In this document: positions 1-64,000 of the stretch, in pieces | Position numbering within the stretch: the first letter of the stretch is position 1 | Layout of the letters: the number at the start of each line of letters is the position of its first letter | Origin: Chloroflexota bacterium | Lineage (GTDB): Bacteria > Chloroflexota > Dehalococcoidia > Lucifugimonadales > UBA3495 | DNA: 64,000 nt | Reading direction: 5' to 3' | NCBI GenBank assembly: GCA_009840135.1 | Contig: VXOH01000008.1 | Coordinates: forward strand, 5,450-69,449 | The notes under the pieces: model-generated | What the model was told of the DNA's origin: nothing | What the model saw: the letters and a program-made list of their open reading frames with translations, nothing else | Databases searched by the model: none | Made by a program: the position numbers and the translations under genes

Positions 1-677
1 ATCCGGCGCACCGTGACATCTCCCCTTACGGTGAGGTTCAGTCGATTGCGAACCGGGTTCAAATAGGTAATGGCGGTACTCATGCGGACGCCGTCAATGT
101 TATTCAACGGGCGGGCCGCGATGCCGCTGGAATCCGGATGATTCTGGTCCGGGTCCTGCCGGTAGCCCAGGTCAACGCAGGCATCGTAGAAGGCTGTTGC
201 GTGGCGGAGCCATTCTTCCCGCTTGTAACGGCGCACCGGAATGGGCCCGTCGCTGCCATGGAAATCATCCCCAGGGTAATCCAGGTCCGTCTCCAGCTTG
301 CGGAAATAGGGCAGCACCTTCAGGTAGTCCCACTCGTCGTTGCCCCAGGCGGCCCAGTTGTCGTAGTCGCCCGGTACGCCGCGGAAGAGCACTTGCCCGT
401 TGATGGAGGTGGAGCCTCCAATGGCCCGGCCCCGGGGTATCTGGACCTGTTCGGCCTGCAAGGGCGTGCCGGTGGCGGTATATCCCCAGTTGTGGGGACC
501 GTAAGCGGACCGCCACATATTGTTGCCTTCCTTAAGGTCCACGGGCAGATGTTCGAATTCAGGATAGTCGGGACCGGCTTCCAACAGCAGTACCGACCTC
601 CCGGGGTCCTCGGAAAGGCGCGCTGCCAAGACACAACCTGCCGCTCCGGCGCCCACCACAATTACATCATACTTCAT
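1..677 (-). CDS. GMC family FAD-dependent oxidoreductase (choline dehydrogenase-like). Only the N-terminal part is present; the gene runs off the window start.
   Basis: My own minus-strand translation from the ATG at 677 reads MKYDVIVVGAGAAGCVLAARLSEDPGRSVLLLEAGP (GxGxxG FAD fold), followed by RGRAIGGSTSINGQV (GMC signature). It is absent from the ORF track because it has no stop codon inside the window. The 138..683 + ORF is its shadow. Confidence 0.85.
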   Translation of the reverse strand, partial: MKYDVIVVGAGAAGCVLAARLSEDPGRSVLLLEAGPDYPEFEHLPVDLKEGNNMWRSAYGPHNWGYTATGTPLQAEQVQIPRGRAIGGSTSINGQVLFRGVPGDYDNWAAWGNDEWDYLKVLPYFRKLETDLDYPGDDFHGSDGPIPVRRYKREEWLRHATAFYDACVDLGYRQDPDQNHPDSSGIAARPLNNIDGVRMSTAITYLNPVRNRLNLTVRGDVTVRR

Positions 678-892
678 AGATAAAACCTCGTCGGCATTTC
701 CCGCATACCGGGGAACTCCAATGTTATACCACAAACCAGGTTTAGGGTGTATTCCAACCGAGTAAGGTCAGCGCTATCTACAGCCCAGGCGGCCCGAATT
801 ATCCTGAATTATCCGAGGAAAGCCGGTTGACACATTGGACGCCAAGTCAGCATCATAGCCCGAAGGATTAAACAATCAGTACGAGGTGGACA

Positions 893-2545
893 ATGGCAAA
901 CCTTACGGGCGCGCAGGCGCTGATTCAATCCCTGGCCAGGGAGGGGGTCGAGGTCGTTTTTGGCCTGCCTGGCGTCCAGATAATGGAAATATACGACGCC
1001 CTGTTTGAGCAGCCTGGAATCCGCCTCATTACGGTGCGGCACGAGCAGTCAGCGGGATACATGGCAGACGGCTACGCCCGTACCACCGGCAGAGTCGGCG
1101 TCGCCCTGGTTGTTCCGGGGCCTGGAGCGTTGAATGCCTCCGCCGCCATAGGAACGGCCTATGCTTCCTCTTCTCCCGTGATGCTTGTATCCGGGCAAAT
1201 TGACACAAACAGCCTGGGCCAGAGCAAGGGGGCCTTGCACGAAATCAACGACCAACTGGACGTGTTCCGGCCCATAACCAAGTGGAACGCTCGTACCACC
1301 AGACCCGAAGAAATCCCCGGCATGGTGCATATGGGCATGCAACATGCGCTGGACGGTCGGCCCAGGCCCGTGGAAATCGAGGTTCCCTTTGACATCCTGC
1401 CGACTTCCTCAGACATTGATTTGCTGGAGCGGGAGGGCACCGTGAAACAGTCCCCTGATCCGGCCAAAGTCAGGCAGGCGGCCGAGCTACTGGCCCGGGC
1501 GGAGCGGCCACTGATATGGGCCGGCGGAGGGTGCCGGGAGGCAGATATTTCATCGGAGTTGGCAGACCTGGCCGAGGCATTGAACGCCCCGGTAATCACC
1601 ACTCCTGAAGGAAAGGGGGCCATTCCTGAAAACCATTCTCTTTCGGTTGGTACCTTCTATTACGGGCACGGTCCTGCTTACCATACTTTGCCCCAATCAG
1701 ACGTAATCCTGGCCATTGGTAGCCGGATGAACCTGAATCCGCGGACACCGTGGTCCCTCCGTCCCGACCAGACGGTCATCCGGATTGACGCCGACCCCGA
1801 AGAACTGGGAAGGAACATAGAGGCCCAGGTGGGGATGGTGGCAGACGCCAGGCTGGGAGTTATTGAGCTTCTTGCCGAACTGGGCGGGTCTCCTGGGGCC
1901 AGCCAGTGGAACAGCAGTGAACTGAACGACATCAGGCAAAAGACGACCGAGGACCTTCGTGCCCTCGCGCCTATCCAGACGGAACTGGTTGAGACTATCC
2001 GGGCCGAACTGGATGACGACGCCATTATGGTTGCCGGCACCACTGAAGTTGCCTATTGGGGACACCTGGCATTCCCAGTTCTGAAGCCTCGTTCCTACCT
2101 GACCTCGAGCTACTTCGCTACCCTGGGCTACGCTTTTCCCACGGCCCTGGGCGCCAAGGTGGGAAACCCGGATCGCCAGGTGGTCGCCACCATCGGTGAC
2201 GGCGGGTTCATGTATGCCAACAGCGAACTCTCCACCGCTGTCCAGGAAGGAATCAATGTGGTGACGCTGGTCTTTAACAACGGCCTGCTGGGAGCGTCGC
2301 GAGCCGATCAAATGAATCGTTATCACGGCCGCACTATCGGTACGGAGCTTCACAATCCCGATTTTGCTCAGCTTGCCCAGGTTTACGGCGCGCTGGGAAT
2401 ACGACTCGAGGATCGCCGCGAGCTGGGGCCAGCCCTTCGTGACGCCTTGAAAGCCGACCGGCCTGCCGTCATAGAGGTGCCAATGCCGAACCTGCGCCCG
2501 CCCTTCCAGACACCGCCCCACGGACTTGAGGCGGTAATCGGGTAG
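893..2545 (+). CDS. Thiamine-diphosphate-dependent enzyme, acetolactate synthase large subunit-like
   Basis: 550 aa. The N-terminus GAQALIQSLAREGVEVVFGLPG, the segment HEQSAGYMADGYAR and the ThDP motif GDGGFMYANSELSTA are typical of the IlvB/TPP family. Confidence 0.85.
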   Translation: MANLTGAQALIQSLAREGVEVVFGLPGVQIMEIYDALFEQPGIRLITVRHEQSAGYMADGYARTTGRVGVALVVPGPGALNASAAIGTAYASSSPVMLVSGQIDTNSLGQSKGALHEINDQLDVFRPITKWNARTTRPEEIPGMVHMGMQHALDGRPRPVEIEVPFDILPTSSDIDLLEREGTVKQSPDPAKVRQAAELLARAERPLIWAGGGCREADISSELADLAEALNAPVITTPEGKGAIPENHSLSVGTFYYGHGPAYHTLPQSDVILAIGSRMNLNPRTPWSLRPDQTVIRIDADPEELGRNIEAQVGMVADARLGVIELLAELGGSPGASQWNSSELNDIRQKTTEDLRALAPIQTELVETIRAELDDDAIMVAGTTEVAYWGHLAFPVLKPRSYLTSSYFATLGYAFPTALGAKVGNPDRQVVATIGDGGFMYANSELSTAVQEGINVVTLVFNNGLLGASRADQMNRYHGRTIGTELHNPDFAQLAQVYGALGIRLEDRRELGPALRDALKADRPAVIEVPMPNLRPPFQTPPHGLEAVIG

Positions 2546-2624
2546 GACCGGAGTTCGGAAGAACGGCGCGAACCTTCAACGAATTTCATCAGTACCAGGC
2601 CTGAGCCAATACCTCTCACCATAT

Positions 2625-3038
2625 ATGGACGCACATCCAGATACCAAGAGAATTGACCGCTACCGCAGCCAGAGTCTGCGGCTGCTGGAAAGCGCCATGA
2701 CAGAGTTGCGCAGCGGGCGTTGGAATCGTTCGGAGGAGATGCTCTGGGGCAGCCTCACTTTGGCGGTAAAGGGTGCGGCCCTGAGCCGGGGCGACGAACT
2801 GGGTGACGACGAATCAGTCAGGGAGTATGCCGCGGTCCTCGGGTCCGATTTGAGGGACCGCAGAGTCCGTGAATCCTTTGCCCAGTTGGCCTCGCTCACC
2901 GAAGCATTGGAGAGAGCCAGAGAAACACGTCGCCGGGTGGAAGGGGTGTTCCGTGCCCTGGATGACATCAGCGGCGCCGTAGAGAGATTGTGGGACCTGG
3001 TGGACGCCAACCAGAGTTCTCAAGAATCCAGCGCATAG
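2625..3038 (+). CDS. Hypothetical helical protein (PaREP1/HEPN-like pattern EEMLWGSLTLAVKGAA)
   Basis: 137-aa ORF with coding-like composition. The family assignment is only a weak motif resemblance. Confidence 0.4.
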   Translation: MDAHPDTKRIDRYRSQSLRLLESAMTELRSGRWNRSEEMLWGSLTLAVKGAALSRGDELGDDESVREYAAVLGSDLRDRRVRESFAQLASLTEALERARETRRRVEGVFRALDDISGAVERLWDLVDANQSSQESSA

Positions 3039-3081
3039 CCCAATCTGCAAGGCAATTAGCTTCTTAAAGAGAAAAACCATT

Positions 3082-4500
3082 ATGTCATCCTCTATGCCCA
3101 CTCCCACTCCCGTGCAACTGCACAAGCCCGACCGGGCCCAGCCAGAAGCCGGCCTCCGGGGACGGGTTGTCATCCAAACCCATGGGTGCAAACTCAACCA
3201 GGCCGACAGCAGCATGCTGGCCCGACAGTTCCGTCAATCCGGGTATACCCTGGTTGAAGAGGTAAGCGATGCGGACATCTACGTGCTGAACGCCTGCACG
3301 GTAACGGCTACGGCCGACTCCAAGGCTCGACAGTCCCTGCGGGCGGCCCGGAGAGCCAATCCCGACGCCGTGATTGTTGCGGCCGGGTGCTACCCCCAGC
3401 GCGCCGCCGAGGAACTGGAGAGGATGCCCGCTGTGTCCCTCGTGGTGGGAAACCAGGACAAGGAATCGCTGGTTAGGCGAGCCATATCTGCGCACCTGCA
3501 AGTGCAGGGCCGCAATTTTGAAGCGGCCGGGCCAAAAGATTCACCGGAATTTTCTGGCGAGTCCATTTCCGGCAATCTACCCGGGCGCAGCCGCGGGATG
3601 GTCAAGATACAGGAAGGATGCGACCAGGTCTGCGCCTATTGCATTGTGCCCAAGGTCCGGGGCAGAGAGCGCAGTATTCCGCCCCAGGAAATCGTTGCAG
3701 AAGTCCGGCGAAGCGGCGCTGAGGGCTGCCTGGAGGTTGCGCTGACCGGTACCCAACTGGGCACCTACGGGTTCGACATTCCCGGGGCTAGCCTCAAGAA
3801 ATTGATCAAAGCAATACTGGATGAGACGGAAATTCCCCGGCTCCGGGTCTCCTCGCTGCAGCCCCAGGAAATTGATCAGGACCTTTTACGGCTCTGGCTG
3901 GAGGAATCCCGGCTTTGTCCTCACTTCCATATCCCGCTCCAGAGCGGGTCGGATGCCATTCTGAAGGCCATGCGCCGCCAGTATGACACTACAGGATTTG
4001 CCGAGACCGTCAGCATGATTAGGCAATCCATTCCCCATGCCGGCGTAACGGCAGACCTGATTGTGGGGTTTCCTGGCGAAAAAGATTGCGAATTTGAAGA
4101 GAGTCTTGCCTTTGTGGAGGATATGCGGTTCAGCGACCTCCATATCTTTCCCTATTCCAGGCGACCGGGAACATCTGCCGCTTACCTGGACGGACATTTG
4201 ACCGAAGCAGTCAAGAAGGAACGTATGAAGCAAGCCCTGAAGTTGGCACGCCGGTCATTTCAGGAATTCCGATCCGGCCAGTTGGGAACTACTCGTCCGG
4301 TTCTTTGGGAAAGCGCTCGCAATTCCGGCGCAGGCAATACACTTTCGGGTTTGACCGACAACTACATCCGAGTGGATTGCAGTGTCGAAGGCTCAGCTGG
4401 CCAATATTCAGGCCTGCCCAATTCCATTACCCTCGCCCGCCTGCTTGAGTTGCGGGAAGACCGGGTCACCGCGAAACCGCTTTTCACCAAAGCCAATTGA
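3082..4500 (+). CDS. mtaB: tRNA threonylcarbamoyladenosine methylthiotransferase MtaB (radical SAM, MiaB-like)
   Basis: The UPF0004 N-domain reads VVIQTHGCKLNQADS. The radical-SAM motif is CDQVCAYC, and a TRAM-like C-terminus follows. Confidence 0.85.
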   Translation: MSSSMPTPTPVQLHKPDRAQPEAGLRGRVVIQTHGCKLNQADSSMLARQFRQSGYTLVEEVSDADIYVLNACTVTATADSKARQSLRAARRANPDAVIVAAGCYPQRAAEELERMPAVSLVVGNQDKESLVRRAISAHLQVQGRNFEAAGPKDSPEFSGESISGNLPGRSRGMVKIQEGCDQVCAYCIVPKVRGRERSIPPQEIVAEVRRSGAEGCLEVALTGTQLGTYGFDIPGASLKKLIKAILDETEIPRLRVSSLQPQEIDQDLLRLWLEESRLCPHFHIPLQSGSDAILKAMRRQYDTTGFAETVSMIRQSIPHAGVTADLIVGFPGEKDCEFEESLAFVEDMRFSDLHIFPYSRRPGTSAAYLDGHLTEAVKKERMKQALKLARRSFQEFRSGQLGTTRPVLWESARNSGAGNTLSGLTDNYIRVDCSVEGSAGQYSGLPNSITLARLLELREDRVTAKPLFTKAN

Positions 4501-4605
4501 TCAGGCGTTCACCTGATATGCCGGAGCTTGCGCACCGTTTCCTTCCTTTCCGGCGCGGCAACCCGTGATGCTCTATTAGGCAAAGCAAACCATGCAGGCA
4601 AAAGG

Positions 4606-4634
4606 AAAAGCCCCGAGGCTTTCTCGGGGCTTTT
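4606..4634. terminator. Bidirectional rho-independent terminator between convergent mtaB and the MBL hydrolase gene
   Basis: Perfect 11-bp stem AAAGCCCCGAG / CTCGGGGCTTT with a 5-nt loop. It is flanked by an A-run upstream and a T-run downstream. Confidence 0.8.
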
Positions 4635-4702
4635 GAATTACCTGAAGGTTGCTTACGGTCCTGCTTGTTATCCAATATTCTATCTGGTTGAAGATGCTGG
4701 AT

Positions 4703-5551
4703 TCAGTTGCGGCTCTTGATGGTCAGGTCCACCGGCGTTACATATACCATTTCGCCCCGGCGTTCCAGGTACCCGCTCTTCACATCGTGCCCGTGGGAAA
4801 ACCCCAGGAGCCACCCCATTTTCTCGGCGTCCTTCAAGATGTCCTTTTTCTGCTCCAGGGTGTCCTGGGGGGAGTAGTCAAAGGCCGAAATAACCGGCAA
4901 ATTTAGGTGAAAGGGAGTCGGCACCAGGTCTCCCATGATTACCAATCGCTCACCGCCGTGGTTGAACAGAACCAACTGGTGTCCCCTGGCCGGCCCGTCA
5001 CATTGGATAACCTGAAGACCGGGAAATATCTCTGTGTCGCCATCAAGAAGCTCAAGCTGCCCCTTTTCGGCGATGGGCATGAAATTCTCAATGCGATAGG
5101 CATACTTGCCGCGCTCACTGGGGTTGCAGGCCTCTTCCCAGGATGCCCTTTGAACGTAGTACCTGGCCCTGGAGAAGGTGGGAACGATGGAACCCGTTCG
5201 ATCCATCCGAGTGCAACCACCGCTATGCTCAAAATGCAGATGAGTAAGAATGACTGCGCTGATGTCCTTGGGGGTAAGGCCGGCGTTCTTCAGTTCCTTG
5301 AACATCCTGCTGGGAACCAGCCCATAGTTTTCCTTGTCCTTGTCGTCCTGATTGGTTCCAACACCCGCATCTACCAGGACCCACTGCCCGCCAACGTTAA
5401 ACAGCCAGCAGTTCAGGCCCAGGGTAATACGGTTTTTCCGGTCCGTTGAAACTATGTTCTCCCAGACGGTCTTGGGCAACTGTCCAAACAGCGCCCCGCC
5501 ATCTATCTTTAATGTTCCGTCGCAAACAACCCGAGCTTCCGTAGACACCAT
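4703..5551 (-). CDS. MBL-fold metallo-hydrolase
   Basis: 282 aa. It carries the metallo-beta-lactamase motif ILTHLHFEHSGG and downstream His/Asp ligands. Confidence 0.8.
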   Translation of the reverse strand: MVSTEARVVCDGTLKIDGGALFGQLPKTVWENIVSTDRKNRITLGLNCWLFNVGGQWVLVDAGVGTNQDDKDKENYGLVPSRMFKELKNAGLTPKDISAVILTHLHFEHSGGCTRMDRTGSIVPTFSRARYYVQRASWEEACNPSERGKYAYRIENFMPIAEKGQLELLDGDTEIFPGLQVIQCDGPARGHQLVLFNHGGERLVIMGDLVPTPFHLNLPVISAFDYSPQDTLEQKKDILKDAEKMGWLLGFSHGHDVKSGYLERRGEMVYVTPVDLTIKSRN

Positions 5552-6217
5552 AAGCCCACCTCACTTCCAAACTCTGCCTAAAACGTTCCCACGACCTGGT
5601 GCCTTGAGGATGAATTTAGGCTAGTATTCTTATGGCCTGAACGCTGGTTCAACCAGTTTTCGGGTAATGATGACTAGACCAATCTGCGAGGTCCCCACCC
5701 GGCACTGAATGGATAACAAGATTCCCAAGGGAGGCCACCGGGCCTTCCACTTCGAGAATCCGACCCACGAGAAGAACCGCTAAGGGTCCGGAAGTAAAGC
5801 TGCTCCAGGGGTTGGCACACTTCCGAGAGGGGCCCGATTGGTTCGGAGAGTATCATTCAAGGGCAAAAATGACTGGAATGGATGTTAGACTCCGCCCCGT
5901 TATGCAAGGTTAAAAGACATTACCTTGGCCGTTGTCAAGGCAAAATTTTAGAAATTTCCTAAAATTAGAAAAATTCATGCCGTGAAATTTTCTTCCCGAT
6001 TACTCATAGAGTTTGAAGTACGCATTTCCAATGCCCAGGGAAGATACATACACGACCCAAGGCTAGTTGGGGTAATGGGGTAGGCATAATCTCGGTTCGG
6101 AAGCCAGTACGAAATTGAATACAATAGTGGATAGCCAGCGCCGCCGGGGCTAAGGCTTTTGGCAGGTGACCGGGCGTCCTGCATTTCCGGGGTGAAAGAA
6201 TTTCCAGCCTTTCTAGA

Positions 6218-7003
6218 TTGCGGCTAAGGACTCATGAACTGCTCGAGGTCGGACCGTCAGGAGACCGAGTGAGTCGAGCCCTCGACGTGTTCATAATAGG
6301 CCTGATTATCGTCAACACCCTTGCTGAGATTCTGGAAACGGTTGGACCCATCTACGACGCGGCGCCCCTGTTCTTTCAGATTCTGGAAGCGGCGTCCATG
6401 GCCCTCTTCACCATAGAGTATCTGCTGCGCATGTGGTCTTGCACGGCAGAACCCAGGTATTCCCACCCCCTTTACGGGCGGCTCAGATTTGGCCTTACGC
6501 CTTTGCTCCTCATTGACCTGATAGCGCTGGCTCCCTTTTACCTTCCCTTCCTGGGACTGGACGATTTGCGGGTATTGAGGGCCCTGCGATTGCTGGCGTG
6601 GGCGGCCCGCCTCGGAAGGTATTTTGAGGGAATTCGCACCCTGGGCATGGTGCTCAGGAGCAAGATTTATGAGCTCCTCACCGTTGTAATGGTGCTTGGT
6701 GTAATGCTGGTACTGGCGTCGTCGGTTATGTATTACGCCGAGCACAGGGCCCAGCCTCAAGACTTCGCCAGCATTCCTGAAGCCATGTGGTGGAGCATCA
6801 TTACGCTTACTACCGTGGGATACGGAGACGTCTCCCCGGTTACGCCCATGGGCAAGTTCATGGCGGGAATAATAGCGGTGATGGGCATTGGCATGTTTGC
6901 CCTGCCCGCTGGCATCCTAGGATCAGGTTTCCTGTCCGAGATTCAGCGGCAGAATCGCACGTCCCGGTTTTGCCCGCATTGCGGCGAGCCCCTGGACGAC
7001 TAG
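6218..7003 (+). CDS. Voltage-gated-type potassium channel (ion transport family)
   Basis: The K+ selectivity filter TLTTVGYGDV is present, with an S4-like segment LRVLRALRLLAWAARL. The C-terminal tail is RFCPHCGEPLDD. The start codon is TTG, so the start is uncertain. Confidence 0.85.
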   Translation: MRLRTHELLEVGPSGDRVSRALDVFIIGLIIVNTLAEILETVGPIYDAAPLFFQILEAASMALFTIEYLLRMWSCTAEPRYSHPLYGRLRFGLTPLLLIDLIALAPFYLPFLGLDDLRVLRALRLLAWAARLGRYFEGIRTLGMVLRSKIYELLTVVMVLGVMLVLASSVMYYAEHRAQPQDFASIPEAMWWSIITLTTVGYGDVSPVTPMGKFMAGIIAVMGIGMFALPAGILGSGFLSEIQRQNRTSRFCPHCGEPLDD

Positions 7004-7066
7004 AACCTCAATTCTGATGCAGTGGACCAGCACACAAGAGCTCGACACTGAGGTCGGATGAAAGCT

Positions 7067-8566
7067 TCAACTGGTCAAATTTTCCAGTGCCCAGCCAAGC
7101 CTCGCGGTAACCCTCTCCTTCCCCAGCACTACCATGGTGTCGAACAAGGGAGGGGACACATTTCTCCCGGTGGCAGCCCATCGCAATGTCCCGAAGAATC
7201 TGCGAGGGGTTAGTCCCAGTTCCTCTCCCAGGGACCGCATATCCTCTTCGAGCCTTTCCGTGTCAAATTCTGCTGACTTGAGATAGTGCAGGGCCTTCTC
7301 CAGGGCCTGCAGAGCCTCTTCTGTAGTCATTCCCCTCTGCACCAGGTTGGCAGGGTCATACTCAGGCTGTTCCTCGAGGAAGTAGGCGATCATGTCGGGG
7401 GCCTCAGTCAAAGACTTCAGCCGTTCCTGGATCAGCGGTACGATTGTCAGAAGATAACTGCGATCCAGGGGGAGCAACTCCGGGGCCAGCCCCTGTTCCA
7501 GGAAAGGCGTCAAGGCGTCGGCCAGGGATTCAACGTCCATGTCCCGAATATAGACGCCGTTCATCCAAGTCAGCTTTTCCCGGTCGAAGATAGCGGCCGG
7601 TTTCCCTACCCGGTCAAGGGTAAAATTATCCACCATGGTTTCCAGGGGCATAACTTCGGTCTTGTCATCCAGCGACCACCCAAGCAAGACCATGAAGTTC
7701 CGCAGGGCGTCGGGCAAAAAACCGTCCTCCCGGTATTCCAGGATTGAGGTAGCGCCGTGCCGCTTGGACAGCTTGGCGCGGTCGGGGCCCAGTATCATGG
7801 GCAGGTGGCCATGTTCGGGAGGGGTGTATCCCAGGGCTCGATAGAGTTGCAAATGGCGGGGGGCGCTGGACAACCACTCCTCCGCCCTCAATACATGGCT
7901 GACCTGCATGAGATGGTCATCGGTCACCACCGCCAGGTGGTAAGTAGGAAAACCGTCCGATTTCAGCAGGATAAAATCATCCACCAGTTCGTTCTGCCAC
8001 TCCACCTCATCCCTGATCAGGTCTTTCAGCTTGGTTACACCTGTTTCAGGCATGGCAAAGCGCACCACACTCGGGGCGCCCTCATCCTCGAATGCGTTGC
8101 GCTCGGCCTGGGTCAGGTGACGGCAACGCCGGTCGTAGCCCAGTGAAACTTTGTTCCGCTCCTGCTCGGCCCGGACCTCCACCAGGCGTTCCCTGGTGCA
8201 GTAACACCTGTAGGCGTCACCCTGTTGGATGAGCCTTTCGGCCTCGGCATGATATAAAGGCAGCCGCTCCGATTGGAAATACGACCCGAAATCTCCGCCC
8301 ACCCTGGGGCCCTCGTCCCAGTCAATGTCCAGCCATTCCAGGCCATCGAGGATGCCGTCAACGGCCCCGGGCACCAGCCTCTCCTGGTCCGTGTCCTCAA
8401 TCCTGACGATGAACTTGCCGCCGTGATGGCGAGCAAAAAGCCAATTGAACAGGGCGGTGCGAATGTTGCCAATGTGAGGCAATCCTGTTGGGCTGGGGGC
8501 ATACCTTACACGTACTTCGTCGGCCAAAATTCTTCTCCTGGAAACACCGGCACGTAAGCCCGACAA
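7067..8566 (-). CDS. gltX: Glutamate--tRNA ligase
   Basis: The class I HIGH motif reads PSPTGLPHIGNIRTALFNW and the KMSKS-type motif is KLSKRHG. 499 aa. Confidence 0.95.
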   Translation of the reverse strand: MSGLRAGVSRRRILADEVRVRYAPSPTGLPHIGNIRTALFNWLFARHHGGKFIVRIEDTDQERLVPGAVDGILDGLEWLDIDWDEGPRVGGDFGSYFQSERLPLYHAEAERLIQQGDAYRCYCTRERLVEVRAEQERNKVSLGYDRRCRHLTQAERNAFEDEGAPSVVRFAMPETGVTKLKDLIRDEVEWQNELVDDFILLKSDGFPTYHLAVVTDDHLMQVSHVLRAEEWLSSAPRHLQLYRALGYTPPEHGHLPMILGPDRAKLSKRHGATSILEYREDGFLPDALRNFMVLLGWSLDDKTEVMPLETMVDNFTLDRVGKPAAIFDREKLTWMNGVYIRDMDVESLADALTPFLEQGLAPELLPLDRSYLLTIVPLIQERLKSLTEAPDMIAYFLEEQPEYDPANLVQRGMTTEEALQALEKALHYLKSAEFDTERLEEDMRSLGEELGLTPRRFFGTLRWAATGRNVSPPLFDTMVVLGKERVTARLGWALENLTS

Positions 8567-8658
8567 TCAATCGCTGCCAAGCTGCCTGTTAGTTATCCAG
8601 CGTCAGGCAATTATGCATTGGGGCCCGTGAGCCGTCTCGCAGGTCACATTGAGAATCG

Positions 8659-10359
<1,701 letters not shown>

Positions 10360-10491
10360 TCTGGTAGATTCCTTAGAAATGGTTTTGTAAGTGTGGCGCT
10401 CTTTCCGCCCTCGAATATTTTAGCACCTGGGGAAATTGAAACGAAAAGGGGACGGTTGGTCAGGCAGTTCTTATTCTCAAAGCTTTGACTT

Positions 10492-11361
10492 TCATTCAAC
10501 CTGGCAGTCCAGACCCAGGCTCTGCAGCGCCTGCCGCAAGTCCGCCGGAAGCCGGGACCGGAACTCGACATACTCACCGCTGGAAGGATGACTGAACGCC
10601 AGAAAACTGGCGTGCAGGAATTGCCGCGAAATCACGAGGTTACGACGCCCATAAAGGGGGTCTCCAAACAGGGGGTAGCCCAGGTACGCCATGTGGACTC
10701 GAATCTGGTGGGTGCGGCCCGTTTCCAGATCCAGCTCCAGCAGGGCATGGTTGTCCCATTCCTTCACCACCCGGTAGGAGGTCCGAGATTCCCTTCCGCC
10801 GAGGACAACGGCCATACGCTTACGATTCCTGGGGTCCCGGGCGATGGGTGCATCAATTACCTCTTCTTCCTGGGGGGGTACTCCCACCGTCAAGGCCAGG
10901 TAACCCTTCCGTACGTGGCGCTCCTTTATCTGGGCGGTCAGACTGTGGTGCGCCTTCTCTGACTTGGCTACCACCATGAGGCCCGAAGTATCCTTGTCCA
11001 GCCGATGCACTATCCCGGGTCTGAGGACCCCTCCTATACCCCTGATGTCGGGGCACAGGGCCAGCAGGGCGTTGACCAGGGTGCCATCCGAGTGCCCCGG
11101 CCCGGGATGTACCGACAAGCCGGCGGGCTTTTCCACTACAGCCAGTTCAGAGTCCTGGAAAATAACCGAAACCGGGATGTCCTGAGGCTCCAGATCCAAC
11201 TCCCTGGGGGGCGGCACTGTAAGTACCACACAGTCGCCGCCGCGAACCTTTTGAGACGGACGGGCGACCCTGCCGTTCAGCGTCACCAGTCCCTGCTTAA
11301 TCAGCGAATGGATGCGGCTGCGAGTCAGGGAACGCTCCCGGTCCGAGACAAAGCGGTCCAG
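10492..11361 (-). CDS. rluD: 23S rRNA pseudouridine synthase, RluD/RluA family (S4 domain plus catalytic domain). The start is unresolved.
   Basis: The catalytic motif is HRLDKDTSGLMVVAK. The S4-like segment RLDRFVSDRERSLTRSRIHSLIKQGLVTLNG lies upstream of the first GTG at 11286. The frame is open back to 11445 but contains only CTG or ATC as possible starts. The end given here is the in-frame CTG at 11361. Confidence 0.8.
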   Translation of the reverse strand: MDRFVSDRERSLTRSRIHSLIKQGLVTLNGRVARPSQKVRGGDCVVLTVPPPRELDLEPQDIPVSVIFQDSELAVVEKPAGLSVHPGPGHSDGTLVNALLALCPDIRGIGGVLRPGIVHRLDKDTSGLMVVAKSEKAHHSLTAQIKERHVRKGYLALTVGVPPQEEEVIDAPIARDPRNRKRMAVVLGGRESRTSYRVVKEWDNHALLELDLETGRTHQIRVHMAYLGYPLFGDPLYGRRNLVISRQFLHASFLAFSHPSSGEYVEFRSRLPADLRQALQSLGLDCQVE

Positions 11362-11445
11362 GCGGCTCGCCCCGGAGGATGCAGTGTATTCTTTCCTTTG
11401 GTTGATATTCTTGTCCTTGACTTTCGTCCTGCGCTTGAGGAGGAA

Positions 11446-12288
11446 CTACCTCCGTTGGAGCCTTCTTCGCAGGTGGCGAGCTTCGGCGCGGGGCAAGTAT
11501 GCTGCGCGGCAAGGGTACCTCCTCCGCGCCCGGTAGCGGCCGCACCCAGCGCAGCGCCCGCGCCGCCTGACCTGATAATTCCTTCTGGGCTCGGTGTCGG
11601 CCTCGGACTCCGGGGACGCTTCCCTTCCTCCGCCCGGTCTCAGCAGCACCCAGCCCAGCAGTGCCAGCCCGGAAACGATAGAAGCGTCGGCCAGGTTAAA
11701 AATGGGCCAAATGCCTATGTCAATGAAGTCGGTTACCGCACCCAACCGGAAACGGTCCAGCAGATTACCCACGGCGCCGCCGAACTGGAGGGCAAGGCTG
11801 AGACGGAGCAGATTGCCGGGCCGTTCCTGGCTATGATAAATCAAGGCCAGAACGGCTATACCCACAAAGGAGACAAAAATCAGCGGCGTGTTGAACCCCT
11901 GCAGGATGCCGAAGGCGCTGCCGGTGTTTTCCGCATGGGTAAAACGGAAGAATCCCGTCGCCGGATAAGAATGCCCGAAGGGCAAATAAGCCCGGACCAG
12001 GAACTTGGTCAGTTGGTCCAGCAGGAGGAAAATAGCCGCGAGTTGGAGGAGGTCGAAATCCCGGTAAATCGGCCGTTTGCGAAAGACCGGTTTCCCTTCA
12101 GGTTCTGAAGCAGCCACGGGAGCGACCGACGTCGGTGTGGCAGCAACGCTGTCGCTTGTCGCAGGCCCGGTACTCGGAGATTCACTGTGGGAGTTGCTGC
12201 CAGGCGTCCTGGGTTCTTCTAATTGGGAAAAGCCGTCAACTGTCTCGGAGCCTGGCTGGTTTTCCTCCTGGTCGTGGGACTGTTGCAT
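11446..12288 (-). CDS. lspA: Signal peptidase II (lipoprotein signal peptidase) with a low-complexity N-terminal extension and an Arg-rich C-terminal tail
   Basis: The core reads FRFTHAENTGSAFG ... GGAVGNLLDRFRLGAVTDFID ... IFNLADASI, with the catalytic Asp residues. The ATG at 12288 is preferred over the TTG at 12339, which lies inside the upstream hydrolase gene. Confidence 0.85.
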   Translation of the reverse strand: MQQSHDQEENQPGSETVDGFSQLEEPRTPGSNSHSESPSTGPATSDSVAATPTSVAPVAASEPEGKPVFRKRPIYRDFDLLQLAAIFLLLDQLTKFLVRAYLPFGHSYPATGFFRFTHAENTGSAFGILQGFNTPLIFVSFVGIAVLALIYHSQERPGNLLRLSLALQFGGAVGNLLDRFRLGAVTDFIDIGIWPIFNLADASIVSGLALLGWVLLRPGGGREASPESEADTEPRRNYQVRRRGRCAGCGRYRARRRYPCRAAYLPRAEARHLRRRLQRR

Positions 12289-12295
12289 CGGGAGA

Positions 12296-12937
12296 CTACT
12301 TGAGATTCTCCGCGAAAAATTCGGCGACCGGCCCCACAAGCTGCCGCTCCAAACCGCCCCAGAAATGATCGGCGCCGTTCACCACCTCATAACGGGGAGA
12401 GCGGGCAAAGGCATCCAGGTTGTCCTGCAGATCTTCGGCTTCTACCAGTTTGTCGCGGCTTCCGGTGATAATCATCGTGGGAGTCTTCGACTTTTTCAGG
12501 GGGGTGTCGGAAAGAGCTCGAATATTGGGGGAAACGAGGGCAATGCTCCTGGCTTTCTTCTGCACGGCGGAACTGCCCAGAATCACCGATGTGCCAAAAG
12601 AGTAGCCAACCAGGCCCAGCTTGCCGCCATCTACGTTGGGCCAGGCTTTCATCAAATCGAAGGCTCCCAGCACTTCCTGGTGTTCCTGCTCTCCCTTGGT
12701 GTGCTCGCCGTCACTGTTGCCCACGCCCCGGAAATTGAACCGGATAGTAGCGAACCCCTGCTCGACCAGGGCGAAGGAAACGGCAATGACAACATTGTTG
12801 TCCATGTTGCCGCCAAACAGAGGGTGGGGATGGCAAATTACCACGCCTGGAATGGGGCTGCCCACGTCGTCGGGCGTGGCGACTATACCCTCGAAATTCA
12901 TTCCCTTGGCCTTGAAACTGACCGCGCTTTGCCGCAT
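12296..12937 (-). CDS. Alpha/beta hydrolase (COG2945-like)
   Basis: 213 aa. The segment GVVICHPHPLFGGNMDNNVV and the nucleophile elbow GYSFG are present. Confidence 0.7.
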   Translation of the reverse strand: MRQSAVSFKAKGMNFEGIVATPDDVGSPIPGVVICHPHPLFGGNMDNNVVIAVSFALVEQGFATIRFNFRGVGNSDGEHTKGEQEHQEVLGAFDLMKAWPNVDGGKLGLVGYSFGTSVILGSSAVQKKARSIALVSPNIRALSDTPLKKSKTPTMIITGSRDKLVEAEDLQDNLDAFARSPRYEVVNGADHFWGGLERQLVGPVAEFFAENLK

Positions 12938-13051
12938 TTGCCGTCCTCCAGGGGACCCACCTGTTAACTCAGTTCATATTAGAAGACTCATTAGAGTTTG
13001 GCAAGGAATCCTGCTAGAATAGCCGGAATCCTTCATACGGGAGCGCCATAC

Positions 13052-14113
13052 ATGAACGTGATTGATTTGCGGAGCGATACCATCACCCACCCTACGGATG
13101 CCATGCGGCAGGCAATGGCCGAAGCCGAGGTGGGTGACGATGTCTACGGGGAGGACCCTTCAATAAATTTGCTTGAGCAGAAGGCCGCCCAGCTGCTGGG
13201 CAAGGAGGCCGGCCTGCTGACGGCCAGCGGGACCATGAGCAACCTGGTAGCTGCGCTGACCTATTGCCACCGGGGCGATGAAGTCATTATGGGCGACCAG
13301 GCCCACATGTTCTGGAACGAATCGGCTGGCGTGTCCGCGTTGGCCGGGGCGCAGGTTCGCCTGGTGCCAAATGACGACCAGGGCCGAATTGACCCCCAGG
13401 ATTTGGCCGCAGCCATCCGCCCCAGGGGCAACGTACACATGCCACCCACCACCATGGTGTGCCTGGAAAACACCCACAACCGATGCAGCGGCGCCGCCCT
13501 CACGCCCCAGGACACCAGAAGGGTAGCCGACGTAGCCCACGAGGCCGGCGCCAGCGTACACATGGACGGGGCCCGCATCTTCAACGCGGCAGTGGGGCTG
13601 GAAGTGCCCCCAAGCGAACTGGTGAAGGATGTGGACGACGTGTCTTTCTGCCTTTCCAAGGCGCTCAGTTGCCCGGTTGGGTCCGTCCTTTGCGGGACCG
13701 AGGAATTTATCGGGGAAGCGCGACGCTGGCGTAAAATGGTTGGCGGGGGCATGCGGCAGGCCGGGGTGCTAGCGGCAGCGGGACTGGTAGGCCTGGACAC
13801 CATGATAGAGCGTCTGGCCGATGACCACGCCAATGCTCGCCGGCTGGCCCAGGGTCTTTCGCGAATTGAAGGCATCAACGTTGATCCCGAAAGCATCCAG
13901 ACCAACATTGTTATATTTGAGATTGATCCATCCATCGGAACCGCTCCGGAAGTGCTGCAAGCGCTGGCGGAGGCAGGCGTTAAGGTAACTCCTTCCCGCA
14001 CCCAGACCCTGAGGATGGTAACCCACCGCCAAATCAGCGGGGATGACGTAGAAGACGCCCTGGCAAGGGTTTCGGAGGTGATGGAGAAACTTGGAGCGAC
14101 AAGAAGCAGTTAA
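13052..14113 (+). CDS. ltaE: Low-specificity L-threonine aldolase (PLP-dependent)
   Basis: The N-terminus reads MNVIDLRSDTITHPTDAMRQAM..GDDVYGEDPSIN and the PLP lysine context is FCLSKALSCPVGS. The ATG at 13052 is preferred over the track start at 12998. Confidence 0.85.
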   Translation: MNVIDLRSDTITHPTDAMRQAMAEAEVGDDVYGEDPSINLLEQKAAQLLGKEAGLLTASGTMSNLVAALTYCHRGDEVIMGDQAHMFWNESAGVSALAGAQVRLVPNDDQGRIDPQDLAAAIRPRGNVHMPPTTMVCLENTHNRCSGAALTPQDTRRVADVAHEAGASVHMDGARIFNAAVGLEVPPSELVKDVDDVSFCLSKALSCPVGSVLCGTEEFIGEARRWRKMVGGGMRQAGVLAAAGLVGLDTMIERLADDHANARRLAQGLSRIEGINVDPESIQTNIVIFEIDPSIGTAPEVLQALAEAGVKVTPSRTQTLRMVTHRQISGDDVEDALARVSEVMEKLGATRSS

Positions 14114-14265
14114 GTTAAGTGTGTGGGCGATTCGTTAACCGGCGGGCGTAGGTGACGGGCAGGTTTTTGATTGGAGGATTTGTCCTGCACCCCATCGCCA
14201 CGTCTGTCCCGGCTTGAATTAGCTGTAGCGACTTCAGTAAAGACATGGACGATTAGGAGAATACG

Positions 14266-14853
14266 ATGGCCAACATTTCCCTCGACAAGTCAAGAACGGC
14301 GCTGCTGATTGCCGACTTCTACGCTGAGATGATGAACACCATTCCTCATGCCATTGACCGGGGAGTTGTAGGCAAGACCCAGGAGTTGCAGCAAGCGGCG
14401 AGGGCTGCGGGGATAATGGTCTGCTATTCCGCCACTGTTTTCCGGCCGGGCTATCCCGAGATAAGCGAGCGTAACAAGACCTTCAGCCAGCGCAAGGCGT
14501 CGGGCCAACCGGCCATTTTCGACCCATTGCAGGTCATACATGAAGCGGTCCGACCGGCCGACGGGGAAGTAGTGGCGGGGAAGCACCGGGTCAACGCCAT
14601 GTTTGGCACAGACCTGGAAATGTCCCTGCGAGCCAACAACATTGATACCCTGGTAATTCTCGGCTATGCAACCAGCGGGGTCGTCCTCTCCACAACTCGC
14701 TATGCGTCCGACGCAGACTTCCGGCTGTTCATAGTGGAAGACTGCTGCTCGGACCAGGACCCGGAAGTGCATGACTTTCTGACGCAGCGCATTTTTCCGC
14801 GCCAGGCAGAAGTAGTTACCGCGGCGGACGTGATTCAGGCATTGTCCGGCTGA
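14266..14853 (+). CDS. Cysteine hydrolase / isochorismatase family protein
   Basis: 195 aa. The N-terminal TALLIADF, the segment LVILGYATSGVVLST and the catalytic Cys context EDCCS are present. Confidence 0.75.
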   Translation: MANISLDKSRTALLIADFYAEMMNTIPHAIDRGVVGKTQELQQAARAAGIMVCYSATVFRPGYPEISERNKTFSQRKASGQPAIFDPLQVIHEAVRPADGEVVAGKHRVNAMFGTDLEMSLRANNIDTLVILGYATSGVVLSTTRYASDADFRLFIVEDCCSDQDPEVHDFLTQRIFPRQAEVVTAADVIQALSG

Positions 14854-16208
14854 CCTTCCCCGGAGTTTCCCCACCACTCCCGGACCCGGCGCTCAATTTC
14901 CTGCTCCTTCCCTTCGGTGGAAGGCTCGTAATAGCGCGCGTCTGCCATCGCGGGGGGCAGGTATTCCTGCTCTACGAATCCGCCCGAGAAATCATGGGCA
15001 TAACGGTACCCCTTGCCGTATCCCATTTCCCTCATCATGCCGGTCACCGCGTTCCTGAGATGCAGGGGTACCGGGTCGTTGGGCTTTTTTCTGACGTCAT
15101 CCAGGGCCCTTTCCAGGGCCATATATGCGGAGTTGCTCTTGGGCGAGGTCGCGAGAAATACCGTTGCCTCGGCCAGCGGAATGCGCGCTTCGGGCATGCC
15201 GAGGAAATGCACTGCCTGCTGGGCAGCCACCGCCAGGGGCAGAGCCTGGGGTTCAGCGAGACCAATATCTTCAGAGGCCAATACGACCAGCCTGCGGGCA
15301 ATGAAGAGCGGGTCTTCTCCGGCTTCCAGCATTCTGGCCAGCCAGTAAATTGCGCCGTCCGGGGAGGAACCTCGAACCGACTTGATAAACGCGGAAATAG
15401 TGTCGTAATGCCCTTCCCCAGCCTTGTCATACAAGGGGGACCTGCGCTGGAGGGCATCAGAAATGACCTCCATGGTTATTTCACGGCTGCCCGAGTTTGA
15501 ATCCGAACCTGCCTCCCCCTGAAGGGCGAAAGCGGCCGTTTCCAGGGCGTTCAGGGCAACCCGGGCGTCGCCATTGGAAATATTGACCAGATGTTCTAAA
15601 GCGTCGCCGGCCAGGCTGACTTCAAGGGTTCCCAGTCCCCGCTCCCGGTCTTCCAGGGCGTTCCTTACAATGCTGCCTACCTCTTCAGCCGTCAGCGACT
15701 GGAGGGTAAAAACGCGGCAACGCGAAAGCAGGGGAGCGTTAACTTCAAAGGAGGGATTTTCCGTGGTAGCTCCGATGAAAGTGACCGTACCGTCTTCCAC
15801 ATGGGGAAGGATGACGTCCTGTTGAGCCTTGTTGAAGCGGTGTATTTCATCAACGAATAGGATCGTTCGGCCCCGGTACATCCCCTGCCGTTCCCTGGCC
15901 TCGCCTACAATGCGGCGTAGGTCGGCAACCCCGGAGGTCACGGCGCTTACCGGTTCAAAGGTGGCCTGGGTTGCGGTGGCGACGAGCCGGGCCAGGGTTG
16001 TCTTGCCGCTGCCCGGCGGCCCCCAGAGAATGAACGAGGGCAACCTGTCGGCGGCGAGGGACCGGCGCAACACCCGGTCCTGGCCCAGCACATGCTCCTG
16101 CCCCTGGAATTCTTCGAAAGTCCTGGGGCGCATCCTTTCCGCCAGGGGGGCAGTTACCCCGGCCTGCTGCCGTCGCCCAAAATCGAACAGGGAGTCCGCC
16201 GAAGCCAA
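14835..16208 (-). CDS. rarA: Replication-associated recombination protein A (AAA+ ATPase)
   Basis: The Walker A motif is GPPGSGKTT and the Walker B motif is LFVDEIHRFNK. The MgsA C-terminal motifs DAHYDTISAF-like and YRYAHD are present. Confidence 0.9.
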   Translation of the reverse strand: MASADSLFDFGRRQQAGVTAPLAERMRPRTFEEFQGQEHVLGQDRVLRRSLAADRLPSFILWGPPGSGKTTLARLVATATQATFEPVSAVTSGVADLRRIVGEARERQGMYRGRTILFVDEIHRFNKAQQDVILPHVEDGTVTFIGATTENPSFEVNAPLLSRCRVFTLQSLTAEEVGSIVRNALEDRERGLGTLEVSLAGDALEHLVNISNGDARVALNALETAAFALQGEAGSDSNSGSREITMEVISDALQRRSPLYDKAGEGHYDTISAFIKSVRGSSPDGAIYWLARMLEAGEDPLFIARRLVVLASEDIGLAEPQALPLAVAAQQAVHFLGMPEARIPLAEATVFLATSPKSNSAYMALERALDDVRKKPNDPVPLHLRNAVTGMMREMGYGKGYRYAHDFSGGFVEQEYLPPAMADARYYEPSTEGKEQEIERRVREWWGNSGEGQPDNA

Positions 16209-16215
16209 CAGGGGC

Positions 16216-17229
16216 CTACTTGAAGTGAGGAATAACCTCTTCCGCGAAAAGTCGCATCGAGGCTTTAACGTCTTCGTTGGGCATTAACCCGCCGGCGGCG
16301 AACCAGCACATGAATTCGTCCGCGCCCAGCAACTCCTTGATTTCTTCCAGCTTATCAATAATCCTGTCGGGACTACCCATGGCAGAGAGCTCCGTAGAAA
16401 CATGCTCATAACTCAAATCGCGGGTCCGTCCGGTAATTACCCGCGACCGGTTGCCTTCCAGAATGGATAAGTAATTTCGGACACTGGCCTCGAATTCCCG
16501 GTTGGCGCTGCCGTTCTCGTCGCGGGAGGCGTGTACCAGTACATTTATGTTTACCTTTTTCTCGGACGGGTTGTGCCCGTTCTCCACCAGGCGCTTGCGG
16601 TACTCCTTGAGACCTGATGTCGCGCCGTCCAAGGTCACCACAATGGGAGCAATCAATATATTCTGCCCCAACTCCCCAACCATGGGGAAAGTGTCCACGC
16701 TGTTGGAGGCTATATAGACGGGCGGATAGGGCTTCTGGTAAGGCTTGGGAACGACTCGCACTCCCGAAACCTGATAGTACTTCCCATCATAATGGAGCTC
16801 GTCCGACGTCCACGCCTTTAGCACCAGGTCCAGCCCCTCCAGGAACCGGTCGCGGCCCTCGTCCACCTGTATTCCGTAGCCCGAGTACTGCTGGAGCATG
16901 GCCCCACGGCCCGTGCCGAGTATGGCCCTTCCTTCGGATATTATGTCCAGGGTGGCAAATTCCTCGGCCATTCTTACCGGATGGTGCAGCGGCAGGAGAT
17001 TTACCGCGGTGGCGATTTTCACCCGGCTGGTGGACTGGGCAATGGCCGAGCCGAGCAGCAGGGGAGCAGGCAGCACGGAGAATCTGGGATTGAAGTGAAC
17101 CTCCGCAAGCCACACCGTGTCGTACCCCAGTTCGTCGGCATACTGGGCCTGGGAGATGATATCCGCATACCGATTTGCCGGCGTCTGGTAGTCGGCACAA
17201 GGTAACTGGTCGAAGATTCCAAATTCCAT
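16216..17229 (-). CDS. LLM-class (luciferase-like) flavin-dependent oxidoreductase
   Basis: The N-terminus MEFGIFDQ, the segment YDTVWLAEVHF and an overall TIM-barrel monooxygenase pattern are present. The ATG at 17229 is preceded by AGGAG. Confidence 0.75.
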   Translation of the reverse strand: MEFGIFDQLPCADYQTPANRYADIISQAQYADELGYDTVWLAEVHFNPRFSVLPAPLLLGSAIAQSTSRVKIATAVNLLPLHHPVRMAEEFATLDIISEGRAILGTGRGAMLQQYSGYGIQVDEGRDRFLEGLDLVLKAWTSDELHYDGKYYQVSGVRVVPKPYQKPYPPVYIASNSVDTFPMVGELGQNILIAPIVVTLDGATSGLKEYRKRLVENGHNPSEKKVNINVLVHASRDENGSANREFEASVRNYLSILEGNRSRVITGRTRDLSYEHVSTELSAMGSPDRIIDKLEEIKELLGADEFMCWFAAGGLMPNEDVKASMRLFAEEVIPHFK

Positions 17230-17302
17230 GCTGGCTCCTATCAACAGGTCCCAGGTCAGATGTCAGGGGGCCATTAAGCTCAAAGAGGGAACGCGTCCGG
17301 CA

Positions 17303-18901
17303 CTACAGGGGAATGTTGCCGTGTTTCTTGGCGGGAAGACTGTCCCTCTTGTTTCGCAGCATTTCCAGGGCGCTGATTATGCGGCCCCGGGTTTCCGCCG
17401 GATCAATTACGTCGTCCAGAAATCCCTGGCCGGCGGCAATATAGGGATTGGTGAACTTTTCCTGGTAATCGGCAATCAGCTCCTGCCGCCGGGCTTCGGC
17501 GTCATCTGCCCTGGAAATATCCTCGCGGTATATTATGTTCACCGCGCCGTCCGGGCCCATAACCGCGATCTCGGCCGAGGGCCAGGCCAGATTAATGTCG
17601 GCGCGAAGGTGCTTGCTGCTCATCACGATATATGCTCCGCCGTAGGCCTTGCGAATTATGACGCTGACCTTGGGGACCGTGGCCTCGGCGTAAGCGTAAA
17701 TCAACTTGGCGCCGTGCCGGATAATTCCGCCGTACTCCTGGTCCACACCTGGCATAAACCCCGGCACGTCAACCAGGGTCACCAGGGGGATGTTGAAGCA
17801 ATCGCAGAATCGGACGAATCTGGCCGCCTTGGACGAAGCGTCAATGTCAAGGACGCCGGCGAGGTAGGAGGGTTGATTACCGATTATGCCCACGGTGCCG
17901 CCGTTAAAGCGGCCAAATCCAATTACAACGTTGGGCGCAAAGTCGGGCTGGACCTCCATGAATTCTTCAATGGGTACCTCTTCGAGTTCTTCTTCCCCAC
18001 CGATATCCACGATCCGATAAATCAGGTCGCGAATATCATAAGGACGGTTGGGTTCGTCCGGTACCAGATACCTCAATTCCGGGTCTAGCCGGTTGACCGG
18101 ATCACCCAGAGAGGCTCGGGGCGGGTCTGCGACGTTGTTGGATGGAAGGAACCCCAGCAACCGCCTTACTTCGGCCAGGCATTCGTCCTCGCTTTCGTGA
18201 ACGAAATGGGCCACCCCGCTGCGGGTAGCATGAGAATTTGCCCCGCCCAGTTCCTCATGGGTTACCTCCGCCCCGGTGACGGCCTTAACCACATCCGGCC
18301 CGGTGATATACATCTGCCCAGTGCCCCTTACCATGAATATGAAGTCGGTAATGGCCGGTGAATAGACCGCTCCACCGGCCGAGGGCCCCATGATGACGGA
18401 GATCTGTGGAATTACTCCTGAATAAAGGGTGTTGCGGAGGAAAATGTCCCCGTAGGCTCCCAGGCTGATAACTCCTTCCTGGATCCGGGCGCCACCCGAG
18501 TCGTTGATGCCGACCAGCGGGCAGCCGGTCTTTCCGGCCAGGTCCATGATCTTGCAGATCTTTTCCCCAACGACTTCCGACAAGGAACCGCCAAAGACCG
18601 TGAAATCCTGGGCGTAGGCGAAAACCTGGCGGCCATCCACCAGGCCGTACCCGGTCACTACCGCATCGCCCATAACCTTTCGGTCGGCCAGCCCGAAATC
18701 GGTTGTCCGATGGGTTACGAAGGAGTCAATCTCCTGGAAAGTGCCCTCATCCATCAGGCGGGTAAGGCGTTCGCGGGCGGTAAGTTTTCCCCTGCTGTGC
18801 TGCTGCTCAATTCGCTGGGCGCCCCCGCCTTGCCGTGCCCGCCGCCGCATCTCCTGAAGGTTGTCAATTTTCTGGTCGATTATGCGTTTCTCGGTGGTCA
18901 A
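17303..18901 (-). CDS. Acyl-CoA carboxylase carboxyltransferase (beta) subunit, propionyl-CoA carboxylase beta-like
   Basis: The segments GGGAQRIEQQHSRGKLTARERL, NDSGGARIQEG and a second CT domain are present. A TTG at 18901 with a GGGGAG Shine-Dalgarno gives the typical N-terminus. The track ATG at 18970 is also possible. Confidence 0.85.
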   Translation of the reverse strand: MTTEKRIIDQKIDNLQEMRRRARQGGGAQRIEQQHSRGKLTARERLTRLMDEGTFQEIDSFVTHRTTDFGLADRKVMGDAVVTGYGLVDGRQVFAYAQDFTVFGGSLSEVVGEKICKIMDLAGKTGCPLVGINDSGGARIQEGVISLGAYGDIFLRNTLYSGVIPQISVIMGPSAGGAVYSPAITDFIFMVRGTGQMYITGPDVVKAVTGAEVTHEELGGANSHATRSGVAHFVHESEDECLAEVRRLLGFLPSNNVADPPRASLGDPVNRLDPELRYLVPDEPNRPYDIRDLIYRIVDIGGEEELEEVPIEEFMEVQPDFAPNVVIGFGRFNGGTVGIIGNQPSYLAGVLDIDASSKAARFVRFCDCFNIPLVTLVDVPGFMPGVDQEYGGIIRHGAKLIYAYAEATVPKVSVIIRKAYGGAYIVMSSKHLRADINLAWPSAEIAVMGPDGAVNIIYREDISRADDAEARRQELIADYQEKFTNPYIAAGQGFLDDVIDPAETRGRIISALEMLRNKRDSLPAKKHGNIPL

Positions 18902-19068
18902 GGCTTCTCCCCGGAACCGGTTCGGCGTAAAGCTCCGCTTTCGGCAGGTACGTTGGAATGCCTGCCCCATTATAACCGATAGCCAGATATAATGAAGAAA
19001 GACTTACCCTCCGGCAGGTTGGCGCATGAGCACATTTCCGGCGCCCCTCGCGCAATCCATAGAAACCC

Positions 19069-19935
19069 GTGAATAGCTTGAAAATCAGCAATCTAACGGA
19101 CATGACCGTCAGCGGAGGAGAACCGCTGGTTTGGGGTGTCCGGACTTACGTCATGGGCATTATCAATCTGAGCCCGGACTCCTTTTCCGGGGACGGCCTG
19201 GGAGCCGACATTTCGGCCATTGTAGAGCAGGCGTTGCGATTCCAGGAGGCCGGAGCGGATTTCATTGACGTTGGGGCTGAGTCCACCCGGCCCGGGGCTG
19301 CACCCATTGCGCCGCAGGACGAAATCCGGCTGCTGGCGCCTGCCCTGGAGGCGTTGAGCCCCGTGGTCAAAATTCCCATCAGCGTGGACACCTACAAGGC
19401 GGAGGTAGCGCGCCGGGCACTGGCCGCCGGCGGCAGCATCATAAACGACGTCTGGGGGTTGAAGGCCGAACCTGAGGTTGCCAAAGTAGCTGCCGAGGCC
19501 GGAGCCCCCCTGATTTTGATGCACAACCAGAAGGGGCGAAGCTACCGCTGTCTGTTGCCTGACGTTAAGGAAAGTCTTTCCGGTAGCGTGCAGATTGCAC
19601 TCGCTGCGGGGGTCAGACGGGAGAACATTGTTCTGGACCCAGGGATAGGCTTTGGGAAGACTCCCGACCATAACCTGGAAATCCTGCGCCGTCTGCAAGA
19701 ATTAAAGGAGCCAGGACTTCCCTTGCTGGTGGGGTCTTCTCGCAAGTCCACCATAGGGTTCGTACTCAATCTCCCTGTGGAGGAGCGGCTGGAAGGAACG
19801 GCCGCAACTGTTTCCTTGTCCATCGCCGGAGGAGCCGACATAGTCCGGGTTCATGACGTCAAGCAGATGGTTCGAGTCTGCCGCATGACCGACGCCATTG
19901 TCAGAGGCTGGAGGCCGGAAAATTGGGGTCGTTAG
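19069..19935 (+). CDS. folP: Dihydropteroate synthase
   Basis: The segments VMGIINLSPDSFSGDG, DVGAESTRPGA and the pterin-binding motifs are present. The start could be the GTG at 19069 or the ATG at 19102. Confidence 0.9.
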   Translation: MNSLKISNLTDMTVSGGEPLVWGVRTYVMGIINLSPDSFSGDGLGADISAIVEQALRFQEAGADFIDVGAESTRPGAAPIAPQDEIRLLAPALEALSPVVKIPISVDTYKAEVARRALAAGGSIINDVWGLKAEPEVAKVAAEAGAPLILMHNQKGRSYRCLLPDVKESLSGSVQIALAAGVRRENIVLDPGIGFGKTPDHNLEILRRLQELKEPGLPLLVGSSRKSTIGFVLNLPVEERLEGTAATVSLSIAGGADIVRVHDVKQMVRVCRMTDAIVRGWRPENWGR

Positions 19936-20468
19936 GGCCTGACTTGATCACGTCTTACCTGGGCCTGGGCTCCAACATGGGAGACCGCTTCTACCACCTG
20001 GAGCGTGCCGTGGTCACTCTGGGTTCGAAACCGGGCATTACGGTCAAAGCATGTTCCTCCATTTACGAAACCGAGCCGTGGGGTTACACCGACCAGGCGA
20101 AATTCCTGAACTGCGCCATAGAAATCTCCACCTCGAAGACGCCTGAGGGATTGCTGAATCTGGCCAAGGAGATTGAAGGGGAAATGGGACGGGAGGCGGG
20201 AATACGTTTCGGTCCCAGAAATATAGACATTGACATCCTGCTCTTCGGTGACCGGGTGGTCAACCTGGCTTCTCCCGACCTTCAGATTCCGCATCCCAGG
20301 ATGACCCAACGGGCTTTTGTACTCATTCCCCTGGCTGAGCTGGCGGGAGACATTCGGCACCCAACCGCCGACGCACGCATATCCGACTTGGCTGCCCTGG
20401 TCGAAGGCAGGGAGGGAGTTCGAATCTGGACCAAGGCAATTACTCTCAATCCAGGCAGGTCGGACTAG
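19923..20468 (+). CDS. folK: 2-amino-4-hydroxy-6-hydroxymethyldihydropteridine diphosphokinase
   Basis: The segments YLGLGSNMGDR, ETEPWGYTDQ, RFGPRNIDIDILLF and IPHPRM are present. It overlaps the folP stop. The start is a TTG at 19923 or 19944. Confidence 0.9.
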   Translation: MGSLGPDLITSYLGLGSNMGDRFYHLERAVVTLGSKPGITVKACSSIYETEPWGYTDQAKFLNCAIEISTSKTPEGLLNLAKEIEGEMGREAGIRFGPRNIDIDILLFGDRVVNLASPDLQIPHPRMTQRAFVLIPLAELAGDIRHPTADARISDLAALVEGREGVRIWTKAITLNPGRSD

Positions 20469-20654
20469 GTATTTGCGTGTTGCGTACAGGTTTGGCGGGC
20501 GCAAACTGTTGACAATCTGACGGCGCTAAAGCATATTTATGGGCAGCGATTTCGTCGTCTGATTGACGGCGTTTTCGTTATGTCTGGCAAAATCAATTAA
20601 TGCAAACGTCGCGGCCATTGGGCGCGACGTGGAAAAGCGGAGGGTGATACTGGA

Positions 20655-22280
20655 ATGGCAGACAAGCAGCTGATTTTTGACGACCAGGCCCGGGCCAGCC
20701 TGATGAAAGGCGTAGATGAACTGGGCAGGGTTGTAGGTCTAACCCTGGGTCCCAGCGGCAGAAACGTGCTGTTGAACCGCATGTGGTCTCTGCCCGTGGT
20801 TTGCAGTGACGGCGTCACCATTGCCAAAGAGGTGGAACTGCCCGACGTTTACGAGAACATGGGCGCCCAGTTGGTCAAAGAGGCCGCCTCCAAGACCAAT
20901 GATGTCGTGGGCGACGGGACCACAACCTCCGTCGTCCTGGCCAGGTCCCTGGTCCGGCAGGGTTTCATGAATATCGCGGCCGGCGCCAACGGCATGACCC
21001 TGAAGATCGGCATAGACAAGGCCGTCAACGCGGTTGTCCAGGAGATTGGCCGAAGCGCCATCCCGGTTGAGAACCAGGAACAGGTTGCCAGGGTGGCCGC
21101 TTTGTCCGCTCACGAGGAGGGCATAGCCGCCCAGATTGCCGAGGCCATGGACAAGGTCGGGCGTGAAGGCGTAATTACGGTCGAAGAATCCAAGTCAATG
21201 ATTGACGAGTTGGATATCGTGGAAGGGATGCGACTGGACCGCGGTTATTTGTCGCCCCATTTCGTTACAGATCCCCAACGCATGGAGGTGGTGCTGGACG
21301 AACCCCTGGTTCTAATCACAGATACCAAGGTCTCATCGGTAAACGACATAGTTTCCACGCTGGAAAAGGTTTCGCAAGCCGGCGGTCGGCCTCTCGCCAT
21401 CATCGCCGAAGATGTGGAAGGCGAGGCGCTGGCCACCCTGGTAGTGAACAAACTGCGGGGCACCATCAGCTGCGTTGCCATCAAGGCTCCCGGGTTCGGT
21501 GACCGGCGCAAGGCTCTGCTGGAAGACATCGCTGTGATGACGGGGGCGACCGTAATCAGCAACGACACCGGCCTCTCCCTGGACTCCGTGGAAATCAACC
21601 AACTGGGCTCCGCGCGCCGTATCGTGGCCTTGAAGGATGAAACGACCATAGTGGAAGGCAGGGGAGTTCCCGAAGACACCGAGTCCAGAGTTGCCCAGAT
21701 ACGCGTGCAGATTGAAGAAACCACCTCCGACTACGACCGGGAGAAGCTGCAGGAAAGGCTGGCGGCCCTGGTAGGCGGCGTGGCGGTCATCCGGGTGGGA
21801 GCGGCTACGGAACCGGAAATGAACGAGCGCAAGTCTCGGGCTGAAGACGCTCTCTCAGCAACCCGGGCCGCCGTCGAAGAAGGGATCGTACCCGGAGGCG
21901 GTGTAACCTTGGTCAGGGCAGAGCAATCTGTCGACGACCTGGCATGTTCCTTGTCCGGCGACGAGGCCCTGGGCGCCCGGCTGGTGAGGGACGCGCTGGC
22001 TGAACCCCTGATGCTCATCGCCGACAACGCAGGCCACCCCGGCCAGGTTGTCCTCGACCGGGTCAGGGACGGCGAGGGCGATTGGGGTTTCGACGCCGAA
22101 AAGGGTGAATTTACCCACCTGGTCCAGTCCGGAATCATAGACCCGGCCATGGTAACCCGTTCGGCGTTGCAGAACGCCGGCAGCATCGCCGGAATGTTGT
22201 TGACCACCCAGGCCGTCGTTGCGGAGATTCCCGTATTCAAGCCCTTGCCGGCCGACGTCCACGACTTCATGCACGACTAA
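20655..22280 (+). CDS. groEL: Chaperonin GroEL (60 kDa), with no adjacent groES
   Basis: The segments [22 protein letters not shown]-like [12 protein letters not shown] and [15 protein letters not shown] are present. The C-terminus ends ...[10 protein letters not shown] instead of a GGM repeat. Confidence 0.95.
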
Positions 22281-22352
22281 TCGCGCTACTGGAATTTCTA
22301 GGGTGCGGGAAAGCTGCAAGATTGCAAACGCACCTCAGCGTCAGGGTTGCAT

Positions 22353-22393
22353 TGCGGGGAGCCTGGATGGATATGGCTCCCCGCACCGTTTTT
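22353..22393 (+). terminator. Rho-independent terminator after groEL
   Basis: The stem TGCGGGGAGCC / GGCTCCCCGCA is followed by CCGTTTTTC. Confidence 0.75.
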
Positions 22394-22417
22394 CTGAGGT
22401 AAATTGGGGGTAGAAGA

Positions 22418-22948
22418 TTGGAAGGAGCTGCGCTGGACCGGGCAACAATCCGGGATCTAATCACCATGCCCCGGGGAGGCAGCTTGCCGTTGGTGGAAGG
22501 ATTGTTCGACTTGGAAGAACAGCTGCAACCCAACGGCATTGACCTTTGCCTCGATACGGTCGCTCGCATTCTGTCTCCGGGCGCCATCGGCAGAGACAAC
22601 ATGGACAGGAAAATTCCGGAAACTGAGCTCGTCAATTTCGGATCCGACGAATGGGTGGAGCTTCCCCAGGGTCCCTACCTGGTTTCCTTCATTGAGGTGG
22701 TCAACATTCCCTTGGACCTTATGGCCCTGGCTCGGCCTCGGTCCAGCCTGGGACGCAGCGGCGTCAGCATTCACCCAGGGGTTTGGGATGCCGGCTACTC
22801 AGGCCGTTCGCAGGCGCTGCTAAACATCAGCAATCCGGGAGGCTATCGCATGCAGCGGGGCGCCAGGATAATGCAGATGGTATTCTTTCGATTGGAGAAG
22901 CCGTTAGAGCAAGGGTACCTGGGCCGTTACCAGGATGAGGGATTATAG
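22418..22948 (+). CDS. dCTP deaminase / dUTPase superfamily protein (Dcd-like)
   Basis: 176 aa. The segments NGIDLCLD, ALARPRSSLGRSGV and ARIMQMVFF are typical of the trimeric dUTPase/Dcd fold. Confidence 0.7.
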   Translation: MEGAALDRATIRDLITMPRGGSLPLVEGLFDLEEQLQPNGIDLCLDTVARILSPGAIGRDNMDRKIPETELVNFGSDEWVELPQGPYLVSFIEVVNIPLDLMALARPRSSLGRSGVSIHPGVWDAGYSGRSQALLNISNPGGYRMQRGARIMQMVFFRLEKPLEQGYLGRYQDEGL

Positions 22949-22957
22949 GCGAGAGCT

Positions 22958-24121
22958 ATGTTAGAGTTCCCGAATAAAGGCGCCGCCACCTCGCTGGTAA
23001 AGGAATCTGCGTTGCAGGCCGGATTCGACCTGGTTCGAATAACCTCGGCTGAAGAGTTTTCCTCAGACCGTGAAGCTGCGCTTAAACGAATCAACGACGG
23101 CCTGATGGACGGTCTGCCGTGGTACACCCCAGAACGGGTTCGCCGTGGCACTTCTCCCGAAACATTGCTTCCGGGGGCCAGGTCAATAATCTGCCTGGCC
23201 CTGAACTACTTCCCGCAAGAGGTCACCAGCGATGAGGGGGCCACCGGCGGCGGCAGACTTGGGAAAATAGCCAGATACGCCCGAGGGAAAGACTATCATC
23301 GACTGATGAAGCGAAGGATGCGAAAACTGACGCTGGAGCTTGCAGAAAAACTGGGTAACCGGTTCTCGGCCAGATGGTACGTTGACGACGGCCCCATGCT
23401 TGATCGCTCCGCTGCAGCCAGGGCAGGTCTCGGCTGGTTCGGCAAGAACTCCAACCTGCTGACCCCGGAGTTGGGCTCATGGGTATTCCTGGGACAGATA
23501 ATTACGGACTTGGAACTGGACCCCGATCCACCCCTCAGGAAGAGTTGCGGTGATTGCGTGAGGTGCATGGATGCCTGTCCCACGGGCGCAATAACTACCC
23601 CCTATGTCATTGACAACAGCAAGTGCATCTCTTATCTGACCATCGAAAACCGTGGGCCAATTCCCGTCGAACTCAGGCCCAAAATGCTGGACTGGGTTTT
23701 TGGCTGCGACATCTGCCAGGAGGTCTGCCCGGTCAACCGAAAGGAACAACCGACCGGAGAGCCGGCTTTCTCACGACAGGAAATGACGGCGGTCAACCTT
23801 GTAGAAATTCTGGGGCTTTCAGAGGAAGCCTTCACCGAACGCTTCGGGGGCACCCCTGTCAAGAGGGCAAGAAGGAACGGTTTGCAACGCAATGCCTGCG
23901 TAGCCCTGGGGAATTTGAAGAGCATTGAGGCTGTTCCTGCCCTGGGAAGGGCGCTTCGGGAGAGCGAACCCTTGGTGAGAAGCCACGCCGCATGGGCCCT
24001 GGGCGAGATTGGAGGAGCAAAGGCGGTGTCCTTCCTGGAAGGGGCGACCCGGGAAGAAACCGACTGTGCAGTGATTGGGGAGATAAATTCAGCCCTGAAA
24101 CGTGCCAGTTCTCGAGGGTAA
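22958..24121 (+). CDS. queG: tRNA epoxyqueuosine(34) reductase
   Basis: Two 4Fe-4S motifs are present, CGDCVRCMDACPTGA and CDICQEVCPVN. The segment GLGWFGKNSNL and a C-terminal HEAT-like repeat are also present. Confidence 0.9.
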   Translation: MLEFPNKGAATSLVKESALQAGFDLVRITSAEEFSSDREAALKRINDGLMDGLPWYTPERVRRGTSPETLLPGARSIICLALNYFPQEVTSDEGATGGGRLGKIARYARGKDYHRLMKRRMRKLTLELAEKLGNRFSARWYVDDGPMLDRSAAARAGLGWFGKNSNLLTPELGSWVFLGQIITDLELDPDPPLRKSCGDCVRCMDACPTGAITTPYVIDNSKCISYLTIENRGPIPVELRPKMLDWVFGCDICQEVCPVNRKEQPTGEPAFSRQEMTAVNLVEILGLSEEAFTERFGGTPVKRARRNGLQRNACVALGNLKSIEAVPALGRALRESEPLVRSHAAWALGEIGGAKAVSFLEGATREETDCAVIGEINSALKRASSRG

Positions 24122-24302
24122 GTTAGGCCCTATCTCAGGCCTGGGCGGTAGAGCATCCTTGGCGCTTCGCCTTTACCGGATGCATTTTCAAGAACTACCC
24201 AATGCCTCGGCCCAGGCATGTAAGGGAAACCTCCGGAACGGCGCCATCCCTTCCTGACTTTCCCCCATAGAGTGGGTAAGGGTCTTGAATCAGGCTTTGG
24301 TT

Positions 24303-24872
24303 TCAGGCCTGGGCCGCGCTGGGGGCAGCCTTTGGCGCTGCGTCCCTGCGGCCGCCCGACCTTCGTTGCTTGCGATTCCGGCTGCCCGTAGCCACGGGCG
24401 CGGGAGGAGCATCCCTCAGATATTCCCGGCCGAACTTCAGCTTCTTCATCTCCTCTTCGATAAGGAAGAAGTCACCCTTCGGCAGCAGATGCAGGTTGCC
24501 CTGGAAGGCCATATACCAGTCTTCAGGAGGCCAGCGCCGTACGTAGTCCAGGCGGTGGGCAAGTAGACCTGCAGTAATGTATTGCTCCTCGTCCAGAACC
24601 AGCTCCGGCTTAATCTCTATCAGATAGGGCCAGGTGGCGCTGCCTTCGTTTTGCCAGACGCTGGATTCTACCTCTTTGTAGGAAGCGGTTACGGTGGCCG
24701 TGGCGGCGAATTTGCGAATCCCGAATACGTAGAACAGCAACCTGTCTTCCTTCTCCACTCGCTGGACCTTGCGGCGGTACTCGGACTTCAAGCCCTGTTT
24801 TGTAAACTCAAGGCCGCGGGTAATGTTGAAGTTCTCCTCGTTACATGTAATCATCCAAAAGTTTCTGGGCAT
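24303..24872 (-). CDS. EVE (PUA-like) domain protein with a basic low-complexity C-terminal tail
   Basis: The EVE-type pattern reads MPRNFWMITCNEENF...EDRLLFYVFGIRKFAATATV...WPYLIEIKP. The tail is GSRNRKQRRSGGRRDAAPKAAP. Confidence 0.6.
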   Translation of the reverse strand: MPRNFWMITCNEENFNITRGLEFTKQGLKSEYRRKVQRVEKEDRLLFYVFGIRKFAATATVTASYKEVESSVWQNEGSATWPYLIEIKPELVLDEEQYITAGLLAHRLDYVRRWPPEDWYMAFQGNLHLLPKGDFFLIEEEMKKLKFGREYLRDAPPAPVATGSRNRKQRRSGGRRDAAPKAAPSAAQA

Positions 24873-25128
24873 GGCATCCCTCGTTGCTCTACCGAAGCAA
24901 GGCTGCTTCGGTGCAGGTCCTCGTCCCTCAGTGGGACGTTGGTCAATAAAGAAAGTTGAACGAAATCTTTGCTACTACCTATTCTAGCATGGGTATGGCC
25001 ATCGCTCGTTCGCCAGGGGAGCAGAATGCCGATAGCCAAGCGTTGTCCCACATTGCGGAATTAGTGTAACATCTTCCCGAACACAGACGGACTGCCGCTT
25101 GGCGCTTCGTTCAGGAGGAATTAAGAGC

Positions 25129-26301
25129 ATGACCTCAAGCTCGACCGGTCAAAGGGATATCGCCATTGTGGGTGTGGCTGAGTCCGACGAAATGGGTACG
25201 GTGCCCAATAAATCATCCCTGCAGCACCACGCTGAAGCCGCTTACAATGCGCTGGAAGACGCCGGCATCGCCAAATCCGAGGTTAACGGACTCTTAACCG
25301 CAGGTTTCTCCACCCTGGCCACTGCGGAATACATGGGAATTCAGCCTGGGTTTACGGATAACACCTCGGTGGGCGGTTCTTCCTTCGTGATACACGTAGC
25401 CCATGCCGCCGCCGCCATCCGAGCCGGCTATTGCGACACCGTCCTTATCACCCACGGCCAGGCGGGTCGCTCCACCCGGGCAAGGATACCTGCGGACCCC
25501 AATCTGCCGGTGGCCCAGTACGAGTCTCCTTACGGCCTGATCGGCCAGCCCATTAACTACTCAATGGCCTGCACCCGGTATATGCACGAGTACGGCGAGG
25601 ACCGCACCAGGGAAGCCATGGCGGAAATAGCGGTTTCCACCCGCAAGTGGGCGAACCTCAACCCCAAGGCGGTCATGCACGAAACCCCGATGAGCTTTGA
25701 CGACTACCATAACTCCCGCTGGGTTTCCTGGCCCTTTCATCTGTTTGACTGCTGCCTCGTTACCGATTCGGGGGCGGCCATTGTGGTCACAACTGCCGAA
25801 AAGGCGGCCAACTGCAAGAAGGCGCCGGTGTGGCTTTTGGGAGCTGCAGAGGGTCACGACCATAACCTTATCAGCGCCATGCCCTCTTATACCTCCCTGA
25901 TAGCGCGCGAAACCGGCCCGAACGCGCTGCAGCGGGCAGGTGTGACCCACGACGATATTGACGTGACCCTGATTTACGACTCCTTCACCTACACTGTGAT
26001 GCTGTCGCTGGAGGGCCTGGGATTCTGCGGCCCTGGAGAAGCTCCCGACTTTGTGGCTGGCCAGCGGACGGCACCGGGTGGAGACTTCCCCCTGAACACG
26101 GCGGGCGGCGGCCTCTCCTATACCCATCCGGGTATGTACGGCAGCTTTCTGCTCGTCGAGGCTGTTCGGCAGTTGCGCGGAGAGGGCGAAGACCGCCAGG
26201 TTAAGGCCAAGGACGGCAGCGACAGTCCCAGGATTTCCCTGGTAAACGGCACCGGCGGTTCGCTGTCTTCAACAGGAACGGTGGTGCTGGCCAGGGACTA
26301 G
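25129..26301 (+). CDS. Thiolase-like protein (SCP-x / lipid-transfer type thiolase)
   Basis: The thiolase fold pattern is present and the C-terminus reads NTAGGGLSYTHPGMYG. The ATG at 25129 is preceded by AGGAGG. Confidence 0.75.
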   Translation: MTSSSTGQRDIAIVGVAESDEMGTVPNKSSLQHHAEAAYNALEDAGIAKSEVNGLLTAGFSTLATAEYMGIQPGFTDNTSVGGSSFVIHVAHAAAAIRAGYCDTVLITHGQAGRSTRARIPADPNLPVAQYESPYGLIGQPINYSMACTRYMHEYGEDRTREAMAEIAVSTRKWANLNPKAVMHETPMSFDDYHNSRWVSWPFHLFDCCLVTDSGAAIVVTTAEKAANCKKAPVWLLGAAEGHDHNLISAMPSYTSLIARETGPNALQRAGVTHDDIDVTLIYDSFTYTVMLSLEGLGFCGPGEAPDFVAGQRTAPGGDFPLNTAGGGLSYTHPGMYGSFLLVEAVRQLRGEGEDRQVKAKDGSDSPRISLVNGTGGSLSSTGTVVLARD

Positions 26302-26355
26302 CAATTTTATAGTCGGCGAAAAATACCATTAAATACCCAGGGGTTGAACTAATCC

Positions 26356-27447
26356 ATGGACATAGGAATTATCGGTCTTCCTCTCTCGGGGAAGACCACC
26401 GTATTCAACGCTTTGACCCGCGGCCACGCTGATACCAGCGGAGCCAGCGGGTCAGCTACTGAAATGCACCTCGGAGTGGTGAAGGTACCCGACCCCAGGC
26501 TGGAAGTTCTGTCGGGTATGTACAACCCTCGCAAGGTTGTGCCCGCGGAGATTAAATACTGGGACGTACCGGGGCCGGAATCCCTGGCCAAGTCCCAGGG
26601 TATCGTGGGCAAGTACCGCAACATCCTGCAGGGGGCAGACGCTTTCCTGCTGGTTGTTCGGGCCTTTGATAATCCGGCAGTGGCCCACCCCCTGGTTTCT
26701 GTTGAACCCGGTCGGGACGTGGAGGCCATGGTCGGCGAACTTACGTTTGCCGACCTGGAGGTTATGGAACGGGCCACCGAAAGGCTGGAAGATGGCATGA
26801 TGAAGGCCAAACCTGCGGAGCGCCCAGCCATGACCAGGCAATTGGAAGCCGTGCGGAAGGCAAGGGAAGGCCTGGAAGCCGGTGTGCCGCTTCGTTCCCA
26901 GTCATTGACCGAGTCGGAGTCAGCTATCCTGGATATTTACCAGTTACTGACCCAAAAACCGGTCATAGTTGTTTTCAACACCGATGAGGACGGCGAGGAA
27001 CCTTCCCTGGCTGAGTTGGACCTGGCGCTGCCGGCAGGAGTAAAACTGGGTGAGGTATGCCTGAGCGCCAAGTTGGAAGCCGAACTGGCGTTGATGTCCG
27101 AGGAGGAGGATGAGGAATTCAGGGCCGACCTCGGGTTGGACGAATCAGCCATGACCAAGGTTATACGAACCAGTTACAGTACCCTGGGACTGATTTCCTT
27201 TCTGACAGTGGGACCGGACGAGGTGCGGGCCTGGAGTGTGCCCGAGGGAATCGGAGCGCAGGAGGCGGCAGGGACTATTCACACGGACTTTGTTCGCGGA
27301 TTCATACGGGCTGAAGTAATTCCCTATGAAGACCTCCGACGCTGCGGCAACATCGCCCAGGGTCGGAAGGAGGGAGCCTTGCGCTCCGAGGGCAAGGCAT
27401 ACCAGGTAAGGGATGGCGACGTAATCAATTTCCTGATTAACGTCTGA
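26356..27447 (+). CDS. ychF: Redox-regulated ATPase YchF (Obg-like)
   Basis: The G1 motif is GIIGLPLSGKTTVFNALT. A coiled-coil insert is present, and the TGS-like C-terminus reads YQVRDGDVINF. Confidence 0.85.
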   Translation: MDIGIIGLPLSGKTTVFNALTRGHADTSGASGSATEMHLGVVKVPDPRLEVLSGMYNPRKVVPAEIKYWDVPGPESLAKSQGIVGKYRNILQGADAFLLVVRAFDNPAVAHPLVSVEPGRDVEAMVGELTFADLEVMERATERLEDGMMKAKPAERPAMTRQLEAVRKAREGLEAGVPLRSQSLTESESAILDIYQLLTQKPVIVVFNTDEDGEEPSLAELDLALPAGVKLGEVCLSAKLEAELALMSEEEDEEFRADLGLDESAMTKVIRTSYSTLGLISFLTVGPDEVRAWSVPEGIGAQEAAGTIHTDFVRGFIRAEVIPYEDLRRCGNIAQGRKEGALRSEGKAYQVRDGDVINFLINV

Positions 27448-27467
27448 GCCGTTGTTTGACTTGTCAG

Positions 27468-27986
27468 ATGCCGACAATCAGGACATTCCGGCCTGAGGAT
27501 TCCGCCACAGTTCGGCGCCTGTTTGCCGCGGGACAGCGGGACTTTTCGGCAGGTCTTGAGGCTGAAGTTGAAGCATACATCTGCCTATCCCTCAACGCGG
27601 ACCTCTCCGATATTCAACGCCACTACCTTGCGGTTAACGGGTCCCATTTCTGGGTCGCGGAATCAATGCTTGAGGTCGTTGGCATGGTGGGGGTGCAAAG
27701 ACTTAGCAATGAAGAGGCAGAACTGCGCCGGATGAGCGTTGCTTCTCACGCCCGCAGGCAAGGCATAGAGCAAAGGTTGCTGGAGACTGTGGAGGGCCAT
27801 TGCCTGGAAGAGGGATTCAGCAGGATGGTCCTCTCCACCGTTACGCAGCTGCAGCCTGCCATTGCCATGTATCAGAAAGCAGGGTTCCGATTGGACCGGG
27901 AGGAACCCTACGGGTCAATGACGGTTAGGTATTTCGTAAAGGACCTGAATGGACCTACTGCTTCTCCAGGGGGCGGGCAAAGCTGA
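27468..27986 (+). CDS. GNAT family N-acetyltransferase
   Basis: The acetyl-CoA binding motif context is RRMSVASHARRQGIEQRLL. The ATG at 27468 is preferred over the TTG at 27456. Confidence 0.75.
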   Translation: MPTIRTFRPEDSATVRRLFAAGQRDFSAGLEAEVEAYICLSLNADLSDIQRHYLAVNGSHFWVAESMLEVVGMVGVQRLSNEEAELRRMSVASHARRQGIEQRLLETVEGHCLEEGFSRMVLSTVTQLQPAIAMYQKAGFRLDREEPYGSMTVRYFVKDLNGPTASPGGGQS

Positions 27987-28338
27987 GTTCATGTCCATCC
28001 GGGTCGAAGATGTGAAAATATCGCTCTCCCCAGGGAGCATCGGCAGGATCGGTGTCGCTCTTCAATCCCTGGCTCACCAGTTGGGCATGGAGTTCATCCA
28101 CGTCGTCCACGTAGAAGATGACCCTTCCCCACCAGCCAACCGGTTGGTCGGTGGCGATAAGGTTGAGGTAGCCGCCACCGATTCCAAAGCTGGTAAATCC
28201 GGCGCTTTCGCCGCCATACAGCATATTCAGTCCTACCAGGTCTCGATAGAAGACCACGGACCGAGCCATGTCTTTAACCGAGAGGGTAACAGCGCTGATA
28301 CTCTCAACCGGCAAATTTTTCTCCTCAATGAACAACAC
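27955..28338 (-). CDS. VOC family protein (glyoxalase/bleomycin-resistance fold)
   Basis: 127 aa. The segments VKDMARSVVFYRDLVGL and FDPDGHELSF are present. Confidence 0.75.
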   Translation of the reverse strand: MLFIEEKNLPVESISAVTLSVKDMARSVVFYRDLVGLNMLYGGESAGFTSFGIGGGYLNLIATDQPVGWWGRVIFYVDDVDELHAQLVSQGLKSDTDPADAPWGERYFHIFDPDGHELSFARPLEKQ

Positions 28339-28356
28339 TGATATAATGAGCGCGAA

Positions 28357-29256
28357 ATGACACCCTACGTTAATGGTAACAAACAGGCCAAAGCTGAGGC
28401 AAAACCCGGAGCGCTGAAATCAGGCGCTTTGGAGGAGGCTTGGCAACGACTGGAATCCATTCTTCAGGATATGGAGTCCGTCATCGTTGCTTTTTCGGGG
28501 GGCGTGGACAGCGCCCTGCTGGCTTACGCCGCTCACCGGACCCTGGGAAGCTGTTCCTTGGCCGTAACTGCGGTTTCTCCCGCCCTTGCAAGCAGAGAGC
28601 TTGAAATCGCGACCAGCCTGGCCGCCCAATTGGGGTTTGCTCACCGCACCATCCGAACGTCGGAACTGGAGCGGGAAGGCTACGCGGCCAATGCCCCCAA
28701 CCGCTGCTATTTCTGCAAGACGGAATTGTATTCACACCTCTGCCAGATGGCGAGAGCCGAAGGCTACGCCTGGGTGGCCAACGGGGCAAACCTGGACGAC
28801 CTGGGAGATTATCGCCCGGGACTGCTGGCCGCCGAGGAAAACCAGGTGCGCAGCCCCCTCGTCGAAGCGGCCATGGACAAGGAAATGGTCAGGGAGATGG
28901 CCCTGGGCCTGGAGATTCCGGTCTGGGATAAGCCTGCACAACCCTGCCTTTCTTCCCGGATACCTTATGGCATTCCAGTTACTGCGGAAACTCTGTCCAA
29001 GATAGAGCGCGCCGAGGACTACTTGAAGAGCCTGGGCCTCCGGGAGGTTCGGGCCCGGCACCACGATAACCATTGCCGGGTAGAAGTAGCGGAATCAGAG
29101 ATGGAATTGGCTTTCGCGCATCGCCGGGAGATCTCCGCCAACCTTAAGCGGATTGGCTACCTGTGGATTTCCCTGGACCTTTCGGGGATGAGGTCCGGCA
29201 GCCTTAATGACCAGTTGGGTACGTCTATACCGGTGAAGGGCTCCCCTATTCAGTAG
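28357..29256 (+). CDS. larE: LarE, ATP-dependent sulfur transferase for nickel-pincer cofactor synthesis (PP-loop ATPase)
   Basis: The PP-loop is VAFSGGVDSALLA. The segments NRCYFCK (CxxC) and QPCLSSRIPYG (the conserved Cys of LarE) are present. Confidence 0.85.
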   Translation: MTPYVNGNKQAKAEAKPGALKSGALEEAWQRLESILQDMESVIVAFSGGVDSALLAYAAHRTLGSCSLAVTAVSPALASRELEIATSLAAQLGFAHRTIRTSELEREGYAANAPNRCYFCKTELYSHLCQMARAEGYAWVANGANLDDLGDYRPGLLAAEENQVRSPLVEAAMDKEMVREMALGLEIPVWDKPAQPCLSSRIPYGIPVTAETLSKIERAEDYLKSLGLREVRARHHDNHCRVEVAESEMELAFAHRREISANLKRIGYLWISLDLSGMRSGSLNDQLGTSIPVKGSPIQ

Positions 29257-29379
29257 CATCTGGTTCTCCCTTCTTTGGGATTGAAATACGACCATGACAA
29301 CTTGGTTCCAAGTCGAAGAAACTATCGCAAAACCGGTACTGGCTGACCCAACGGGTACTCTATCCTTCCTTTTCGCCGT

Positions 29380-29410
29380 CACCCTAACCCTCCCCCTGTG
29401 GGAGAGGGGA
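29380..29410. repeat. REP-like GC-rich imperfect hairpin element, copy 1
   Basis: CACCCTAACCCTCCCCCTGTGGGAGAGGGGA is closely related to the element at 49891..49930. Confidence 0.7.
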
Positions 29411-29438
29411 ATTCTGAGATAGTTGCTAAGGTAGTTCC

Positions 29439-30650
29439 ATGAAAGCGGCCTACATACAGTCCATCGGGGGCGCCAGCGGAGATATGCTCCTGGGCGCCCT
29501 TATTGATTTGGGACTTTCGGTGGAAGCACTGCAGGAAGGTTTGTCGCTCCTGAGTATCAATGGATACGAACTTTCGGCAGCGCAGGAGCACAGGTGTGAG
29601 ATCCGAGGTACAAAGCTCTCAGTTACGCTATCGGAGGACATCAAGCACTCCCCCAGGGCGCTTTCGGGAGTTGTTGCCTCCAGCGACCTGCCCAAACCGG
29701 TAAAGGACAACGCACTTCGGATACTGCGTAACCTCTGGCGTGCCGAGGCCCGGGTACATGGCGAAGAGTCCGGGGACCTCGAACTGGAAGAACTGGGCAC
29801 GGTTGATACCCTGGTTGATATTGCAGGATTTGCCTGGGGCTTGCATCATCTAGGCATTGACCAGGTTTATTCTGCTCCGCTAGTACTGGGGGCTTCATCT
29901 CCCCCGCGCTGGCCGGGGGGGTACTCCAATCCGGCCCCGGCAACCCTGGAACTAGTGGCGGCGGCGGCGGCCCCGATTTCGCCCGAACTGCCGATGCACC
30001 AGGGTGCAGGCGAGCTTACCACCCCTACCGGAGCTGCAATAATCACCTCCCTGGCCAGATTTGAGAGGCCGGCCATGACCGTTGAAGGAGTCGGGGTGGG
30101 GCTTGGCGGCAAGAATCCCGAGGCCTTTCCCAACGTCGTACGAATCTGGCTGGGAAGCACCGAACCGGCAGAATTGCCTGGAAAATCGGTGGCGCCAAAG
30201 CAGGGAAATATTGTTCTACTGGAAACCAACCTGGATGACGCAACCGGAGAGATTCTGGGTTATGCCCAGGAAAGGCTTTTCGACCTTGGCGCGCTGGACG
30301 TCTGGCATACGCCCATCCAGATGAAGAAGAACCGGCCAGGCGTCCTCCTCTCGGTTCTTTTGCCCAGGGAACTGGAAAACGATTGCGTAGAGCTGCTGCT
30401 GAGGGAGACCCCGACCCTGGGGATTCGGAGTCGGGCGGTGGAAAGATACGCCGCAGAGCGGAGAACGGAGACGCTGGAAACCGAATGGGGAAAAGTCCGC
30501 GTCAAAATTAAGTACCTGGCCGGAGAGCCTGTGGCCGCTTCGCCGGAATACGAGGACTGCCGGCAAATTGCCATGAACAAGGGTGTGCCTTTTCAGGCTC
30601 TCTACAAAGAGGTTGAAGGCTCGGCCCGCTTGCGTTACCTGACAAAATGA
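29439..30650 (+). CDS. larC: LarC, nickel insertion protein for nickel-pincer cofactor synthesis (DUF111)
   Basis: The N-terminus is MKAAYIQSIGGASGDMLLGALIDLG. 403 aa, with the typical two-domain LarC length. Confidence 0.9.
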   Translation: MKAAYIQSIGGASGDMLLGALIDLGLSVEALQEGLSLLSINGYELSAAQEHRCEIRGTKLSVTLSEDIKHSPRALSGVVASSDLPKPVKDNALRILRNLWRAEARVHGEESGDLELEELGTVDTLVDIAGFAWGLHHLGIDQVYSAPLVLGASSPPRWPGGYSNPAPATLELVAAAAAPISPELPMHQGAGELTTPTGAAIITSLARFERPAMTVEGVGVGLGGKNPEAFPNVVRIWLGSTEPAELPGKSVAPKQGNIVLLETNLDDATGEILGYAQERLFDLGALDVWHTPIQMKKNRPGVLLSVLLPRELENDCVELLLRETPTLGIRSRAVERYAAERRTETLETEWGKVRVKIKYLAGEPVAASPEYEDCRQIAMNKGVPFQALYKEVEGSARLRYLTK

Positions 30651-30701
30651 TGAGCAAGCCGTGGGGAAAGAAAAGTAGAAACCACCGTCAAGAAAATACC
30701 G

Positions 30702-31847
30702 TCAATAGGACTTGAACAGCTTTCCCCATTCGGTCTTCAGTGCCCCGTTAATGCGGCTCTTGCCGTGGGTGTTCAGCCAGTAGCCGTTGTGGTAGATGTT
30801 TGATGCCATGTAGGCCCAGGCCGCGATGGGACTGCGCAGCAGGGCATTTTCCAGGAACTTCAGCGGCCCCCAATAGATCAGTTTCTGGCCCCGGCTGGCG
30901 AAGGTATTCTCCACTCCCGAAAAACCCCAGTTCACGCCGCTGATATCCTCCCCCACTACCTCGATCTGTGATACGTCACCGCACCCCAATCCACGCTCGT
31001 GGGCCAGCCGGATGAACTTCAGGCTCATGGGATCGAAGCCCATCATGTGAGCCGCCACGGCGTCAATGGCCACCTGGTCGGCGCTGGCCAGAATGCGGTC
31101 TTTTATGTGCCAGCGCATTGCCCGGGGACCGGGGCCGTCCCCCGCGAAAGTACCGTCCATCACCGCAAAGATTCCCGGATGGATTTCCTGCTGGATGGCC
31201 AGCAGGTCCACCAGGGTTTCATGTATAACCGAATGGGTCCAATGGCGCTTTCGGTGCAGCAGGCCCCCAAAGGCGTTCTTCATGGCGCCGGTCATGGTGG
31301 TGAAAACATGGGTCTTCATGGTGGGCAACTGGATGATGTTTTTGCCCGGGAAAATTTCAGGAATTTGAATGCCCTCGGGGAAAATGTCGTCCAGCACCAG
31401 CATTTCAGCTCTGGGCTTGTAATCTATCCAGACGTTTGGGGGCGTATCCAGGTGCACTGTGGGCAGGTCGTACTTGTCCTGGACCGCATTATGCTTGTTG
31501 TTTTCCTCTCCTTCGTAGGAATCCACTACCACCGTGCCGTTGTGTGCGGCGATCAATTCCTGATGGCCCAGTCCCTGCAAGGCCTTCACTACCCCCTCCA
31601 GTTGCCAGGGAGTGGTGGAGCAACCCGGATACCAATGTTGCCACGAAATGTTGATTTTCAACAGCGTCGCCAGGTCTCGTGACAATACCCGTTCCACGCC
31701 GGCCAGCGTCATGGCGCGGCCCACGTCTTCGAGAACGCTTTCGGGCCGGGTCGCAACCACCGAAACCACGGATTTTCGGGTCTCGCCCGAAGCAGGGAGC
31801 TGAGGGAATACCACCGTCGAAGGGGCTGGGTTTTGGGACTGCTGCAT
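30702..31847 (-). CDS. DUF362 domain protein (candidate LarA-like enzyme, see findings)
   Basis: The DUF362 hallmarks LLKINIS...TTP and LPTMKTHVFTTMTGAMKNAFGGL are present. 381 aa with no Fe-S Cys cluster. Confidence 0.75.
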   Translation of the reverse strand: MQQSQNPAPSTVVFPQLPASGETRKSVVSVVATRPESVLEDVGRAMTLAGVERVLSRDLATLLKINISWQHWYPGCSTTPWQLEGVVKALQGLGHQELIAAHNGTVVVDSYEGEENNKHNAVQDKYDLPTVHLDTPPNVWIDYKPRAEMLVLDDIFPEGIQIPEIFPGKNIIQLPTMKTHVFTTMTGAMKNAFGGLLHRKRHWTHSVIHETLVDLLAIQQEIHPGIFAVMDGTFAGDGPGPRAMRWHIKDRILASADQVAIDAVAAHMMGFDPMSLKFIRLAHERGLGCGDVSQIEVVGEDISGVNWGFSGVENTFASRGQKLIYWGPLKFLENALLRSPIAAWAYMASNIYHNGYWLNTHGKSRINGALKTEWGKLFKSY

Positions 31848-31874
31848 CGTGCTTAACGCTCCGTCCTGGGTCCG

Positions 31875-32864
31875 CTACGGGCCTCCATAGAGCAGCAATA
31901 CCGCTCCGGCCACGATCAACCAGGCCAACACCGATAATACCATAGGAAGGTCTTTGGCTATGAGCAGTTCCGGGTATTCGGCCTGGTCGCTGGTATGCAC
32001 CAGGTAGAGAAATCTGAACAGGCCAAAACACACCAGAGGGATAGTGAGCAGCATGGCGTCATTGTCCGGCAGGTTGGCTGCCTCAATAGTGTAGAGAGCG
32101 TAACTGACCAGAGCAGTGCCCGCGCTTATGTTCAGCAGTTGACCCACAAAGGCAGGTGGATATTGCCGCAGCACATGACGCTGGGCCCCCAGGTCCTCTC
32201 CCGCCAGCCTTACCTCCGAGTAGCGTTTTCCCAGGACGACAAACAGGGCCGCGGCTCCGGTGGTGGTGTAGAGCCAGGGTGATGGGTCAACACCTATCAC
32301 CAGGGCGCCCACAACCGTTCTGATGACATAGCCGCTGGCTACCAAGAGAACGTCGATTACAACCAGGCGCTTCAACCCCAGGGAATACACCAGGTTGATT
32401 GACAGGTAGAGTATGCCCACCGCTCCCAGCAAGGGCTTCACCAAGGCCAGGACCGCTACCCCCGCCACCGAGAGGACGGCCAGGAAGGACAGGGCCAACG
32501 CAGTGCCCACCTGTCCCGACGCCAAAGGGCGATGGCGCTTGGTCGGGTGGTTCCCGTCGGATTCCCGGTCCAGGAGGTCGTTAAACAGGTACACTGCACC
32601 TGACAGCGCGCAGAAAGCCAGGGCGGCCAGCAACACCTGGAAAAGAAGAGCGGGAACCTCCTCGAGCGCCGAAGGGTTCCACGCCAAGTCCACCGCAAAC
32701 AAAAACGGCAGGAACACCAGGCCGTTCTTTATCCACTGCCTGGGACGAAGAGCCGTCAACAAGGCCAGGCCGACATTGTGACGACCCTTTTGTCTATCCT
32801 TTTCCGCTCCTGCCGGGCTATCCACGCCCTTGACCCCCTCCGGCTTCGGGCAACCCGGATTCAT
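31875..32864 (-). CDS. UbiA-family prenyltransferase, decaprenyl-phosphate phosphoribosyltransferase (DPPR synthase)-like
   Basis: The segments LRPRQWIKNGLVFLPFLFA and NDLLDRESDGNHPTKRHRPLASG (the Asp-rich motif of the DPPR-synthase subgroup) are present, with multiple transmembrane segments. The ATG has an AGGAGG Shine-Dalgarno. It overlaps the upstream gene by 47 nt. Confidence 0.8.
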   Translation of the reverse strand: MNPGCPKPEGVKGVDSPAGAEKDRQKGRHNVGLALLTALRPRQWIKNGLVFLPFLFAVDLAWNPSALEEVPALLFQVLLAALAFCALSGAVYLFNDLLDRESDGNHPTKRHRPLASGQVGTALALSFLAVLSVAGVAVLALVKPLLGAVGILYLSINLVYSLGLKRLVVIDVLLVASGYVIRTVVGALVIGVDPSPWLYTTTGAAALFVVLGKRYSEVRLAGEDLGAQRHVLRQYPPAFVGQLLNISAGTALVSYALYTIEAANLPDNDAMLLTIPLVCFGLFRFLYLVHTSDQAEYPELLIAKDLPMVLSVLAWLIVAGAVLLLYGGP

Positions 32865-33816
32865 GGGCTCCGCCTCCTTCCTCCTTTGGGTAGCGCCGCC
32901 TCACCCCGCTCCATTGGAGCCAACCAAAAGCGGCGAAACCGACCAGCACGGCCAACCAAAGGGTGACGAGACGGACAATCAAGGTGCCAGCCGCAGCGGC
33001 ATCGCGGCCCGCACCCATTTGTTGCAGGAGGGTAACCATGGCGCCCTCAGTACCCACCAGTCCTCCGGGCAGGGTCGTGACCGCGCCGGCCAATAAGGAG
33101 CCCGCGTAAATCGGCAGGGAAATCAGGAACCCCAGGTCTGCGCCCAGCCCCTCCATTACCACCCACAATGCCACTCCCTCGCTCAACCAGGCTGCTAGGC
33201 CAAGGATTGAGGCTACGAGAAGGGGCACAGGCCGAGACAACGTCCGCACGCCTTCCCTGGCTTCGACAATGTCGGCCCTCCATCGGCGGATTATGGGCAA
33301 ATCAAGAACGCGTTCATCCTGTCGAGCAGTAGAAAAATAGGCAACCAGCACCAACCCCGCAACAACGGCAACCAGAATGGCTGATACAAAAGCCGGCAAG
33401 AGCGCCAGACCCACCAATGCCATCACCCCTATGGCCACGAGGTCAGTTATGCGTTCCATCAATACTGCCGGCGCTGAGGTTGAAACGGGAATGCCCGCTT
33501 GGTCGCGAAGCAAATAACACTTCAAGAGTTCGCCCAGCTTGCCCGGGGTAATAGTCATCGCCAGCCCGGTAAGAAAAATGAGAATGCTGAGCCGCAGCGG
33601 CACAGAAACAGCGAGAATCTTGAGGTAGTAAGCCCAGCGAAGGAACCGAAGCAGGTAGTTGAGCAGTGCCAGGCCCACCGCCAACAGCAGCGAAGGGAAA
33701 GGAAAACTTGCCATGCGTCCCGAAACCTCCCGGACATCGCCGTAACCGGCCAGTCCGGCAAAAACAAAGCAGGCGAGGACCCCGACAATCAGCAGCTTCT
33801 TGCCCAGGTTAGCCAT
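32818..33816 (-). CDS. Flippase-like / lysylphosphatidylglycerol-synthase transmembrane-region family membrane protein (UPF0104)
   Basis: 332 aa and polytopic, with family-like segments LNYLLRFLRWAYYL and ITPGKLGELLK. It overlaps the end of larB by 8 nt. Confidence 0.65.
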   Translation of the reverse strand: MANLGKKLLIVGVLACFVFAGLAGYGDVREVSGRMASFPFPSLLLAVGLALLNYLLRFLRWAYYLKILAVSVPLRLSILIFLTGLAMTITPGKLGELLKCYLLRDQAGIPVSTSAPAVLMERITDLVAIGVMALVGLALLPAFVSAILVAVVAGLVLVAYFSTARQDERVLDLPIIRRWRADIVEAREGVRTLSRPVPLLVASILGLAAWLSEGVALWVVMEGLGADLGFLISLPIYAGSLLAGAVTTLPGGLVGTEGAMVTLLQQMGAGRDAAAAGTLIVRLVTLWLAVLVGFAAFGWLQWSGVRRRYPKEEGGGAHESGLPEAGGGQGRG

Positions 33817-34627
33817 GCACGGAAACCAGCCGGTTTATTTGCGCCGCCAGGTACCCGGCTCCAAAACCGTTGTCAATGTTGACGGTAGCTACGCCGGGGG
33901 CGCAGCTGTTGAGCATTCCCAGGAGCGCGGACAGGCCTTCAAAACTGGAGCCATAACCGACACTGGTCGGCACCGCAATCACAGGCGCGGAAATCAATCC
34001 GGCAACCACGCTGGCCAGCGCCGCTTCCATGCCGGCCACTACCACCACAACGCGGGCCTCTATCAAACGGTCAAGGCTGGCAAGCAGTCGGTGAAGTCCG
34101 GCGACCCCCACGTCGTTAATGCGTTCCGGCGGGCTGCCCATAAGGGTGGCCGTGAGGGCTGCCTCCTCTGCTACGGGAAGGTCGGCAGTGCCGGCAGTTA
34201 CCACCGTCAGTCCGGACAGACTGGGAAGCGGGGCGTCCGCAGGAACTACGATGGCTTTGGCCAGGAGATTGAAGACAGCATTGGGCGTTATCTTAACGAC
34301 TGACTCAAAGGATGTCTCATCAGTCTTGGTAACCAGGACCGGATTACCCCGGTCCTTCAGGGACCGGACAATTCTGGCAACCTGGTCCGGAGACTTGCCT
34401 CGGCCCAGGACCACCTCGGGAAAGCCGGTTCTCAGCGGGCGATGGTGGTCTATCCTGGCAAATCCCAGGTCTTCGAAGGGGAAATCCCGCAGGTAGGCCA
34501 GCAAATCTTCCACACTGGTGTCGCCCCGCTGCAGTTCTTCCAGCCGGCGGCGCAAGTCCGAAGTAGTCATCTGAATTCGCAAGTCCGCAGTCGCAGTTTG
34601 AATATCCCTACGCGCCATCATAGGCAA
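33809..34627 (-). CDS. larB: LarB, NaAD carboxylase/hydrolase for nickel-pincer cofactor synthesis (PurE-like)
   Basis: The segments TVVTAGTADLPVAEEAALTA, VVVVAGMEAALASVVAG and PVIAVPTSVGYG are present. The start is ambiguous among TTG 34627, ATG 34621 and ATG 34570. Confidence 0.85.
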   Translation of the reverse strand: MPMMARRDIQTATADLRIQMTTSDLRRRLEELQRGDTSVEDLLAYLRDFPFEDLGFARIDHHRPLRTGFPEVVLGRGKSPDQVARIVRSLKDRGNPVLVTKTDETSFESVVKITPNAVFNLLAKAIVVPADAPLPSLSGLTVVTAGTADLPVAEEAALTATLMGSPPERINDVGVAGLHRLLASLDRLIEARVVVVVAGMEAALASVVAGLISAPVIAVPTSVGYGSSFEGLSALLGMLNSCAPGVATVNIDNGFGAGYLAAQINRLVSVHG

Positions 34628-34708
34628 CCCGTTCCAACAGCGTCAAGAAAGGGCAAGTCGCGGCAGGTCTTAGCGCGGTACTGCAGGCAACCCTTGCGCG
34701 TCCGGGCG

Positions 34709-35464
34709 TCAGCACGCGGACAGGAGGGGCAGTATCACCTGCTCAATTGCCACCGCCAACCCATCCTCCTCAACAGGAGGAGCCACAAAGTCAGCTATAT
34801 GCTTCATTTCCTCAGGGGCCGATGCCATGGCAATGCGGAATCCGGCGACCTCCAGCATGGGAAGGTCATTGTAACTGTCTCCGGCCGCTATGAACTGCCG
34901 GGTACTCATGCCCTGGATTTCGGCAAGGTGGCGCGCGGCCTCTCCTTTGTGAACTCCGGCCGCGGTAAAATCCACAGCCCACCAACCGTTGTAATGAAGG
35001 TAGACCTTAACCACGTGCAGGTTGTCCTCGGTCCCGAACATGGATACGAACTCGTCTGCTTCCTGCTCAGGAATATCCATGGCAGAAATGCGGGTAAGGT
35101 CCCATTGGCTTATCTGACTCATGGATGTTGCGTCGCCGGAGGGATGCGTGCCAATGAAATTTATGCCTTTTCTGTCCAGGAGCTCGATGATCCTGAGCGC
35201 CTGTCCCGCTTCCATGTGGCTGTTCCAGAGCAACTTCCCGTCCCTGGGGTCCAACAGTGTAGCTCCCCCGTTACATATCTGGGGAGCGTCAAGGCCCAGT
35301 TGTCGGGCGTACGCCATCAGGTCTGAAGCTCTACGGCCGGTGGCAATGGAAACGGGGATGCGTTGGGAAACCGATTCGATTGCTTGCTGAACCCGCTGAG
35401 AAATGGTGTCGGTTACCATCAGGGTTCCGTCCAGGTCCACCAGCATGGCTGAAAAGCGAGTCAT
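34709..35464 (-). CDS. HAD-IIB (Cof-type) phosphatase
   Basis: Motif I is MLVDLDGTLM. The cap domain is present, and the C-terminal motif is AAGDSYNDLPML. Confidence 0.8.
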   Translation of the reverse strand: MTRFSAMLVDLDGTLMVTDTISQRVQQAIESVSQRIPVSIATGRRASDLMAYARQLGLDAPQICNGGATLLDPRDGKLLWNSHMEAGQALRIIELLDRKGINFIGTHPSGDATSMSQISQWDLTRISAMDIPEQEADEFVSMFGTEDNLHVVKVYLHYNGWWAVDFTAAGVHKGEAARHLAEIQGMSTRQFIAAGDSYNDLPMLEVAGFRIAMASAPEEMKHIADFVAPPVEEDGLAVAIEQVILPLLSAC

Positions 35465-35554
35465 ACGCCCTGCGGACCTGCGTGGGTTGGACCGAATCGC
35501 CGAACCGATTCCGTTACCCGGCAGTTACTCCTACTTAAGATGTGACAAGTATCG

Positions 35555-35941
35555 TCAACTCTCCCGTTCATTTTCCTCCGCCTCCCTTTGCGCCCGCTGC
35601 TGTTCCCGGAGAGAGGAGTACATGGCCCCCATGGTGCCCATGCTGCCCGTGTAAAGGGTTAGCACTATTACGCCCAGCCACACCAGCACCTTCACCCGGG
35701 AGTCGTCGAACAGGGCAATCAACAAGAAAGCCACCCCTACCAGAATTACACCCATTGTCAGGGCCAACAACGAACCGAAAATCAGCCCGTGCAAAGCGTA
35801 ATGTCTCCCGGGGTTGGGGGCAAACTGAATTCCCCAGTAGCCGGCAATGAATGGTCCTGCGGGCCCAAGAATGAAGTGGGCGATAGGGACCAGAAAGCAC
35901 CCTACCATAATGGCCAGCCCGACCAGCACTCCTACAAGCAT
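35555..35941 (-). CDS. Small integral membrane protein with a charged C-terminal tail
   Basis: 128 aa, four hydrophobic segments, and the tail REQQRAQREAEENERES. No family was recognised. Confidence 0.5.
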   Translation of the reverse strand: MLVGVLVGLAIMVGCFLVPIAHFILGPAGPFIAGYWGIQFAPNPGRHYALHGLIFGSLLALTMGVILVGVAFLLIALFDDSRVKVLVWLGVIVLTLYTGSMGTMGAMYSSLREQQRAQREAEENERES

Positions 35942-36308
35942 GGGCCCCTCTTATCCCTGGTTTGCAGCATCGCCGCTATTCCTGGAGCGGAAGTGATTTT
36001 AGCACAGCTCGTGCGCCGGTTTGTTGGTGGCGAGGAGTTTCAGGAACTAAATCTACGCAACGTGGCTTAAGGCCGTTCCTGGCAAGCAATGTCGACTGAA
36101 GGTTCTTCGGTAGTACAGTTCCGAAAAGTATAGGAGCACTGATATCTAGGACCTTCTCCCGCCTGATTGGGGGAATCTCAACGGTTACGCGGGACCGGTT
36201 CTGCCGGGACCGGCGCCTCCACTCGCCCGGATCGTTGTAATCCGTCTTTTATGGCGCGTGAGATAGTGCTATAATTTCCAGTGCCGTTACGGGTAGGAGG
36301 TAAACGTC

Positions 36309-36737
36309 ATGAGAATCCCTATGAAAGTGGACTATGGCGTCCGTGCCCTGGTGGAATTGGCGATGCATTATGGCGAAGGCCAGGTGCATACCTCCGAGAT
36401 AGCTTCCAAGCAGGGAATACCCGAGTCCTATCTGGTCCAGCTCATGACCACTCTGAACAGGTGCGGTTTCGTTCAGAGTCGTCGAGGTCCCCAGGGTGGC
36501 CACATGCTGGCTATGGACCCTTCCACAGTCAATTTGCACATGATCATGACCACTCTGGATGGGAACAACTCACCTCTGGACTGCATAACTTACCCGACGG
36601 ACTGCATATTCGCCGATTCATGCGCCCAGCAGGAGATTTGGAAGTCCGTGGAAGAAGCGGTCCAGAACGTCCTCACCAATATAACCCTTGAACACCTGGC
36701 TCAAAGGCAAGAATACCTTTCGGCCCAAAATGCATAG
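36309..36737 (+). CDS. Rrf2 family transcriptional regulator (IscR/CymR-like)
   Basis: The segments KVDYGVRALVELAMH and the wHTH SEIASKQGIPESYLVQLM are present. An AGGAGG lies 8 nt upstream, and an extended -10 TGCTATAAT is at 36267..36275. Confidence 0.85.
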   Translation: MRIPMKVDYGVRALVELAMHYGEGQVHTSEIASKQGIPESYLVQLMTTLNRCGFVQSRRGPQGGHMLAMDPSTVNLHMIMTTLDGNNSPLDCITYPTDCIFADSCAQQEIWKSVEEAVQNVLTNITLEHLAQRQEYLSAQNA

Positions 36738-36804
36738 CGCCTGACCTGGTCCATGCCTTCCTTGCAAGAATTGACCCGCCAGCTAGGAAAAACCAGGCCT
36801 TTCC

Positions 36805-36833
36805 TTGACAATCCGATAGGCGGGGGATAGACT
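36805..36833 (+). promoter_or_regulatory. Sigma-70-type promoter (TTGACA-N17-TAGACT) for the leader of the E1 / cysteine synthase operon
   Basis: The -35 hexamer is exact, the spacer is 17 nt, and the -10 fits TAnnnT. Confidence 0.6.
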
Positions 36834-36844
36834 CTAGTCCAGCG

Positions 36845-36898
36845 ATGAATAGTAGCTATCGGGTAAGAAATCGAAGTTGCACCTGTCCCTATACATAG
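36845..36898 (+). CDS. Candidate 17-aa leader peptide MNSSYRVRNRSCTCPYT (Cys-codon sensor)
   Basis: It is below the ORF-track size cutoff. TGC-ACC-TGT sits at and just before the 5' arm of hairpin 36882..36906, and the stop codon lies inside that hairpin. There is no obvious Shine-Dalgarno and the ATG is very close to the predicted transcription start. Confidence 0.4.
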   Translation: MNSSYRVRNRSCTCPYT

Positions 36899-36928
36899 GG
36901 GGCAGGTTAAGAATTCCGGCGAATGGAG

Positions 36929-36978
36929 CCTGCGCCCGCCCAGACTGGGCAGCCCGAAGGGGTGCGGGTTTTTCTTTT
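36929..36978 (+). terminator. Leader terminator / attenuator with an overlapping antiterminator segment
   Basis: CCCGC (36935-39) pairs with GCGGG (36964-68) and is followed by TTTTTCTTTT. CCTGCGCCC (36929-37) can instead pair with GGGGGCAGG (36898-906). Confidence 0.6.
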
Positions 36979-37100
36979 GCCTCGGATAAAGCCAATTTCT
37001 CATAGCGGCAGTTAGAGTTGCCACTACACAGGTCGCCCCAGGAGGCCGTATTGGGCCATAGGCAGTTTTCCTGCCGATTCTGAAGGAGGGTTTGCTAACC

Positions 37101-37943
37101 ATGACGCAACAACCACTGGCTCTAACCCCCGAACAGGTCAAACGTTACAGTCGCCACATCATCATGGGTGATGTGGGCAGCGCAGGACAGCGCAAGCTCA
37201 TGCAGTCCAAGGCCCTGATAGTAGGAGCGGGTGGGTTGGGTTCTCCCTCGGCCATTTACCTGGCCCTTGCCGGTGTGGGCACCCTGGGTATTGTTGATTT
37301 CGATGTGGTGGAAATATCCAACCTGCAGCGTCAGATTCTCCACCATTCCGACGACATCGGCCGCCCGAAGCTGCAATCGGCCATTGACAACATCCATGCC
37401 TATAATCCCGACGTCAAAGTTGTTCCCCATGAGGTACGGCTGGAGTCGGACAACGCCATTGAAATCATCAGTCAATACGACCTGGTAATCAACGGGGCGG
37501 ACAATTTCGCCACCCGCTACCTGGTCAACGATGCGTGCTACCTGCTGAATAAGCCGCTGGTGGATGGAAGCATCCTCATATTTGACGGCCAGTCAACCTT
37601 GTTCCTTCCCGGACAGGGATGCTATCGCTGCCTTTTCCCGTCGCCTCCCCCTCCGGGCATGGTCCCTAATTGCGCGGAAGCCGGCGTTCTCGGCGCCTTG
37701 ACCGGCCTCGTGGGCAGCATCCAGGCCACTGAGGCCCTTAAGTATTTCCTGGGCATCGGAGAAAGCCTCTGCTCCAGGCTCCTCCTGGTGGACGCCTTGA
37801 GCATGAGTTTCCGCGAGGTGAAGTTGAAGCGCAATCCGGCATGCCCGCTGTGCGGCGAAAATCCGACCGTAACTGAACTGATTGACTACGAGATCTTCTG
37901 CGGAGTAGCGGAGCCGGAGGCGGTTGGGGCCGCCGACAACTAA
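37101..37943 (+). CDS. ThiF/MoeB/HesA family E1-like adenylyltransferase (sulfur-carrier activating enzyme), with no rhodanese domain
   Basis: The segments RYSRHIIM, the nucleotide loop VGAGGLGSP, and the zinc motifs CYRC and CPLCG are present. The ATG at 37101 follows GAAGGAGGG. Confidence 0.85.
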   Translation: MTQQPLALTPEQVKRYSRHIIMGDVGSAGQRKLMQSKALIVGAGGLGSPSAIYLALAGVGTLGIVDFDVVEISNLQRQILHHSDDIGRPKLQSAIDNIHAYNPDVKVVPHEVRLESDNAIEIISQYDLVINGADNFATRYLVNDACYLLNKPLVDGSILIFDGQSTLFLPGQGCYRCLFPSPPPPGMVPNCAEAGVLGALTGLVGSIQATEALKYFLGIGESLCSRLLLVDALSMSFREVKLKRNPACPLCGENPTVTELIDYEIFCGVAEPEAVGAADN

Positions 37944-38061
37944 GCTGTGCAGTCTGATCAGGTCTTCACAGTGGGTGTTCCAACCGTGTGGAGGGGAGGA
38001 AGCTCCGCCGCAATGTTGGGGCCGAAGAAAACGCAGGGGGAGGATTAAACTGGTAAGCGAT

Positions 38062-39012
38062 ATGGTTACGCGGTTGGCATACAAGGGAATACTCGCGGCC
38101 ATTGGGAACACCCCGATGGTGGAGTTGCAGAACCTGAGCCCCAAGCCCGAAGTGCGTATCTTCGCCAAGCTGGAAGGGCAGAACCCCACCGGCAGCGTCA
38201 AAGACCGTATCGCACTGAAGATGATCGAGCGGGCCGAGGCTACCGGGGAAATTTCTCCCAACCGCACTATCCTGGAACCCACCAGTGGGAATACCGGCAT
38301 ATCGCTGGCAATGATTGGAAAGCTCAAAGGCTACAAAGTCACCGTAGTCATGCCGGAGAACGTGAGCGAAGAACGCAGCCAGTTACTCTATGCTTACGGC
38401 GCAGAGATAATTTTCTCCGATGGAGAGAAGGGCAGCAATGGTTCAATCGAGGTAGCCCAGGAACTGGCCGAGAAGAACCCCCATGACTACCTGATGATGT
38501 ACCAGTATGGGAATAGCGCCAACCCGGATGCTCACTACGAGACGACGGGCGAGGAGATCATTAACGCGGTTCCCGAAGTGGATACATTTGTTGCCGGATT
38601 GGGCACCGGCGGGACTTTGATGGGGGTTGCGCGCCGCCTTAAGGAATACAATCCCAACGCCAAGATAGTTGCTGTTGCCCCGGAGCCGGATGACTTGATT
38701 TCCGGACTGCGACGACTGGAAGATGGCTTCATTCCTCCCATTCTTGATATCAACATGCTGGATGCCCGGCTGCTGGTGGGCAGTCTGCCGGCTTTCCGAA
38801 CCACTAAGGAACTTCTTCACCAGGAAGGTATATTTGCGGGCATTTCCTCCGGTTCCGTTGTTTATGGCGCCATGAGGCAAGCGGAGCGAATGGACAGTGG
38901 CAACATCGTGTGCTTGCTGGCCGACGGAGGATGGAAGTACCTGAGCACGAGCCTGTGGACAAAAGACTACGATGAACTGGAGAAGGAAGTTCAGGGCAAA
39001 ATCTGGTGGTAG
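38062..39012 (+). CDS. Cysteine synthase (CysK/CysM family, PLP-dependent)
   Basis: The segments IGNTPMVEL, NPTGSVKDRIAL (PLP lysine) and GTGGTLMG are present. The ATG at 38062 is preferred over the track start at 37924. Confidence 0.9.
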   Translation: MVTRLAYKGILAAIGNTPMVELQNLSPKPEVRIFAKLEGQNPTGSVKDRIALKMIERAEATGEISPNRTILEPTSGNTGISLAMIGKLKGYKVTVVMPENVSEERSQLLYAYGAEIIFSDGEKGSNGSIEVAQELAEKNPHDYLMMYQYGNSANPDAHYETTGEEIINAVPEVDTFVAGLGTGGTLMGVARRLKEYNPNAKIVAVAPEPDDLISGLRRLEDGFIPPILDINMLDARLLVGSLPAFRTTKELLHQEGIFAGISSGSVVYGAMRQAERMDSGNIVCLLADGGWKYLSTSLWTKDYDELEKEVQGKIWW

Positions 39013-39111
39013 CACACTTATTGTTCACTCACTGAGACTGGCATGAAGACTGCTTTAACAGCCAGGCTTCAGTGAAAACGCAGCAACGTGAAAATCAGTG
39101 GAAATCAGTCG

Positions 39112-39142
39112 GGTGCGGGATTCGGTATCCCGCACCTTTTTT
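39112..39142 (+). terminator. Rho-independent terminator after the cysteine synthase gene
   Basis: The 10-bp stem GGTGCGGGAT / ATCCCGCACC has a 5-nt loop and is followed by TTTTTT. Confidence 0.85.
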
Positions 39143-39381
39143 GTGCAATTCCCTTGGTTGATTTGGATAAATCACTTGACCCGTCTTTCGGCTCCTTAGC
39201 GCATGGGTGTCGGTTGAGGGCCCCTTGCCCGAGCCCCTGCCAAAGTTGAAAGCGTGTGGGGCGAATGATATACTTGACCGGTGCTTTGGCACGGAGCGGG
39301 TTAGTCCCGCTTTCTTGCTAATTGCCGCAAATTTTTAGATTTGGTTGCAACGTCAAGCAGCTTCAGGACGGGAGCGTGGCA

Positions 39382-40995
39382 GTGAAAAGCGACTTTTTAA
39401 TTGCGTTGACACAATTGGCCGCCGAACGCCATTTGCCCAAGGAGCAAGTGCTCCAGGCCATTGAGGTAGCCTTGGCGTCGGCCTTCAAAAAGGATAACCC
39501 TGCGGCGGGACAGAACATCACCGTCACTCTGAATCCCAATACCGGAGACGTGAGCGTTTTCGCGCTGAAGACGGTCGTTGAGGACGTTGAAGATCCGGCC
39601 AGGGAAATATCCCTGCAGGAAGCAGCGGGCATTAAGCGAAACGTGGAGCTGGGCGATGAAGTTGCCGCAGCCGAACCGCTGCCCCACAATGCCAGCCGGA
39701 TAGCGGCGCAGACGGCCAAGCAGGTGGTTCTGCAGCGCCTGCGGGAGGCTGAGCGGGAGCTTCTGTACGAAGAATTCCTTCAGCATCGGCAGGACATTAT
39801 TACGGGAGTTGTTGAGCAACTGGAGCCCAACCGAAGTATCTTGCTGGACATGGGACGTGCCCAGGCTATTATGCCCCTGGACGAACAGGTCCCCACCGAG
39901 CGGTACAAGAAGGGGCAGCGAATCAAGGTCTTTGTTCTGGATGTCCGCAACGGCCCCAAGGGTCCGGAAATTCTGGTATCCCGCAGTGACCGGGACATGT
40001 TGAAGAGACTGTTCGAGATCGAAGTTCCGGAAGTCTATAACGGTACTGTCGAAATCAAGGGAATCTCCAGGGATGCGGGTTTCCGCAGCAAAGTAGCCGT
40101 TCACTCCACCCAGGAAGGGGTTGACCCTGTCGGGGCGTGCATTGGGCTCCGGGGCAACCGAATACAGAGCATTGTTAACGAACTGCAGGGCGAGAAAATA
40201 GACGTCGTTCCCTGGGAGCCGGATCCCAGGGGATTCATCGCCAAGGCTATCAGCCCCTCGGAAGTCGTTCACGTGGAGCTAAGCCCGCCCGAGCAAACCG
40301 CTATTGTCGTGGTTCCCGACCGTCAGCTTTCGCTGGCCATCGGAAAGGAAGGGCAAAACGCCAGGCTGGCAGCTCGACTGGTGGGATGGCGGCTGGACAT
40401 CAAGGGTCTGACAGAGTGGGAGGAGATCAAGGAGACCCGCCAGCGTGAGATTGAAGAGCAACGGCGCCTGGCCGCTCTTGAAGCCGCAGCAGCCGTGGTA
40501 GAGGCCTCAGATGAAGAACTTACCGCGGAACAGGCCGTTGCCGAGGCTGAAGCCATTGTCGCCGAGGCCGAAACCGCCCTCGAAACGGAGCGCGATGCTG
40601 CCACTGTAACCGAAGGAGCCTCGGAGACACCGGTGACTGAGGCCGAAGCAGCCCCGGCGGCGGTGGTAGAGCCCATTGATGAAGACGCCCTGCTTGAAGA
40701 ATTAATTCGGGAAGAGGAAGGAACCAGTGAAGCTGGTGAGCAGACTGAGGACAGCCTCAGTGTTGATGACCTTGCCTCCTTCACACTCGACGATATTATG
40801 GAAGACGATGAGGAGGAAGCGGATTTCTTCCCCGAACTGCCTGAAGTCCCCATACTAACTCCCGACGCAGGGAAGATTCGGTTCGCAGAGGACATAGTAG
40901 GCGAAAGTCGCGGTGGTGGCCGGGGCGGCCGGCGCTCCAGGCGAAACACCGGCGGCGGAGCGGGCCGGGGCGCCCGGCGCGGCGGTGGAAGGTAG
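39382..40995 (+). CDS. nusA: Transcription termination/antitermination factor NusA with a long acidic region and an RGG-rich C-terminal tail
   Basis: The N-terminal domain, S1 domain and two KH domains are present (GACIGLRGNRIQSIVNEL, AIGKEGQNARLAARL). The GTG at 39382 (or 39376) follows GGGAG. The tail is SRGGGRGGRRSRRNTGGGAGRGARRGGGR. Confidence 0.9.
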   Translation: MKSDFLIALTQLAAERHLPKEQVLQAIEVALASAFKKDNPAAGQNITVTLNPNTGDVSVFALKTVVEDVEDPAREISLQEAAGIKRNVELGDEVAAAEPLPHNASRIAAQTAKQVVLQRLREAERELLYEEFLQHRQDIITGVVEQLEPNRSILLDMGRAQAIMPLDEQVPTERYKKGQRIKVFVLDVRNGPKGPEILVSRSDRDMLKRLFEIEVPEVYNGTVEIKGISRDAGFRSKVAVHSTQEGVDPVGACIGLRGNRIQSIVNELQGEKIDVVPWEPDPRGFIAKAISPSEVVHVELSPPEQTAIVVVPDRQLSLAIGKEGQNARLAARLVGWRLDIKGLTEWEEIKETRQREIEEQRRLAALEAAAAVVEASDEELTAEQAVAEAEAIVAEAETALETERDAATVTEGASETPVTEAEAAPAAVVEPIDEDALLEELIREEEGTSEAGEQTEDSLSVDDLASFTLDDIMEDDEEEADFFPELPEVPILTPDAGKIRFAEDIVGESRGGGRGGRRSRRNTGGGAGRGARRGGGR

Positions 40996-41047
40996 TCTCA
41001 GCCTCCTTTAGATGCTTTAGTGTTCAAGTGCGGGGAGGAGGCGAAAA

Positions 41048-41344
41048 TTGGCTCGTGCCCGGCATATACCTGAACGTAAGTGTGTCGCCTGCGGTCAACG
41101 CGTTCCCAAGCGCCTGTTGACCAGGATTGTCCGAACACCCCAGGGCGAAGTTCAAGCGGATTCCACCGGAAAAACCTCAGGCCGTGGGGCCTACCTCTGT
41201 CATTCCCCCGACTGCTGGGAAAGGGGTTTGCGAAAGGGGGGCCTGGAAAAGAGCTTGCGCTTAAAGATTGCGTCGCAGGACCTCGACAGTCTAATGGACT
41301 TCTATCGCGCGCAAGTGGTGTCGCCATCCCTCCGGGAGGATTAA
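41048..41344 (+). CDS. ylxR: YlxR/RnpM family protein (DUF448)
   Basis: The segments RKCVACGQRVPKRLLTRIV and GRGAYLC are present, in the conserved position between nusA and infB. Confidence 0.85.
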   Translation: MARARHIPERKCVACGQRVPKRLLTRIVRTPQGEVQADSTGKTSGRGAYLCHSPDCWERGLRKGGLEKSLRLKIASQDLDSLMDFYRAQVVSPSLRED

Positions 41345-41345
41345 T

Positions 41346-43139
41346 ATGACTACAGAAGGACAAACGAGGGCAGGTCGCAGGGGCCCGTCTCGAACCCTGG
41401 TTCTGCCGGAAACATTGACCGTCAAACAACTGTCGGAACTGGTTGACCAGAGTCCGGTAGACGTCATCAAACAACTGATGCGTAACGGCATCATGGTTTC
41501 AATGAACCAGATGATTGACCACGAGGTCGCTTCCCTGGTAACAGCCGCTTACGGCATTCGCACCAGGGTAGCCGAGGCCGTAGCCGAGACCGGGTCCCTC
41601 AACAGCTCGGATGGGATGATTGAGGATGAGGCCAGCTTTGTGTCCCGGCCACCTGTGGTTACTATTCTTGGACATGTTGACCATGGCAAAACCAGCCTCC
41701 TGGACTCCATAAGAAACGCACACGTCGCCGACCGGGAGGTTGGTGGCATTACCCAGCACATTGGCGCCTACCAGGTCGAATACAGCGGACAGAGGATCAC
41801 TTTCCTTGACACCCCGGGACATGAAGCATTTACATCAATCCGCTCCCGTGGCGCCCGCGTTACCGACATTGCCGTGTTGGTGGTCGCAGCCGACGATGGC
41901 ATAATGCCGCAAACCGAGGAAGCTATTGACCATGCCAAGGCGGCAGAAGTACCCATCGTTGTCGCAATTAACAAAATGGACCTCCCGGGGGCAGACCCCG
42001 AGCGGGTCAAGCGTCAGTTGAGCCAGCACAATTTGCTGGTCGAGGACTGGGGTGGCGATATTATTTCGGTTCCGGTCTCAGCCAGGACGGGTGACGGCAT
42101 AGACGAACTGCTGGAAAATCTTTTGATTGTGGCCGAAATCTCGGAATTAAAGGCCAATCCTTCCCGCTCAGCCAGCGGCGTGGTAATTGAAGCCAAGCTG
42201 GACCGAAAGCGCGGGCCTATGGCCACGGTGCTGGTCCAGAGTGGGACCCTGGGCGTAGGTGACTTTGTTATAGCCGGGACAGCCTGGGGGCGCGTCAAGG
42301 CCATCAATAACGACCGGGGACGCGCGGTTAAGGGAGTTCTACCGGGGGAGCCTGCCGAACTATTGGGCTTCGGGTCGCTGCCCGAAGCCGGTGATTTAAT
42401 GGCGGTTATGCCCAACGAAAGAACTGTACGGGGTCTGGCCCATGACCGGGAAAGGGCAAAGTCCAGCCAGCAATCCCAGGTCCGCGCCCTCACCCTGGAA
42501 GAGGTAGTAAAGCAGATAGACGCCGGTGACATCAAGGAACTCAACCTGGTACTAAAGGCTGATGTTCAGGGCAGCGTTGAAGCCGTTCGCCAGTCCCTGG
42601 AACGCCTGACCGAAGCGGAGGCCAGGGTGCGCATACTTCACGCCGGCAGCGGAAATGTGACCGAGTCTGATGTGTTGCTGGCCAGCGCCTCTGAAGCTAT
42701 CATTGTGGGCTTCGCGGTGGGGAATGAAATCGGCGTGGAACGGGTAGCAGAGCGCATGGGCGTTGAAATTCGCCACTATTCAATCATTTATCAGATGATT
42801 GATGATGTGGAACAGGCCCTTCACGGCATGCTTGAACCCACCTTTACCGACATAGTCCTGGGAGAAGCAGAGGTCAGGGAGATTTTCCCGGCCCGCCGAA
42901 ACGTCAAGATTGCCGGCTGCCGCGTTACAAACGGCAGAATTCCTCGAGGTTCGGCTATCCGCATCCTGCGGGACGGCGAACTGCTGGAGGAAACCTCCAT
43001 TGCCAGCTTGCGCCACTTCCGGGATGAAGTAAACGAAATCACCAACGGAATGGACTGCGGCATCCTCCTGGAAGATTATAACGACTTCGAAATCGGCGAC
43101 ATTCTTCAGGCCCACCGGCAGGAACGAAGCCAGAGATAG
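41346..43139 (+). CDS. infB: Translation initiation factor IF-2 (short N-terminal form)
   Basis: The motifs [20 protein letters not shown] and NKMD, and the C-terminal domains, are present. Confidence 0.95.
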
Positions 43140-43218
43140 TCCCGGACCCCACGTCCCCACCTTCAGCAAGGTGGGGTTCCCGTTATGGTTCCCTTACTTG
43201 CCTTTAGCGGAGAATGCC

Positions 43219-43632
43219 ATGTCCCGCCGTGCCGATCGAATTAACGGGCTGCTGCGCGAGGAGATCAGTCTCCTGCTTTCCAGGGAGATAAAGGACCCGC
43301 GCCTCGACGGGTTAATAAGCATTACCCGCGTGGATACCTCCAGTGACTTGCGAAACGCCAGGGTTTTCCTGAGTGTGATGGGAGACCAGGCAAGCAAGGA
43401 CTCAGCACTGGAGGGAATTCAATCCGCGGCCAGCTTTCTTCGACGCTCCCTCCGAGACCGCCTGAAGCTCCGATACGTACCCTTCCTCAAGTTTGCCATT
43501 GATGAAAGCATCGAAGACGCAGACACGTTGCTCCGTTTGATGGACCAGATCCAGGACAGGCCGTCAACGCCGGACCATCCACCAGAAGCCCCCGCTTATA
43601 ACGGCCCTCTCTCCTTCTCTCACGGGAGTTAA
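43219..43632 (+). CDS. rbfA: Ribosome-binding factor A
   Basis: The N-terminus reads MSRRADRINGLLREEISLLLSREIKDPRL. The ATG at 43219 is preferred over the track start. Confidence 0.9.
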   Translation: MSRRADRINGLLREEISLLLSREIKDPRLDGLISITRVDTSSDLRNARVFLSVMGDQASKDSALEGIQSAASFLRRSLRDRLKLRYVPFLKFAIDESIEDADTLLRLMDQIQDRPSTPDHPPEAPAYNGPLSFSHGS

Positions 43633-43637
43633 TTTCG

Positions 43638-44699
43638 ATGACTACAGGCAGAAACGGCCCCAATGGCGGCGGAGCGCCACCCGTCAGCGGCTTCATCAAC
43701 CTGTACAAGCCCATAGGAATCACCTCCATGGATGCCCTGCGGCAAGTCAAGACGGTCACGGGGCAGAAGAAAAAAGTAGGACACGCGGGAACAATGGACC
43801 CGTTGGCCCGGGGTGTGCTTCCCATTTGCTTTGGACAGGCAACGCGCCTCATGGAGTACGTTGTGGATGGAAACAAACGCTACTGCATGGACATCCGGCT
43901 GGGTGCAACAACCCAGACCTATGACTCGGAAGGCGAAATCACTCAAGTCCGGAAGCCTGACTACGTCACGCCTGAGATGATAAATGAAGCCTTCCCACCC
44001 TTCCTTGGTACCATTGAACAGAAACCTCCCATGTACAGCGCGGTAAAGGTTGGCGGCCAGAGACTATACAAGCTGGCCCGGGCAGGCGTAGAAATAGACC
44101 GGGCGTCAAGGACCGTAGAAGTTTTCGACATCAGGTTGACCGGCTTCAATCTGCCCACAATCACCCTGGAGGTGGAATGTGGCCGCGGGGTTTACATGCG
44201 TTCTCTGGCCCATGACCTGGGAGCCGTCCTGGGTTGCGGCGGATTTGTAACCGATTTAGAGCGGCAATACTGTGCCGGGTTTGAATCGTCCGACGGCGTT
44301 ACCCCCCAGGACCTGGCAGCTGAAGTTGACCGTTGCCCCGATTCCGAGGCATGGAAGCTCCACCTGTTTCCCATTGACTACGTTCTCCAGAAATTCAGAA
44401 CAGTCATCCTGGGAGAGGCGGCAGAAAAGGGTCTGAAGAACGGTCAGGCAGTTTCAGCGGGCAGGTCAGCGCCCGAAGCCGCTTACCTGGAACAATTCCG
44501 GGCATACAGCCAGGACGGCAGGTTCCTGGCCCTGGTCCGCTACGAACGGGCCGGAAACCTCTGGCAGCCGGTCAAGGTATTCCACAGCGTTGAGTCTTCC
44601 CCATACGCAACCCCTCAACCATCTCCCGTTGACCGAGCCCCATACGGGCACAAATCTGTGGGAAATAGTGCAGCTACTCCCAATTGCCTTGACAATTAG
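43638..44699 (+). CDS. truB: tRNA pseudouridine(55) synthase
   Basis: The segments GFINLYKPIGITS, GHAGTMDPLARG and a PUA-like C-terminus with an extension are present. Confidence 0.9.
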   Translation: MTTGRNGPNGGGAPPVSGFINLYKPIGITSMDALRQVKTVTGQKKKVGHAGTMDPLARGVLPICFGQATRLMEYVVDGNKRYCMDIRLGATTQTYDSEGEITQVRKPDYVTPEMINEAFPPFLGTIEQKPPMYSAVKVGGQRLYKLARAGVEIDRASRTVEVFDIRLTGFNLPTITLEVECGRGVYMRSLAHDLGAVLGCGGFVTDLERQYCAGFESSDGVTPQDLAAEVDRCPDSEAWKLHLFPIDYVLQKFRTVILGEAAEKGLKNGQAVSAGRSAPEAAYLEQFRAYSQDGRFLALVRYERAGNLWQPVKVFHSVESSPYATPQPSPVDRAPYGHKSVGNSAATPNCLDN

Positions 44700-44914
44700 T
44701 CCCAGCTTTGTGTATTACATAATATTGCAGGAACATTTGCTCCCGTACGGCGGCGCTTAGACCACCCAGGGGGCGCAGTCAGTGAAGGAGCAGGGCCGAT
44801 AGCTTCATCAGAGCCCGTAGAGCCACTCGAGACGATGTCTTCAGCGGCTACTTTCGGGCGGGATACCACGGTAGAGTCTCTGGTAATCCAAATTCTTGAT
44901 GGAGGGAGCGGAGG

Positions 44915-45058
44915 ATGGAAGCTTATTGCTTCAAGTGCCGCGGCAAGCGGGAAATCAACAACCCTGCAGAGATAACCCTTAGGAATGGGCGGCCTGCCAC
45001 CCATGGCACCTGCCACCTATGCGGCACAAAGGTGTTTCGAATTGGCAAGTCCGCCTGA
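44915..45058 (+). CDS. DUF5679-type mini zinc-ribbon protein (47 aa)
   Basis: My own translation is MEAYCFKCRGKREINNPAEITLRNGRPATHGTCHLCGTKVFRIGKSA. Two CxxC pairs are present, and GGAGGGAGCGGAGG lies immediately upstream. It is below the ORF-track cutoff. Confidence 0.75.
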   Translation: MEAYCFKCRGKREINNPAEITLRNGRPATHGTCHLCGTKVFRIGKSA

Positions 45059-45165
45059 TCGGCAGATAGAACAGGGGTAGCCCTTTGATCCTACGGTGAA
45101 ACAGAGTGTCCGCCTTTAAGGCAACATTGATTCTTGTGAAGCTTAATCAGGTCGGCCGTTTCTGT

Positions 45166-45207
45166 GAAGGCGCAACATCCACTCGGAAGGTTGCGCCTTT
45201 TTCTTTG
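45166..45207 (+). terminator. Rho-independent terminator about 110 nt downstream of the DUF5679 gene
   Basis: The 10-bp stem AAGGCGCAAC / GTTGCGCCTT is followed by TTTCTTT. Confidence 0.8.
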
Positions 45208-45292
45208 ATCAGCTAACTTTGGTCTCAGCGCCCCAATCCTGTGTTCTGTAGTCAATGGATAAACCCGATGCAGAAAAAGCGGGGTTTTCAAG

Positions 45293-45640
45293 TTGGATAG
45301 TATTGAAAGCATAGGTATCGCCTGCCAGCTGTGCGGAAGGGAGTTAAAGAACCGGTCATCCTTCGCGTTCAAGTCGCCAACAGTTTCCCCGGATGGGTGT
45401 GGTTCTCCTGCAAGCGACTCCATCATCAAGTGCATCTTCTGTGCCTTGCTTCATCGTCCCATGCTCAAGAGATCCGGAATTGCAGCCCTGGTGGTTGGTA
45501 CGGTGCTGACGCTGCTTAACCAGGGAGACCTCATACTATCCGGACAATGGAACAACGCCTTCTACTGGAAGATTCCACTAACTTACTGCGTGCCCTTCGT
45601 AGTGGCCAGTTACGGCGCCCTTATGAACAACCGAAGATAG
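45293..45640 (+). CDS. NrtS-like small membrane protein with an N-terminal CxxC...CxxC extension
   Basis: The C-terminal half reads AALVVGTVLTLLNQGDLILSG...KIPLTYCVPFVVASYGAL, which matches the NrtS family pattern. The N-terminus has CQLCG and CIFC. The start is TTG 45293, or ATG 45461 if the extension is not translated. Confidence 0.6.
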   Translation: MDSIESIGIACQLCGRELKNRSSFAFKSPTVSPDGCGSPASDSIIKCIFCALLHRPMLKRSGIAALVVGTVLTLLNQGDLILSGQWNNAFYWKIPLTYCVPFVVASYGALMNNRR

Positions 45641-45695
45641 AAAAAACTCCACCCCGCGATCTGGGTGGAGTTTTCGAAAGGAGAAGGCCTTCGCT

Positions 45696-46349
45696 CTAGC
45701 CAAACTTGCGTATGACACCCACTACCTTCCCCCTGATCTCAACGTTGTCCGCCTGGCAGAAAATGGGTTCCATGGTTGAATTAGCGGGCTGAAGGCGGAC
45801 CTGGTTACCTTCCAGGTAATATTTCTTGAGGGTCGCCTCTTCCTCTTCCTTGAGCCAGGCTACGACCATCTCCCCCTGCTCAGCCTGCAGGCTCGGCTTG
45901 ACGACGACAACGTCGCCGTCATCAATCAAAGCATCAATCATGGACTGCCCCTGCACCTCGAGCCCGTAAAGCTTGCCGTGCCGCCGCGGCAAATCCGGCG
46001 GGACTTCCACTGTATCGAACTCCTGGCTGGCCTTGCTCCCTTCTGCGGAGAAAGCGGGCAAGGGGGACCCTGCGGCAATGCGCCCCACAATCTGCATCCT
46101 GGGGGCGGAGTTAAGCGGCTGGCCCTCGTCGTCCAGCAGTTCTATGCCGCGGGCCACGTCGGGACGCCGGTTCAAATAACCATCCCGGTCCAGCAGCCGG
46201 AGGTTATAGTCAACTACAGAAGTGGAACTGATCTCGCAAGCCTTCTGTATGTCGCGCACAGTGGGAGGCAAGCCATTCTCGTCAATGAAGGCCTGAATGA
46301 AATCGAGGATTCGCTGGCGTCGGGCAGTTAGCTTCTTGTTCGTAGTCAT
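45696..46349 (-). CDS. lexA: LexA repressor
   Basis: The wHTH reads LTARRQRILDFIQAFIDENGLPPTVRDI. The cleavage and peptidase motifs are VQGQSMIDALIDDGDVVVV and ATLKKY. The ATG at 46349 is preferred. Confidence 0.9.
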   Translation of the reverse strand: MTTNKKLTARRQRILDFIQAFIDENGLPPTVRDIQKACEISSTSVVDYNLRLLDRDGYLNRRPDVARGIELLDDEGQPLNSAPRMQIVGRIAAGSPLPAFSAEGSKASQEFDTVEVPPDLPRRHGKLYGLEVQGQSMIDALIDDGDVVVVKPSLQAEQGEMVVAWLKEEEEATLKKYYLEGNQVRLQPANSTMEPIFCQADNVEIRGKVVGVIRKFG

Positions 46350-46360
46350 AAAAGTTCCTT

Positions 46361-46372
46361 GAACTAATGTTC
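46361..46372. promoter_or_regulatory. LexA (SOS/Cheo-type) box GAACTAATGTTC
   Basis: This is a perfect GAAC-N4-GTTC palindrome 12 nt upstream of the lexA ATG, at the predicted transcription start. Confidence 0.75.
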
Positions 46373-46377
46373 TCAAT

Positions 46378-46406
46378 AATCTATCAAATCAGAACATATA
46401 AGTCAA
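46378..46406 (-). promoter_or_regulatory. lexA promoter TTGACT-N17-TAGATT
   Basis: Read on the minus strand. The spacer contains a second imperfect half-box, TATATGTTC. Confidence 0.65.
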
Positions 46407-46496
46407 ACATTTTATGTCAGTTCTTGCGGCAGTTGTGTTACAGCCAAGGGCATTCTGATTTTCTGCCTCCGAAGGCGCAGCGCTTCTATCCTAAGC

Positions 46497-46529
46497 AACA
46501 AAAAAGAGCGCCGACCATCCAGTCGGCGC
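46497..46529 (-). terminator. Rho-independent terminator after rpsT
   Basis: The 8-bp GC stem GCGCCGAC / GTCGGCGC is followed on the minus strand by TCTTTTTTGTT. Confidence 0.8.
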
Positions 46530-46561
46530 CCTGAATTCTCAAACGGATTTATTCAATCCAA

Positions 46562-46816
46562 TTAATTCTTGATCTGGTTCAGCCTGGCTTCCAGGCGGGC
46601 CTTGCGCCTGGAGGCATTGTTCTTATGAAGGACTCCCTTCTTGACGGCTTTATCCAACAGGCTGATGGCAGACCGAATGGCCGGCTCCGCAACCTCTTCA
46701 TTCCCGGAAGCGACTGCTCTTCGCGCACCGGCAATTGCGGTGCGGGTGGTACGCCGCACGCTCTGGTTGCGACGGTACCGTTTGACTGACTGACGGGCGG
46801 CCTTCCTAGATGGCAA
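46562..46816 (-). CDS. rpsT: 30S ribosomal protein S20
   Basis: The sequence PSRKAARQSVKRYRRNQSVRRTTRTAI...KKGVLHKNNASRRKARL is present. The start codon is TTG. Confidence 0.9.
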   Translation of the reverse strand: MPSRKAARQSVKRYRRNQSVRRTTRTAIAGARRAVASGNEEVAEPAIRSAISLLDKAVKKGVLHKNNASRRKARLEARLNQIKN

Positions 46817-46945
46817 CTGGTTCCTCCATGGGCTTGTGAGAATATGCTCTTTCTATTCGAACCCCGCCATTATACGGCAAGAAACGGAAATTTCCAACTC
46901 GGTTAAACCGGCACTCATTGAACCGACGCCGGGACGGGTTAGTAC

Positions 46946-48985
<2,040 letters not shown>

Positions 48986-49326
48986 TCAACCAATCCCTCT
49001 AAAAGATTCTGCTTCCGTTCCTTTTGGGGGAAATCACCACACCTCATCCTGAACCAGGTTCAGGCCACCTGGCAAAGCAGGTATCCTAAGGTATCAACAA
49101 CGGGAAAGGGCCGTCTGAGGCCGCACAAAAGCACTTAAACTGGATTGAAGGCTTGTACGTAGATGACAGCCGTGGATGGTCCCCGATTTTCATATCTGAT
49201 TATACCAGATTTGTAGCTGAAATGCTTTTAGTTGAATCTCCGGTTTTCCCGGAAATCCAACCCTTGACAGCTACCGTATCCCGCAGGATTTCAGCCCGCA
49301 AAAAACCGAGTATTTGGGGGCAGTAA

Positions 49327-49782
49327 CTAGACCTCGGGGTGATAGCGCCGGCCGGTGCGCAGGCTGTCCAGGCCATGGCTTATGGCCACGTAGAGGGGTT
49401 GGGGCAAATCGTCCAGGGGAAACCACCCGCACTCGGCAAAGGAGTCGGGCTCAACCAATGCCGGTTCCTGGTCGCCTATGTCCCCCAGAAACTCCACGTT
49501 TACGTAATGACGATCGTAGGCAATAATGTTGCTGAAACACAGAAATTGAAGGTCCCGCACTTCCACACCCAGTTCCTCCCAGGCCTCCCGCCGAGCGCAC
49601 TCCTCCAGGCTCTCGCCCCATTCCAGGTGCCCTCCGGCCGACGCCCACGTATCCTCCCCGTGGGAACCCTGGCGCCTGGCCAGGAAAACTTTTCCTTCGC
49701 GCAAGAACACCACCCCTACACCCACCAGAGGTCTTGACCCTTCCTGTGCCATATCATGAGTATACACACAACATCCCTTCAA
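49327..49782 (-). CDS. NUDIX hydrolase
   Basis: The Nudix box is GGHLEWGESLEECARREAWEELG. Confidence 0.85.
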   Translation of the reverse strand: MKGCCVYTHDMAQEGSRPLVGVGVVFLREGKVFLARRQGSHGEDTWASAGGHLEWGESLEECARREAWEELGVEVRDLQFLCFSNIIAYDRHYVNVEFLGDIGDQEPALVEPDSFAECGWFPLDDLPQPLYVAISHGLDSLRTGRRYHPEV

Positions 49783-49842
49783 TCAAAGCTGACCCAGGGC
49801 AAGGACTATTGCACAGTCGAGCCAAAAGTCCCTTCTCTCTTG

Positions 49843-49930
49843 ACGAGGGAAGGTTAGGATGGGGATGGGGTCTGCGTAGCCTTAAGTGACACCCCTCACC
49901 CTAACCCTCTCCCGCCAAGGGAGAGGGGAC
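49843..49930. repeat. REP-like composite hairpin element, copy 2 (two nested inverted repeats)
   Basis: GAGGGAAGGTTAGGATGGGGATGGGG ... ACCCCTCACCCTAACCCTCTCCC forms a long imperfect inverted repeat. ACCCTCTCCC gccaa GGGAGAGGGG forms a perfect 9-bp hairpin. It shares CACCCTAACCCTC..GGGAGAGGGGA with 29380..29410. Confidence 0.7.
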
Positions 49931-50073
49931 TTTGCAATCATCCTGGCTACGGAAGGGCTTTTGTTGCTCGCTTCACGCCCTGCGTGCTAGACTTGCTCAC
50001 GATCTTGTTGCGAATATCGTAACGAAGTTCGCCAGGCAGTCCGTCCTGCAAATCGTGAATCGGGGAAACCGAG

Positions 50074-51108
50074 ATGGCTTCGAATGAAGGAACATCCAGC
50101 AACGTGAAGGGAACAATCCTGTCCGGGATGCGGCCCACGGGAAGATTGCACCTGGGCAATTATCTCGGCGCGCTGGAAAACTGGGTAAATCTCCAACAGG
50201 ATTTCCGGTGCATATACAGCATTGTTGACATACATGCACTTACTACCCTGGAATCCCCTTCAGACGTGGAAAACATCCAGCCGAATATTCACGAGATGGC
50301 CCTGGATTGGCTGGCCGCCGGAGTGGACCCCGAACAAAGCATCGTGTTCATCCAGTCCCACGTCCCTGAGGTAATGACCCTCCACACTCTGCTGAGCATG
50401 GTAACGCCGCTGGGCTGGCTGATGAGGGTACCCACCTTCAAGGAAAAAGTGCGGCAGATGGACGAAACTGAAGAAAGCGTTAATTATGGCCTGGTTGGAT
50501 ATCCGGTCCTCCAGACTGCCGACATTATCATCTACAAGGCCGATACCGTCCCTGTGGGGCAGGACCAACTCCCCCACCTGGAACTGGCCCGGGAGATTGT
50601 ACGCCGCTTTAACCACCGATTCGGGGATACTTTCCCCGAGCCGCAAGCCAGGCTCACCGAAGCGCCGCTGATCCTGGGGCTGGAAGGCCAGCAGAAAATG
50701 AGCAAGTCCCTGGACAATCACATAGACCTGGCCTCCACGCCTGAAGAAACCGCCCAGCGAGTCTTGACCGCCTTCACGGACCCCCAGCGGTTGCGCCGCA
50801 GTGACCCCGGGCGTCCCGAGGTATGCAACGTCTATTCCCTCCACAAGCTTTTCAGCACGGAGGAGGATGTTGCAACCGTTCATGAGGAATGTACAACCGC
50901 TCAGAGAGGTTGCGTTGACTGCAAGCGCCACCTGGCCGGCAGCGTCAACGCTTTCCTCGAGCCCCTGCGGGAACGGAGGAGGGTACTGGAGGAGAAGCCC
51001 GACTATGTCAGGGAAATTCTTCTTGAGGGAGGGCGCAAGGCTCGCTCGATAGCCCAGGAAACTATCGGCGAGGTTTACGAAAAAATGGGCTTGGGGCTGC
51101 CGGTATAG
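50074..51108 (+). CDS. trpS: Tryptophan--tRNA ligase
   Basis: The segment SGMRPTGRLHLGNYLGAL (HIGH-type), the KMSKS motif and 344 aa fit TrpRS. Confidence 0.95.
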   Translation: MASNEGTSSNVKGTILSGMRPTGRLHLGNYLGALENWVNLQQDFRCIYSIVDIHALTTLESPSDVENIQPNIHEMALDWLAAGVDPEQSIVFIQSHVPEVMTLHTLLSMVTPLGWLMRVPTFKEKVRQMDETEESVNYGLVGYPVLQTADIIIYKADTVPVGQDQLPHLELAREIVRRFNHRFGDTFPEPQARLTEAPLILGLEGQQKMSKSLDNHIDLASTPEETAQRVLTAFTDPQRLRRSDPGRPEVCNVYSLHKLFSTEEDVATVHEECTTAQRGCVDCKRHLAGSVNAFLEPLRERRRVLEEKPDYVREILLEGGRKARSIAQETIGEVYEKMGLGLPV

Positions 51109-51180
51109 CTACCCCGCATGGGTTCATAAATATCCAGCGACAGCCCGATTTTGGCCGAATTCGCACCGCAAGAACAAGCT

Positions 51181-52008
51181 ATGAGTCAACCAGAACTGGA
51201 ACCTGTACCAATCTCCAACAGCGGGAAATCCGCCCTTGAAGTCTCCATGGAGGCCGCACGGAAGGCTGGTGAGATCATTAGGGAGAGATTTCTCACCGAC
51301 AAGGAAGTTCGGTTCAAGGGCCGCGCCGACATTGTCACCGACGTTGACCTGGCTGCCGAGAAGGTAATTCTTGAACTGGTCAGGTCAGAGTTTCCCCAGT
51401 TCAGTGTCCTTTCCGAGGAATCTGACCCCATTGAAACCGGCTCGCCCTTCAGGTGGGTGATAGACCCCATTGACGGCACCCGTAATTTTGCCGAGGGAAT
51501 ACCCCATTTCTGCGTAGTTGTGGCCCTGGCCCGCGGCTCTGAAATGGTGGCTGGCGTTACCTACGATCCCATTAAGGAGGAGACATTCTCCGCCGAGCTG
51601 GGGAAGGGCGCCTTCCTCAACGGGGAACCGATTTCCGTCTCAAGCAGAGAACAGATTCCCAATTGCGTGCTGGGCTTTGATCTGGGATACGTGGACCAGA
51701 AGGCGGCAACCGCGCTGGATATGATCAGGGAACTGTGGCCCGGCTTCCAGACTATGCGGCTGATGGGATCTTCAGCCCTGGGAATGGCTTACGCTGCCGC
51801 CGGCCGGATAGACCTCTACTTCCACCATTCTCTGTCGCCCTGGGACAGCGCCAGCGGCCTGTTGCTGGCCCGCGAGGCCGGGGGCAATGTTGTTGACCGG
51901 CAGGGACAAAATGCCGATCTGTTTACCCCCAGCATCATTGCTTCGAGCCAGCAGCTCATTGACCGGTTCATGGAGGCAACCAACGGCATGGAGTGGCGGC
52001 AGGGATAG
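51181..52008 (+). CDS. Inositol monophosphatase family protein (SuhB-like)
   Basis: The segments VLSEESD, WVIDPIDGTRNF and the C-terminal WDSASG are present. The start is ATG 51181 or TTG 51151. Confidence 0.85.
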   Translation: MSQPELEPVPISNSGKSALEVSMEAARKAGEIIRERFLTDKEVRFKGRADIVTDVDLAAEKVILELVRSEFPQFSVLSEESDPIETGSPFRWVIDPIDGTRNFAEGIPHFCVVVALARGSEMVAGVTYDPIKEETFSAELGKGAFLNGEPISVSSREQIPNCVLGFDLGYVDQKAATALDMIRELWPGFQTMRLMGSSALGMAYAAAGRIDLYFHHSLSPWDSASGLLLAREAGGNVVDRQGQNADLFTPSIIASSQQLIDRFMEATNGMEWRQG

Positions 52009-52208
52009 CAAGCCAACATTGTTGACATATCGGACAGTGTTCCGCTCACCCTCAGCTTGCCGAAGCGCCTCCCTTAATTGGTCCTACCAGCCGACCACGA
52101 TCGGACTCCAGGGCTATCCATCAACACTAGTGCGGCCGCTCACCTGCTCGTCGTGCCTGCCTAACGGTTCCACTATGCCGTACTCCCGACTCCTCACTGC
52201 CTTCCCCT

Positions 52209-53414
52209 TCACCCACAGACCACGGTTCCCCGGTCAATCAGGATGGCGATCTCTTCCCCGGAATAGCCAGCCTCCGACAGTACCTCCCTGCTATGCTCGC
52301 CCAGGCCGGGAGCCCGGTTTCTGATTCTTCCTGGAGTTTCTGACAGCTTGACTGGTATGCCGATGTGGCGCAGTTTGCCAAGGTCGTTATCCTCCAGGTC
52401 GATTACCATATTGCGGGCGAGCACTTGAGGGTCCTGATAGACCTGCTCCATGTTGTAGATTGGTCCGGCCACAACTCCCGACTGCTCCAGCAGTTCCAGC
52501 CAATAGTCGGTCGACTTTTGGGAAAGGGTGGATTCCAGAAGTTGGGCCAGTTCCCCCTCCCGGACCTTGCGGTCCCCCGGCATTCGGAACCGTTCATCTT
52601 CAATGAGGTCATCCAAGCCCACCGCGTGGCAGAATTGTTCCCAGGTGGCCTGGGTGGCCGCCCCGATATTGATGTAGCCATCGCTGGTCCGCAAGGCCTG
52701 GTAAGGGGCCGAAACCCGGTGCGCCGACCCCAGGGGCCCGGGAACCTCTCCCTCAGAAAAATACAGGGCCGACTCCCAGATGGTATATGCAATCCCGGCC
52801 TCCAGAAGGGAGGCATCCACCGACTGGCCTTGCCCGGTCTTAAGGGCATGGATGTAGGCGCATAGTATTCCGAAAGCGGCCTGGGTTCCGGCGGAGATAT
52901 CGGTAATGGGAACACCAACTTTTGCCGGCGGACTGTCGGGAAAACCGGTGATGCTCATCAAGCCGCTCATCCCCTGGGCGACAAGGTCAAAGCCTCCCCG
53001 ATTTCGATAGGGGCCCGTGGAACCAAAACCCGAAATGGAACAATAGACCAGGCTGGACCTCCTCTTCGCCAATTCGTCGTAACCCAGGCCCAGACGGGCC
53101 ATAACGCCGGGCCGGAAGTTCTCAACGACGACGTGCGCCCCCTCCAGCAGTCGCATGAACACCTGCTTTCCCGCTTCTTCCCGCAAATCCAGGGCAAGAC
53201 TACGCTTGTTTCGGTTCAGCGCCAGGAAGCCTGATGCCCACCCGGAAGTAAAGGGCGGACCCATTCTCCGGGTGTCGTCGCCCCCGTTGGGCTTCTCAAT
53301 CTTGATGACATCGGCCCCCATGTCGGCCAGCAACATCGTGCATACCGGTCCTGCCATAATCTGGGTCAAATCCAGGACCACTACTCCCTTCAGCGGGAGG
53401 TTTCCTTCGTTCAT
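52209..53414 (-). CDS. CoA transferase, family III (CaiB/BaiF type)
   Basis: The N-terminus reads LKGVVVLDLTQIMAGPVCTMLLADMGADVIKIE. The ATG at 53414 is preceded by GGAG. The longer track ORF N-terminus looks non-coding. Confidence 0.85.
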   Translation of the reverse strand: MNEGNLPLKGVVVLDLTQIMAGPVCTMLLADMGADVIKIEKPNGGDDTRRMGPPFTSGWASGFLALNRNKRSLALDLREEAGKQVFMRLLEGAHVVVENFRPGVMARLGLGYDELAKRRSSLVYCSISGFGSTGPYRNRGGFDLVAQGMSGLMSITGFPDSPPAKVGVPITDISAGTQAAFGILCAYIHALKTGQGQSVDASLLEAGIAYTIWESALYFSEGEVPGPLGSAHRVSAPYQALRTSDGYINIGAATQATWEQFCHAVGLDDLIEDERFRMPGDRKVREGELAQLLESTLSQKSTDYWLELLEQSGVVAGPIYNMEQVYQDPQVLARNMVIDLEDNDLGKLRHIGIPVKLSETPGRIRNRAPGLGEHSREVLSEAGYSGEEIAILIDRGTVVCG

Positions 53415-54179
53415 CTTCGAATCTCCAGTTCTGATAGCTATAGCGTTCCCCGCACCCTTGCAGGTCATTGAACCGGCACAGGCAGTATAACCCACGGCAA
53501 TGCAATTGCTTCCAGACCTCATCGTCGTTCTACGTCTCTCTAACGTTGATATACCGTTCCATGTCGGCGGTTTGTAGCACTGTCCCGGCAACCGTCAAAC
53601 GTCGCTTGCTCCGCTAGTTGACATAGCTCAGCGCGAAGACCTTAGTTTATGTCCGCCAACGGTGAGGGGGACCAGTGCCACTTGAAGAGGGATGATCGAT
53701 AAATTGGAGAATATGGTCGAGGCGGGGCGGATGGGATATTGCATTTCCGTGGCGACCAGGGGCTGGCAATTGGACGGTAATTTACCGGTAACGATCTACC
53801 CTATAACCTGTCATCGAACCTTCTTAGGCTTTGTTGGCAACCGATTGCACCAATTGACGTGGAATGCTATGCGGATTGGCTAACGAGGCGATTCTCCGGG
53901 ATTCCCTTACGTTGTTTGCTGCGCTGACCCGGTTCAATCGAAAACTGTCCTTAGAGGCATGTACGGTCCATTCCCAACGAGGATTCGGTCAATTCCAGGA
54001 GACGGCAACTGAATTCTCGCAGGCCAGGGTTCACCCATTAAACAAATGTTATTGAGAAATCAATTGCGCCAGGTTTGATGGACACTGTAATTCGTACGAG
54101 CACGATGATATATTAGCTGATGGACCATGGGGGAAAGCGCAAATCTCTCATCCCTGGTGTCCCTGAGGAAGAGAAATAG

Positions 54180-54902
54180 GTGACAGAAGAGTTAGTCTTA
54201 ATCCAAAGGCTCCTGGCCGCAATAGTAGTTGGTTATTTGTTCGGTTCCATTCCATTGGCACACCTCGTAGCTCGACGCCACGGCATTGATATATTCGCCA
54301 CAGGCAGCACCAGGGCAGGCACGGCAAATGTCTTCTGGAATATCAGCAGATGGAAGGGCATTCTGGTATTTGCGGGCGACGCGGCCAAGGGTTATCTCGC
54401 CATCGAATTTGCCAGGCTCCTGGGCGTACCGGACAGCGCGCTGATCCTGGCCGGCGGCGCCGCAGTTGCCGGTCATTGGAAGTCCATCTTCACCAGGTTC
54501 AAGGGTGGCGACGGGATGGTAACGCTCCTTGGAGTGACTGTCGCGCTCACTCCGATGCTTTCACCCATCGGAATTGCCATTGGAATAGGCGCCGTATTGT
54601 TAACACGACGCTCCCCCTTCCGTTCCTCTCTGGGCATTATCGCCTGCTATTCGGTGTTGCTGGTATTGAGCCAGTCGCTGGGTTATTTTTCGTCTGAACG
54701 AATACTTGTGATGGAATTGTCAGTCCTGGCCCTGCTGGTCATCTTCCACAATGTCCTGATCCACCGACGCCACGCGCCCATTCTGGCGTCCAGGAAACAG
54801 AATGCCAGGATGGGCGATGAGATAGATGAATTTATCGACCTGGAGCTGGATGACGACCTCCCTGATTTGGAAACTGACATCACGGAGGAAGGAAGGGCCT
54901 GA
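54180..54902 (+). CDS. PlsY-like acyl-phosphate:glycerol-3-phosphate acyltransferase paralog (divergent) with an acidic C-terminal tail
   Basis: The segment GYLFGSIPLAHLVARRHGIDI..GS..AGTANV...GDAAKG follows the PlsY pattern, but the GSGNxGATN motif is degenerate (GSTRAGTAN). The start codon is GTG. Confidence 0.6.
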   Translation: MTEELVLIQRLLAAIVVGYLFGSIPLAHLVARRHGIDIFATGSTRAGTANVFWNISRWKGILVFAGDAAKGYLAIEFARLLGVPDSALILAGGAAVAGHWKSIFTRFKGGDGMVTLLGVTVALTPMLSPIGIAIGIGAVLLTRRSPFRSSLGIIACYSVLLVLSQSLGYFSSERILVMELSVLALLVIFHNVLIHRRHAPILASRKQNARMGDEIDEFIDLELDDDLPDLETDITEEGRA

Positions 54903-55073
54903 AAGACCGGGAACCCATCCAATGAGCGGGCCCCGGCTCTTTTGGAAGCCGGGGCCCGTGCTGTTAGCGATGGAAATCCGAATGGCCCCACCAGTACGAA
55001 TGGCCTAACGCAAGGTCACCGCTCTGAATATTGGTAAATCCAGACCGCGCGTTTTACCGCTGCACCAGGCCAT

Positions 55074-56321
55074 CTAATTGCGGTGGTTAAAGTCCTTCTT
55101 CAGCTCGGTCAAGGCCAGCACCCATCCCAGGTTCTCGTCGTCGTGGGCTTCCTCGGCAAAGTGACTCTCCAGTCTCACTGCTTCGTCAAGATACCGGAGG
55201 CACAACTCGATCTGTCCTTGCCTGGCGTATTGGCGTGCCACGTTGTACCAGGCCACCGCAAAGGAAGGTTCCTCAGCCAGGGCAGCCAGGTAGTCAACCA
55301 GAGCGTTGTCATCCATTCCCATCGCCTCGTAGGCGGCGCCGCGATTGTTCAGGGCGGCCGGAAAGTTGGGAAGCAACTCCACGGCGGAGCAATAGTCTTC
55401 CAGGGCTTTCTCGTACTCCTCCAGCGCGTCATAGGCCAGACCCCTGTTGTTCAGGGCTTCCGCATCTTCAGGCCTCAGGTCAACAACCCGCGAATAATCT
55501 TCGATGGCGTCCTCTATGTGACCGAGATAGTAAAAGGTCCGCGCTCGGTTGAAGTAGGCGTCGGCATTCTCGGGATTGCAGTCTATTGCCGTACCGTAGT
55601 CTGCCACGGCCCGGTCGTGAAGCTCCAGCTCGTCGAGGGAAGCGCCCCGGTTCAGGTAAGCATTGGACAAATTGGGACGGAGTTCAATCGCCCGGTCAAA
55701 GGCGGTAACAGCCTCCCGGTGCCGGCCCGTTCTCGCCAGCACCACCCCCTGATTGTAATGCGCCTGCAGGTAGTCAGGTGACAGGGCAATTGCGCAGGCG
55801 TAATCGGCCAGGGCGGTTTCGGCTTCGTCCAGGTCATCGTAGGCGTTGCCCCGCTGGTAATGGGCTTCTGCCATGTCCGGGTTGAGTTGCAAAACCCGGG
55901 AAAACTCTTCCACAGCTCTGCCAGGCTCTCTCAGCCTGAGAAATGCCAGTCCCAGATTGAAGCTCGCCACCGGATTCTCGGGTTCGTTGGCCAGAATGCT
56001 GCGGTACACCTGAGCGGCCTCGTCATAGCGCCCGATGGCAAAACAACCGTTGCCGAAGACCTGGTCTCCATTGACCTCAATTCCAGACCGCGCGGAATCA
56101 ACTATGCCATTGAGCGCTTTCTCCATCTCCCGCGCCGCCGGACCCCTCAACCTTCCTCCCCTGGGAAAGGGAGTCAAATAAGCAACTCCAACACCGTTGT
56201 CCTGCAGGAGAACAATGAGCTTATCGCGGTATGTTTCGGAAGTTTCCATCTCGGCTACCTTTACAATCAAAACACTTTCAAAACAATCAAATGCGTCCGC
56301 ATATGCAGGACTTGATAGCAT
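55074..56321 (-). CDS. Tetratricopeptide repeat (TPR) protein
   Basis: About 9 tandem 34-aa repeats with the A..Y..A...P.....Y.N.G pattern are present. The start is TTG 56321 or ATG 56249. Confidence 0.8.
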   Translation of the reverse strand: MLSSPAYADAFDCFESVLIVKVAEMETSETYRDKLIVLLQDNGVGVAYLTPFPRGGRLRGPAAREMEKALNGIVDSARSGIEVNGDQVFGNGCFAIGRYDEAAQVYRSILANEPENPVASFNLGLAFLRLREPGRAVEEFSRVLQLNPDMAEAHYQRGNAYDDLDEAETALADYACAIALSPDYLQAHYNQGVVLARTGRHREAVTAFDRAIELRPNLSNAYLNRGASLDELELHDRAVADYGTAIDCNPENADAYFNRARTFYYLGHIEDAIEDYSRVVDLRPEDAEALNNRGLAYDALEEYEKALEDYCSAVELLPNFPAALNNRGAAYEAMGMDDNALVDYLAALAEEPSFAVAWYNVARQYARQGQIELCLRYLDEAVRLESHFAEEAHDDENLGWVLALTELKKDFNHRN

Positions 56322-56415
56322 ATCACGAAAAAGCGACCGCCAAGATTCGAGACAGCTGGGTAATTGGCTGAAAATGCCTTCATACGAAAGAAATTCCTGG
56401 CGGCAGGCTCCCAGT

Positions 56416-56444
56416 TTGAATATTTGAGGTTACCCCCGTAAAAT
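56416..56444 (+). promoter_or_regulatory. Promoter TTGAAT-N17-TAAAAT upstream of the glutaredoxin-like gene
   Basis: The hexamers are near consensus with a 17-nt spacer. The predicted transcript begins with an 8-bp hairpin, CAGGTAGC...GCTACCTG (56451..56490). Confidence 0.65.
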
Positions 56445-56528
56445 GAGCTTCAGGTAGCCGACCAATAGCTCTTAGCTACCTGCACTGTTTCCCTCAGCCC
56501 TCGACCTCTACAACTCAGGAGCCTGACC

Positions 56529-56768
56529 GTGACAACCGAAAGCACCGACAACCTGCTAATTTACACTCATCCCGACTGTTCATTTTCCTCGGCGGCCAAA
56601 ATGGAATACCGTCGCGGCCGCATCCCCTATACTGAGATAGATCTGGCAAAGCAGCCGGACCAGATTCCTGCTCTACTGGAATTGACCAACGGCGAACGTA
56701 TTACTCCGGTCATCGTTCAGGATGGCGTTGTGACCATTGGTTACAAGGGCGGGTATTGAGACTTCTAA
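56529..56768 (+). CDS. Glutaredoxin/NrdH-like protein. It is a candidate selenoprotein in which TGA at 56757 is read as Sec, giving the C-terminus ...GGY-U-D-F-stop. The conventional end is 56759.
   Basis: The thioredoxin-fold pattern reads LLIYTHPDCSFSSAAKMEY...ITPVIVQDGVVTIGYKGGY. The active site is C-x-x-S and lacks a resolving Cys. TGA GAC TTC TAA is followed by a hairpin. The GTG start follows AGGAG by 7 nt. Confidence 0.6.
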
Positions 56769-56770
56769 CT

Positions 56771-56789
56771 GCCGGGCCGTAGGCCCGGT
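56771..56789 (+). promoter_or_regulatory. GC hairpin 15 nt after the TGA (candidate bacterial SECIS; alternatively an atypical terminator)
   Basis: CCGGGCC gta GGCCCGG forms 7 GC pairs plus a G-U closing pair. The loop contains G and U, and no T-tract follows. Confidence 0.45.
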
Positions 56790-57021
56790 CATAATTTCAT
56801 GATTTCGGGACACCCAAGCGGTGTCGCTCCTGCATTCGGCAACTCTGTTAAGAGGCCGATGGCACGGGAATTCACTTGGGTTTTTGGCGACAACATCCGA
56901 ACCCGCGCCACTCGAATCCGTGACAACTCTGCAGCCAACATTTTACTGACAGTTGCTTCTTGTTGGCACTCCGGGCCCCGTGCTAGGATTTCCTCAACTT
57001 GTTAGGGGGAAGGGAAGGAAA

Positions 57022-58116
57022 ATGGCAACCGACGCAAAGAAAGACAAGCTGGCGGCCTTGGAAATCGCCCTGGGACGAATCGAAAAAGACCACGGCAAGG
57101 GCGCCGTAATGCGGCTCGGCGAAGAGGCCGCCCAGCGCCTGAGCACCGAGGTTATACCGACCGGCTCATTGGCCCTGGATATTGCCCTGGGCGCCGGGGG
57201 TATTCCCAGGGGCCGGGTAACGGAAATCTATGGCAGCGAATCTGCCGGCAAGTCCACCCTGGCCATTCACATTATGTCCGAGACCCAGAAACTGGGGGGT
57301 ATTGCGGCCTACGTAGATGCAGAGCACGCTCTGGACCCCTCATACGCTTCCAACTGCGGCCTCAGTCTGGACGACCTTCTGATTTCCCAGCCCGACAGTG
57401 GGGAACAAGCCCTCGACATCACCGAACAGTTGGTGCGGAGCGGCGCCGTGGACACCATCGTTGTGGACAGCGTGGCGGCACTGGTGCCCCAGGCGGAGAT
57501 CGAAGGGGACATCGGGGATACCCACGTCGGTTTGCAGGCCCGTTTAATGTCGCAGGCCCTCAGAAAACTGACTTCTACTATCCATCATTCCCGCACCGCA
57601 GTGATATTCATCAACCAACTCCGGGAAAAAGTGGGCATCTCCTACGGAAGCCCGGAGGTAACTCCTGGCGGACGCGCCCTCAAATTCTACAGTTCCGTGC
57701 GAATAGACCTGCGTCGCACCGAATCCATCAAGCAGGGCTCGGATATCATTGGCAGCCGGGTCCGCGCTCGCGTCGTAAAAAACAAGGTGGCCGCACCCTT
57801 CCGGGTCACCGAGTTCGACATTATGTTCAACAAAGGAATCAGCAAGATGGGAGACCTGCTGGAACTGGGAGTAAATGAAGGCATTCTGAAGAAGGCCGGC
57901 GCCTTTTACTCCTATGGCGATACCCGGTTGGGCCAGGGACGGGAAAATTCCAAGGACTTCCTCGCCCAGCACCCGGAGATAGCTGAATCCATCGAATCCC
58001 GGGTACGAGCAAAGCTGTCTCCGCAGACTGACAACGCCGCCACGGAGAATCCACCCAGCGAAGATGACGTCAACGCCATTCTTGCTACGCTGTCGGATCA
58101 GGAGGAGAAGGAATAG
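57022..58116 (+). CDS. recA: Recombinase RecA
   Basis: The segments [23 protein letters not shown], Walker [10 protein letters not shown] and [17 protein letters not shown] are present. The ATG at 57022 follows GGGAAGGGAAGGA. Confidence 0.95.
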
Positions 58117-58160
58117 TACCGGAGAGGAAAACCAGGCCGGAAGAATCTCAATCACTCAAG

Positions 58161-58661
58161 CTGCCCCGGGGCGAGTCGAAATCCGACAACCCGGGGCAAG
58201 ACTTTTCTGATGCCCTGGCCGTATCCCTACGATTCCTGAGCTATCGCCCCCGAACAGTACATGAGGTCCGGCGGCGGCTAACCAAGAACTTCGCAGAACC
58301 AACCATAGAAGCCGTCCTGGCTCACCTGCTCGCGTGCGGATTCCTCGACGATACCGCCTTCGCCGTTCAGTGGCGAAACAGTCGCGAACGTCGGCGACCC
58401 AAAGGCAGAAAGGCAATCGCGATGGAGCTCCGCAAGCTGGGTGTTGACCAGGAGGTCATAGAATCCACCCTGGAAGAACTGGATGAAACCGCTGGCGCAC
58501 GCAAGGCGGCTCTAAAGCCGGCCACGCGGCTGGTGGAAAAGGGCTGCACCCACGAGATGTTCAGAAGGAGAATCGGTGACCTTTTGCAGAGGAGAGGCTT
58601 CAACTACGGCACGGCTATCGCAACCGTAGAAGAGCTCTGGCAGGAACTTTCGCAAAATTAG
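58161..58661 (+). CDS. recX: Regulatory protein RecX. The start is unresolved.
   Basis: RecX-like repeats begin at ALAVSLRFLSYRPRTVHEVRRRLTKN...GFLDDTAFAVQW, which is upstream of the only canonical start (ATG 58422). The frame is open from 58068. The coordinate given is the in-frame CTG at 58161. Confidence 0.7.
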   Translation: MPRGESKSDNPGQDFSDALAVSLRFLSYRPRTVHEVRRRLTKNFAEPTIEAVLAHLLACGFLDDTAFAVQWRNSRERRRPKGRKAIAMELRKLGVDQEVIESTLEELDETAGARKAALKPATRLVEKGCTHEMFRRRIGDLLQRRGFNYGTAIATVEELWQELSQN

Positions 58662-59191
58662 CGTCGCAGCCTTTGCCAGGCCAGAAATACACCAACCGCC
58701 ACAAAGAGCACTTCCAACGCTCCGAAGGCAAAAGGGCTGAACAGCTTGCTGACTAAATAGGTGGCAACAATCACAAAACCGGCAATAACCGCCAACAGGA
58801 TACTCCGCTTTCGATTAACTGCCAGGCTGATGAGCTCACCGACCACATAACCAAAGAGAATGGCAATCAACCCGGAGACCGACCCGAAAGCTCCCAATCC
58901 CAGGAGCACCCGGTCCAGCACCACCCACAGGGGAGCCCCCACAACCATCAACCCCGCCGCCACTCCTATGGCCCTGGTGTAATTGGCCGGCCTGACGTCG
59001 TAAGTAGGCATTGGCTGTGCCTTGCCACATTCCCGGCACCGAATACCCACCGGCGCCTGCACCAGGCATTGGGGACAAATCTGCCTGTTGCACCGGCTGC
59101 ATGACAGACCGGTCTCTATCTCGGGATGCCAATAACAGGTCATGGCCGTCTGACTTCCTTGCCCTGCCTGTTCAGATTGTCCCTGTGTCAA
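58658..59191 (-). CDS. Membrane protein with an N-terminal B-box/zinc-ribbon (CxxC x3) and about four transmembrane segments
   Basis: The N-terminus reads CYWHPEIETGLSCSRCNRQICPQCL...IRCRECG and is followed by hydrophobic helices. No rhomboid catalytic motifs were seen. Confidence 0.55.
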   Translation of the reverse strand: MTQGQSEQAGQGSQTAMTCYWHPEIETGLSCSRCNRQICPQCLVQAPVGIRCRECGKAQPMPTYDVRPANYTRAIGVAAGLMVVGAPLWVVLDRVLLGLGAFGSVSGLIAILFGYVVGELISLAVNRKRSILLAVIAGFVIVATYLVSKLFSPFAFGALEVLFVAVGVFLAWQRLRR

Positions 59192-59241
59192 TGGCCAACT
59201 CCAAGAAAATACTTGACCAAACTATCTTGAACTGAATAGAA

Positions 59242-60006
59242 CTACTGAGGAATACGGCTGATCCACTCGGCACGTTCGTCCACGTCTCTGTCCCGCACCA
59301 ATCGGTTGAAGATTACTTTCTTTTTGGAAAGACCTTCAGGAAAAGCCGGTGAATTGGAAAGACCTCTCTTGACTAGTACCATGACGAGGATAAGTCCACA
59401 ATAACAGCTTATCACAGCAGCGTATCCTGAAGGGGCCGACTGGAGTGCTTCTCCGCCCATGAGTGCCCAAATAGCAATCCAGCTCGTTACCAAATAGCCG
59501 CCAGGCCACAGAGCCAATACCGGAAGACTCGCCGTCGCAATCAATGCCCACACCGCCGAGCTTCGGCTAACCCGCCACCCAAGCAGATAAACGGACATCC
59601 CCACAGCAAATAGAGCAGGGGCCAGCGAAAATACTATCCCGCAGATAACCATCAAGCCCCTGCCACCCTGAAATCGCAGGAACGGCGACCAGTTATTTCC
59701 AATCAATGCCAGTAAAGGCGAGGCGAGGAAAAGACAGAGCGATGAAAGCGGCAGTTCACGCGGGGGACCAAATACCAAGAGGCCGAGTACAAAGGGGGAA
59801 AAACCCTTGAGCAGCAGTTCCACGAGGGTGAGCGGTACAATCCAGACCTTGCCCAACTGCCTTACAACATTGGACCCGCCAACATTGCCGCTGCCGTACT
59901 CGCGAAGATCTATACCCCTGGTCAGCTTCGCGATCAAGTAGGGGGTGGGAACAGCGCCGGCCAAGTACGAATAACCGTAGAGGGCCGCCACTTCCAAATA
60001 CATCAA
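59242..60006 (-). CDS. plsY: PlsY family acyl-phosphate:glycerol-3-phosphate acyltransferase
   Basis: The segments YLAGAVPTPYLIAKL..GIDLREYGSGNVGGSNV and LLKG are present. The protein is polytopic. Confidence 0.7.
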   Translation of the reverse strand: MMYLEVAALYGYSYLAGAVPTPYLIAKLTRGIDLREYGSGNVGGSNVVRQLGKVWIVPLTLVELLLKGFSPFVLGLLVFGPPRELPLSSLCLFLASPLLALIGNNWSPFLRFQGGRGLMVICGIVFSLAPALFAVGMSVYLLGWRVSRSSAVWALIATASLPVLALWPGGYLVTSWIAIWALMGGEALQSAPSGYAAVISCYCGLILVMVLVKRGLSNSPAFPEGLSKKKVIFNRLVRDRDVDERAEWISRIPQ

Positions 60007-60021
60007 GGGAATGCTGGAAGA

Positions 60022-60867
60022 CTAGAGGCTCTTGGCCAGCTTCTTTGAAACCTCGGCCAGACGCTCCACGGATTCCATGGGTGGACCGAGGATTCCAGGC
60101 TCCTGTTCTCCCGTGTTGCCCAGCCCATGATAGTCGCTTCCGCCGCAGGGAATCAGATCGTGGCGCTTGGCAACTCCCACCAGATACTCTATGGTTTCCG
60201 GGCGATATTGGGCATAGTGTACTTCCATGCCCACCAAGCCTACTTCTTTCAGCTCGGCTACCTTCGTATCAAGATCCTCCAGGTTGGCAGGGTGCGCCAG
60301 GACCGCCGCACCTCCGACCTTGGCCAGCAATTCCACGCCTTCCATCGGGGTCATTTTTTCACGTTCGGCGTAGGCCAGGCCATTACGTCCCAGGTACTCG
60401 TAAAAGGCTTCCTTCGGCTCTTTGAAGTAGCCACGTTCCACCATTGCCAAGGCAATGTGAGGTCGTCCTACAGCGCCATCTCCAGCTATTTCCTGCACTC
60501 GCTCCCAATCAACCGGCTTGCCCAGGGACTCCAGTTTCTCGACAATCATCCGGCCACGCTCGAGTCTTCCCTTACGAAAATTCCGGAGTACTCCCTGAAA
60601 TTCCTCATCCTCATATTGAAGAAAGTACCCGAGCATATGAATCTCATCACCGGGTATATCGGTGCTCAGTTCTATGGCCGGAATAATCTCCAGGTCCGGG
60701 AGAGCTGCGGCAGCTCTTTTGGCCTCGTCTACGCCGTCCGTCGTATCGTGGTCCGAGATTGCGGCAACTTTTACGCCTTTGCTGGCAATCAGATTGACCA
60801 GCTCAGTTGGCGACAGCCGCCCATCTGATGCGATTGTATGTAGATGCAGATCAACTAATTCGTCCAT
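60022..60867 (-). CDS. PHP-domain phosphoesterase (TrpH/YciV-like)
   Basis: The segments VDLHLHTIASDGRLSP, ISDHDT and the C-terminal GGSDYHG are present. Confidence 0.8.
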   Translation of the reverse strand: MDELVDLHLHTIASDGRLSPTELVNLIASKGVKVAAISDHDTTDGVDEAKRAAAALPDLEIIPAIELSTDIPGDEIHMLGYFLQYEDEEFQGVLRNFRKGRLERGRMIVEKLESLGKPVDWERVQEIAGDGAVGRPHIALAMVERGYFKEPKEAFYEYLGRNGLAYAEREKMTPMEGVELLAKVGGAAVLAHPANLEDLDTKVAELKEVGLVGMEVHYAQYRPETIEYLVGVAKRHDLIPCGGSDYHGLGNTGEQEPGILGPPMESVERLAEVSKKLAKSL

Positions 60868-60868
60868 G

Positions 60869-61639
60869 CTAGTCCACCATTCTGTCTATTCTTTCGATTG
60901 CTACGGCCCTGCCGGTGTTTTCGTCAATCTCCAACAAGGCTGAGTTCATGATAACGGGCCCACTGGCTACCGAAAGGCGCTGCGGCAATCCGGTCAGGAA
61001 TCGCTCCAGCACGGCATTGGTATCGCTGCCTATTACCGAGTTAACGGGGCCGGTCATGCCGACGTCGGTCAGATAAGCTGTGCCCTTGGGAAGAATTCGG
61101 GCATCCACCGTTCCCACATGAGTGTGGGTGCCCAGCACGGCGCTGACTTTGCCGTCAAGATACCAGCCCATACCCTGCTTTTCCGAGGTAGCCTCGGCGT
61201 GAAAATCTACGATAATTACTCGAGGTGAATGTTCTTCGGCCGCCTCGGTTAGCAGAGCGCTGGCCGTTCGAAAGGGACAGTCAAGGGTGGGCATGAAAAC
61301 CCGCCCCATCAGGTTGAGCACCATGACCCCATCCTGCACCAGGTATCCCCTACCTGGGGCGTCGGGATAGTTTGCCGGACGAATTAGAGGCAGCCCCTCA
61401 TCCATGTGGGGAATAATTTCCTTCTGGTCCCAAATGTGGTTGCCCGAGGTCAGGATATCAACACCGCTTTCCAGTAGCTCTTCCGCAGTTTCCAGCGTTA
61501 TGCCGAATCCGCCGGCAGTGTTCTCCCCGTTGGCAATAACTAGATCAATTCCCAGGTCTTGCCGCAGTCCGGGCAGTATTCCACGAATCCCTCGCCGTCC
61601 CGGCTGACCGATAATATCGCCTATCATAAGGATTCGCAA
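60869..61639 (-). CDS. ymdB: YmdB-type metallophosphoesterase (TIGR00282 family, 2',3'-cyclic-nucleotide phosphodiesterase)
   Basis: The segments MRILMIGDIIGQPGRRG, ANGENTAGGFG and DFHAEATSEK are present, in the conserved position downstream of rny. Confidence 0.9.
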   Translation of the reverse strand: MRILMIGDIIGQPGRRGIRGILPGLRQDLGIDLVIANGENTAGGFGITLETAEELLESGVDILTSGNHIWDQKEIIPHMDEGLPLIRPANYPDAPGRGYLVQDGVMVLNLMGRVFMPTLDCPFRTASALLTEAAEEHSPRVIIVDFHAEATSEKQGMGWYLDGKVSAVLGTHTHVGTVDARILPKGTAYLTDVGMTGPVNSVIGSDTNAVLERFLTGLPQRLSVASGPVIMNSALLEIDENTGRAVAIERIDRMVD

Positions 61640-61747
61640 AACGGACTTCCTTTCTCGGTACTATGGCGTTAATTCAATCCAATTGCGCGGTCTGCCGTCC
61701 CACCAGGCATTCCGAATCCGTGCCACCAGACCCGATTAAACAATCAA

Positions 61748-61777
61748 GCCCAAGCGCCGAACAGTCGGTGCTTGGGC
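61748..61777 (-). terminator. Long hairpin between rny and ymdB (probable partial terminator or processing site)
   Basis: GCCCAAGC-g-CCGA acag TCGG-t-GCTTGGGC is followed on the minus strand by TTGATTGTTT. Confidence 0.5.
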
Positions 61778-61854
61778 CTGACAATTATCGAGGTCACTCC
61801 AACAACCAAACCAACAAACTGAGGAGCGCAACCCTTTCGTCACAGGGGAAACAC

Positions 61855-63387
61855 CTATCGTGCGACTTCAACGTTTCTGGTTTCTCGTATCACCGTAACT
61901 TTAATCTGGCCCGGGAATACCAGGTCTTCCTCCACCTTGCGCGCAATGTCTCTTGCCAAGGCCGCCGACCCGATATCGTCTATATCCGTAGGCTTCACCA
62001 TAACGCGGACCTCGCGACCCGCTTGTATGGCAAATGCCTTGTCAACACCGCCAAAGCCAATGGCTGTGTCTTCCAGGTCCCGCAATCGCTTGACGTACTG
62101 GTCGAGAGACTCTTTGCGGGCCCCAGGTCGCGCAGCACTGATGGCGTCTGCGCTGGCGACGATGAACGACTCTATGGTCGAGTGATCGTCGTCGTGATGC
62201 TCCAGGATGGACAGGTAGGAATTGTGGTTAATCCCATACTTCTTTGCCAGTTCAGCGCCGATCTCAGCATGGGGACCGGCAACTTCGTGGGTCAAGGCCT
62301 TGCCTACATCGTGAAGCAGTCCACCTATCTTCGAAACCTGGATGTTAGCGCCTATTTCGGAAGCCATCATACCCGACAAGAGGCATACCTCAATCGAGTG
62401 CTTCAGGACGTTCTCGCCGTAACTGAAGCGGTATTTCAGCTGACCCAGCAGTCGGATCAACTCCGGGTCAATCCCGCTAAGACCAACATCAAAGGTGGAC
62501 TGTTCGCCAGCCTTCCAGATGGTTTGCTCAATGTCCACCTGGGCGCGGTTGACCATGTCTTCAATCCTGGCGGGCTGAATGCGACCATCGCTTACCAGCC
62601 TCTCCAGAGCCAGGCGAGCTACTTCGCGGCGCACCGGATCGAAGCACGACAGTGTAACTATCTCCGGGGTATCGTCAATTACGATATCTACCCCGGTCAT
62701 GGATTCGAGGGCTCTTATATTCCGCCCTTCGCGGCCGATGAGACGTCCTTTCATCTCATCGTTGGGTAGGGATACTATTGACGTAGTGGTTTCAGAAACC
62801 ACATCCGTGGCTAAGCGGTTAATAGCCAGGGTAATAATTCGGCGGGCATTCTCTTCGGCAGTTAGCTTGTACTCACGCTCCAAGTCATAAGTGCGGCGGG
62901 AGAGCTCATGCCGGGCTTTCTCCTCACCCTCTCTTACGACCAGTTCCCGAGCTTCTTCAACCGATAGCCCAGCAGTATCCTCCAAAGCCTGGATCTGCTG
63001 AACCTTGAGCTCATTGACTTCCTCTACGGCTTTATCAACCTCGGACTCTTTCTCAGTAAGCGCTATACGTTGCTTCTCGAGGGTCTCGTTCTTTTGTTCC
63101 AGTTGCTCTTCCCGCTGCAAGTAGCGGCGTTCGAGCCGGTTGAGTTCCTGACGCTGCTCCTTGATTTCGTTCTCGCCCGCATTTCGCAGCTTTAAGACTT
63201 CTTCCTGCGCTTCCAGGAGGATCCTCCGCTTCTCATCCTCCGCCAGCGCTATAACCGAACTCGCCTCTTCTTTGGCGTTTTCTACCCGCTTACCGTCAAC
63301 ACGGGACCGATACAACAGCCATACTGTGGCTCCCGTCCCGACTATCCCTAATACCGCTAGGACGGCAAGGAAAATTACCAGTTCCAT
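61855..63387 (-). CDS. rny: Ribonuclease Y
   Basis: An N-terminal transmembrane helix, a coiled coil, a KH domain (GRIIGREGRNIRALE pattern) and the HD domain GLLHDVGKA are present. Confidence 0.95.
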   Translation of the reverse strand: MELVIFLAVLAVLGIVGTGATVWLLYRSRVDGKRVENAKEEASSVIALAEDEKRRILLEAQEEVLKLRNAGENEIKEQRQELNRLERRYLQREEQLEQKNETLEKQRIALTEKESEVDKAVEEVNELKVQQIQALEDTAGLSVEEARELVVREGEEKARHELSRRTYDLEREYKLTAEENARRIITLAINRLATDVVSETTTSIVSLPNDEMKGRLIGREGRNIRALESMTGVDIVIDDTPEIVTLSCFDPVRREVARLALERLVSDGRIQPARIEDMVNRAQVDIEQTIWKAGEQSTFDVGLSGIDPELIRLLGQLKYRFSYGENVLKHSIEVCLLSGMMASEIGANIQVSKIGGLLHDVGKALTHEVAGPHAEIGAELAKKYGINHNSYLSILEHHDDDHSTIESFIVASADAISAARPGARKESLDQYVKRLRDLEDTAIGFGGVDKAFAIQAGREVRVMVKPTDIDDIGSAALARDIARKVEEDLVFPGQIKVTVIRETRNVEVAR

Positions 63388-63450
63388 GGTGTTCTACCTT
63401 TCCTTTCCGTCTCGGTTAATGTGCCAAGGGAAACACTCCCTTCGTTTAGT

Positions 63451-63479
63451 ATCGTACTAATTGATGATAGGAGTGTCAA
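63451..63479 (-). promoter_or_regulatory. rny promoter TTGACA-N17-TACGAT
   Basis: Read on the minus strand. A second extended -10, TGTTATAAT, lies further upstream (plus-strand coordinates about 63520..63528). Confidence 0.6.
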
Positions 63480-63695
63480 GAAAGCCCTATCTAACGCACC
63501 AACCTCTTTTGGGTAACCCGCAATTATAACACTGTTGAGAAAACGCTTTCAAGAGGCCGTACAGCAGGAGCAGGGGCTTTCGATTCTCGACAGCATACTT
63601 CCAGTCCGATGGTGGTGAGCTTGTCGAACCATAAACGGACGGCCCTTCGACAGGCTTAGGAAGAGCGGCCCCGGCAACAATCGAAAGACCTTGCA

Positions 63696-64000
63696 TCAGA
63701 AAGTGGCCAGCAGCAGTGTGACTATTCCGGCCAGAATAAGAGCCCCTGCCCACAGTAAATCTACGTTCAGCCAGCCTCGCCTGAGAAAGGCAAGGCCCAC
63801 CCACTTGTAAACCACCGTAGCTATGGTCAACATGACCAGGAGCATCGCCAATGTATGGACGGCCAGGCCAATTCCCCAGGCAAGCGCAGTGTCCTCCAGG
63901 GCCAATTGTCCCGAATGATGCTGCAGGTCGGCCAGGGAGCCGGCCCCCTTTTCCTCCAGGTTCAGGATTATGGGCGCCAGCATCAGGCCCGCCCCGTGGG
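63696..64000 (-). CDS. Integral membrane protein. Only the C-terminal part is present, and the frame stays open to the window end.
   Basis: Hydrophobic helices GIGLAVHTLAMLLVMLTIATVV and LLWAGALILAGIVTLLL are present. The frame continues upstream of the M at 63983 (..HGAGLMLAP..). No family was recognised. Confidence 0.5.
   Translation of the reverse strand, partial: HGAGLMLAPIILNLEEKGAGSLADLQHHSGQLALEDTALAWGIGLAVHTLAMLLVMLTIATVVYKWVGLAFLRRGWLNVDLLWAGALILAGIVTLLLATF

Follow-up and report, generated by a model that had tools for sequence, protein, structure and literature searches.

A DUF362 (PF04015) gene in a 64,000-nucleotide stretch of Chloroflexota DNA, the whole of which is termed the window here, belongs to a conserved module together with a UbiA-family protein of the decaprenyl-phosphate phosphoribosyltransferase type and a flippase-like membrane protein. 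As judged from its predicted model, the DUF362 protein has the fold of the N-terminal domain of LarA, and its residues H180, G187, K190 and H205 occupy, by alignment to a common profile, the positions of LarA His174, Gly181, Lys184 and His200. The segment encoded at 31221-31310 is probably the cofactor-binding site of this LarA-related protein. The best reading, put forward tentatively and at somewhat less than even confidence, is that of a one-domain LarA-like enzyme which would use the nickel-pincer nucleotide (NPN), with a polyprenyl-phospho-pentose as its substrate and perhaps 2'-epimerase activity.

The homology between DUF362 and LarA is itself already on record, PF04015 and PF09861 both being placed in Pfam clan CL0471, with DUF362 as the outgroup of the LarA tree (PMC11770544). 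What appears to be undescribed in the searchable literature is a wide DUF362 clade with invariant K178, H180, K190, R201, H202 and H205, the joint retention or loss of Lys190 and His205, the recurrent UbiA-type neighbour, accompanied by a flippase-like protein, phosphatases and GT-C-like membrane proteins, and one Dehalococcoidia clade, to which the window belongs, in which larB lies inside the operon with larC and larE abutting it. The features concerned are collected in Table 1.

Table 1. Genes, segments and codons considered in the window
Feature	Position	Strand	Basis or content	Remark
DUF362 (PF04015) gene	30702..31847	-	ORF list and Pfam	381 aa
UbiA-family decaprenyl-phosphate phosphoribosyltransferase-type gene	31875..32864	-	Pfam UbiA	27 bp upstream of DUF362
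Flippase-like membrane protein gene	32818..33816	-	LPG_synthase_TM / TIGR00374	start overlaps larB stop by 8 bp
larB (NPN biosynthesis: NaAD carboxylase/hydrolase)	33809..34627	-	NCBIfam LarB 275.6 bits, cut-off 175	
Cof-type HAD-IIB sugar-phosphatase-like gene	34709..35464	-		head of gene string
larE (sulfur insertase)	28357..29256	+	TIGR00268 324 bits, cut-off 150	convergent with DUF362 string
larC (nickel insertion/cyclometallase)	29439..30650	+	Ni_insertion E 7e-114; LarC1 and LarC2	end 51 bp from DUF362 stop
Flagged segment, H180-H209	31221..31310	-	HVFTTMTGAMKNAFGGLLHRKRHWTHSVIH	
His180 codon	31308..31310	-	PF04015 position 111	putative equivalent of LarA catalytic His174
Lys190 codon	31278..31280	-	PF04015 position 121	putative equivalent of LarA Lys184 (thioamide tether to NPN)
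His205 codon	31233..31235	-	PF04015 position 136	putative equivalent of LarA His200 (Ni ligand)
First shared motif, L62-P80	31608..31664	-	LLKINISWQHWYPGCSTTP	weak alignment with LarA I66-P84, IVIISSDHTRPVPSHIITP

Fold and residue register of the DUF362 protein

The protein is a clear member of its family, scoring 82.5 bits against Pfam PF04015 (gathering cut-off 24; E 5.6e-23) with residues 62-266 aligned to profile positions 2-199, and the flagged segment is the best-conserved part of the family profile, contributing +17 bits over residues 181-190 and +15 bits over residues 191-205. The AF2 model (pLDDT 93.4, pTM 0.92) predicts a single LarA_N-like domain followed by a helical C-terminal extension (residues 300-381); a single-sequence AlphaFold model, at pLDDT 31.5, was discarded as unusable. 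Within the former, the flagged segment would run from the end of a strand through a Gly-containing turn into the start of a long helix (201-222), and it contains H180, G187, K190, N191, R201, H202, H205 and H209. The arrangement R201-H202-x2-H205-x3-H209, together with H180, could equally well form a direct metal site. No transmembrane segment was predicted in the protein, and it gave no match in the Pfam scan to LarA_C (PF21113), so that a substrate site of the Tyr294/Gln295/Lys298 type is missing, nor any to Lar_N (PF09861) even at E <= 10. A scan for promoters and terminators returned signals at shuffle level only.

The initial annotation had proposed that DUF362 may be a distant homologue of LarA and had named a lack of significant profile or structural similarity as the result that would tell against it; similarity was found at both levels, in support of a relationship that was already known. 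The Pfam DUF362 HMM matches genuine LarA at E 1e-5 (25.8-26.1 bits, over the gathering cut-off of 24). When the DUF362 model was searched against the PDB with Foldseek, the best seven matches all belonged to the LarA family, 4NAR, 9Q3J, 7S91, 9Q3K and 6C1W among them, with probabilities of 0.95-1.0, E values of 8e-5 to 7.5e-3, 249-298 aligned columns and TM scores of 0.34-0.39, and the matches that followed had probabilities of at most 0.66, none of them significant.

At the pairwise level, the resemblance between the segment and LarA is no better than chance, and it is real only at the level of profile and structure. The ungapped 27-mer comparison scored 28-30 (BLOSUM62), placing it among the top 6 of 141,290 windows, and 51% of shuffled LarA sequences yielded a window scoring equal or better. 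BLASTP of the query against LarA gave nothing significant, LarA was not found by phmmer or subfamily-HMM searches of the PDB sequences, and hhalign of the subfamily profiles against a shallow LarA profile reached E 0.13-0.2 (probability < 1%) with the first motif alone aligned, as was also the case for hmmsearch --max with the subfamily HMM; the global mode of hhalign produced meaningless output. These null results are what could be cited for regarding the H-x9-K...H likeness as a short-motif coincidence devoid of structural or evolutionary correspondence, an explanation which is already largely refuted and scarcely credible in view of the Pfam HMM that links both families, the exclusively LarA-family Foldseek top matches, the decision of the Pfam curators to put both in one clan, and the fact that all four residues fall in register by profile coordinates.

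That register was obtained by mapping the query and LarA, each as truncated fragments, onto the coordinates of PF04015. Profile position 118 received G187 of the query and G181 of LarA, position 121 received K190 and K184 (both Lys-truncated fragments stop there), and position 136 received H205 and H200, three LarA fragments stopping exactly at the latter. Query H180 was assigned directly to position 111, to which LarA H174 would also fall, since the anchors at LarA residue 113 (profile position 50) and at LarA G181 (profile position 118) leave zero net indel. The pairing of H180, K190 and H205 with H174, K184 and H200 claimed in the initial annotation is thus supported via an independent route. 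The motif itself is as claimed there, the translation confirming H180-x9-K190, the T186-G187-A188-x-K190 core and His residues at +8, +12, +15 and +19 from the Lys. The 33-mer quoted with it is real, and the coordinates 31221-31310 cover residues 180-209, falling 9 nt short of the quoted 177-209 for the trivial reason that the quoted text begins three residues earlier (MKT, 177-179). The LarA segment quoted there is identical to residues 172-200 of 5HUQ/6C1W/8EZF, and H174, K184 and H200 had therefore been placed correctly; the upstream LarA letters, given as IIISSDHTRP, were wrong and actually read NIVIISSDHTRPVPSHIITP. The His-to-Lys spacing is 10 residues in both proteins, and the Lys-to-His spacing is 15 in the query, compared with 16 (Lp/Ip) or 26 (Sp/Bw) in LarA (PMC12611868).

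Further upstream, the correspondence becomes weaker. The LarA I66-P84 motif carries the ribose-/phosphate-binding Asp72 and Arg75, of which the former contacts the NPN ribose and the latter the NPN phosphate or substrate carboxylate (PMC12611868). In the weak alignment of this motif (E 0.13), P74 and P80 of the query pair with P78 and P84 of LarA, D72 faces an invariant S68 and R75 faces a variable H71. The profile alignment of LarA with DUF362 begins past LarA residue 108, and query residues 94-169 stayed unaligned when N-terminal truncations were tried for His108; at the nearby position 102 the clade varies between E, H and Q (H102 in the query), and an invariant N103 follows.

Conservation of the key residues and of the gene neighbourhood

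In 80 genome loci of 61-92% identity, K178, H180, K190, N191, R201, H202 and H205 are 100% conserved, and the same holds for 71 metagenome ORFs of 40-66% identity apart from N191, which is present in 69 of the 71. H180, K190 and H205 are invariant in 81/81 and 71/71 orthologues (152 in total), with T186, D231, D257 and D262 as further invariant residues in these sets. The initial annotation had proposed comparing the three residues between lar-neighbouring and other DUF362 proteins, and they turned out to be equally invariant in both groups. Lys190 and His205 are retained or lost together: among representatives at 50% identity, 85 have both and 32 neither, with 10 discordant, and in this count close relatives without K190 are also without H205. 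Some of the relatives lacking the Lys carry a C-terminal hydrophobic tail resembling a membrane anchor. Inteins, which typically target sites critical for function, occur in seven homologues near the K178/T179 junction, and in all four that were inspected the insertion lies exactly between K178 and T179. In the PF04015 profile itself, the score increments favour a Lys for position 121 and a His for position 136, so the two residues may be general to DUF362.

The UbiA protein in the window scores 209.7 bits against NF008978 (cut-off 207) and 218 bits against NF008977, under the cut-off of 234, which the UbiA representative exceeds at 301.9 bits. UbiA is the commonest recurring neighbour of DUF362 in 163 related loci; where the flank was sufficient, it lies immediately upstream in 18 of 71 and 20 of 63 loci, and UbiA or a flippase is present in 19 of the 26 metagenome loci having at least 3 kb on each side. 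A flippase-like gene recurs beside DUF362 in divergent loci, and the other recurring neighbours are a PHP phosphoesterase, ArnE/F-like SMR proteins, an AftB-like 8-TM protein, a multi-TM protein with TPR, and GT2, with no DprE1/DprE2-like family (FAD-oxidase or SDR) among them. The notion that the UbiA adjacency is mere local synteny was ruled out by the metagenome set, at 40-66% identity.

All members of the string HAD-larB-flippase-UbiA-DUF362 are co-directional in the window, and the same order is repeated in five related loci (L001, L022, L164, L167 and L168), the HAD-IIB gene being kept in the syntenic L164 and L167. Another locus (L012) has a different co-directional order, larE-larB-flippase-UbiA-DUF362, and in two (L013 and L016) DUF362 is close to larC-larE and UbiA is lacking. 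Co-location of lar genes with DUF362 was observed in the window and in 9 of the 80 related genome loci; none was found within 10 kb in the other 71, nor across the 789 kb of 83 more distant loci whose DUF362 has the same invariant residues. In separate look-ups, divergent representatives sat mostly on short contigs. Fingerprint matching, which proves co-occurrence and not absence (L001 being a known false negative), revealed 20 contig-length fingerprints shared by DUF362 and LarC homologues, 4 of these on contigs of 7.1 kb or shorter. The entire region is syntenic in the lar-adjacent clade, including YchF, GNAT, glyoxalase and Rrf2 genes, and the lar adjacency is thus partly inherited gene order; one relative (L165) has larE-larC with no DUF362 block nearby. 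No LarA was detected in the window when 26 ORFs outside the cluster were scanned with Pfam (every one of the 16 that reach 380 aa, and 10 shorter ones). About 15% of larBCE genomes are without larA (PMC11796402), and true LarA homologues usually adjoin the genes of their substrates and not the lar genes (PMC7583248).

Proposed function and its alternatives

In the proposed scheme, LarB, LarE and LarC would make the nickel-pincer nucleotide, Lys190 would carry it and His205 would complete the coordination of Ni. The enzyme would then abstract a hydride reversibly from a secondary alcohol, His180 serving as acid/base. More speculatively, the substrate would be a polyprenyl-phospho-ribose that UbiA makes and from which the HAD or PHP phosphatase removes a phosphate, the HAD-IIB protein being a candidate for this 5'-phosphatase step on the phosphoribosyl-lipid. 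In a "hidden redox" 2'-epimerisation, a single enzyme might then afford a lipid-linked donor of the arabinofuranose type, which would be flipped and used by GT-C-type transferases. The epimerase assignment, by guilt by association, is likewise more speculative. Extended to the clade as a whole, the proposition that the DUF362 proteins with the Lys/His pair form a LarA-related NPN family, epimerising or shuttling hydride on polyprenyl-phospho-ribose, is rather unlikely.

As regards the use of NPN, larB lies within the operon and larC and larE abut DUF362 in the window and the clade, which speaks for it; speaking against it are Asp72 and Arg75, unmatched in the weak alignment, the absent LarA C-terminal domain, and the count of lar genes in the distant loci (0/83).

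A LarA-fold enzyme that acts on a polyprenyl-phospho-pentose and dispenses with NPN is a serious possibility, although doubtful. H180, H202, H205 and H209, K178 and K190, and Asp would then bind a simple metal or another ligand, the lar adjacency would be inherited, and the lar genes would serve another enzyme encoded elsewhere. The spacing HxxHxxxH along one helix of the model, a common metal-binding arrangement, would suit such a site. The residues stay invariant in the distant set and in the 71 genome loci where no lar gene was found, the lar-adjacent region is broadly syntenic in a single Dehalococcoidia clade, and the weak alignment shows no conserved counterpart of LarA Asp72 or Arg75. 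The Lys and His may, moreover, be general to the large DUF362 family, in which fusions with Fe-S or CBM domains are frequent (PMC5742341). This explanation has nevertheless to accommodate a larB that is translationally overlapped within the operon, lar genes that stand beside the module through at least three distinct gene orders, no other NPN user visible in the window, and a conserved Lys and His that correspond to the tether and Ni ligand of the homologue and are lost jointly.

It is improbable that the enzyme is NPN-dependent with a soluble 2-hydroxy acid or sugar as substrate, the UbiA and flippase belonging to an unrelated envelope pathway. Soluble 2-hydroxy acids are the substrates of every characterised LarA homologue, and free sugars are those of NphT (PMC7583248, PMC13524815); the lack of a predicted transmembrane segment would agree with a soluble substrate. 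However, UbiA immediately precedes DUF362 on its strand in lineages with only 40-66% identity, flippase, ArnE/F-like and GT-C-like neighbours recur, some relatives without the Lys have the anchor-like tail, and the carboxylate-binding LarA_C domain is missing. That the protein corresponds to the N-terminal half of LarA alone, the part that tethers the cofactor, and that its gene lies between lar genes would also fit a non-catalytic carrier or storage protein holding NPN for another enzyme. Such a role is most improbable, as a covalent Lys tether is ill-suited to hand-over, H180 along with K178, T186, R201, H202, D231, D257 and D262 is invariant (N191 nearly so), and the protein is conserved at loci without lar genes.

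Relation to known systems and significance

The likeness to the LarA superfamily (PF09861 and PF21113; 5HUQ, 6C1W, 2YJG, 7S91, 9EIA, 9Q3J, 4NAR) lies in the predicted N-domain fold, in the residues that fall in register with the LarA site and in the lar biosynthesis genes that adjoin DUF362 in the window. The two differ in that LarA has a substrate-binding C-terminal domain where the query has its helical extension, and in that LarA is found in the context of hydroxy-acid metabolism, whereas the query sits among genes for lipid-linked sugars. Other DUF362 proteins carry Fe-S, CBM9 or dockerin fusions (PMC5742341); the clade of the query has none of these and pairs instead with the DPPR-synthase type of UbiA.

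A functional parallel would be found in the DPA pathway of Corynebacterineae (Rv3806c, Rv3807c, Rv3790 and Rv3791), where the 2'-epimerisation is performed by DprE1 and DprE2, two enzymes that employ FAD and NADH and work through a free keto intermediate. The DUF362 enzyme would fill the same slot, after the phosphoribosyltransferase and phosphatase and before flipping and arabinofuranosyl transfer, and its chemistry would be alike, an oxidation followed by a reduction at one sugar carbon. The parallel is one of functional analogy only, there being no relation in sequence or fold, and in the single DUF362 enzyme the hydride would stay with the bound nickel-pincer cofactor.

To our knowledge, only two NPN users other than LarA have been reported, an AKR and an ornithine cyclodeaminase. 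NphT, an NPN-dependent hydride transferase of the AKR fold acting on sugars, was found through lar genes occurring without larA and a conserved Lys/His pair, of which the Lys was never seen without the His (PMC13524815), much like the pair in the DUF362 clade. Its TIM-barrel fold is unrelated to LarA, whereas the DUF362 protein is LarA-related; the search in question targeted proteins without LarA homology, and DUF362 is unmentioned in the main text of that paper.

The nickel-pincer field is seeking the cofactor users in those lar-positive genomes that have no larA, and the DUF362 protein is an immediately testable candidate because it is related to LarA, keeps the putative tether Lys and Ni-ligand His, and lies inside a lar operon. 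Cyanobacteria are another group that possesses larBCE and lacks larA. Independently of the cofactor question, the UbiA pairing constitutes a first pathway assignment for DUF362 and hints at another way of performing the DprE1/DprE2 step, a major drug target in mycobacteria. If the clade-wide reading is true, this would be the first NPN enzyme with a membrane-lipid-linked substrate, and Chloroflexota and many uncultured bacteria would be able to make a lipid-linked donor of the arabinofuranose type with one enzyme, independently of DprE1/DprE2.

Kinship with lactate racemase and register of the motif

Homology between DUF362 and LarA, the nickel-dependent lactate racemase that carries a nickel-pincer nucleotide (NPN), was known beforehand, as PF04015 (DUF362) and PF09861 (DUF2088/Lar_N) both belong to Pfam clan CL0471 and the LarA tree has been rooted with DUF362 sequences as the outgroup (PMC11770544). 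The distant relationship proposed for the DUF362 protein of the window (the query) was borne out by both profile and fold. Genuine lactate racemases were matched by the Pfam DUF362 model over LarA residues 82-245 (E 1e-5; 25.8-26.1 bits, above the gathering score of 24). PF04015 is also present beside Lar_N and LarA_C in the precomputed annotation of P0275, P0276 and P0277, which are true LarA proteins. When an AlphaFold2 model of the query (144 homologues; pLDDT 93.4, pTM 0.92) was compared with the PDB in a Foldseek search, the seven best matches were all of the LarA family (4NAR, three chains of 9Q3J, 7S91, 9Q3K and 6C1W; probability 0.95-1.0, E 8e-5 to 7.5e-3), with no convincing match outside it. 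The TM-scores were modest (0.34-0.39) because LarA possesses a second domain that is missing from the query.

The LarA segment that the initial annotation had quoted contains no wrong letter (residues 172-200 of 5HUQ/6C1W/8EZF; the complete L. plantarum LarA sequence, compared directly, agrees with 5HUQ), and its spacings were likewise as given: H180-x9-K190, T-G-A-x-K against S-G-G-x-K in LarA, and His at +8, +12, +15 and +19 from the Lys. Its 33-mer of the query begins three residues before the flagged segment, HVFTTMTGAMKNAFGGLLHRKRHWTHSVIH. The pairwise resemblance itself proved to be at chance level: the ungapped query-LarA segment pair ranked within the top 6 of 141,290, but 51% of shuffled LarA sequences scored equally well, and BLASTP of the query against LarA gave no match. 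The shallower subfamily profiles made in the analysis did not bridge the two families, LLKINISWQHWYPGCSTTP against IVIISSDHTRPVPSHIITP being the sole region that they aligned, consistently.

The Pfam DUF362 profile was used as a common ruler, with the query and LarA truncated at chosen residues and the alignment ends read off. Query H180, G187, K190 and H205 mapped directly to profile positions 111, 118, 121 and 136, as did LarA G181, K184 and H200 to the last three, H200 being the exact end point of three different LarA fragments; since LarA 113 and 181 fall at positions 50 and 118 with zero net indel, the catalytic H174 would lie at position 111. The proposed equivalence of H180/K190/H205 with H174/K184/H200 is thus implied by an independent, curated model. 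The LarA-like site is very probably in register with that of LarA, and a purely coincidental resemblance is largely excluded. Support is poorer for the further LarA hallmarks Asp72, Arg75 and His108 (PMC12611868): the single, weak alignment obtainable pairs Asp72/Arg75 with query Ser68 and the variable His71, and the LarA alignment to the DUF362 profile begins beyond His108.

Features of the DUF362 region in the window
Feature	Coordinates	Strand	Remark
LarE gene	28357-29256	+	CYFC pair and PCLSSR cysteine
DUF362 (PF04015) gene, 381 aa	30702..31847	-	Pfam E 5.6e-23
Flagged segment	31221-31310	-	residues 180-209
Codons K178/T179	about 31311-31316	-	intein site in homologues
UbiA-family gene	31875-32864	-	decaprenyl-phosphate phosphoribosyltransferase-type, by NCBIfam scores
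Sigma-70-like match	34617-34646	-	10/12, best of the region; overlaps larB start codon at 34627

Conservation and insertions at the motif

All 80 species-level genome loci (61-92% identity; Dehalococcoidia, Anaerolineae, Thermomicrobia, plus a few further phyla) share K178, H180, K190, N191, R201, H202 and H205 without exception; H209 is 96% conserved among them and H198 varies. Among 71 metagenome ORFs of 40-66% identity, K178, H180, K190, R201, H202 and H205 are again invariant, together with D214, D231, D257 and D262. K190 and H205 covary: both occur in 85 of the 50%-identity cluster representatives, neither in 32, with 10 discordant, counts that are not phylogenetically independent. T186, N191 and N103 are lost as well in relatives lacking K190. 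Comparison of lar-adjacent with non-adjacent members revealed no difference at H180, K190 and H205.

Inteins measuring about 150 to 470 aa interrupt several homologues (P0121, P0129, P0133, P0226; also P0125, P0130, P0190), and in some of them the middle region is as large as a homing endonuclease. The four inspected are inserted exactly between K178 and T179, within the flagged motif (…LPTxK, the intein C…[HS]N, then T/C-H…). A hydrophobic C-terminal tail of about 20-25 residues, absent from the window protein, was seen in the subfamily alignment in P0122, P0123, P0134, P0136, P0139, P0169, P0234 and P0253, all except P0139 without K190; it looks like a membrane anchor. NCBIfam NF052623 ('Npun_F2552 family', after a Nostoc punctiforme gene) gave a weak but significant match spanning the motif region in the query and homologue P0131 (E 4e-8 and 2e-11). 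Cyanobacteria possess larBCE and are not known to carry larA.

Gene neighbourhood: lar genes and UbiA

The window is housekeeping chromosome of Dehalococcoidia type (GroEL, GltX, GlnS, GyrB, RecA, IF2, NusA, RNase Y). On its minus strand lies a string of HAD phosphatase, larB, flippase-like, UbiA and DUF362 genes (gaps 81, -8, -47 and 27 bp), on which larE and larC converge, 51 bp separating their end from the stop codon of DUF362. LarB, LarE and LarC all passed their NCBIfam equivalog cut-offs, and LarA was absent from the 26 Pfam-scanned ORFs outside the cluster (all 16 of at least 380 aa and 10 shorter). The three-Cys pattern of LarE resembles the [4Fe-4S]-dependent, non-sacrificial LarE of Thermotoga rather than the single-Cys sacrificial type (PMC9283937). 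The sigma-70-like match, whose -10 hexamer lies across the first larB codons, could drive larB-flippase-UbiA-DUF362 only if the true larB start were further downstream; such matches total no more than the shuffle level in the region.

The gene order recurs in five related loci (L001, L022, L164, L167, L168), and in L012 larE-larB-flippase-UbiA-DUF362-ychF are all co-directional. In L013 and L016, two Dehalococcoidia genomes without UbiA here, DUF362 is followed by an AAA_21 ATPase and HNH-endonuclease pair (about 11135-13330), resembling an insert of mobile or defence type, and then by larC-larE; L002, L003 and L006 keep just larB or just larC. Twenty DUF362/LarC homologue pairs have matching contig-length fingerprints, four on contigs of at most 7.1 kb. 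No lar genes occur at 71/80 genome loci or 83/83 metagenome loci (789 kb). Given that the usual neighbours of true LarA homologues are likewise substrate genes and not lar genes (PMC7583248), this absence is uninformative, not negative, and leaves NPN use by DUF362 unproven.

The association with UbiA is stronger for this clade. UbiA is its most conserved partner across distant lineages (including L084-L163). Where the flank suffices, 18/71 genome loci and 20/63 metagenome loci have it as the immediate upstream neighbour of DUF362, in co-directional orientation; of the 26 metagenome loci that extend 3 kb or more to either side, 19 contain UbiA or a flippase-like gene. The window UbiA scored 209.7 bits on NF008978 (cut-off 207) and a metagenome representative 301.9 bits on NF008977 (cut-off 234). 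Other recurrent neighbours are a PHP phosphoesterase, ArnE/F-like SMR proteins, a multi-TM+TPR protein, GT2, EamA and an AftB-like 8-TM protein weakly similar to a terminal arabinofuranosyltransferase. The set looks like parts of an undescribed polyprenyl-phospho-pentose pathway, to which the clade is probably tied functionally. DprE1/DprE2 carry out the epimerisation step of the lipid-linked pentose pathway in mycobacteria; by analogy, that would be the step without a candidate, neither an FAD-oxidase nor an SDR family being recurrent among the neighbours.

Candidate role of DUF362

What the analysis shows directly is fold, residue register, conservation, covariation and gene linkage. As an inference from there, NPN supplied by LarB/E/C would be attached to Lys190 with His205 on the nickel, and His180 may act as acid/base in proton-coupled hydride transfer; speculatively, polyprenyl-P-ribose would undergo 2'-epimerisation through transient oxidation. 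The chances of NPN use by the query appear evenly balanced, and an epimerase acting on lipid-linked pentose is a rather doubtful prospect. The main rival is an enzyme of the UbiA pathway that depends on a metal or another ligand, lar adjacency being inherited gene order: the region surrounding lar-adjacent DUF362 is syntenic as a whole, and a relative (L165) has larE-larC with no DUF362 block nearby. Less probable rivals are an NPN-dependent DUF362 protein acting on a soluble substrate and a cofactor carrier.

None of the 14 papers in the searchable literature that name DUF362 links it with NPN, UbiA or inteins. An intein in DUF362 was not found reported there, nor was a description of the Lys/His pair, the place inside lar operons or the pairing with DPPR-synthase-type genes. 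A 2026 neighbourhood-mining study targeted proteins without homology to LarA, and DUF362 is absent from its main text (PMC13524815).

Follow-up and report, generated by a model that had tools for sequence, protein, structure and literature searches.

Short open reading frames that carry codons for the product of the operon they precede are the hallmark of the classical leader-peptide attenuators of amino-acid operons, including the trpL, hisL, pheL, leuL, thrL and ilv leaders of proteobacteria. In Firmicutes, the Cys T-box and the S-box/SAM riboswitches sense uncharged tRNA or SAM directly via large conserved domains. Cysteine leader-peptide attenuators are a kind already known, as translational devices in mycobacteria and as a predicted motif upstream of cysS. 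The mycobacterial polycysteine leaderless small ORF (sORF) attenuators, such as Ms5788A, precede cysteine and sulfur operons (Canestrari et al. 2020, 10.1101/834739), and the one that has been analysed in detail works at the level of translation, where it unmasks a Shine-Dalgarno (SD) sequence, and no terminator hairpins were found in it (10.1101/834739). A ribosome-mediated attenuator has also been predicted before cysS in Rhodobacterales, namely the uORFC-8-2 motif (Brewer et al. 2021, PMC8632094), and further candidate Cys leader peptides have been reported (Seliverstov et al. 2005, PMC1262725). A literature search found no described cysteine attenuator from Chloroflexi or SAR202.

The window, a 64,000-nucleotide stretch of DNA from a SAR202 Chloroflexota genome, contains a leader upstream of a cysteine-synthesis operon that is very probably a cysteine-specific ribosome-mediated (leader-peptide) transcription attenuator, and the operon is most likely switched on by low levels of charged tRNA-Cys (Table 1). 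The computed basis comprises the sequence elements and their conservation, codon-level selection for Cys, the conservation and covariation of three helices and an in silico switch, from which we infer the transcription start, sORF translation, stalling, termination and response to cysteine. As in the trp/his class, a short ORF holds codons for the operon's own amino-acid product, segments 1 to 4 can form 1:2, 2:3 and 3:4 pairings ending in a U-run intrinsic terminator, and the stop codon is placed such that a terminating ribosome would cover segment 2; as in trpL, there are just two regulatory codons. Unlike that class, the leader would sense cysteine, its Cys codons alternate (C-x-C) rather than standing in tandem, it lacks an SD, and its start codon lies 6-16 nt from the -10 box across homologous loci. 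The host is a member of the Chloroflexota, there is no sequence similarity to the trp/his leaders, and no Rfam leader family matches.

The mycobacterial sORFs share with the SAR202 leader a Cys-codon sORF that lacks an SD, lies at the 5′ transcript end (a predicted one in SAR202) and precedes cysteine or sulfur operons, as well as Cys codons near the peptide C-terminus and the use of one design at several operons per genome (the "ribulon" idea). They differ in having runs of at least two consecutive Cys codons, whereas the window peptide has none that are consecutive and the SAR202 leader conserves a U-run terminator; the sequences are unrelated and the phylum is different. Like the SAR202 leader, uORFC-8-2 has a conserved AUG, two conserved Cys codons (UGC/UGU) in its first stem and a U-run after its second. 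Its Cys codons are in tandem at positions 14-15 in contrast to positions 12 and 14 in the window, and it controls cysteinyl-tRNA synthetase, whereas the SAR202 leader precedes moeB and cysK/M or sulfite reductase. It is alphaproteobacterial and unrelated in sequence, and both it and the SAR202 leader are predictions. The Cys T-box and S-box share a choice between terminator and antiterminator before cysteine and sulfur genes, but the SAR202 leader has no large conserved RNA domain of their type and no Rfam match.

Table 1. Features of the candidate attenuator and its neighbouring genes (window coordinates).
Feature	Position	Strand	Evidence or remark
Rrf2-family transcriptional regulator gene	36309..36737	+	Pfam Rrf2 E=1e-34; NCBIfam rrf2_super above cut-off
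Sigma-70-type promoter, TTGACA-17-TAGACT	36805..36833	+	TTGAC-N17/18-TAnnnT at equivalent place in 63 loci
Leader sORF MNSSYRVRNRSCTCPYT, 17 codons + TAG	36845..36898	+	No Shine-Dalgarno; ATG 11 nt past -10 box
Putative regulatory codons TGC-ACC-TGT (Cys -6, Thr -5, Cys -4 from stop)	36878..36886	+	Cys conservation in 63 loci
Segment 1, 5′ arm of hairpin 1:2	36881..36890	+	MFE; helix 89% paired in 65 sequences
Segment 2, 3′ arm of 1:2 or 5′ arm of antiterminator 2:3	36898..36908	+	Folding, helix conservation; first base is the stop-codon G
Segment 3, 3′ arm of antiterminator or 5′ arm of terminator	36927..36937	+	2:3 93% paired, slid controls 29-53%
Small hairpin GCCCA-GAC-UGGGC inside terminator stem	36938..36950	+	Predicted fold; sequence varies by lineage
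Segment 4, terminator 3′ arm	36960..36968	+	Predicted fold, helix conservation
Intrinsic-terminator U-run TTTTTCTTTT	36969..36978	+	T-run conserved in alignment
Shine-Dalgarno GAAGGAGG of first structural gene	37082..37089	+	Sequence
MoeB/ThiF-family E1-like adenylyltransferase, 280 aa	37101..37943	+	Pfam ThiF E=4e-81; NCBIfam MoeB subfamily NF004281 above cut-off
Cysteine synthase, cysK/cysM subfamily, 317 aa	38059..39012	+	Pfam PALP; NCBIfam TIGR01136 cysKM 361.9 vs cut-off 344

The promoter proposed in the first-pass annotation is present, with TTGACA at 36805-36810 and TAGACT at 36828-36833 separated by a 17-nt spacer (10/12 match); taken alone the site is not significant, with one such site expected by chance per 2 kb. 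The 17-codon ORF proposed along with it is also there, with its ATG at 36845 rather than 36846 and its TAG at 36896-36898. Among 63 loci the distance from the -10 box to the start codon is mostly 9-11 nt, with a mode of 10-11, and it is 7-9 nt in the sulfite-reductase copies described below; no SD is present, and given the full range of 6-16 nt the mRNA leader would be 0-5 nt long. The missing SD and the proximity of the ATG to the predicted transcription start had both been seen correctly and listed as weaknesses, but they recur as a conserved feature across the 63 loci, for which the best reading is leaderless or near-leaderless initiation of the kind used by the mycobacterial cysteine sORFs. 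The need for efficient translation of a near-leaderless mRNA in SAR202 counts against the attenuator reading, as predictions for a few Chloroflexi put the share of leaderless genes at only ~5% (PMC3160421). In 60/63 loci an in-frame ATG begins a frame that stays open as far as the Cys codons, whereas shuffles yield 2.0 ± 1.4 and the other two frames 0; the start codon is ATG in these 60 and TTG in the other three, and the frame is open in all 63. The peptide is 14-19 aa long in 61/63 loci, with N-terminal residues that are unconserved in a frame that stays open. A small 5′ hairpin is predicted at 36852-36880 in the window, inside this unconserved part of the coding sequence.

The Cys codons occupy the coordinates originally given, with TGC at 36878-36880 and TGT at 36884-36886 encoding peptide positions 12 and 14; they start 18 and 12 nt upstream of the stop codon. 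Alignment with orthologous leaders from 64 other species-level genomes revealed conserved Cys codons and compensatory helix changes, and both the ORF and its Cys codons are retained in relatives. Cys -6 is found in 63/63 loci, encoded by TGT in 34 and TGC in 29 and never replaced by TGA or TGG, Cys -4 is found in 61/63 and a third Cys at codon -8 in 19/63, and Cys makes up 15% of internal codons across the 63 loci. That the window peptide has just two Cys codons, which are not adjacent, was counted against the attenuator reading. The window peptide reads C-T-C, against C-x-C(-x-C) in most relatives; only a few (L006, L009, L029, L030, L118, L131) have Cys codons in direct succession.

The conservation of a C-terminal C-x-C-P-x-T motif in relatives could instead point to a functional CxC micropeptide, for example one that binds metal or sulfur or a leader peptide acting in trans, with the hairpins serving just as a terminator or stabiliser. 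Trans-acting leader peptides are known, and peTrpL appears in PMC7298713 as a leader peptide with a function in trans. The N-terminal two thirds of the SAR202 peptide are, however, without sequence constraint, stem 1 and the loop share nucleotides with Pro -3 and codon -1, and at codon -1 it is the nucleotides (ACA in 49, AAA in 7) and not the amino acid that are conserved. A micropeptide would also leave unexplained both the location of the element before two different sulfur-assimilation operons and the conserved alternative 2:3 pairing, and we consider it very unlikely as the primary function, although the peptide may have a moonlighting role.

All three helices postulated in the first-pass annotation exist, with adjusted boundaries. 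Hairpin 1:2 had been placed slightly off and pairs 36881-36890 with 36898-36907 over 10 bp, and its 3′ arm opens with the stop-codon G. Antiterminator 2:3 likewise has 10 bp, formed between 36898-36908 and 36927-36937, and contains a single G/G mismatch. The terminator, 3:4, joins 36929-36937 to 36960-36968 through 9 G/C-rich base pairs lengthened by A/G-U pairs; its stem and U-run are as described, but segment 3 forms the entire 5′ arm, beyond the overlap with CCCGC...GCGGG that had been noted. The window leader folds with z = -3.2 versus shuffles, and helices 1:2 and 3:4 together are 88% paired in the alignment versus 36-52% in slid controls; the 93% pairing of 2:3 was scored on an alignment that had not been fitted to it. 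Double changes include G-C to A-U both at the 3:4 pair 74/144 (8 sequences) and at the 2:3 pair 35/73 (4 sequences), the modest extent of covariation being due to the high conservation of the segments, and in the AT-rich locus L053 all four segments are rewritten with complementarity retained. Median energies in relatives are -16, -18.5 and -25.4 kcal/mol for 1:2, 2:3 and 3:4, respectively. A few loci, L006 and L009, have only a weak U-run.

Terminator/antiterminator logic of this type is also common to riboswitches, nucleotide-level conservation covers the segments and, within the loop, ACAUAG, and a regulator gene adjoins the leader, all of which would suit an RNA switch that binds a ligand, tRNA or protein (a riboswitch, a T-box-like element, or a target of Rrf2 or another factor) and in which the sORF is incidental. 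Rfam gave no match at the gathering threshold in the whole 64 kb, and searches of 36700-37150 at E<=10 returned chance-level matches only (mir-BART2, sau-30, ctRNA, snoRNA); T-box, SAM, MoCo and thiS/HMP-PP riboswitch readings were dropped because no Rfam match rose above chance. The conserved RNA amounts to two simple hairpins without an aptamer-sized domain, and Rrf2 proteins bind DNA. Although the sequence 5′ of segment 1 is unconserved, its frame stays open and its ATG keeps a fixed spacing from the -10 box, and Cys -6, at or outside the edge of stem 1, toggles between TGT and TGC only, which selection at the RNA level does not predict. Such a switch is therefore regarded as highly improbable.

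In the proposed attenuation mechanism, the RNA would start at the ATG of the sORF or a few nucleotides earlier and the sORF would be translated without an SD. With ample Cys-tRNA(Cys), the ribosome would reach the TAG, and because this abuts segment 2 the terminating ribosome would cover that segment, leaving segments 3 and 4 to make the terminator and RNA polymerase to halt at ~36978. With scarce Cys-tRNA(Cys), the ribosome would stall with TGC (36878) or TGT (36884) in its A site, sitting over segment 1 and leaving segment 2 free to pair with segment 3 once the latter is made, so that no terminator would form and transcription would read through into moeB-cysK/M. In the absence of translation, 1:2 and 3:4 would both form and lead to termination. 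The geometry is consistent with this scheme, as a ribosome with either Cys codon in the A site would cover segment 1 and not segment 2, and at the stop codon it would cover segment 2. The earlier reading, in which a stall at the Cys codons frees segment 2, forms the antiterminator and switches on cysteine synthesis, is well supported by comparative evidence, all of it computational.

Constrained folding of the window leader reproduces the alternative structures. The free RNA adopts 1:2 plus the terminator (-61.1 kcal/mol), masking of segment 1 causes the antiterminator to form and the terminator to be lost (-38.5 kcal/mol), and masking of segment 2 allows the terminator to form (-35.0 kcal/mol). 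When the mask extends to 12 nt beyond either Cys codon the minimum free energy (MFE) structure is the antiterminator, and when it extends beyond the stop codon it is the terminator. In equilibrium full-transcript folding of relatives with segment 1 masked, the terminator remains the MFE structure in 32/57 moeB-type and 14/14 sulfite-reductase-type leaders, and a clean equilibrium three-state switch is obtained only in 25/57 and 0/14, respectively. The switch must therefore be assumed to be under kinetic control, with 2:3 forming before segment 4 is transcribed. Kinetic switching is usual in attenuators.

The element is present once in 64/80 orthologous loci from other Dehalococcoidia/SAR202 species and missing from the remaining 16, and it always has moeB on one side and the Rrf2 gene (or other upstream DNA) on the other. 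A covariance model derived from 63 homologous leaders, the window's own leader among them, gives a single match in the window (36869-36988, 90 bits, E ~3e-21), with no second copy anywhere else in the 64 kb. Minus-strand matches of the model in the loci were set aside as the mere reverse complement of the terminator region.

Downstream of the leader, the MoeB-like gene and its SD, both part of the original description, lie at the expected place (SD 37082-37089, ATG 37101), and homologues of the protein are also 280 aa long. Since the nearest cysteine sORFs characterised by experiment act on translation (10.1101/834739), a translational attenuator of the mycobacterial type was also considered, and in two loci (L071 and L075) the terminator-like stem directly adjoins the SD. 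Against this, most loci conserve a T-run behind a G/C-rich stem, and the spacer between the sORF stop and moeB ranges in length from 85 to 243 nt, without evident sequence conservation between lineages. Unlike the mycobacterial case, the SD of the next gene lies >100 nt beyond the terminator at a variable distance and shows no sequestration, being unpaired with the leader in predicted folds of the window. Translational control has only a slim chance of being correct and is the least likely of the alternatives considered, and transcription attenuation remains the preferred reading.

On the upstream side, an Rrf2 gene directly precedes the leader in the window and in most relatives, including metagenome loci, and this adjacent regulator could provide the main or a parallel control. 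The best specific NCBIfam model for the window protein is CymR, with a score below the cut-off. An assignment of the terminator to the Rrf2 gene was rejected, as a conserved promoter and the sORF intervene between the two. A search of the window for a ThiS/CysO-like sulfur-carrier ORF (55-120 aa, ending in GG) returned only spurious antisense ORFs. Through the attenuator, the MoeB/ThiF-like E1 gene of these organisms would be tied to the synthesis of cysteine, which hints at a protein-thiocarboxylate (CysO/CysM-like) route with a carrier protein encoded outside the window.

The same leader design is found before a gene of the NirA/sulfite-reductase family and uroporphyrinogen-III synthase, which lends the attenuator reading independent support. 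These leaders contain 3-5 Cys codons in a CxCxC(xC)PPT arrangement and have a different terminator, the 5′ arm of which again overlaps segment 3. In at least one case, both leader types are present in one 3.92-Mb genome (L012 and L137), which suggests a small cysteine attenuation regulon. The chances appear evenly balanced that this extends to a multi-operon cysteine "ribulon" in SAR202/Dehalococcoidia, in which leaderless sORFs with alternating Cys codons in stem 1 drive classical attenuation at intrinsic terminators, acting on two or more sulfur-assimilation operons, among them moeB-cysK/M and sulfite reductase-hemD. Chloroflexota would then have its first described leader-peptide attenuator, and cysteine biosynthesis genes their first Cys attenuator of the terminator type; the system would also be a natural hybrid, combining the leaderless sORF sensors of mycobacteria with the trp-type mechanism of enterobacteria. 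In addition, the conserved ...C-P-(P)-T-stop tail and its ACA-UAG context might tune the dwell time of the terminating ribosome on segment 2.

SAR202 bacteria are abundant and uncultured members of the deep-ocean community, and to our knowledge essentially nothing is known of their gene regulation. The covariance model and peptide signature are ready for use in annotating missed sORFs in Chloroflexota metagenome-assembled genomes, and the ratio of leader read-through to termination in metatranscriptomes could report on limitation by cysteine or sulfur in situ. Sensing of cysteine by a ribosome on an sORF without an SD would reach beyond Actinobacteria, and such a sensor would be able to couple to a classical terminator.

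The leader upstream of the MoeB/ThiF-family gene is very probably a cysteine-responsive, ribosome-mediated transcription attenuator, as the first-pass annotation had proposed; the observation itself holds, and comparative and folding evidence supports the interpretation. The names of MoeB homologues and of related contigs assign the window to SAR202/Dehalococcoidia in the phylum Chloroflexota. Reading of positions 36500-37400 recovers every element that it had named, including promoter, sORF, Cys codons, hairpin (1:2), antiterminator (2:3), terminator (3:4) and downstream gene, with coordinates shifted by 1-2 nt. The 148-nt leader is more stable than its own shuffles (z = -3.2), and no Rfam family matched it. 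For the upstream Rrf2-family regulator, CymR is the top specific model, with a score below the cut-off. An imperfect inverted repeat (CCTGGT...ACCAGG, 36741-36801), also the site of a chance-level mir-BART2 match, sits downstream of the Rrf2 stop codon and ahead of the leader promoter; it could be the terminator of the Rrf2 gene, or an operator. The cysteine synthase gene is followed by nusA and infB, part of a same-strand nusA-infB-rbfA-truB cluster (39322-44699) directly 3' of it, whose NusA carries a long acidic and Gly/Arg-rich C-terminal tail.

Coordinates of the leader, its flanking genes and the second-operon leaders
Feature	Position	Detail
Rrf2-family regulator gene	36309-36737	upstream of leader
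Sigma-70-like promoter	36805-36810; 36828-36833	TTGACA, 17-nt spacer, TAGACT
sORF	ATG 36845 to TAG 36896-36898	peptide MNSSYRVRNRSCTCPYT
sORF Cys codons	36878-80; 36884-86	TGC; TGT
Hairpin 1:2	36881-36890 with 36898-36907	
Antiterminator 2:3	36898-36908 with 36927-36937	
Terminator core stem 3:4	36929-36937 with 36960-36968	
Small hairpin inside terminator stem	36938-36950	
Run after terminator stem	36969-36978	TTTTTCTTTT
SD of MoeB/ThiF-like gene	37082-37089	GAAGGAGG
MoeB/ThiF-family E1-like enzyme	37101-37943	280 aa, downstream of leader
cysK/cysM-subfamily cysteine synthase	38059-39012	after MoeB/ThiF-like gene
Second-operon leaders	L092 5311-5427; L125 627-730; L136 2737-2883; L137 2836-2986	and 16 further metagenome loci

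The coding character of the sORF is evident among 80 orthologous moeB loci from species-representative genomes (MoeB identity 73-96%). A promoter-anchored scan finds the same arrangement in the window and 62 of these loci, namely TTGAC-N17/18-TAnnnT, a start codon 6-16 nt further on (mode 10-11) and an ORF of 14-29 codons ending in C-x-C-P-x-T-stop. From the scanned leaders a covariance model was built, which places one copy in 64 of the 80 loci and one in the window, with no second copy within the 64 kb; the remaining 16 loci lack the Cys leader. The predicted conservation of the ORF and its Cys codons is borne out: with codons anchored on the stop, Cys occupies codon -6 in all 63 loci, codon -4 in 61 and codon -8 in 19, and makes up 152 of 1002 internal codons (15%), while the sequence upstream of codon -8 is not conserved. 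The peptide is 14-19 aa long in 61 of 63 loci, and an in-frame ATG with an open frame up to the Cys codons is present in 60, with TTG at the same place in the other three, compared with 2.0 +/- 1.4 in shuffles of the same regions and 0 in the other two frames. Codon -6 is situated at the margin of stem 1 or beyond it, and its balance of TGT (34) and TGC (29) is predicted by selection for Cys codons and not by selection on RNA sequence. A riboswitch or protein-binding switch in which the ORF is incidental is contradicted by this codon-level signature, and no conserved aptamer-like domain is present.

Codon -1, by contrast, is conserved as nucleotides, being ACA in 49 and AAA in seven of the 63 loci, rather than as an amino acid. 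In the window (36893-36898) and its relatives the stop is TAG in 61 of 63, preceded by Pro or Pro-Pro with a frequent C-P-P-T tail, and the A-A-UAG loop around the last sense codon and stop is conserved at the nucleotide level; this loop and tail may adjust termination, or how long the ribosome dwells on segment 2. Three loci depart from the pattern: in L033 (2301-2426) a 2-nt deletion shifts the frame after C-D-C and the ORF continues, in L007 (2244-2309) CAG replaces the TAG and another in-frame TAG follows after four codons, still within segment 2 or adjacent to it, and in L027 (2324-2377) the Cys at codon -4 is lost. These could be sequencing errors, decaying or tolerated variants, and are informative rather than damaging to the coding case. 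Six moeB loci have no sORF: L067, L072 and L073 (at about 100 nt ahead of moeB) and L077-L079. They carry instead a -10-like box (TATTAT/TATACT) and after it, near the SD, a CTGCGCC...GGCGCAG hairpin, which may represent a degenerate or altogether different regulatory element.

The three mutually alternative helices that had been proposed are upheld by pairing conservation and folding energies. In the MAFFT alignment of 63 leaders, pairing holds for 86% of cells in 1:2 plus 3:4 and for 88% in 2:3, against 30-55% in slid controls. The covariance-model-fitted alignment of 65 leaders gives 88% for 1:2 and 3:4 and, for 2:3, to which it was not fitted, 93% versus 29-53% when slid. Covariation is modest because the segments are highly conserved; double changes include G-C to A-U at 3:4 pair 74/144 (eight sequences) and 2:3 pair 35/73 (four), and C-G to U-A at 73/145 (two). 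Matching positions in segments 2, 3 and 4 are altered together in L029 and L030. In L053 (MKQISVICACMNLQT), an AT-rich locus, none of the four segments keeps the usual sequence (CCTCC / GGAGGGT / ACCCTCC / GGAGGGTGT), yet the Cys-x-Cys codons and all of 1:2, 2:3 and 3:4 are retained. When each sequence is folded separately, the median energies are -16.0, -18.5 and -25.4 kcal/mol for 1:2, 2:3 and 3:4, respectively, with the 2:3 region more stable than shuffles (median z -2.4). A functional CxC micropeptide may be a side role but is an unlikely main one; it leaves both the conserved 2:3 pairing and the operon contexts unexplained. The conserved U-run and the long and variable spacer to the SD are both at odds with a translational attenuator.

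The geometry of the proposed transcription attenuator is consistent with ribosome control. The Cys codons begin 18 and 12 nt ahead of the stop codon, and segment 2 opens with the G of that stop codon. On the assumption, in line with established ribosome footprints, that protection extends about 12 nt 3' from the first A-site base, stalling at either Cys codon would cover segment 1 and leave segment 2 free, and a ribosome on the stop codon would cover segment 2. In constrained folding, the free window RNA forms 1:2 and the terminator (-61.1 kcal/mol), masking to 36890 or 36896 gives the antiterminator and no terminator stem (-38.5), and masking to 36908 restores the terminator (-35.0), so that all three states expected if a Cys-codon stall frees segment 2 are reproduced in the model. 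The same equilibrium switch occurs in 25 of 57 moeB-type leaders; the others keep the terminator as the MFE structure. A kinetic decision therefore has to be supposed, in which 2:3 would pair before segment 4 is transcribed, as is accepted for classical attenuators.

The missing SD and the proximity of the ATG to the predicted transcription start, previously listed as weaknesses, recur in all loci and are thus conserved features. No locus has an SD ahead of the sORF, and the start codon lies 6-16 nt from the -10 box in moeB-type and 7-9 nt in sulfite-reductase-type leaders. If transcription starts some 7 nt beyond the -10 box, 0-5 nt of mRNA would precede the start codon, and the sORF is thus likely leaderless or nearly so. 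Such an organization is seen in the experimentally studied mycobacterial cysteine sORFs (10.1101/834739); leaderless genes are predicted for only a minority of Chloroflexi genes (PMC3160421), so leaderless initiation stays putative here.

The leader appears to control at least two operons. Scanning metagenome contigs by exact pattern for the Cys-codon/stem-1/stop/segment-2 core matched 55 loci, 35 of them adjoining Rrf2, MoeB or CysK/M, and the other 20 match the covariance model (E 2e-16 to 3e-6). In the 16 of this second group with enough flank, the leader precedes a 615-625-aa gene with a common N-terminus; in the two scanned, L092 and L125, it encodes a hemoprotein of the NirA/sulfite-reductase family, and a uroporphyrinogen-III synthase-like gene comes next. 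The sORFs of this group contain 3-5 Cys codons (e.g., MESMINLFCRCTCTCPPT, MLVSHICICVCICTCPPT), and the terminator differs in sequence (CCCACC...GGTGGG plus U-run), its 5' arm overlapping segment 3. The reductase homologues are named Chloroflexota, Dehalococcoidia or SAR202. One 3,922,041-bp genome bears both a moeB-type leader (L012) and a reductase-type leader (L137, MICTAVSACFCTCPPT, 57.7 bits). A 3,302,831-bp contig bears the reductase-type leader L136 (MPEPITFNLCRCFCTCPPT), and a MoeB homologue (P0015) 95% identical to that of the window is also recorded on a contig of 3,302,831 bp. The reductase and uroporphyrinogen-III synthase-like genes of L136 are separated by two unannotated ORFs, each of about 100 aa. 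A Cys-codon leader common to two sulfur-assimilation operons is strong circumstantial evidence that the sensed signal is cysteine. A search of the 64-kb window for ThiS/MoaD/CysO-like small ORFs (55-120 aa with a terminal GG) gave none, and the 115-nt moeB-cysK/M spacer (37944-38058) is too short for one; should the E1-like enzyme act in cysteine synthesis by way of a protein thiocarboxylate, the carrier gene must be elsewhere.

Mechanistically the element belongs with the trp/his-type leader-peptide attenuators, and it shows each of their defining features that computation can test. Cys-rich candidate leader peptides without terminators have been described in actinobacteria (Seliverstov et al. 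2005, PMC1262725), in M. smegmatis leaderless polycysteine sORFs were shown to attenuate cysteine operons at the level of translation (Canestrari et al. 2020, 10.1101/834739), and upstream of cysS in Rhodobacterales a uORF of the terminator type is predicted, with a tandem pair of Cys codons (Brewer et al. 2021, PMC8632094). The present leader shares an sORF lacking an SD with the mycobacterial cases and a coupled intrinsic terminator with the classical and cysS cases, but falls outside the mycobacterial and cysS families, having non-consecutive Cys codons, different genes and phylum and no sequence relationship, and it shows no SD sequestration. No description of this SAR202/Chloroflexota Cys leader was found in the literature searched. 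The mechanism is a textbook one, placed in a phylum and in operons where no such attenuator had been described, and the element is well supported, unannotated and widespread in an ecologically important uncultured group.

Follow-up and report, generated by a model that had tools for sequence, protein, structure and literature searches.

The locus and its predicted product

The DNA analyzed here, hereafter the window, is a stretch of 64,000 nucleotides (GCA_009840135.1, VXOH01000008.1:5450-69449) from a marine or sponge-associated Dehalococcoidia (Chloroflexota) MAG. Its plus strand carries a small open reading frame of 76 codons (56529–56756, MTTESTDNLLIYTHPDCSFSS...TIGYKGGY) that runs into a TGA, beyond which the same frame continues through two sense codons to a TAA, with a hairpin close behind. 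The elements of the locus are listed below in 5′ to 3′ order.

56416–56444, plus strand: putative sigma-70-type promoter-like site, TTGAAT (56416–56421), 17-nt spacer and TAAAAT (56439–56444), a 9/12 match

56517–56521, plus strand: Shine-Dalgarno sequence AGGAG, 7 nt 5′ of the GTG start; relatives carry (C)AGGAG or AAGGAG in the same place

56529, plus strand: GTG start, as read from the sequence

56529–56768, plus strand: full coding sequence of a predicted UXX-star family 2 glutaredoxin-like selenoprotein, 79 aa with Sec77, real stop TAA at 56766–56768

56577–56588, plus strand: active-site motif Cys17-Ser-Phe-Ser, where helix 1 begins, holding the sole Cys of the protein

56757–56759, plus strand: in-frame TGA, predicted to encode Sec77; TGA is the first stop in 79/79 species, and Cys-form family members align a Cys here

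56760–56765, plus strand: sense codons after Sec, GAC (Asp78, 56760–56762) and TTC (Phe79, 56763–56765); relatives always have two codons, encoding [D/E]-F

56771–56789, plus strand: candidate bacterial SECIS hairpin, wholly 3′ of the real stop, with an 8-bp stem and the loop G23-U24-A25 (numbered from the U of UGA)

The original prediction for this locus had been made from the sequence alone, and much of it concerned the coding region. The gene end that it gave, TIGYKGGY TGA GAC TTC TAA, is exact to the base. The C-S-F-S motif, which it described as devoid of the usual resolving Cys, is present, and Cys17 is the only Cys in the protein. It had further anticipated that standard gene callers would shorten the product by three residues, and the GenBank annotation is indeed 76 aa long: the exact 76-aa product is deposited as ‘hypothetical protein F4X65_00575 [Chloroflexi bacterium]’, from a MAG contig of 71 kb, and it is encoded as well on an ENA sponge-metagenome scaffold.

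TGA is an ordinary stop codon in this DNA. Among the 37 long open reading frames of the window, TAG terminates 22, TGA 9 (24%), and TAA 6, and with TGA ending 9 of the 37 the genetic code is the standard one.

Membership in the UXX-star family

Judged from its sequence, the gene belongs to UXX-star family 2, which is already both curated and published. The 79-aa form, with Sec written as Cys, scores 113.9 bits against the NCBIfam model NF041211 (‘UXX-star (seleno)protein family 2’, cut-off 100) and covers profile positions 2–71 of 71. The truncated 76-aa form also scores above the cut-off (105.6 bits), with an alignment that ends at profile position 67; to reach the last profile position, the alignment needs the three additional residues. 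The protein scores 93.1 bits with the parent model NF041212 (‘Uxx-star family glutaredoxin-like (seleno)protein’, cut-off 66) and 29.2 bits with Pfam Glutaredoxin (PF00462, cut-off 22.9), and it does not attain the thresholds of the models for NrdH, YruB, and Grx. Three traits of NF041211 are found together in the 79-aa product, namely, a score above the cut-off, a glutaredoxin-like domain with an N-terminal Cys, and a Sec (TGA) or Cys followed by two residues and a stop. The curated family that the original prediction had suggested, named for precisely this U-x-x-stop ending, does exist, and the protein lies above the cut-offs of both of its models.

Orthologs at NCBI already bear the name ‘UXX-star (seleno)protein family 2 [Chloroflexota/Dehalococcoidia bacterium]’, several of them at 70–82% identity to the product described here and the named ones as a whole ranging from 70 to 95%. 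The family has been published (Haft & Tolstoy, 2025, mSystems 10:e0141724, as cited in PMC13188914) and is listed in a 2026 review (PMC13188914). Because it is both curated and published, the selenoprotein call at this locus would be correct rather than new; current understanding is unchanged, and the practical outcome is the correction of a truncated ‘hypothetical protein’ annotation.

Like UXX-star family 2 (NF041211), the product combines a glutaredoxin-like fold with a lone N-terminal Cys and a G-x-U-x-x-stop at the C-terminus, and no defining difference sets it apart. The Dehalococcoidia clade to which it belongs comprises Sec forms only (79/79 species), always with a U-[D/E]-F end and just upstream of recA, whereas other members of the family are Cys forms or reside in a copper operon. 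UXX-star families 1 and 3 and the HUGP/GUXX-star fusions (NF041114, NF047338, and NF045501) have in common with it the glutaredoxin-like domain and the C-terminal U/C-x-x-stop; the matches to these three models are secondary (48–62 bits), all of them under the respective cut-offs of 72, 97, and 325. Family-3-like relatives end in ...APDGG-x-x-F, some without Cys or Sec, and the HUGP/GUXX-star fusion proteins possess an additional N-terminal domain.

Conservation of the gene end among relatives

As annotated, all 120 homologs listed end in ...KGG[Y/T], from which it follows that gene callers stopped at the same codon each time; the same gene-caller error would recur in all of the more than 100 homologs. 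The motif at Cys17 is CSFS, CAYS, or CAFS in 118 of the 120, and Cys17 itself is invariant in the alignment. At the DNA level, 80 GTDB species representatives were compared, all of them Dehalococcoidia/Chloroflexota MAGs, and in 79 the gene end lies on the contig. Every one of these 79 readable gene ends has TGA as its first stop, then exactly two codons, and then a second stop. The extension codons encode Asp or Glu followed by Phe with synonymous variation (GAC/GAT, GAG/GAA, TTC/TTT), and the second stop varies freely (TAG 38, TAA 30, and TGA 10 in the 78 rows parsed).

An invariant TGA beside a freely varying second stop, in DNA where TGA is an ordinary terminator, argues for selection and against codon usage as the cause. 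Furthermore, an invariant TGA, a variable second stop, and conservation at the amino acid level between the two are together what translation through the TGA predicts. The homologs, on which the original prediction had made its case depend, do not simply end at GGY: a TGA with exactly two conserved codons and a variable real stop behind it is found in 79/79 species.

Cysteine in the position of the predicted selenocysteine

A profile search of 1.84 billion representatives returned 337 relatives. Many of these end at G-x-G or GG-x, a pattern which, in sequence terms, suggests truncation at a TGA. Other distant relatives run on with a Cys, as in ...GGVGCAF, ...NGFGCSF, ...MGRGCAF, and ...KGRYCAV, such that the homologs with a Cys-x-x end envisaged by the original prediction are found further out in the family. 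In the alignment with 14 distant representatives (A5), Sec was entered as X so that the position could not attract Cys, and it nonetheless lines up with a Cys in 11 of them. One Cys form, P0144 (…GGVGCAF), scores above the NF041211 cut-off. In the one ocean- and sponge-associated Chloroflexota clade that includes the window, Sec has been kept at this position and Cys never occurs (79 species). The N-terminal site of most distant relatives is C-x-x-S/T rather than C-x-x-C, which fits the C-terminal Cys or Sec being a second redox or ligand residue.

A candidate SECIS element behind the real stop

Two bases after the TAA begins a hairpin, GCCGGGCC-GUA-GGCCCGGU, whose stem is composed of seven all-G/C pairs (CCGGGCC/GGCCCGG) and a flanking, closing G-U pair, 8 bp in total, around a GUA loop at 56779–56781 (ΔG −15.6 kcal/mol). 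The 8-bp hairpin extends from 56771, 11 nt downstream of the UGA; the 7-bp stem starts at 56772, 15 nt after the U of the UGA, as the original prediction had described it down to the loop. That prediction had also reported no T-tract behind the hairpin, in agreement with a tail of CATAATTTCATG and with the 0 terminator-like calls obtained in a scan of 56250–57100. An intrinsic (Rho-independent) terminator was considered and rejected, given the missing U-tract, the 0 calls, and the conservation of a G-U loop and a spacing that a terminator does not need. The hairpin tails of the relatives are not U-rich either, L040 excepted. Rfam holds no family matching the hairpin.

The consensus for bacterial SECIS elements (bSECIS) calls for a 3–9 nt loop on a 4–16 bp stem, a G in the first two loop positions that is usually followed by G or U, a UGA-to-loop distance of 16–37 nt, and a minimum free energy at or below −7.5 kcal/mol (PMC13188914). 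The hairpin of the window agrees with the consensus on 4/4 counts, having a 3-nt loop on an 8-bp stem, G first and then U, 19-nt spacing, and −15.6 kcal/mol. The same four-way agreement is seen in 60 of the 76 relatives; 15 of the other 16 miss the perfect-stem energy threshold only, except that L011 and L048 are also short on stem, with 3 perfect pairs against the 4-bp minimum, and L048 pairs poorly.

Taken singly, the hairpin does not stand out. The fold energy of the 61-nt segment that contains it is no better than that of shuffled versions (z = −0.98), and a loose scan for an in-frame TGA followed by a hairpin with G in the loop finds 23 sites in the window. The significance of the TGA and hairpin derives instead from the comparison with relatives, since the single sequence is not beyond chance. 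Practically all species have a hairpin behind the second stop, with stems that differ in sequence (GGGCC, GGAGGCC, GAAGAC, GATTCA, and so on), loops of GUU, AGUU, GGUC, GGUU, or GUA, and a UGA-to-loop distance of 16–21 nt. The G of the loop GU lies at nt 21–25 in 69 of 76 sequences, mostly at 22–23.

A plain MAFFT alignment analyzed with RNAalifold yields only 3 consensus pairs, each with compensatory changes, because it mixes hairpins of the 3-nt-loop and 4-nt-loop classes. When the classes are separated, covariation is found throughout the stem of each, in alignments that our own hairpin finder anchored on the hairpin and that are biased towards pairing to that extent:

4-nt loop class, 42 sequences: 85% of cells paired; 7/7 pairs changed on both sides; observed covariation reached by 0/500 shuffles

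3-nt loop class, 24 sequences: 88% of cells paired; 8/8 pairs changed on both sides; observed covariation reached by 0/500 shuffles

As a control, sliding the 3′ partner by 1–3 columns reduces pairing to 23–61%. The hairpin, whose conservation the original prediction had named as decisive, is kept across the relatives with compensatory changes.

In its register the hairpin resembles the SECIS of E. coli fdhF, the bacterial SECIS that has been characterized best, where the UGA is codon 140. Both hairpins start at nt 15 (11 nt past the UGA) and both present G23-U24 in the apical loop. The fdhF element lies inside the coding region and has a bulged U, a long lower stem, and the loop GGUC at nt 22–25, whereas that of the window is a simple perfect 8-bp stem with the loop GUA, located entirely past the real stop. 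With only two codons after Sec, the SECIS would lie wholly in the 3′ untranslated region. In the textbook view, bacterial SECIS elements lie inside coding regions. The locus offers a clean natural example of a candidate bacterial SECIS behind a real stop with an fdhF-like UGA-to-loop register, and the class as a whole may employ a natural bacterial SECIS that works entirely from the 3′ untranslated region, against the textbook. That an untranslated bacterial-type SECIS can work was reportedly demonstrated in 1999 by Arner and colleagues, who expressed mammalian thioredoxin reductase in E. coli from a gene whose stop was followed by an engineered SECIS.

These comparisons bear directly on another account of the locus, in which an ordinary glutaredoxin-like protein of 76 aa ends at the TGA, the two codons behind it are coincidental, and the hairpin is a transcript-end, mRNA-stability, or protein-binding element. 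Such an account conforms to the 76 aa and ‘hypothetical protein’ given by GenBank and the length given by all gene callers, to the above-cut-off score of the truncated protein (105.6 bits), and to a window that holds no Sec machinery and a single-sequence z-score that is not significant; it cannot account, however, for a TGA that comes first in 79/79 species when only 24% of local stops are TGA, or for exactly two codons whose [D/E]-F is conserved through synonymous third-position changes while the next stop is free. The conserved loop G-U and UGA distance, the missing U-tract, and the homologs with a Cys-x-x end likewise speak against it, and we regard it as very improbable.

We consider it highly probable, on comparative grounds, that the TGA at 56757 is a selenocysteine codon and the gene a selenoprotein gene. 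In the proposed mechanism, translation would start at the GTG at 56529, and at the UGA at 56757 the hairpin, with G23-U24 in its loop, would recruit SelB with Sec-tRNA(Sec). Sec77 would then be inserted in place of termination, Asp and Phe added, and the chain released at the UAA at 56766.

Search for selenocysteine machinery and other selenoproteins

The genes for such decoding were sought in the window and around the gene in its relatives. ARAGORN found no tRNA gene, tRNA-Sec included, in the window, and no tRNA-Sec in sixty related loci. E. coli K-12 SelA and SelD (tblastn) had no match in the window or in a total of about 1.5 Mb of flanking DNA from 80 relatives, and an Rfam scan returned nothing for the Sec machinery. 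The sole match to the SelB query, at 41655–42287, was discounted, as it is the IF-2 gene of a nusA-infB-truB cluster. A second selenoprotein gene did not emerge from any of three screens of the window and the relatives' flanks, namely, a scan for TGA plus hairpin, a comparison of 14,396 TGA-spanning peptides with 12,708 open reading frames for Sec/Cys pairs, and a family-specific SECIS pattern; the matches that remained were off-frame or antisense artefacts, for example, at 46626 of the window, antisense to rpsT.

With the searches covering the window and the flanks of its relatives, the Sec trait of the MAG rests on literature at the level of the lineage. BSepDB, which counts only genomes with at least two genes of the Sec pathway, places two Dehalococcoidia MAGs among the bacteria with the most selenoproteins, at 49 and 46 (PMC13326102). 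Mukai et al. mention tRNA-Sec in Chloroflexi (PMC5389517).

In a second alternative account, the UGA is read through without Sec, whether by a suppressor or near-cognate tRNA for Trp, Cys, or Gly or because the code has been reassigned, with the hairpin as a stimulator. Downstream structures do stimulate stop-codon read-through in other systems, and the Sec machinery of the MAG itself is supported at the lineage level only. However, 9 of 37 well-supported genes of the window end in TGA, so that the code is standard, and the hairpin fits the SelB-type SECIS consensus and shares the register of E. coli fdhF. Homologs without a TGA, moreover, align a Cys with it rather than a Trp or a Gly, which is the hallmark of Sec/Cys pairs, and the lineage is documented as rich in selenoproteins. 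Read-through of this kind is, in our estimation, scarcely credible, and the selenocysteine reading of the UGA is retained in what follows.

Fold and proposed chemistry

An AlphaFold2 model built with 22 homologs (mean pLDDT 79.7) has the order beta-alpha-beta-alpha-beta-beta, with a strand at residues 9–13, a helix at 18–29, a strand at 35–38, a helix at 43–52, strands at 61–64 and 67–70, and coil to the end. According to this model, the product has a thioredoxin fold of minimal size, the customary C-terminal helix being absent. Cys17 is placed where helix 1 begins and the Gly-Gly-Tyr-Sec tail directly after strand 4, with Sec77 two residues past the Gly-Gly turn. The best PDB matches returned by Foldseek are the NrdH-like BC3987 (3zij) and glutaredoxins, at TM 0.73–0.76. 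The PDB sequence search gave marginal glutaredoxin/NrdH matches only (E ~0.01); ‘Cake’ repeat proteins that it also returned were dismissed as spurious.

The GG turn that follows strand 4 in glutaredoxins adjoins the active site, and yeast Grx5 has a Cys immediately behind the GG that can pair with the active-site Cys. Given that the turn adjoins the active site, a selenenylsulfide between Cys17 and Sec77 is plausible in the present protein as well. The comparisons establish family membership, the conserved recoding signature, the conserved and covarying hairpin, and the correspondence of Cys with Sec; we infer selenocysteine insertion in this organism, the Cys17–Sec77 couple, and a physiological substrate, and as to chemistry we lean to a redox couple in which, as the original prediction had suggested, Sec would stand in for the resolving Cys that the CxxC motif lacks here, the selenenylsulfide forming reversibly. 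If so, the deposited annotation of 76 aa, three residues short, misses the residue that is probably doing the chemistry.

Parallels to the proposed Cys17–Sec77 chemistry would be the C-terminal Cys-Sec center of thioredoxin reductase and the second Cys of monothiol glutaredoxins. With monothiol (CGFS-type) glutaredoxins and NrdH/BC3987-like redoxins the product has in common the fold, a C-x-F-S-like active site with one Cys, and the Gly-Gly turn after strand 4; unlike them, it is without a C-terminal helix, would carry Sec in place of Cys, and lacks the CGFS signature of Fe-S binding. With mammalian thioredoxin reductase (Gly-Cys-Sec-Gly-stop) it would share a Sec within three residues of the C-terminus, on a flexible tail that forms a selenenylsulfide, the latter putative in the present case. 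There, however, the partner Cys is adjacent to Sec in a large flavoenzyme, whereas Sec77 would be partnered by Cys17, within a thioredoxin fold of 79 aa, and the two families are unrelated.

Promoter and genomic neighborhood

The promoter-like site 5′ of the gene has counterparts among its relatives, as TTGAAT-N17-(C)GTAAAAT/TAGAAT/TACAAT is found upstream of the ortholog in most Dehalococcoidia loci. The interval singled out in the original prediction begins at this very site (56416). Downstream, recA follows in the same direction at about 57022, as it does in 75/76 loci at a distance of 150–600 bp from the selenoprotein gene, and the scan of 56250–57100 places no terminator-like element between the two genes. 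A divergent TPR gene lies upstream in 64/76 loci, and the region of plsY, recA, a recX-sized open reading frame, rny, and ymdB is syntenic across the class. No LexA box precedes the gene or recA; the sole perfect box is that at lexA itself.

An obligate Sec, a conserved promoter-like site of its own, and a co-directional recA without an intervening terminator raise the prospect that recA expression could be modulated from the selenoprotein gene. In the broadest form of this idea, of which a class-wide SECIS in the 3′ untranslated region is the weaker version, the gene of marine and sponge-associated Dehalococcoidia would be linked to recA in function, either through modulation of expression (via transcription, SelB-SECIS occupancy, or selenium supply at the UGA) or through a redoxin that serves a DNA-repair partner. 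As the whole region is syntenic, the adjacency to recA may be mere conserved gene order, and a functional tie seems to us distinctly unlikely.

The neighborhoods of more distant family members are inconsistent: a copper operon in one case, a Clp_N protein in another, and elsewhere contigs that are too short for a judgment. The copper operon belongs to P0132, a protein from another lineage (locus L084) that scores 110 bits, above the NF041211 cut-off, and whose gene comes directly behind csoR, a copA-type P-type ATPase gene with an HMA domain, and a YHS-domain gene. This setting bears on the function of the protein, with Sec decoded in the same manner: Cys17 and Sec77 could together ligate a soft metal (Cu(I), Hg, or As), or the tail could handle another substrate, in which case the protein would act as a chaperone or sensor of metals and not as a disulfide reductase. 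Beyond the copper-efflux operon of P0132 (csoR, copA-type, YHS), a review allows that Sec in UXX-star proteins may bind metals (PMC13188914). The window and 75/76 Dehalococcoidia loci, however, are surrounded by recA, TPR, plsY, and rny with no metal genes nearby, and another relative adjoins the Clp_N protein, which indicates that a copper setting is no general trait. Thiol-disulfide oxidoreductases, too, are the proteins that have this fold and a C-x-x-S motif, and a metal-related role appears possible but on the whole unlikely. The gene for P0132 has the same TGA-x-F-stop as those of the Dehalococcoidia, followed by a hairpin with a GUU loop.

Conserved neighbourhood of the selenoprotein gene

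The glutaredoxin-like selenoprotein gene is immediately followed by recA, in the same direction, in 75 of 76 Dehalococcoidia species (window 56529-58116; related loci L002-L081), and no terminator-like site was found between the two genes. The synteny of the wider region is class-wide, comprising plsY, a TPR gene, recA, a 79-aa ORF, rny, and ymdB. Two PlsY paralogues, both retained in most related loci, lie on either side of the selenoprotein-recA region:

54180-54902, + strand, PlsY paralogue (glycerol-3-phosphate acyltransferase, PF02660)
59242-60006, - strand, PlsY paralogue (glycerol-3-phosphate acyltransferase, PF02660)

Within the 5′ untranslated region of the selenoprotein gene, between its promoter-like site and Shine-Dalgarno sequence, resides an 8-bp inverted repeat, CAGGTAGC...GCTACCTG (window 56451-56458 and 56475-56482). 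The same stretch in relatives carries other sequences, which in some are likewise self-complementary.

The lexA gene lies elsewhere in the window:

45696-46376, - strand, lexA

A perfect palindrome of the Gram-positive LexA-box type, GAACTAATGTTC (window 46361-46372), overlaps the lexA start, which suggests that lexA is autoregulated. No LexA box of this type occurs in the window 5′ of either recA or the selenoprotein gene.

A family member in a copper cluster

A distant protein from a lineage other than that of the window, P0132, belongs to UXX-star family 2 (110 bits). Its gene is the last of a cluster, after genes for a csoR-like repressor, a P-type ATPase of the copA type, and a protein with a YHS domain:

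L084 2751-6243, P0132 cluster, on the 1.07-Mb ENA contig ERZ26167216

The gene ends in TGA-AGC-TTT-TGA, followed by the hairpin CGGGGCA-GTT-TGCCCCG. Its position at the end of such a cluster hints at a link between part of family 2 and copper.

Other candidates and selenium- or sulfur-related genes

The screen for Sec/Cys pairs flagged a TGA at window 46626 (+) that aligns with Cys in three relatives. This candidate Sec codon was rejected as an artefact, because it lies antisense to rpsT (46562-46816), the ribosomal protein S20 gene, whose conservation on the opposite strand accounts for the alignment.

A MoeB/MoeZ-type (E1-like) adenylyltransferase gene runs 20 nt into the beginning of a gene for a CysK/CysM-type cysteine synthase (window 37092-39012), an arrangement reminiscent of sulfur-carrier-protein-dependent cysteine synthesis. 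On the same contig, approximately 0.5-1.8 kb past the window end and 7.7 kb 3′ of the selenoprotein gene, is a gene for a 456-aa SBP56 protein (selenium-binding protein 56/methanethiol-oxidase family, PF05694; L001 17930-19300).
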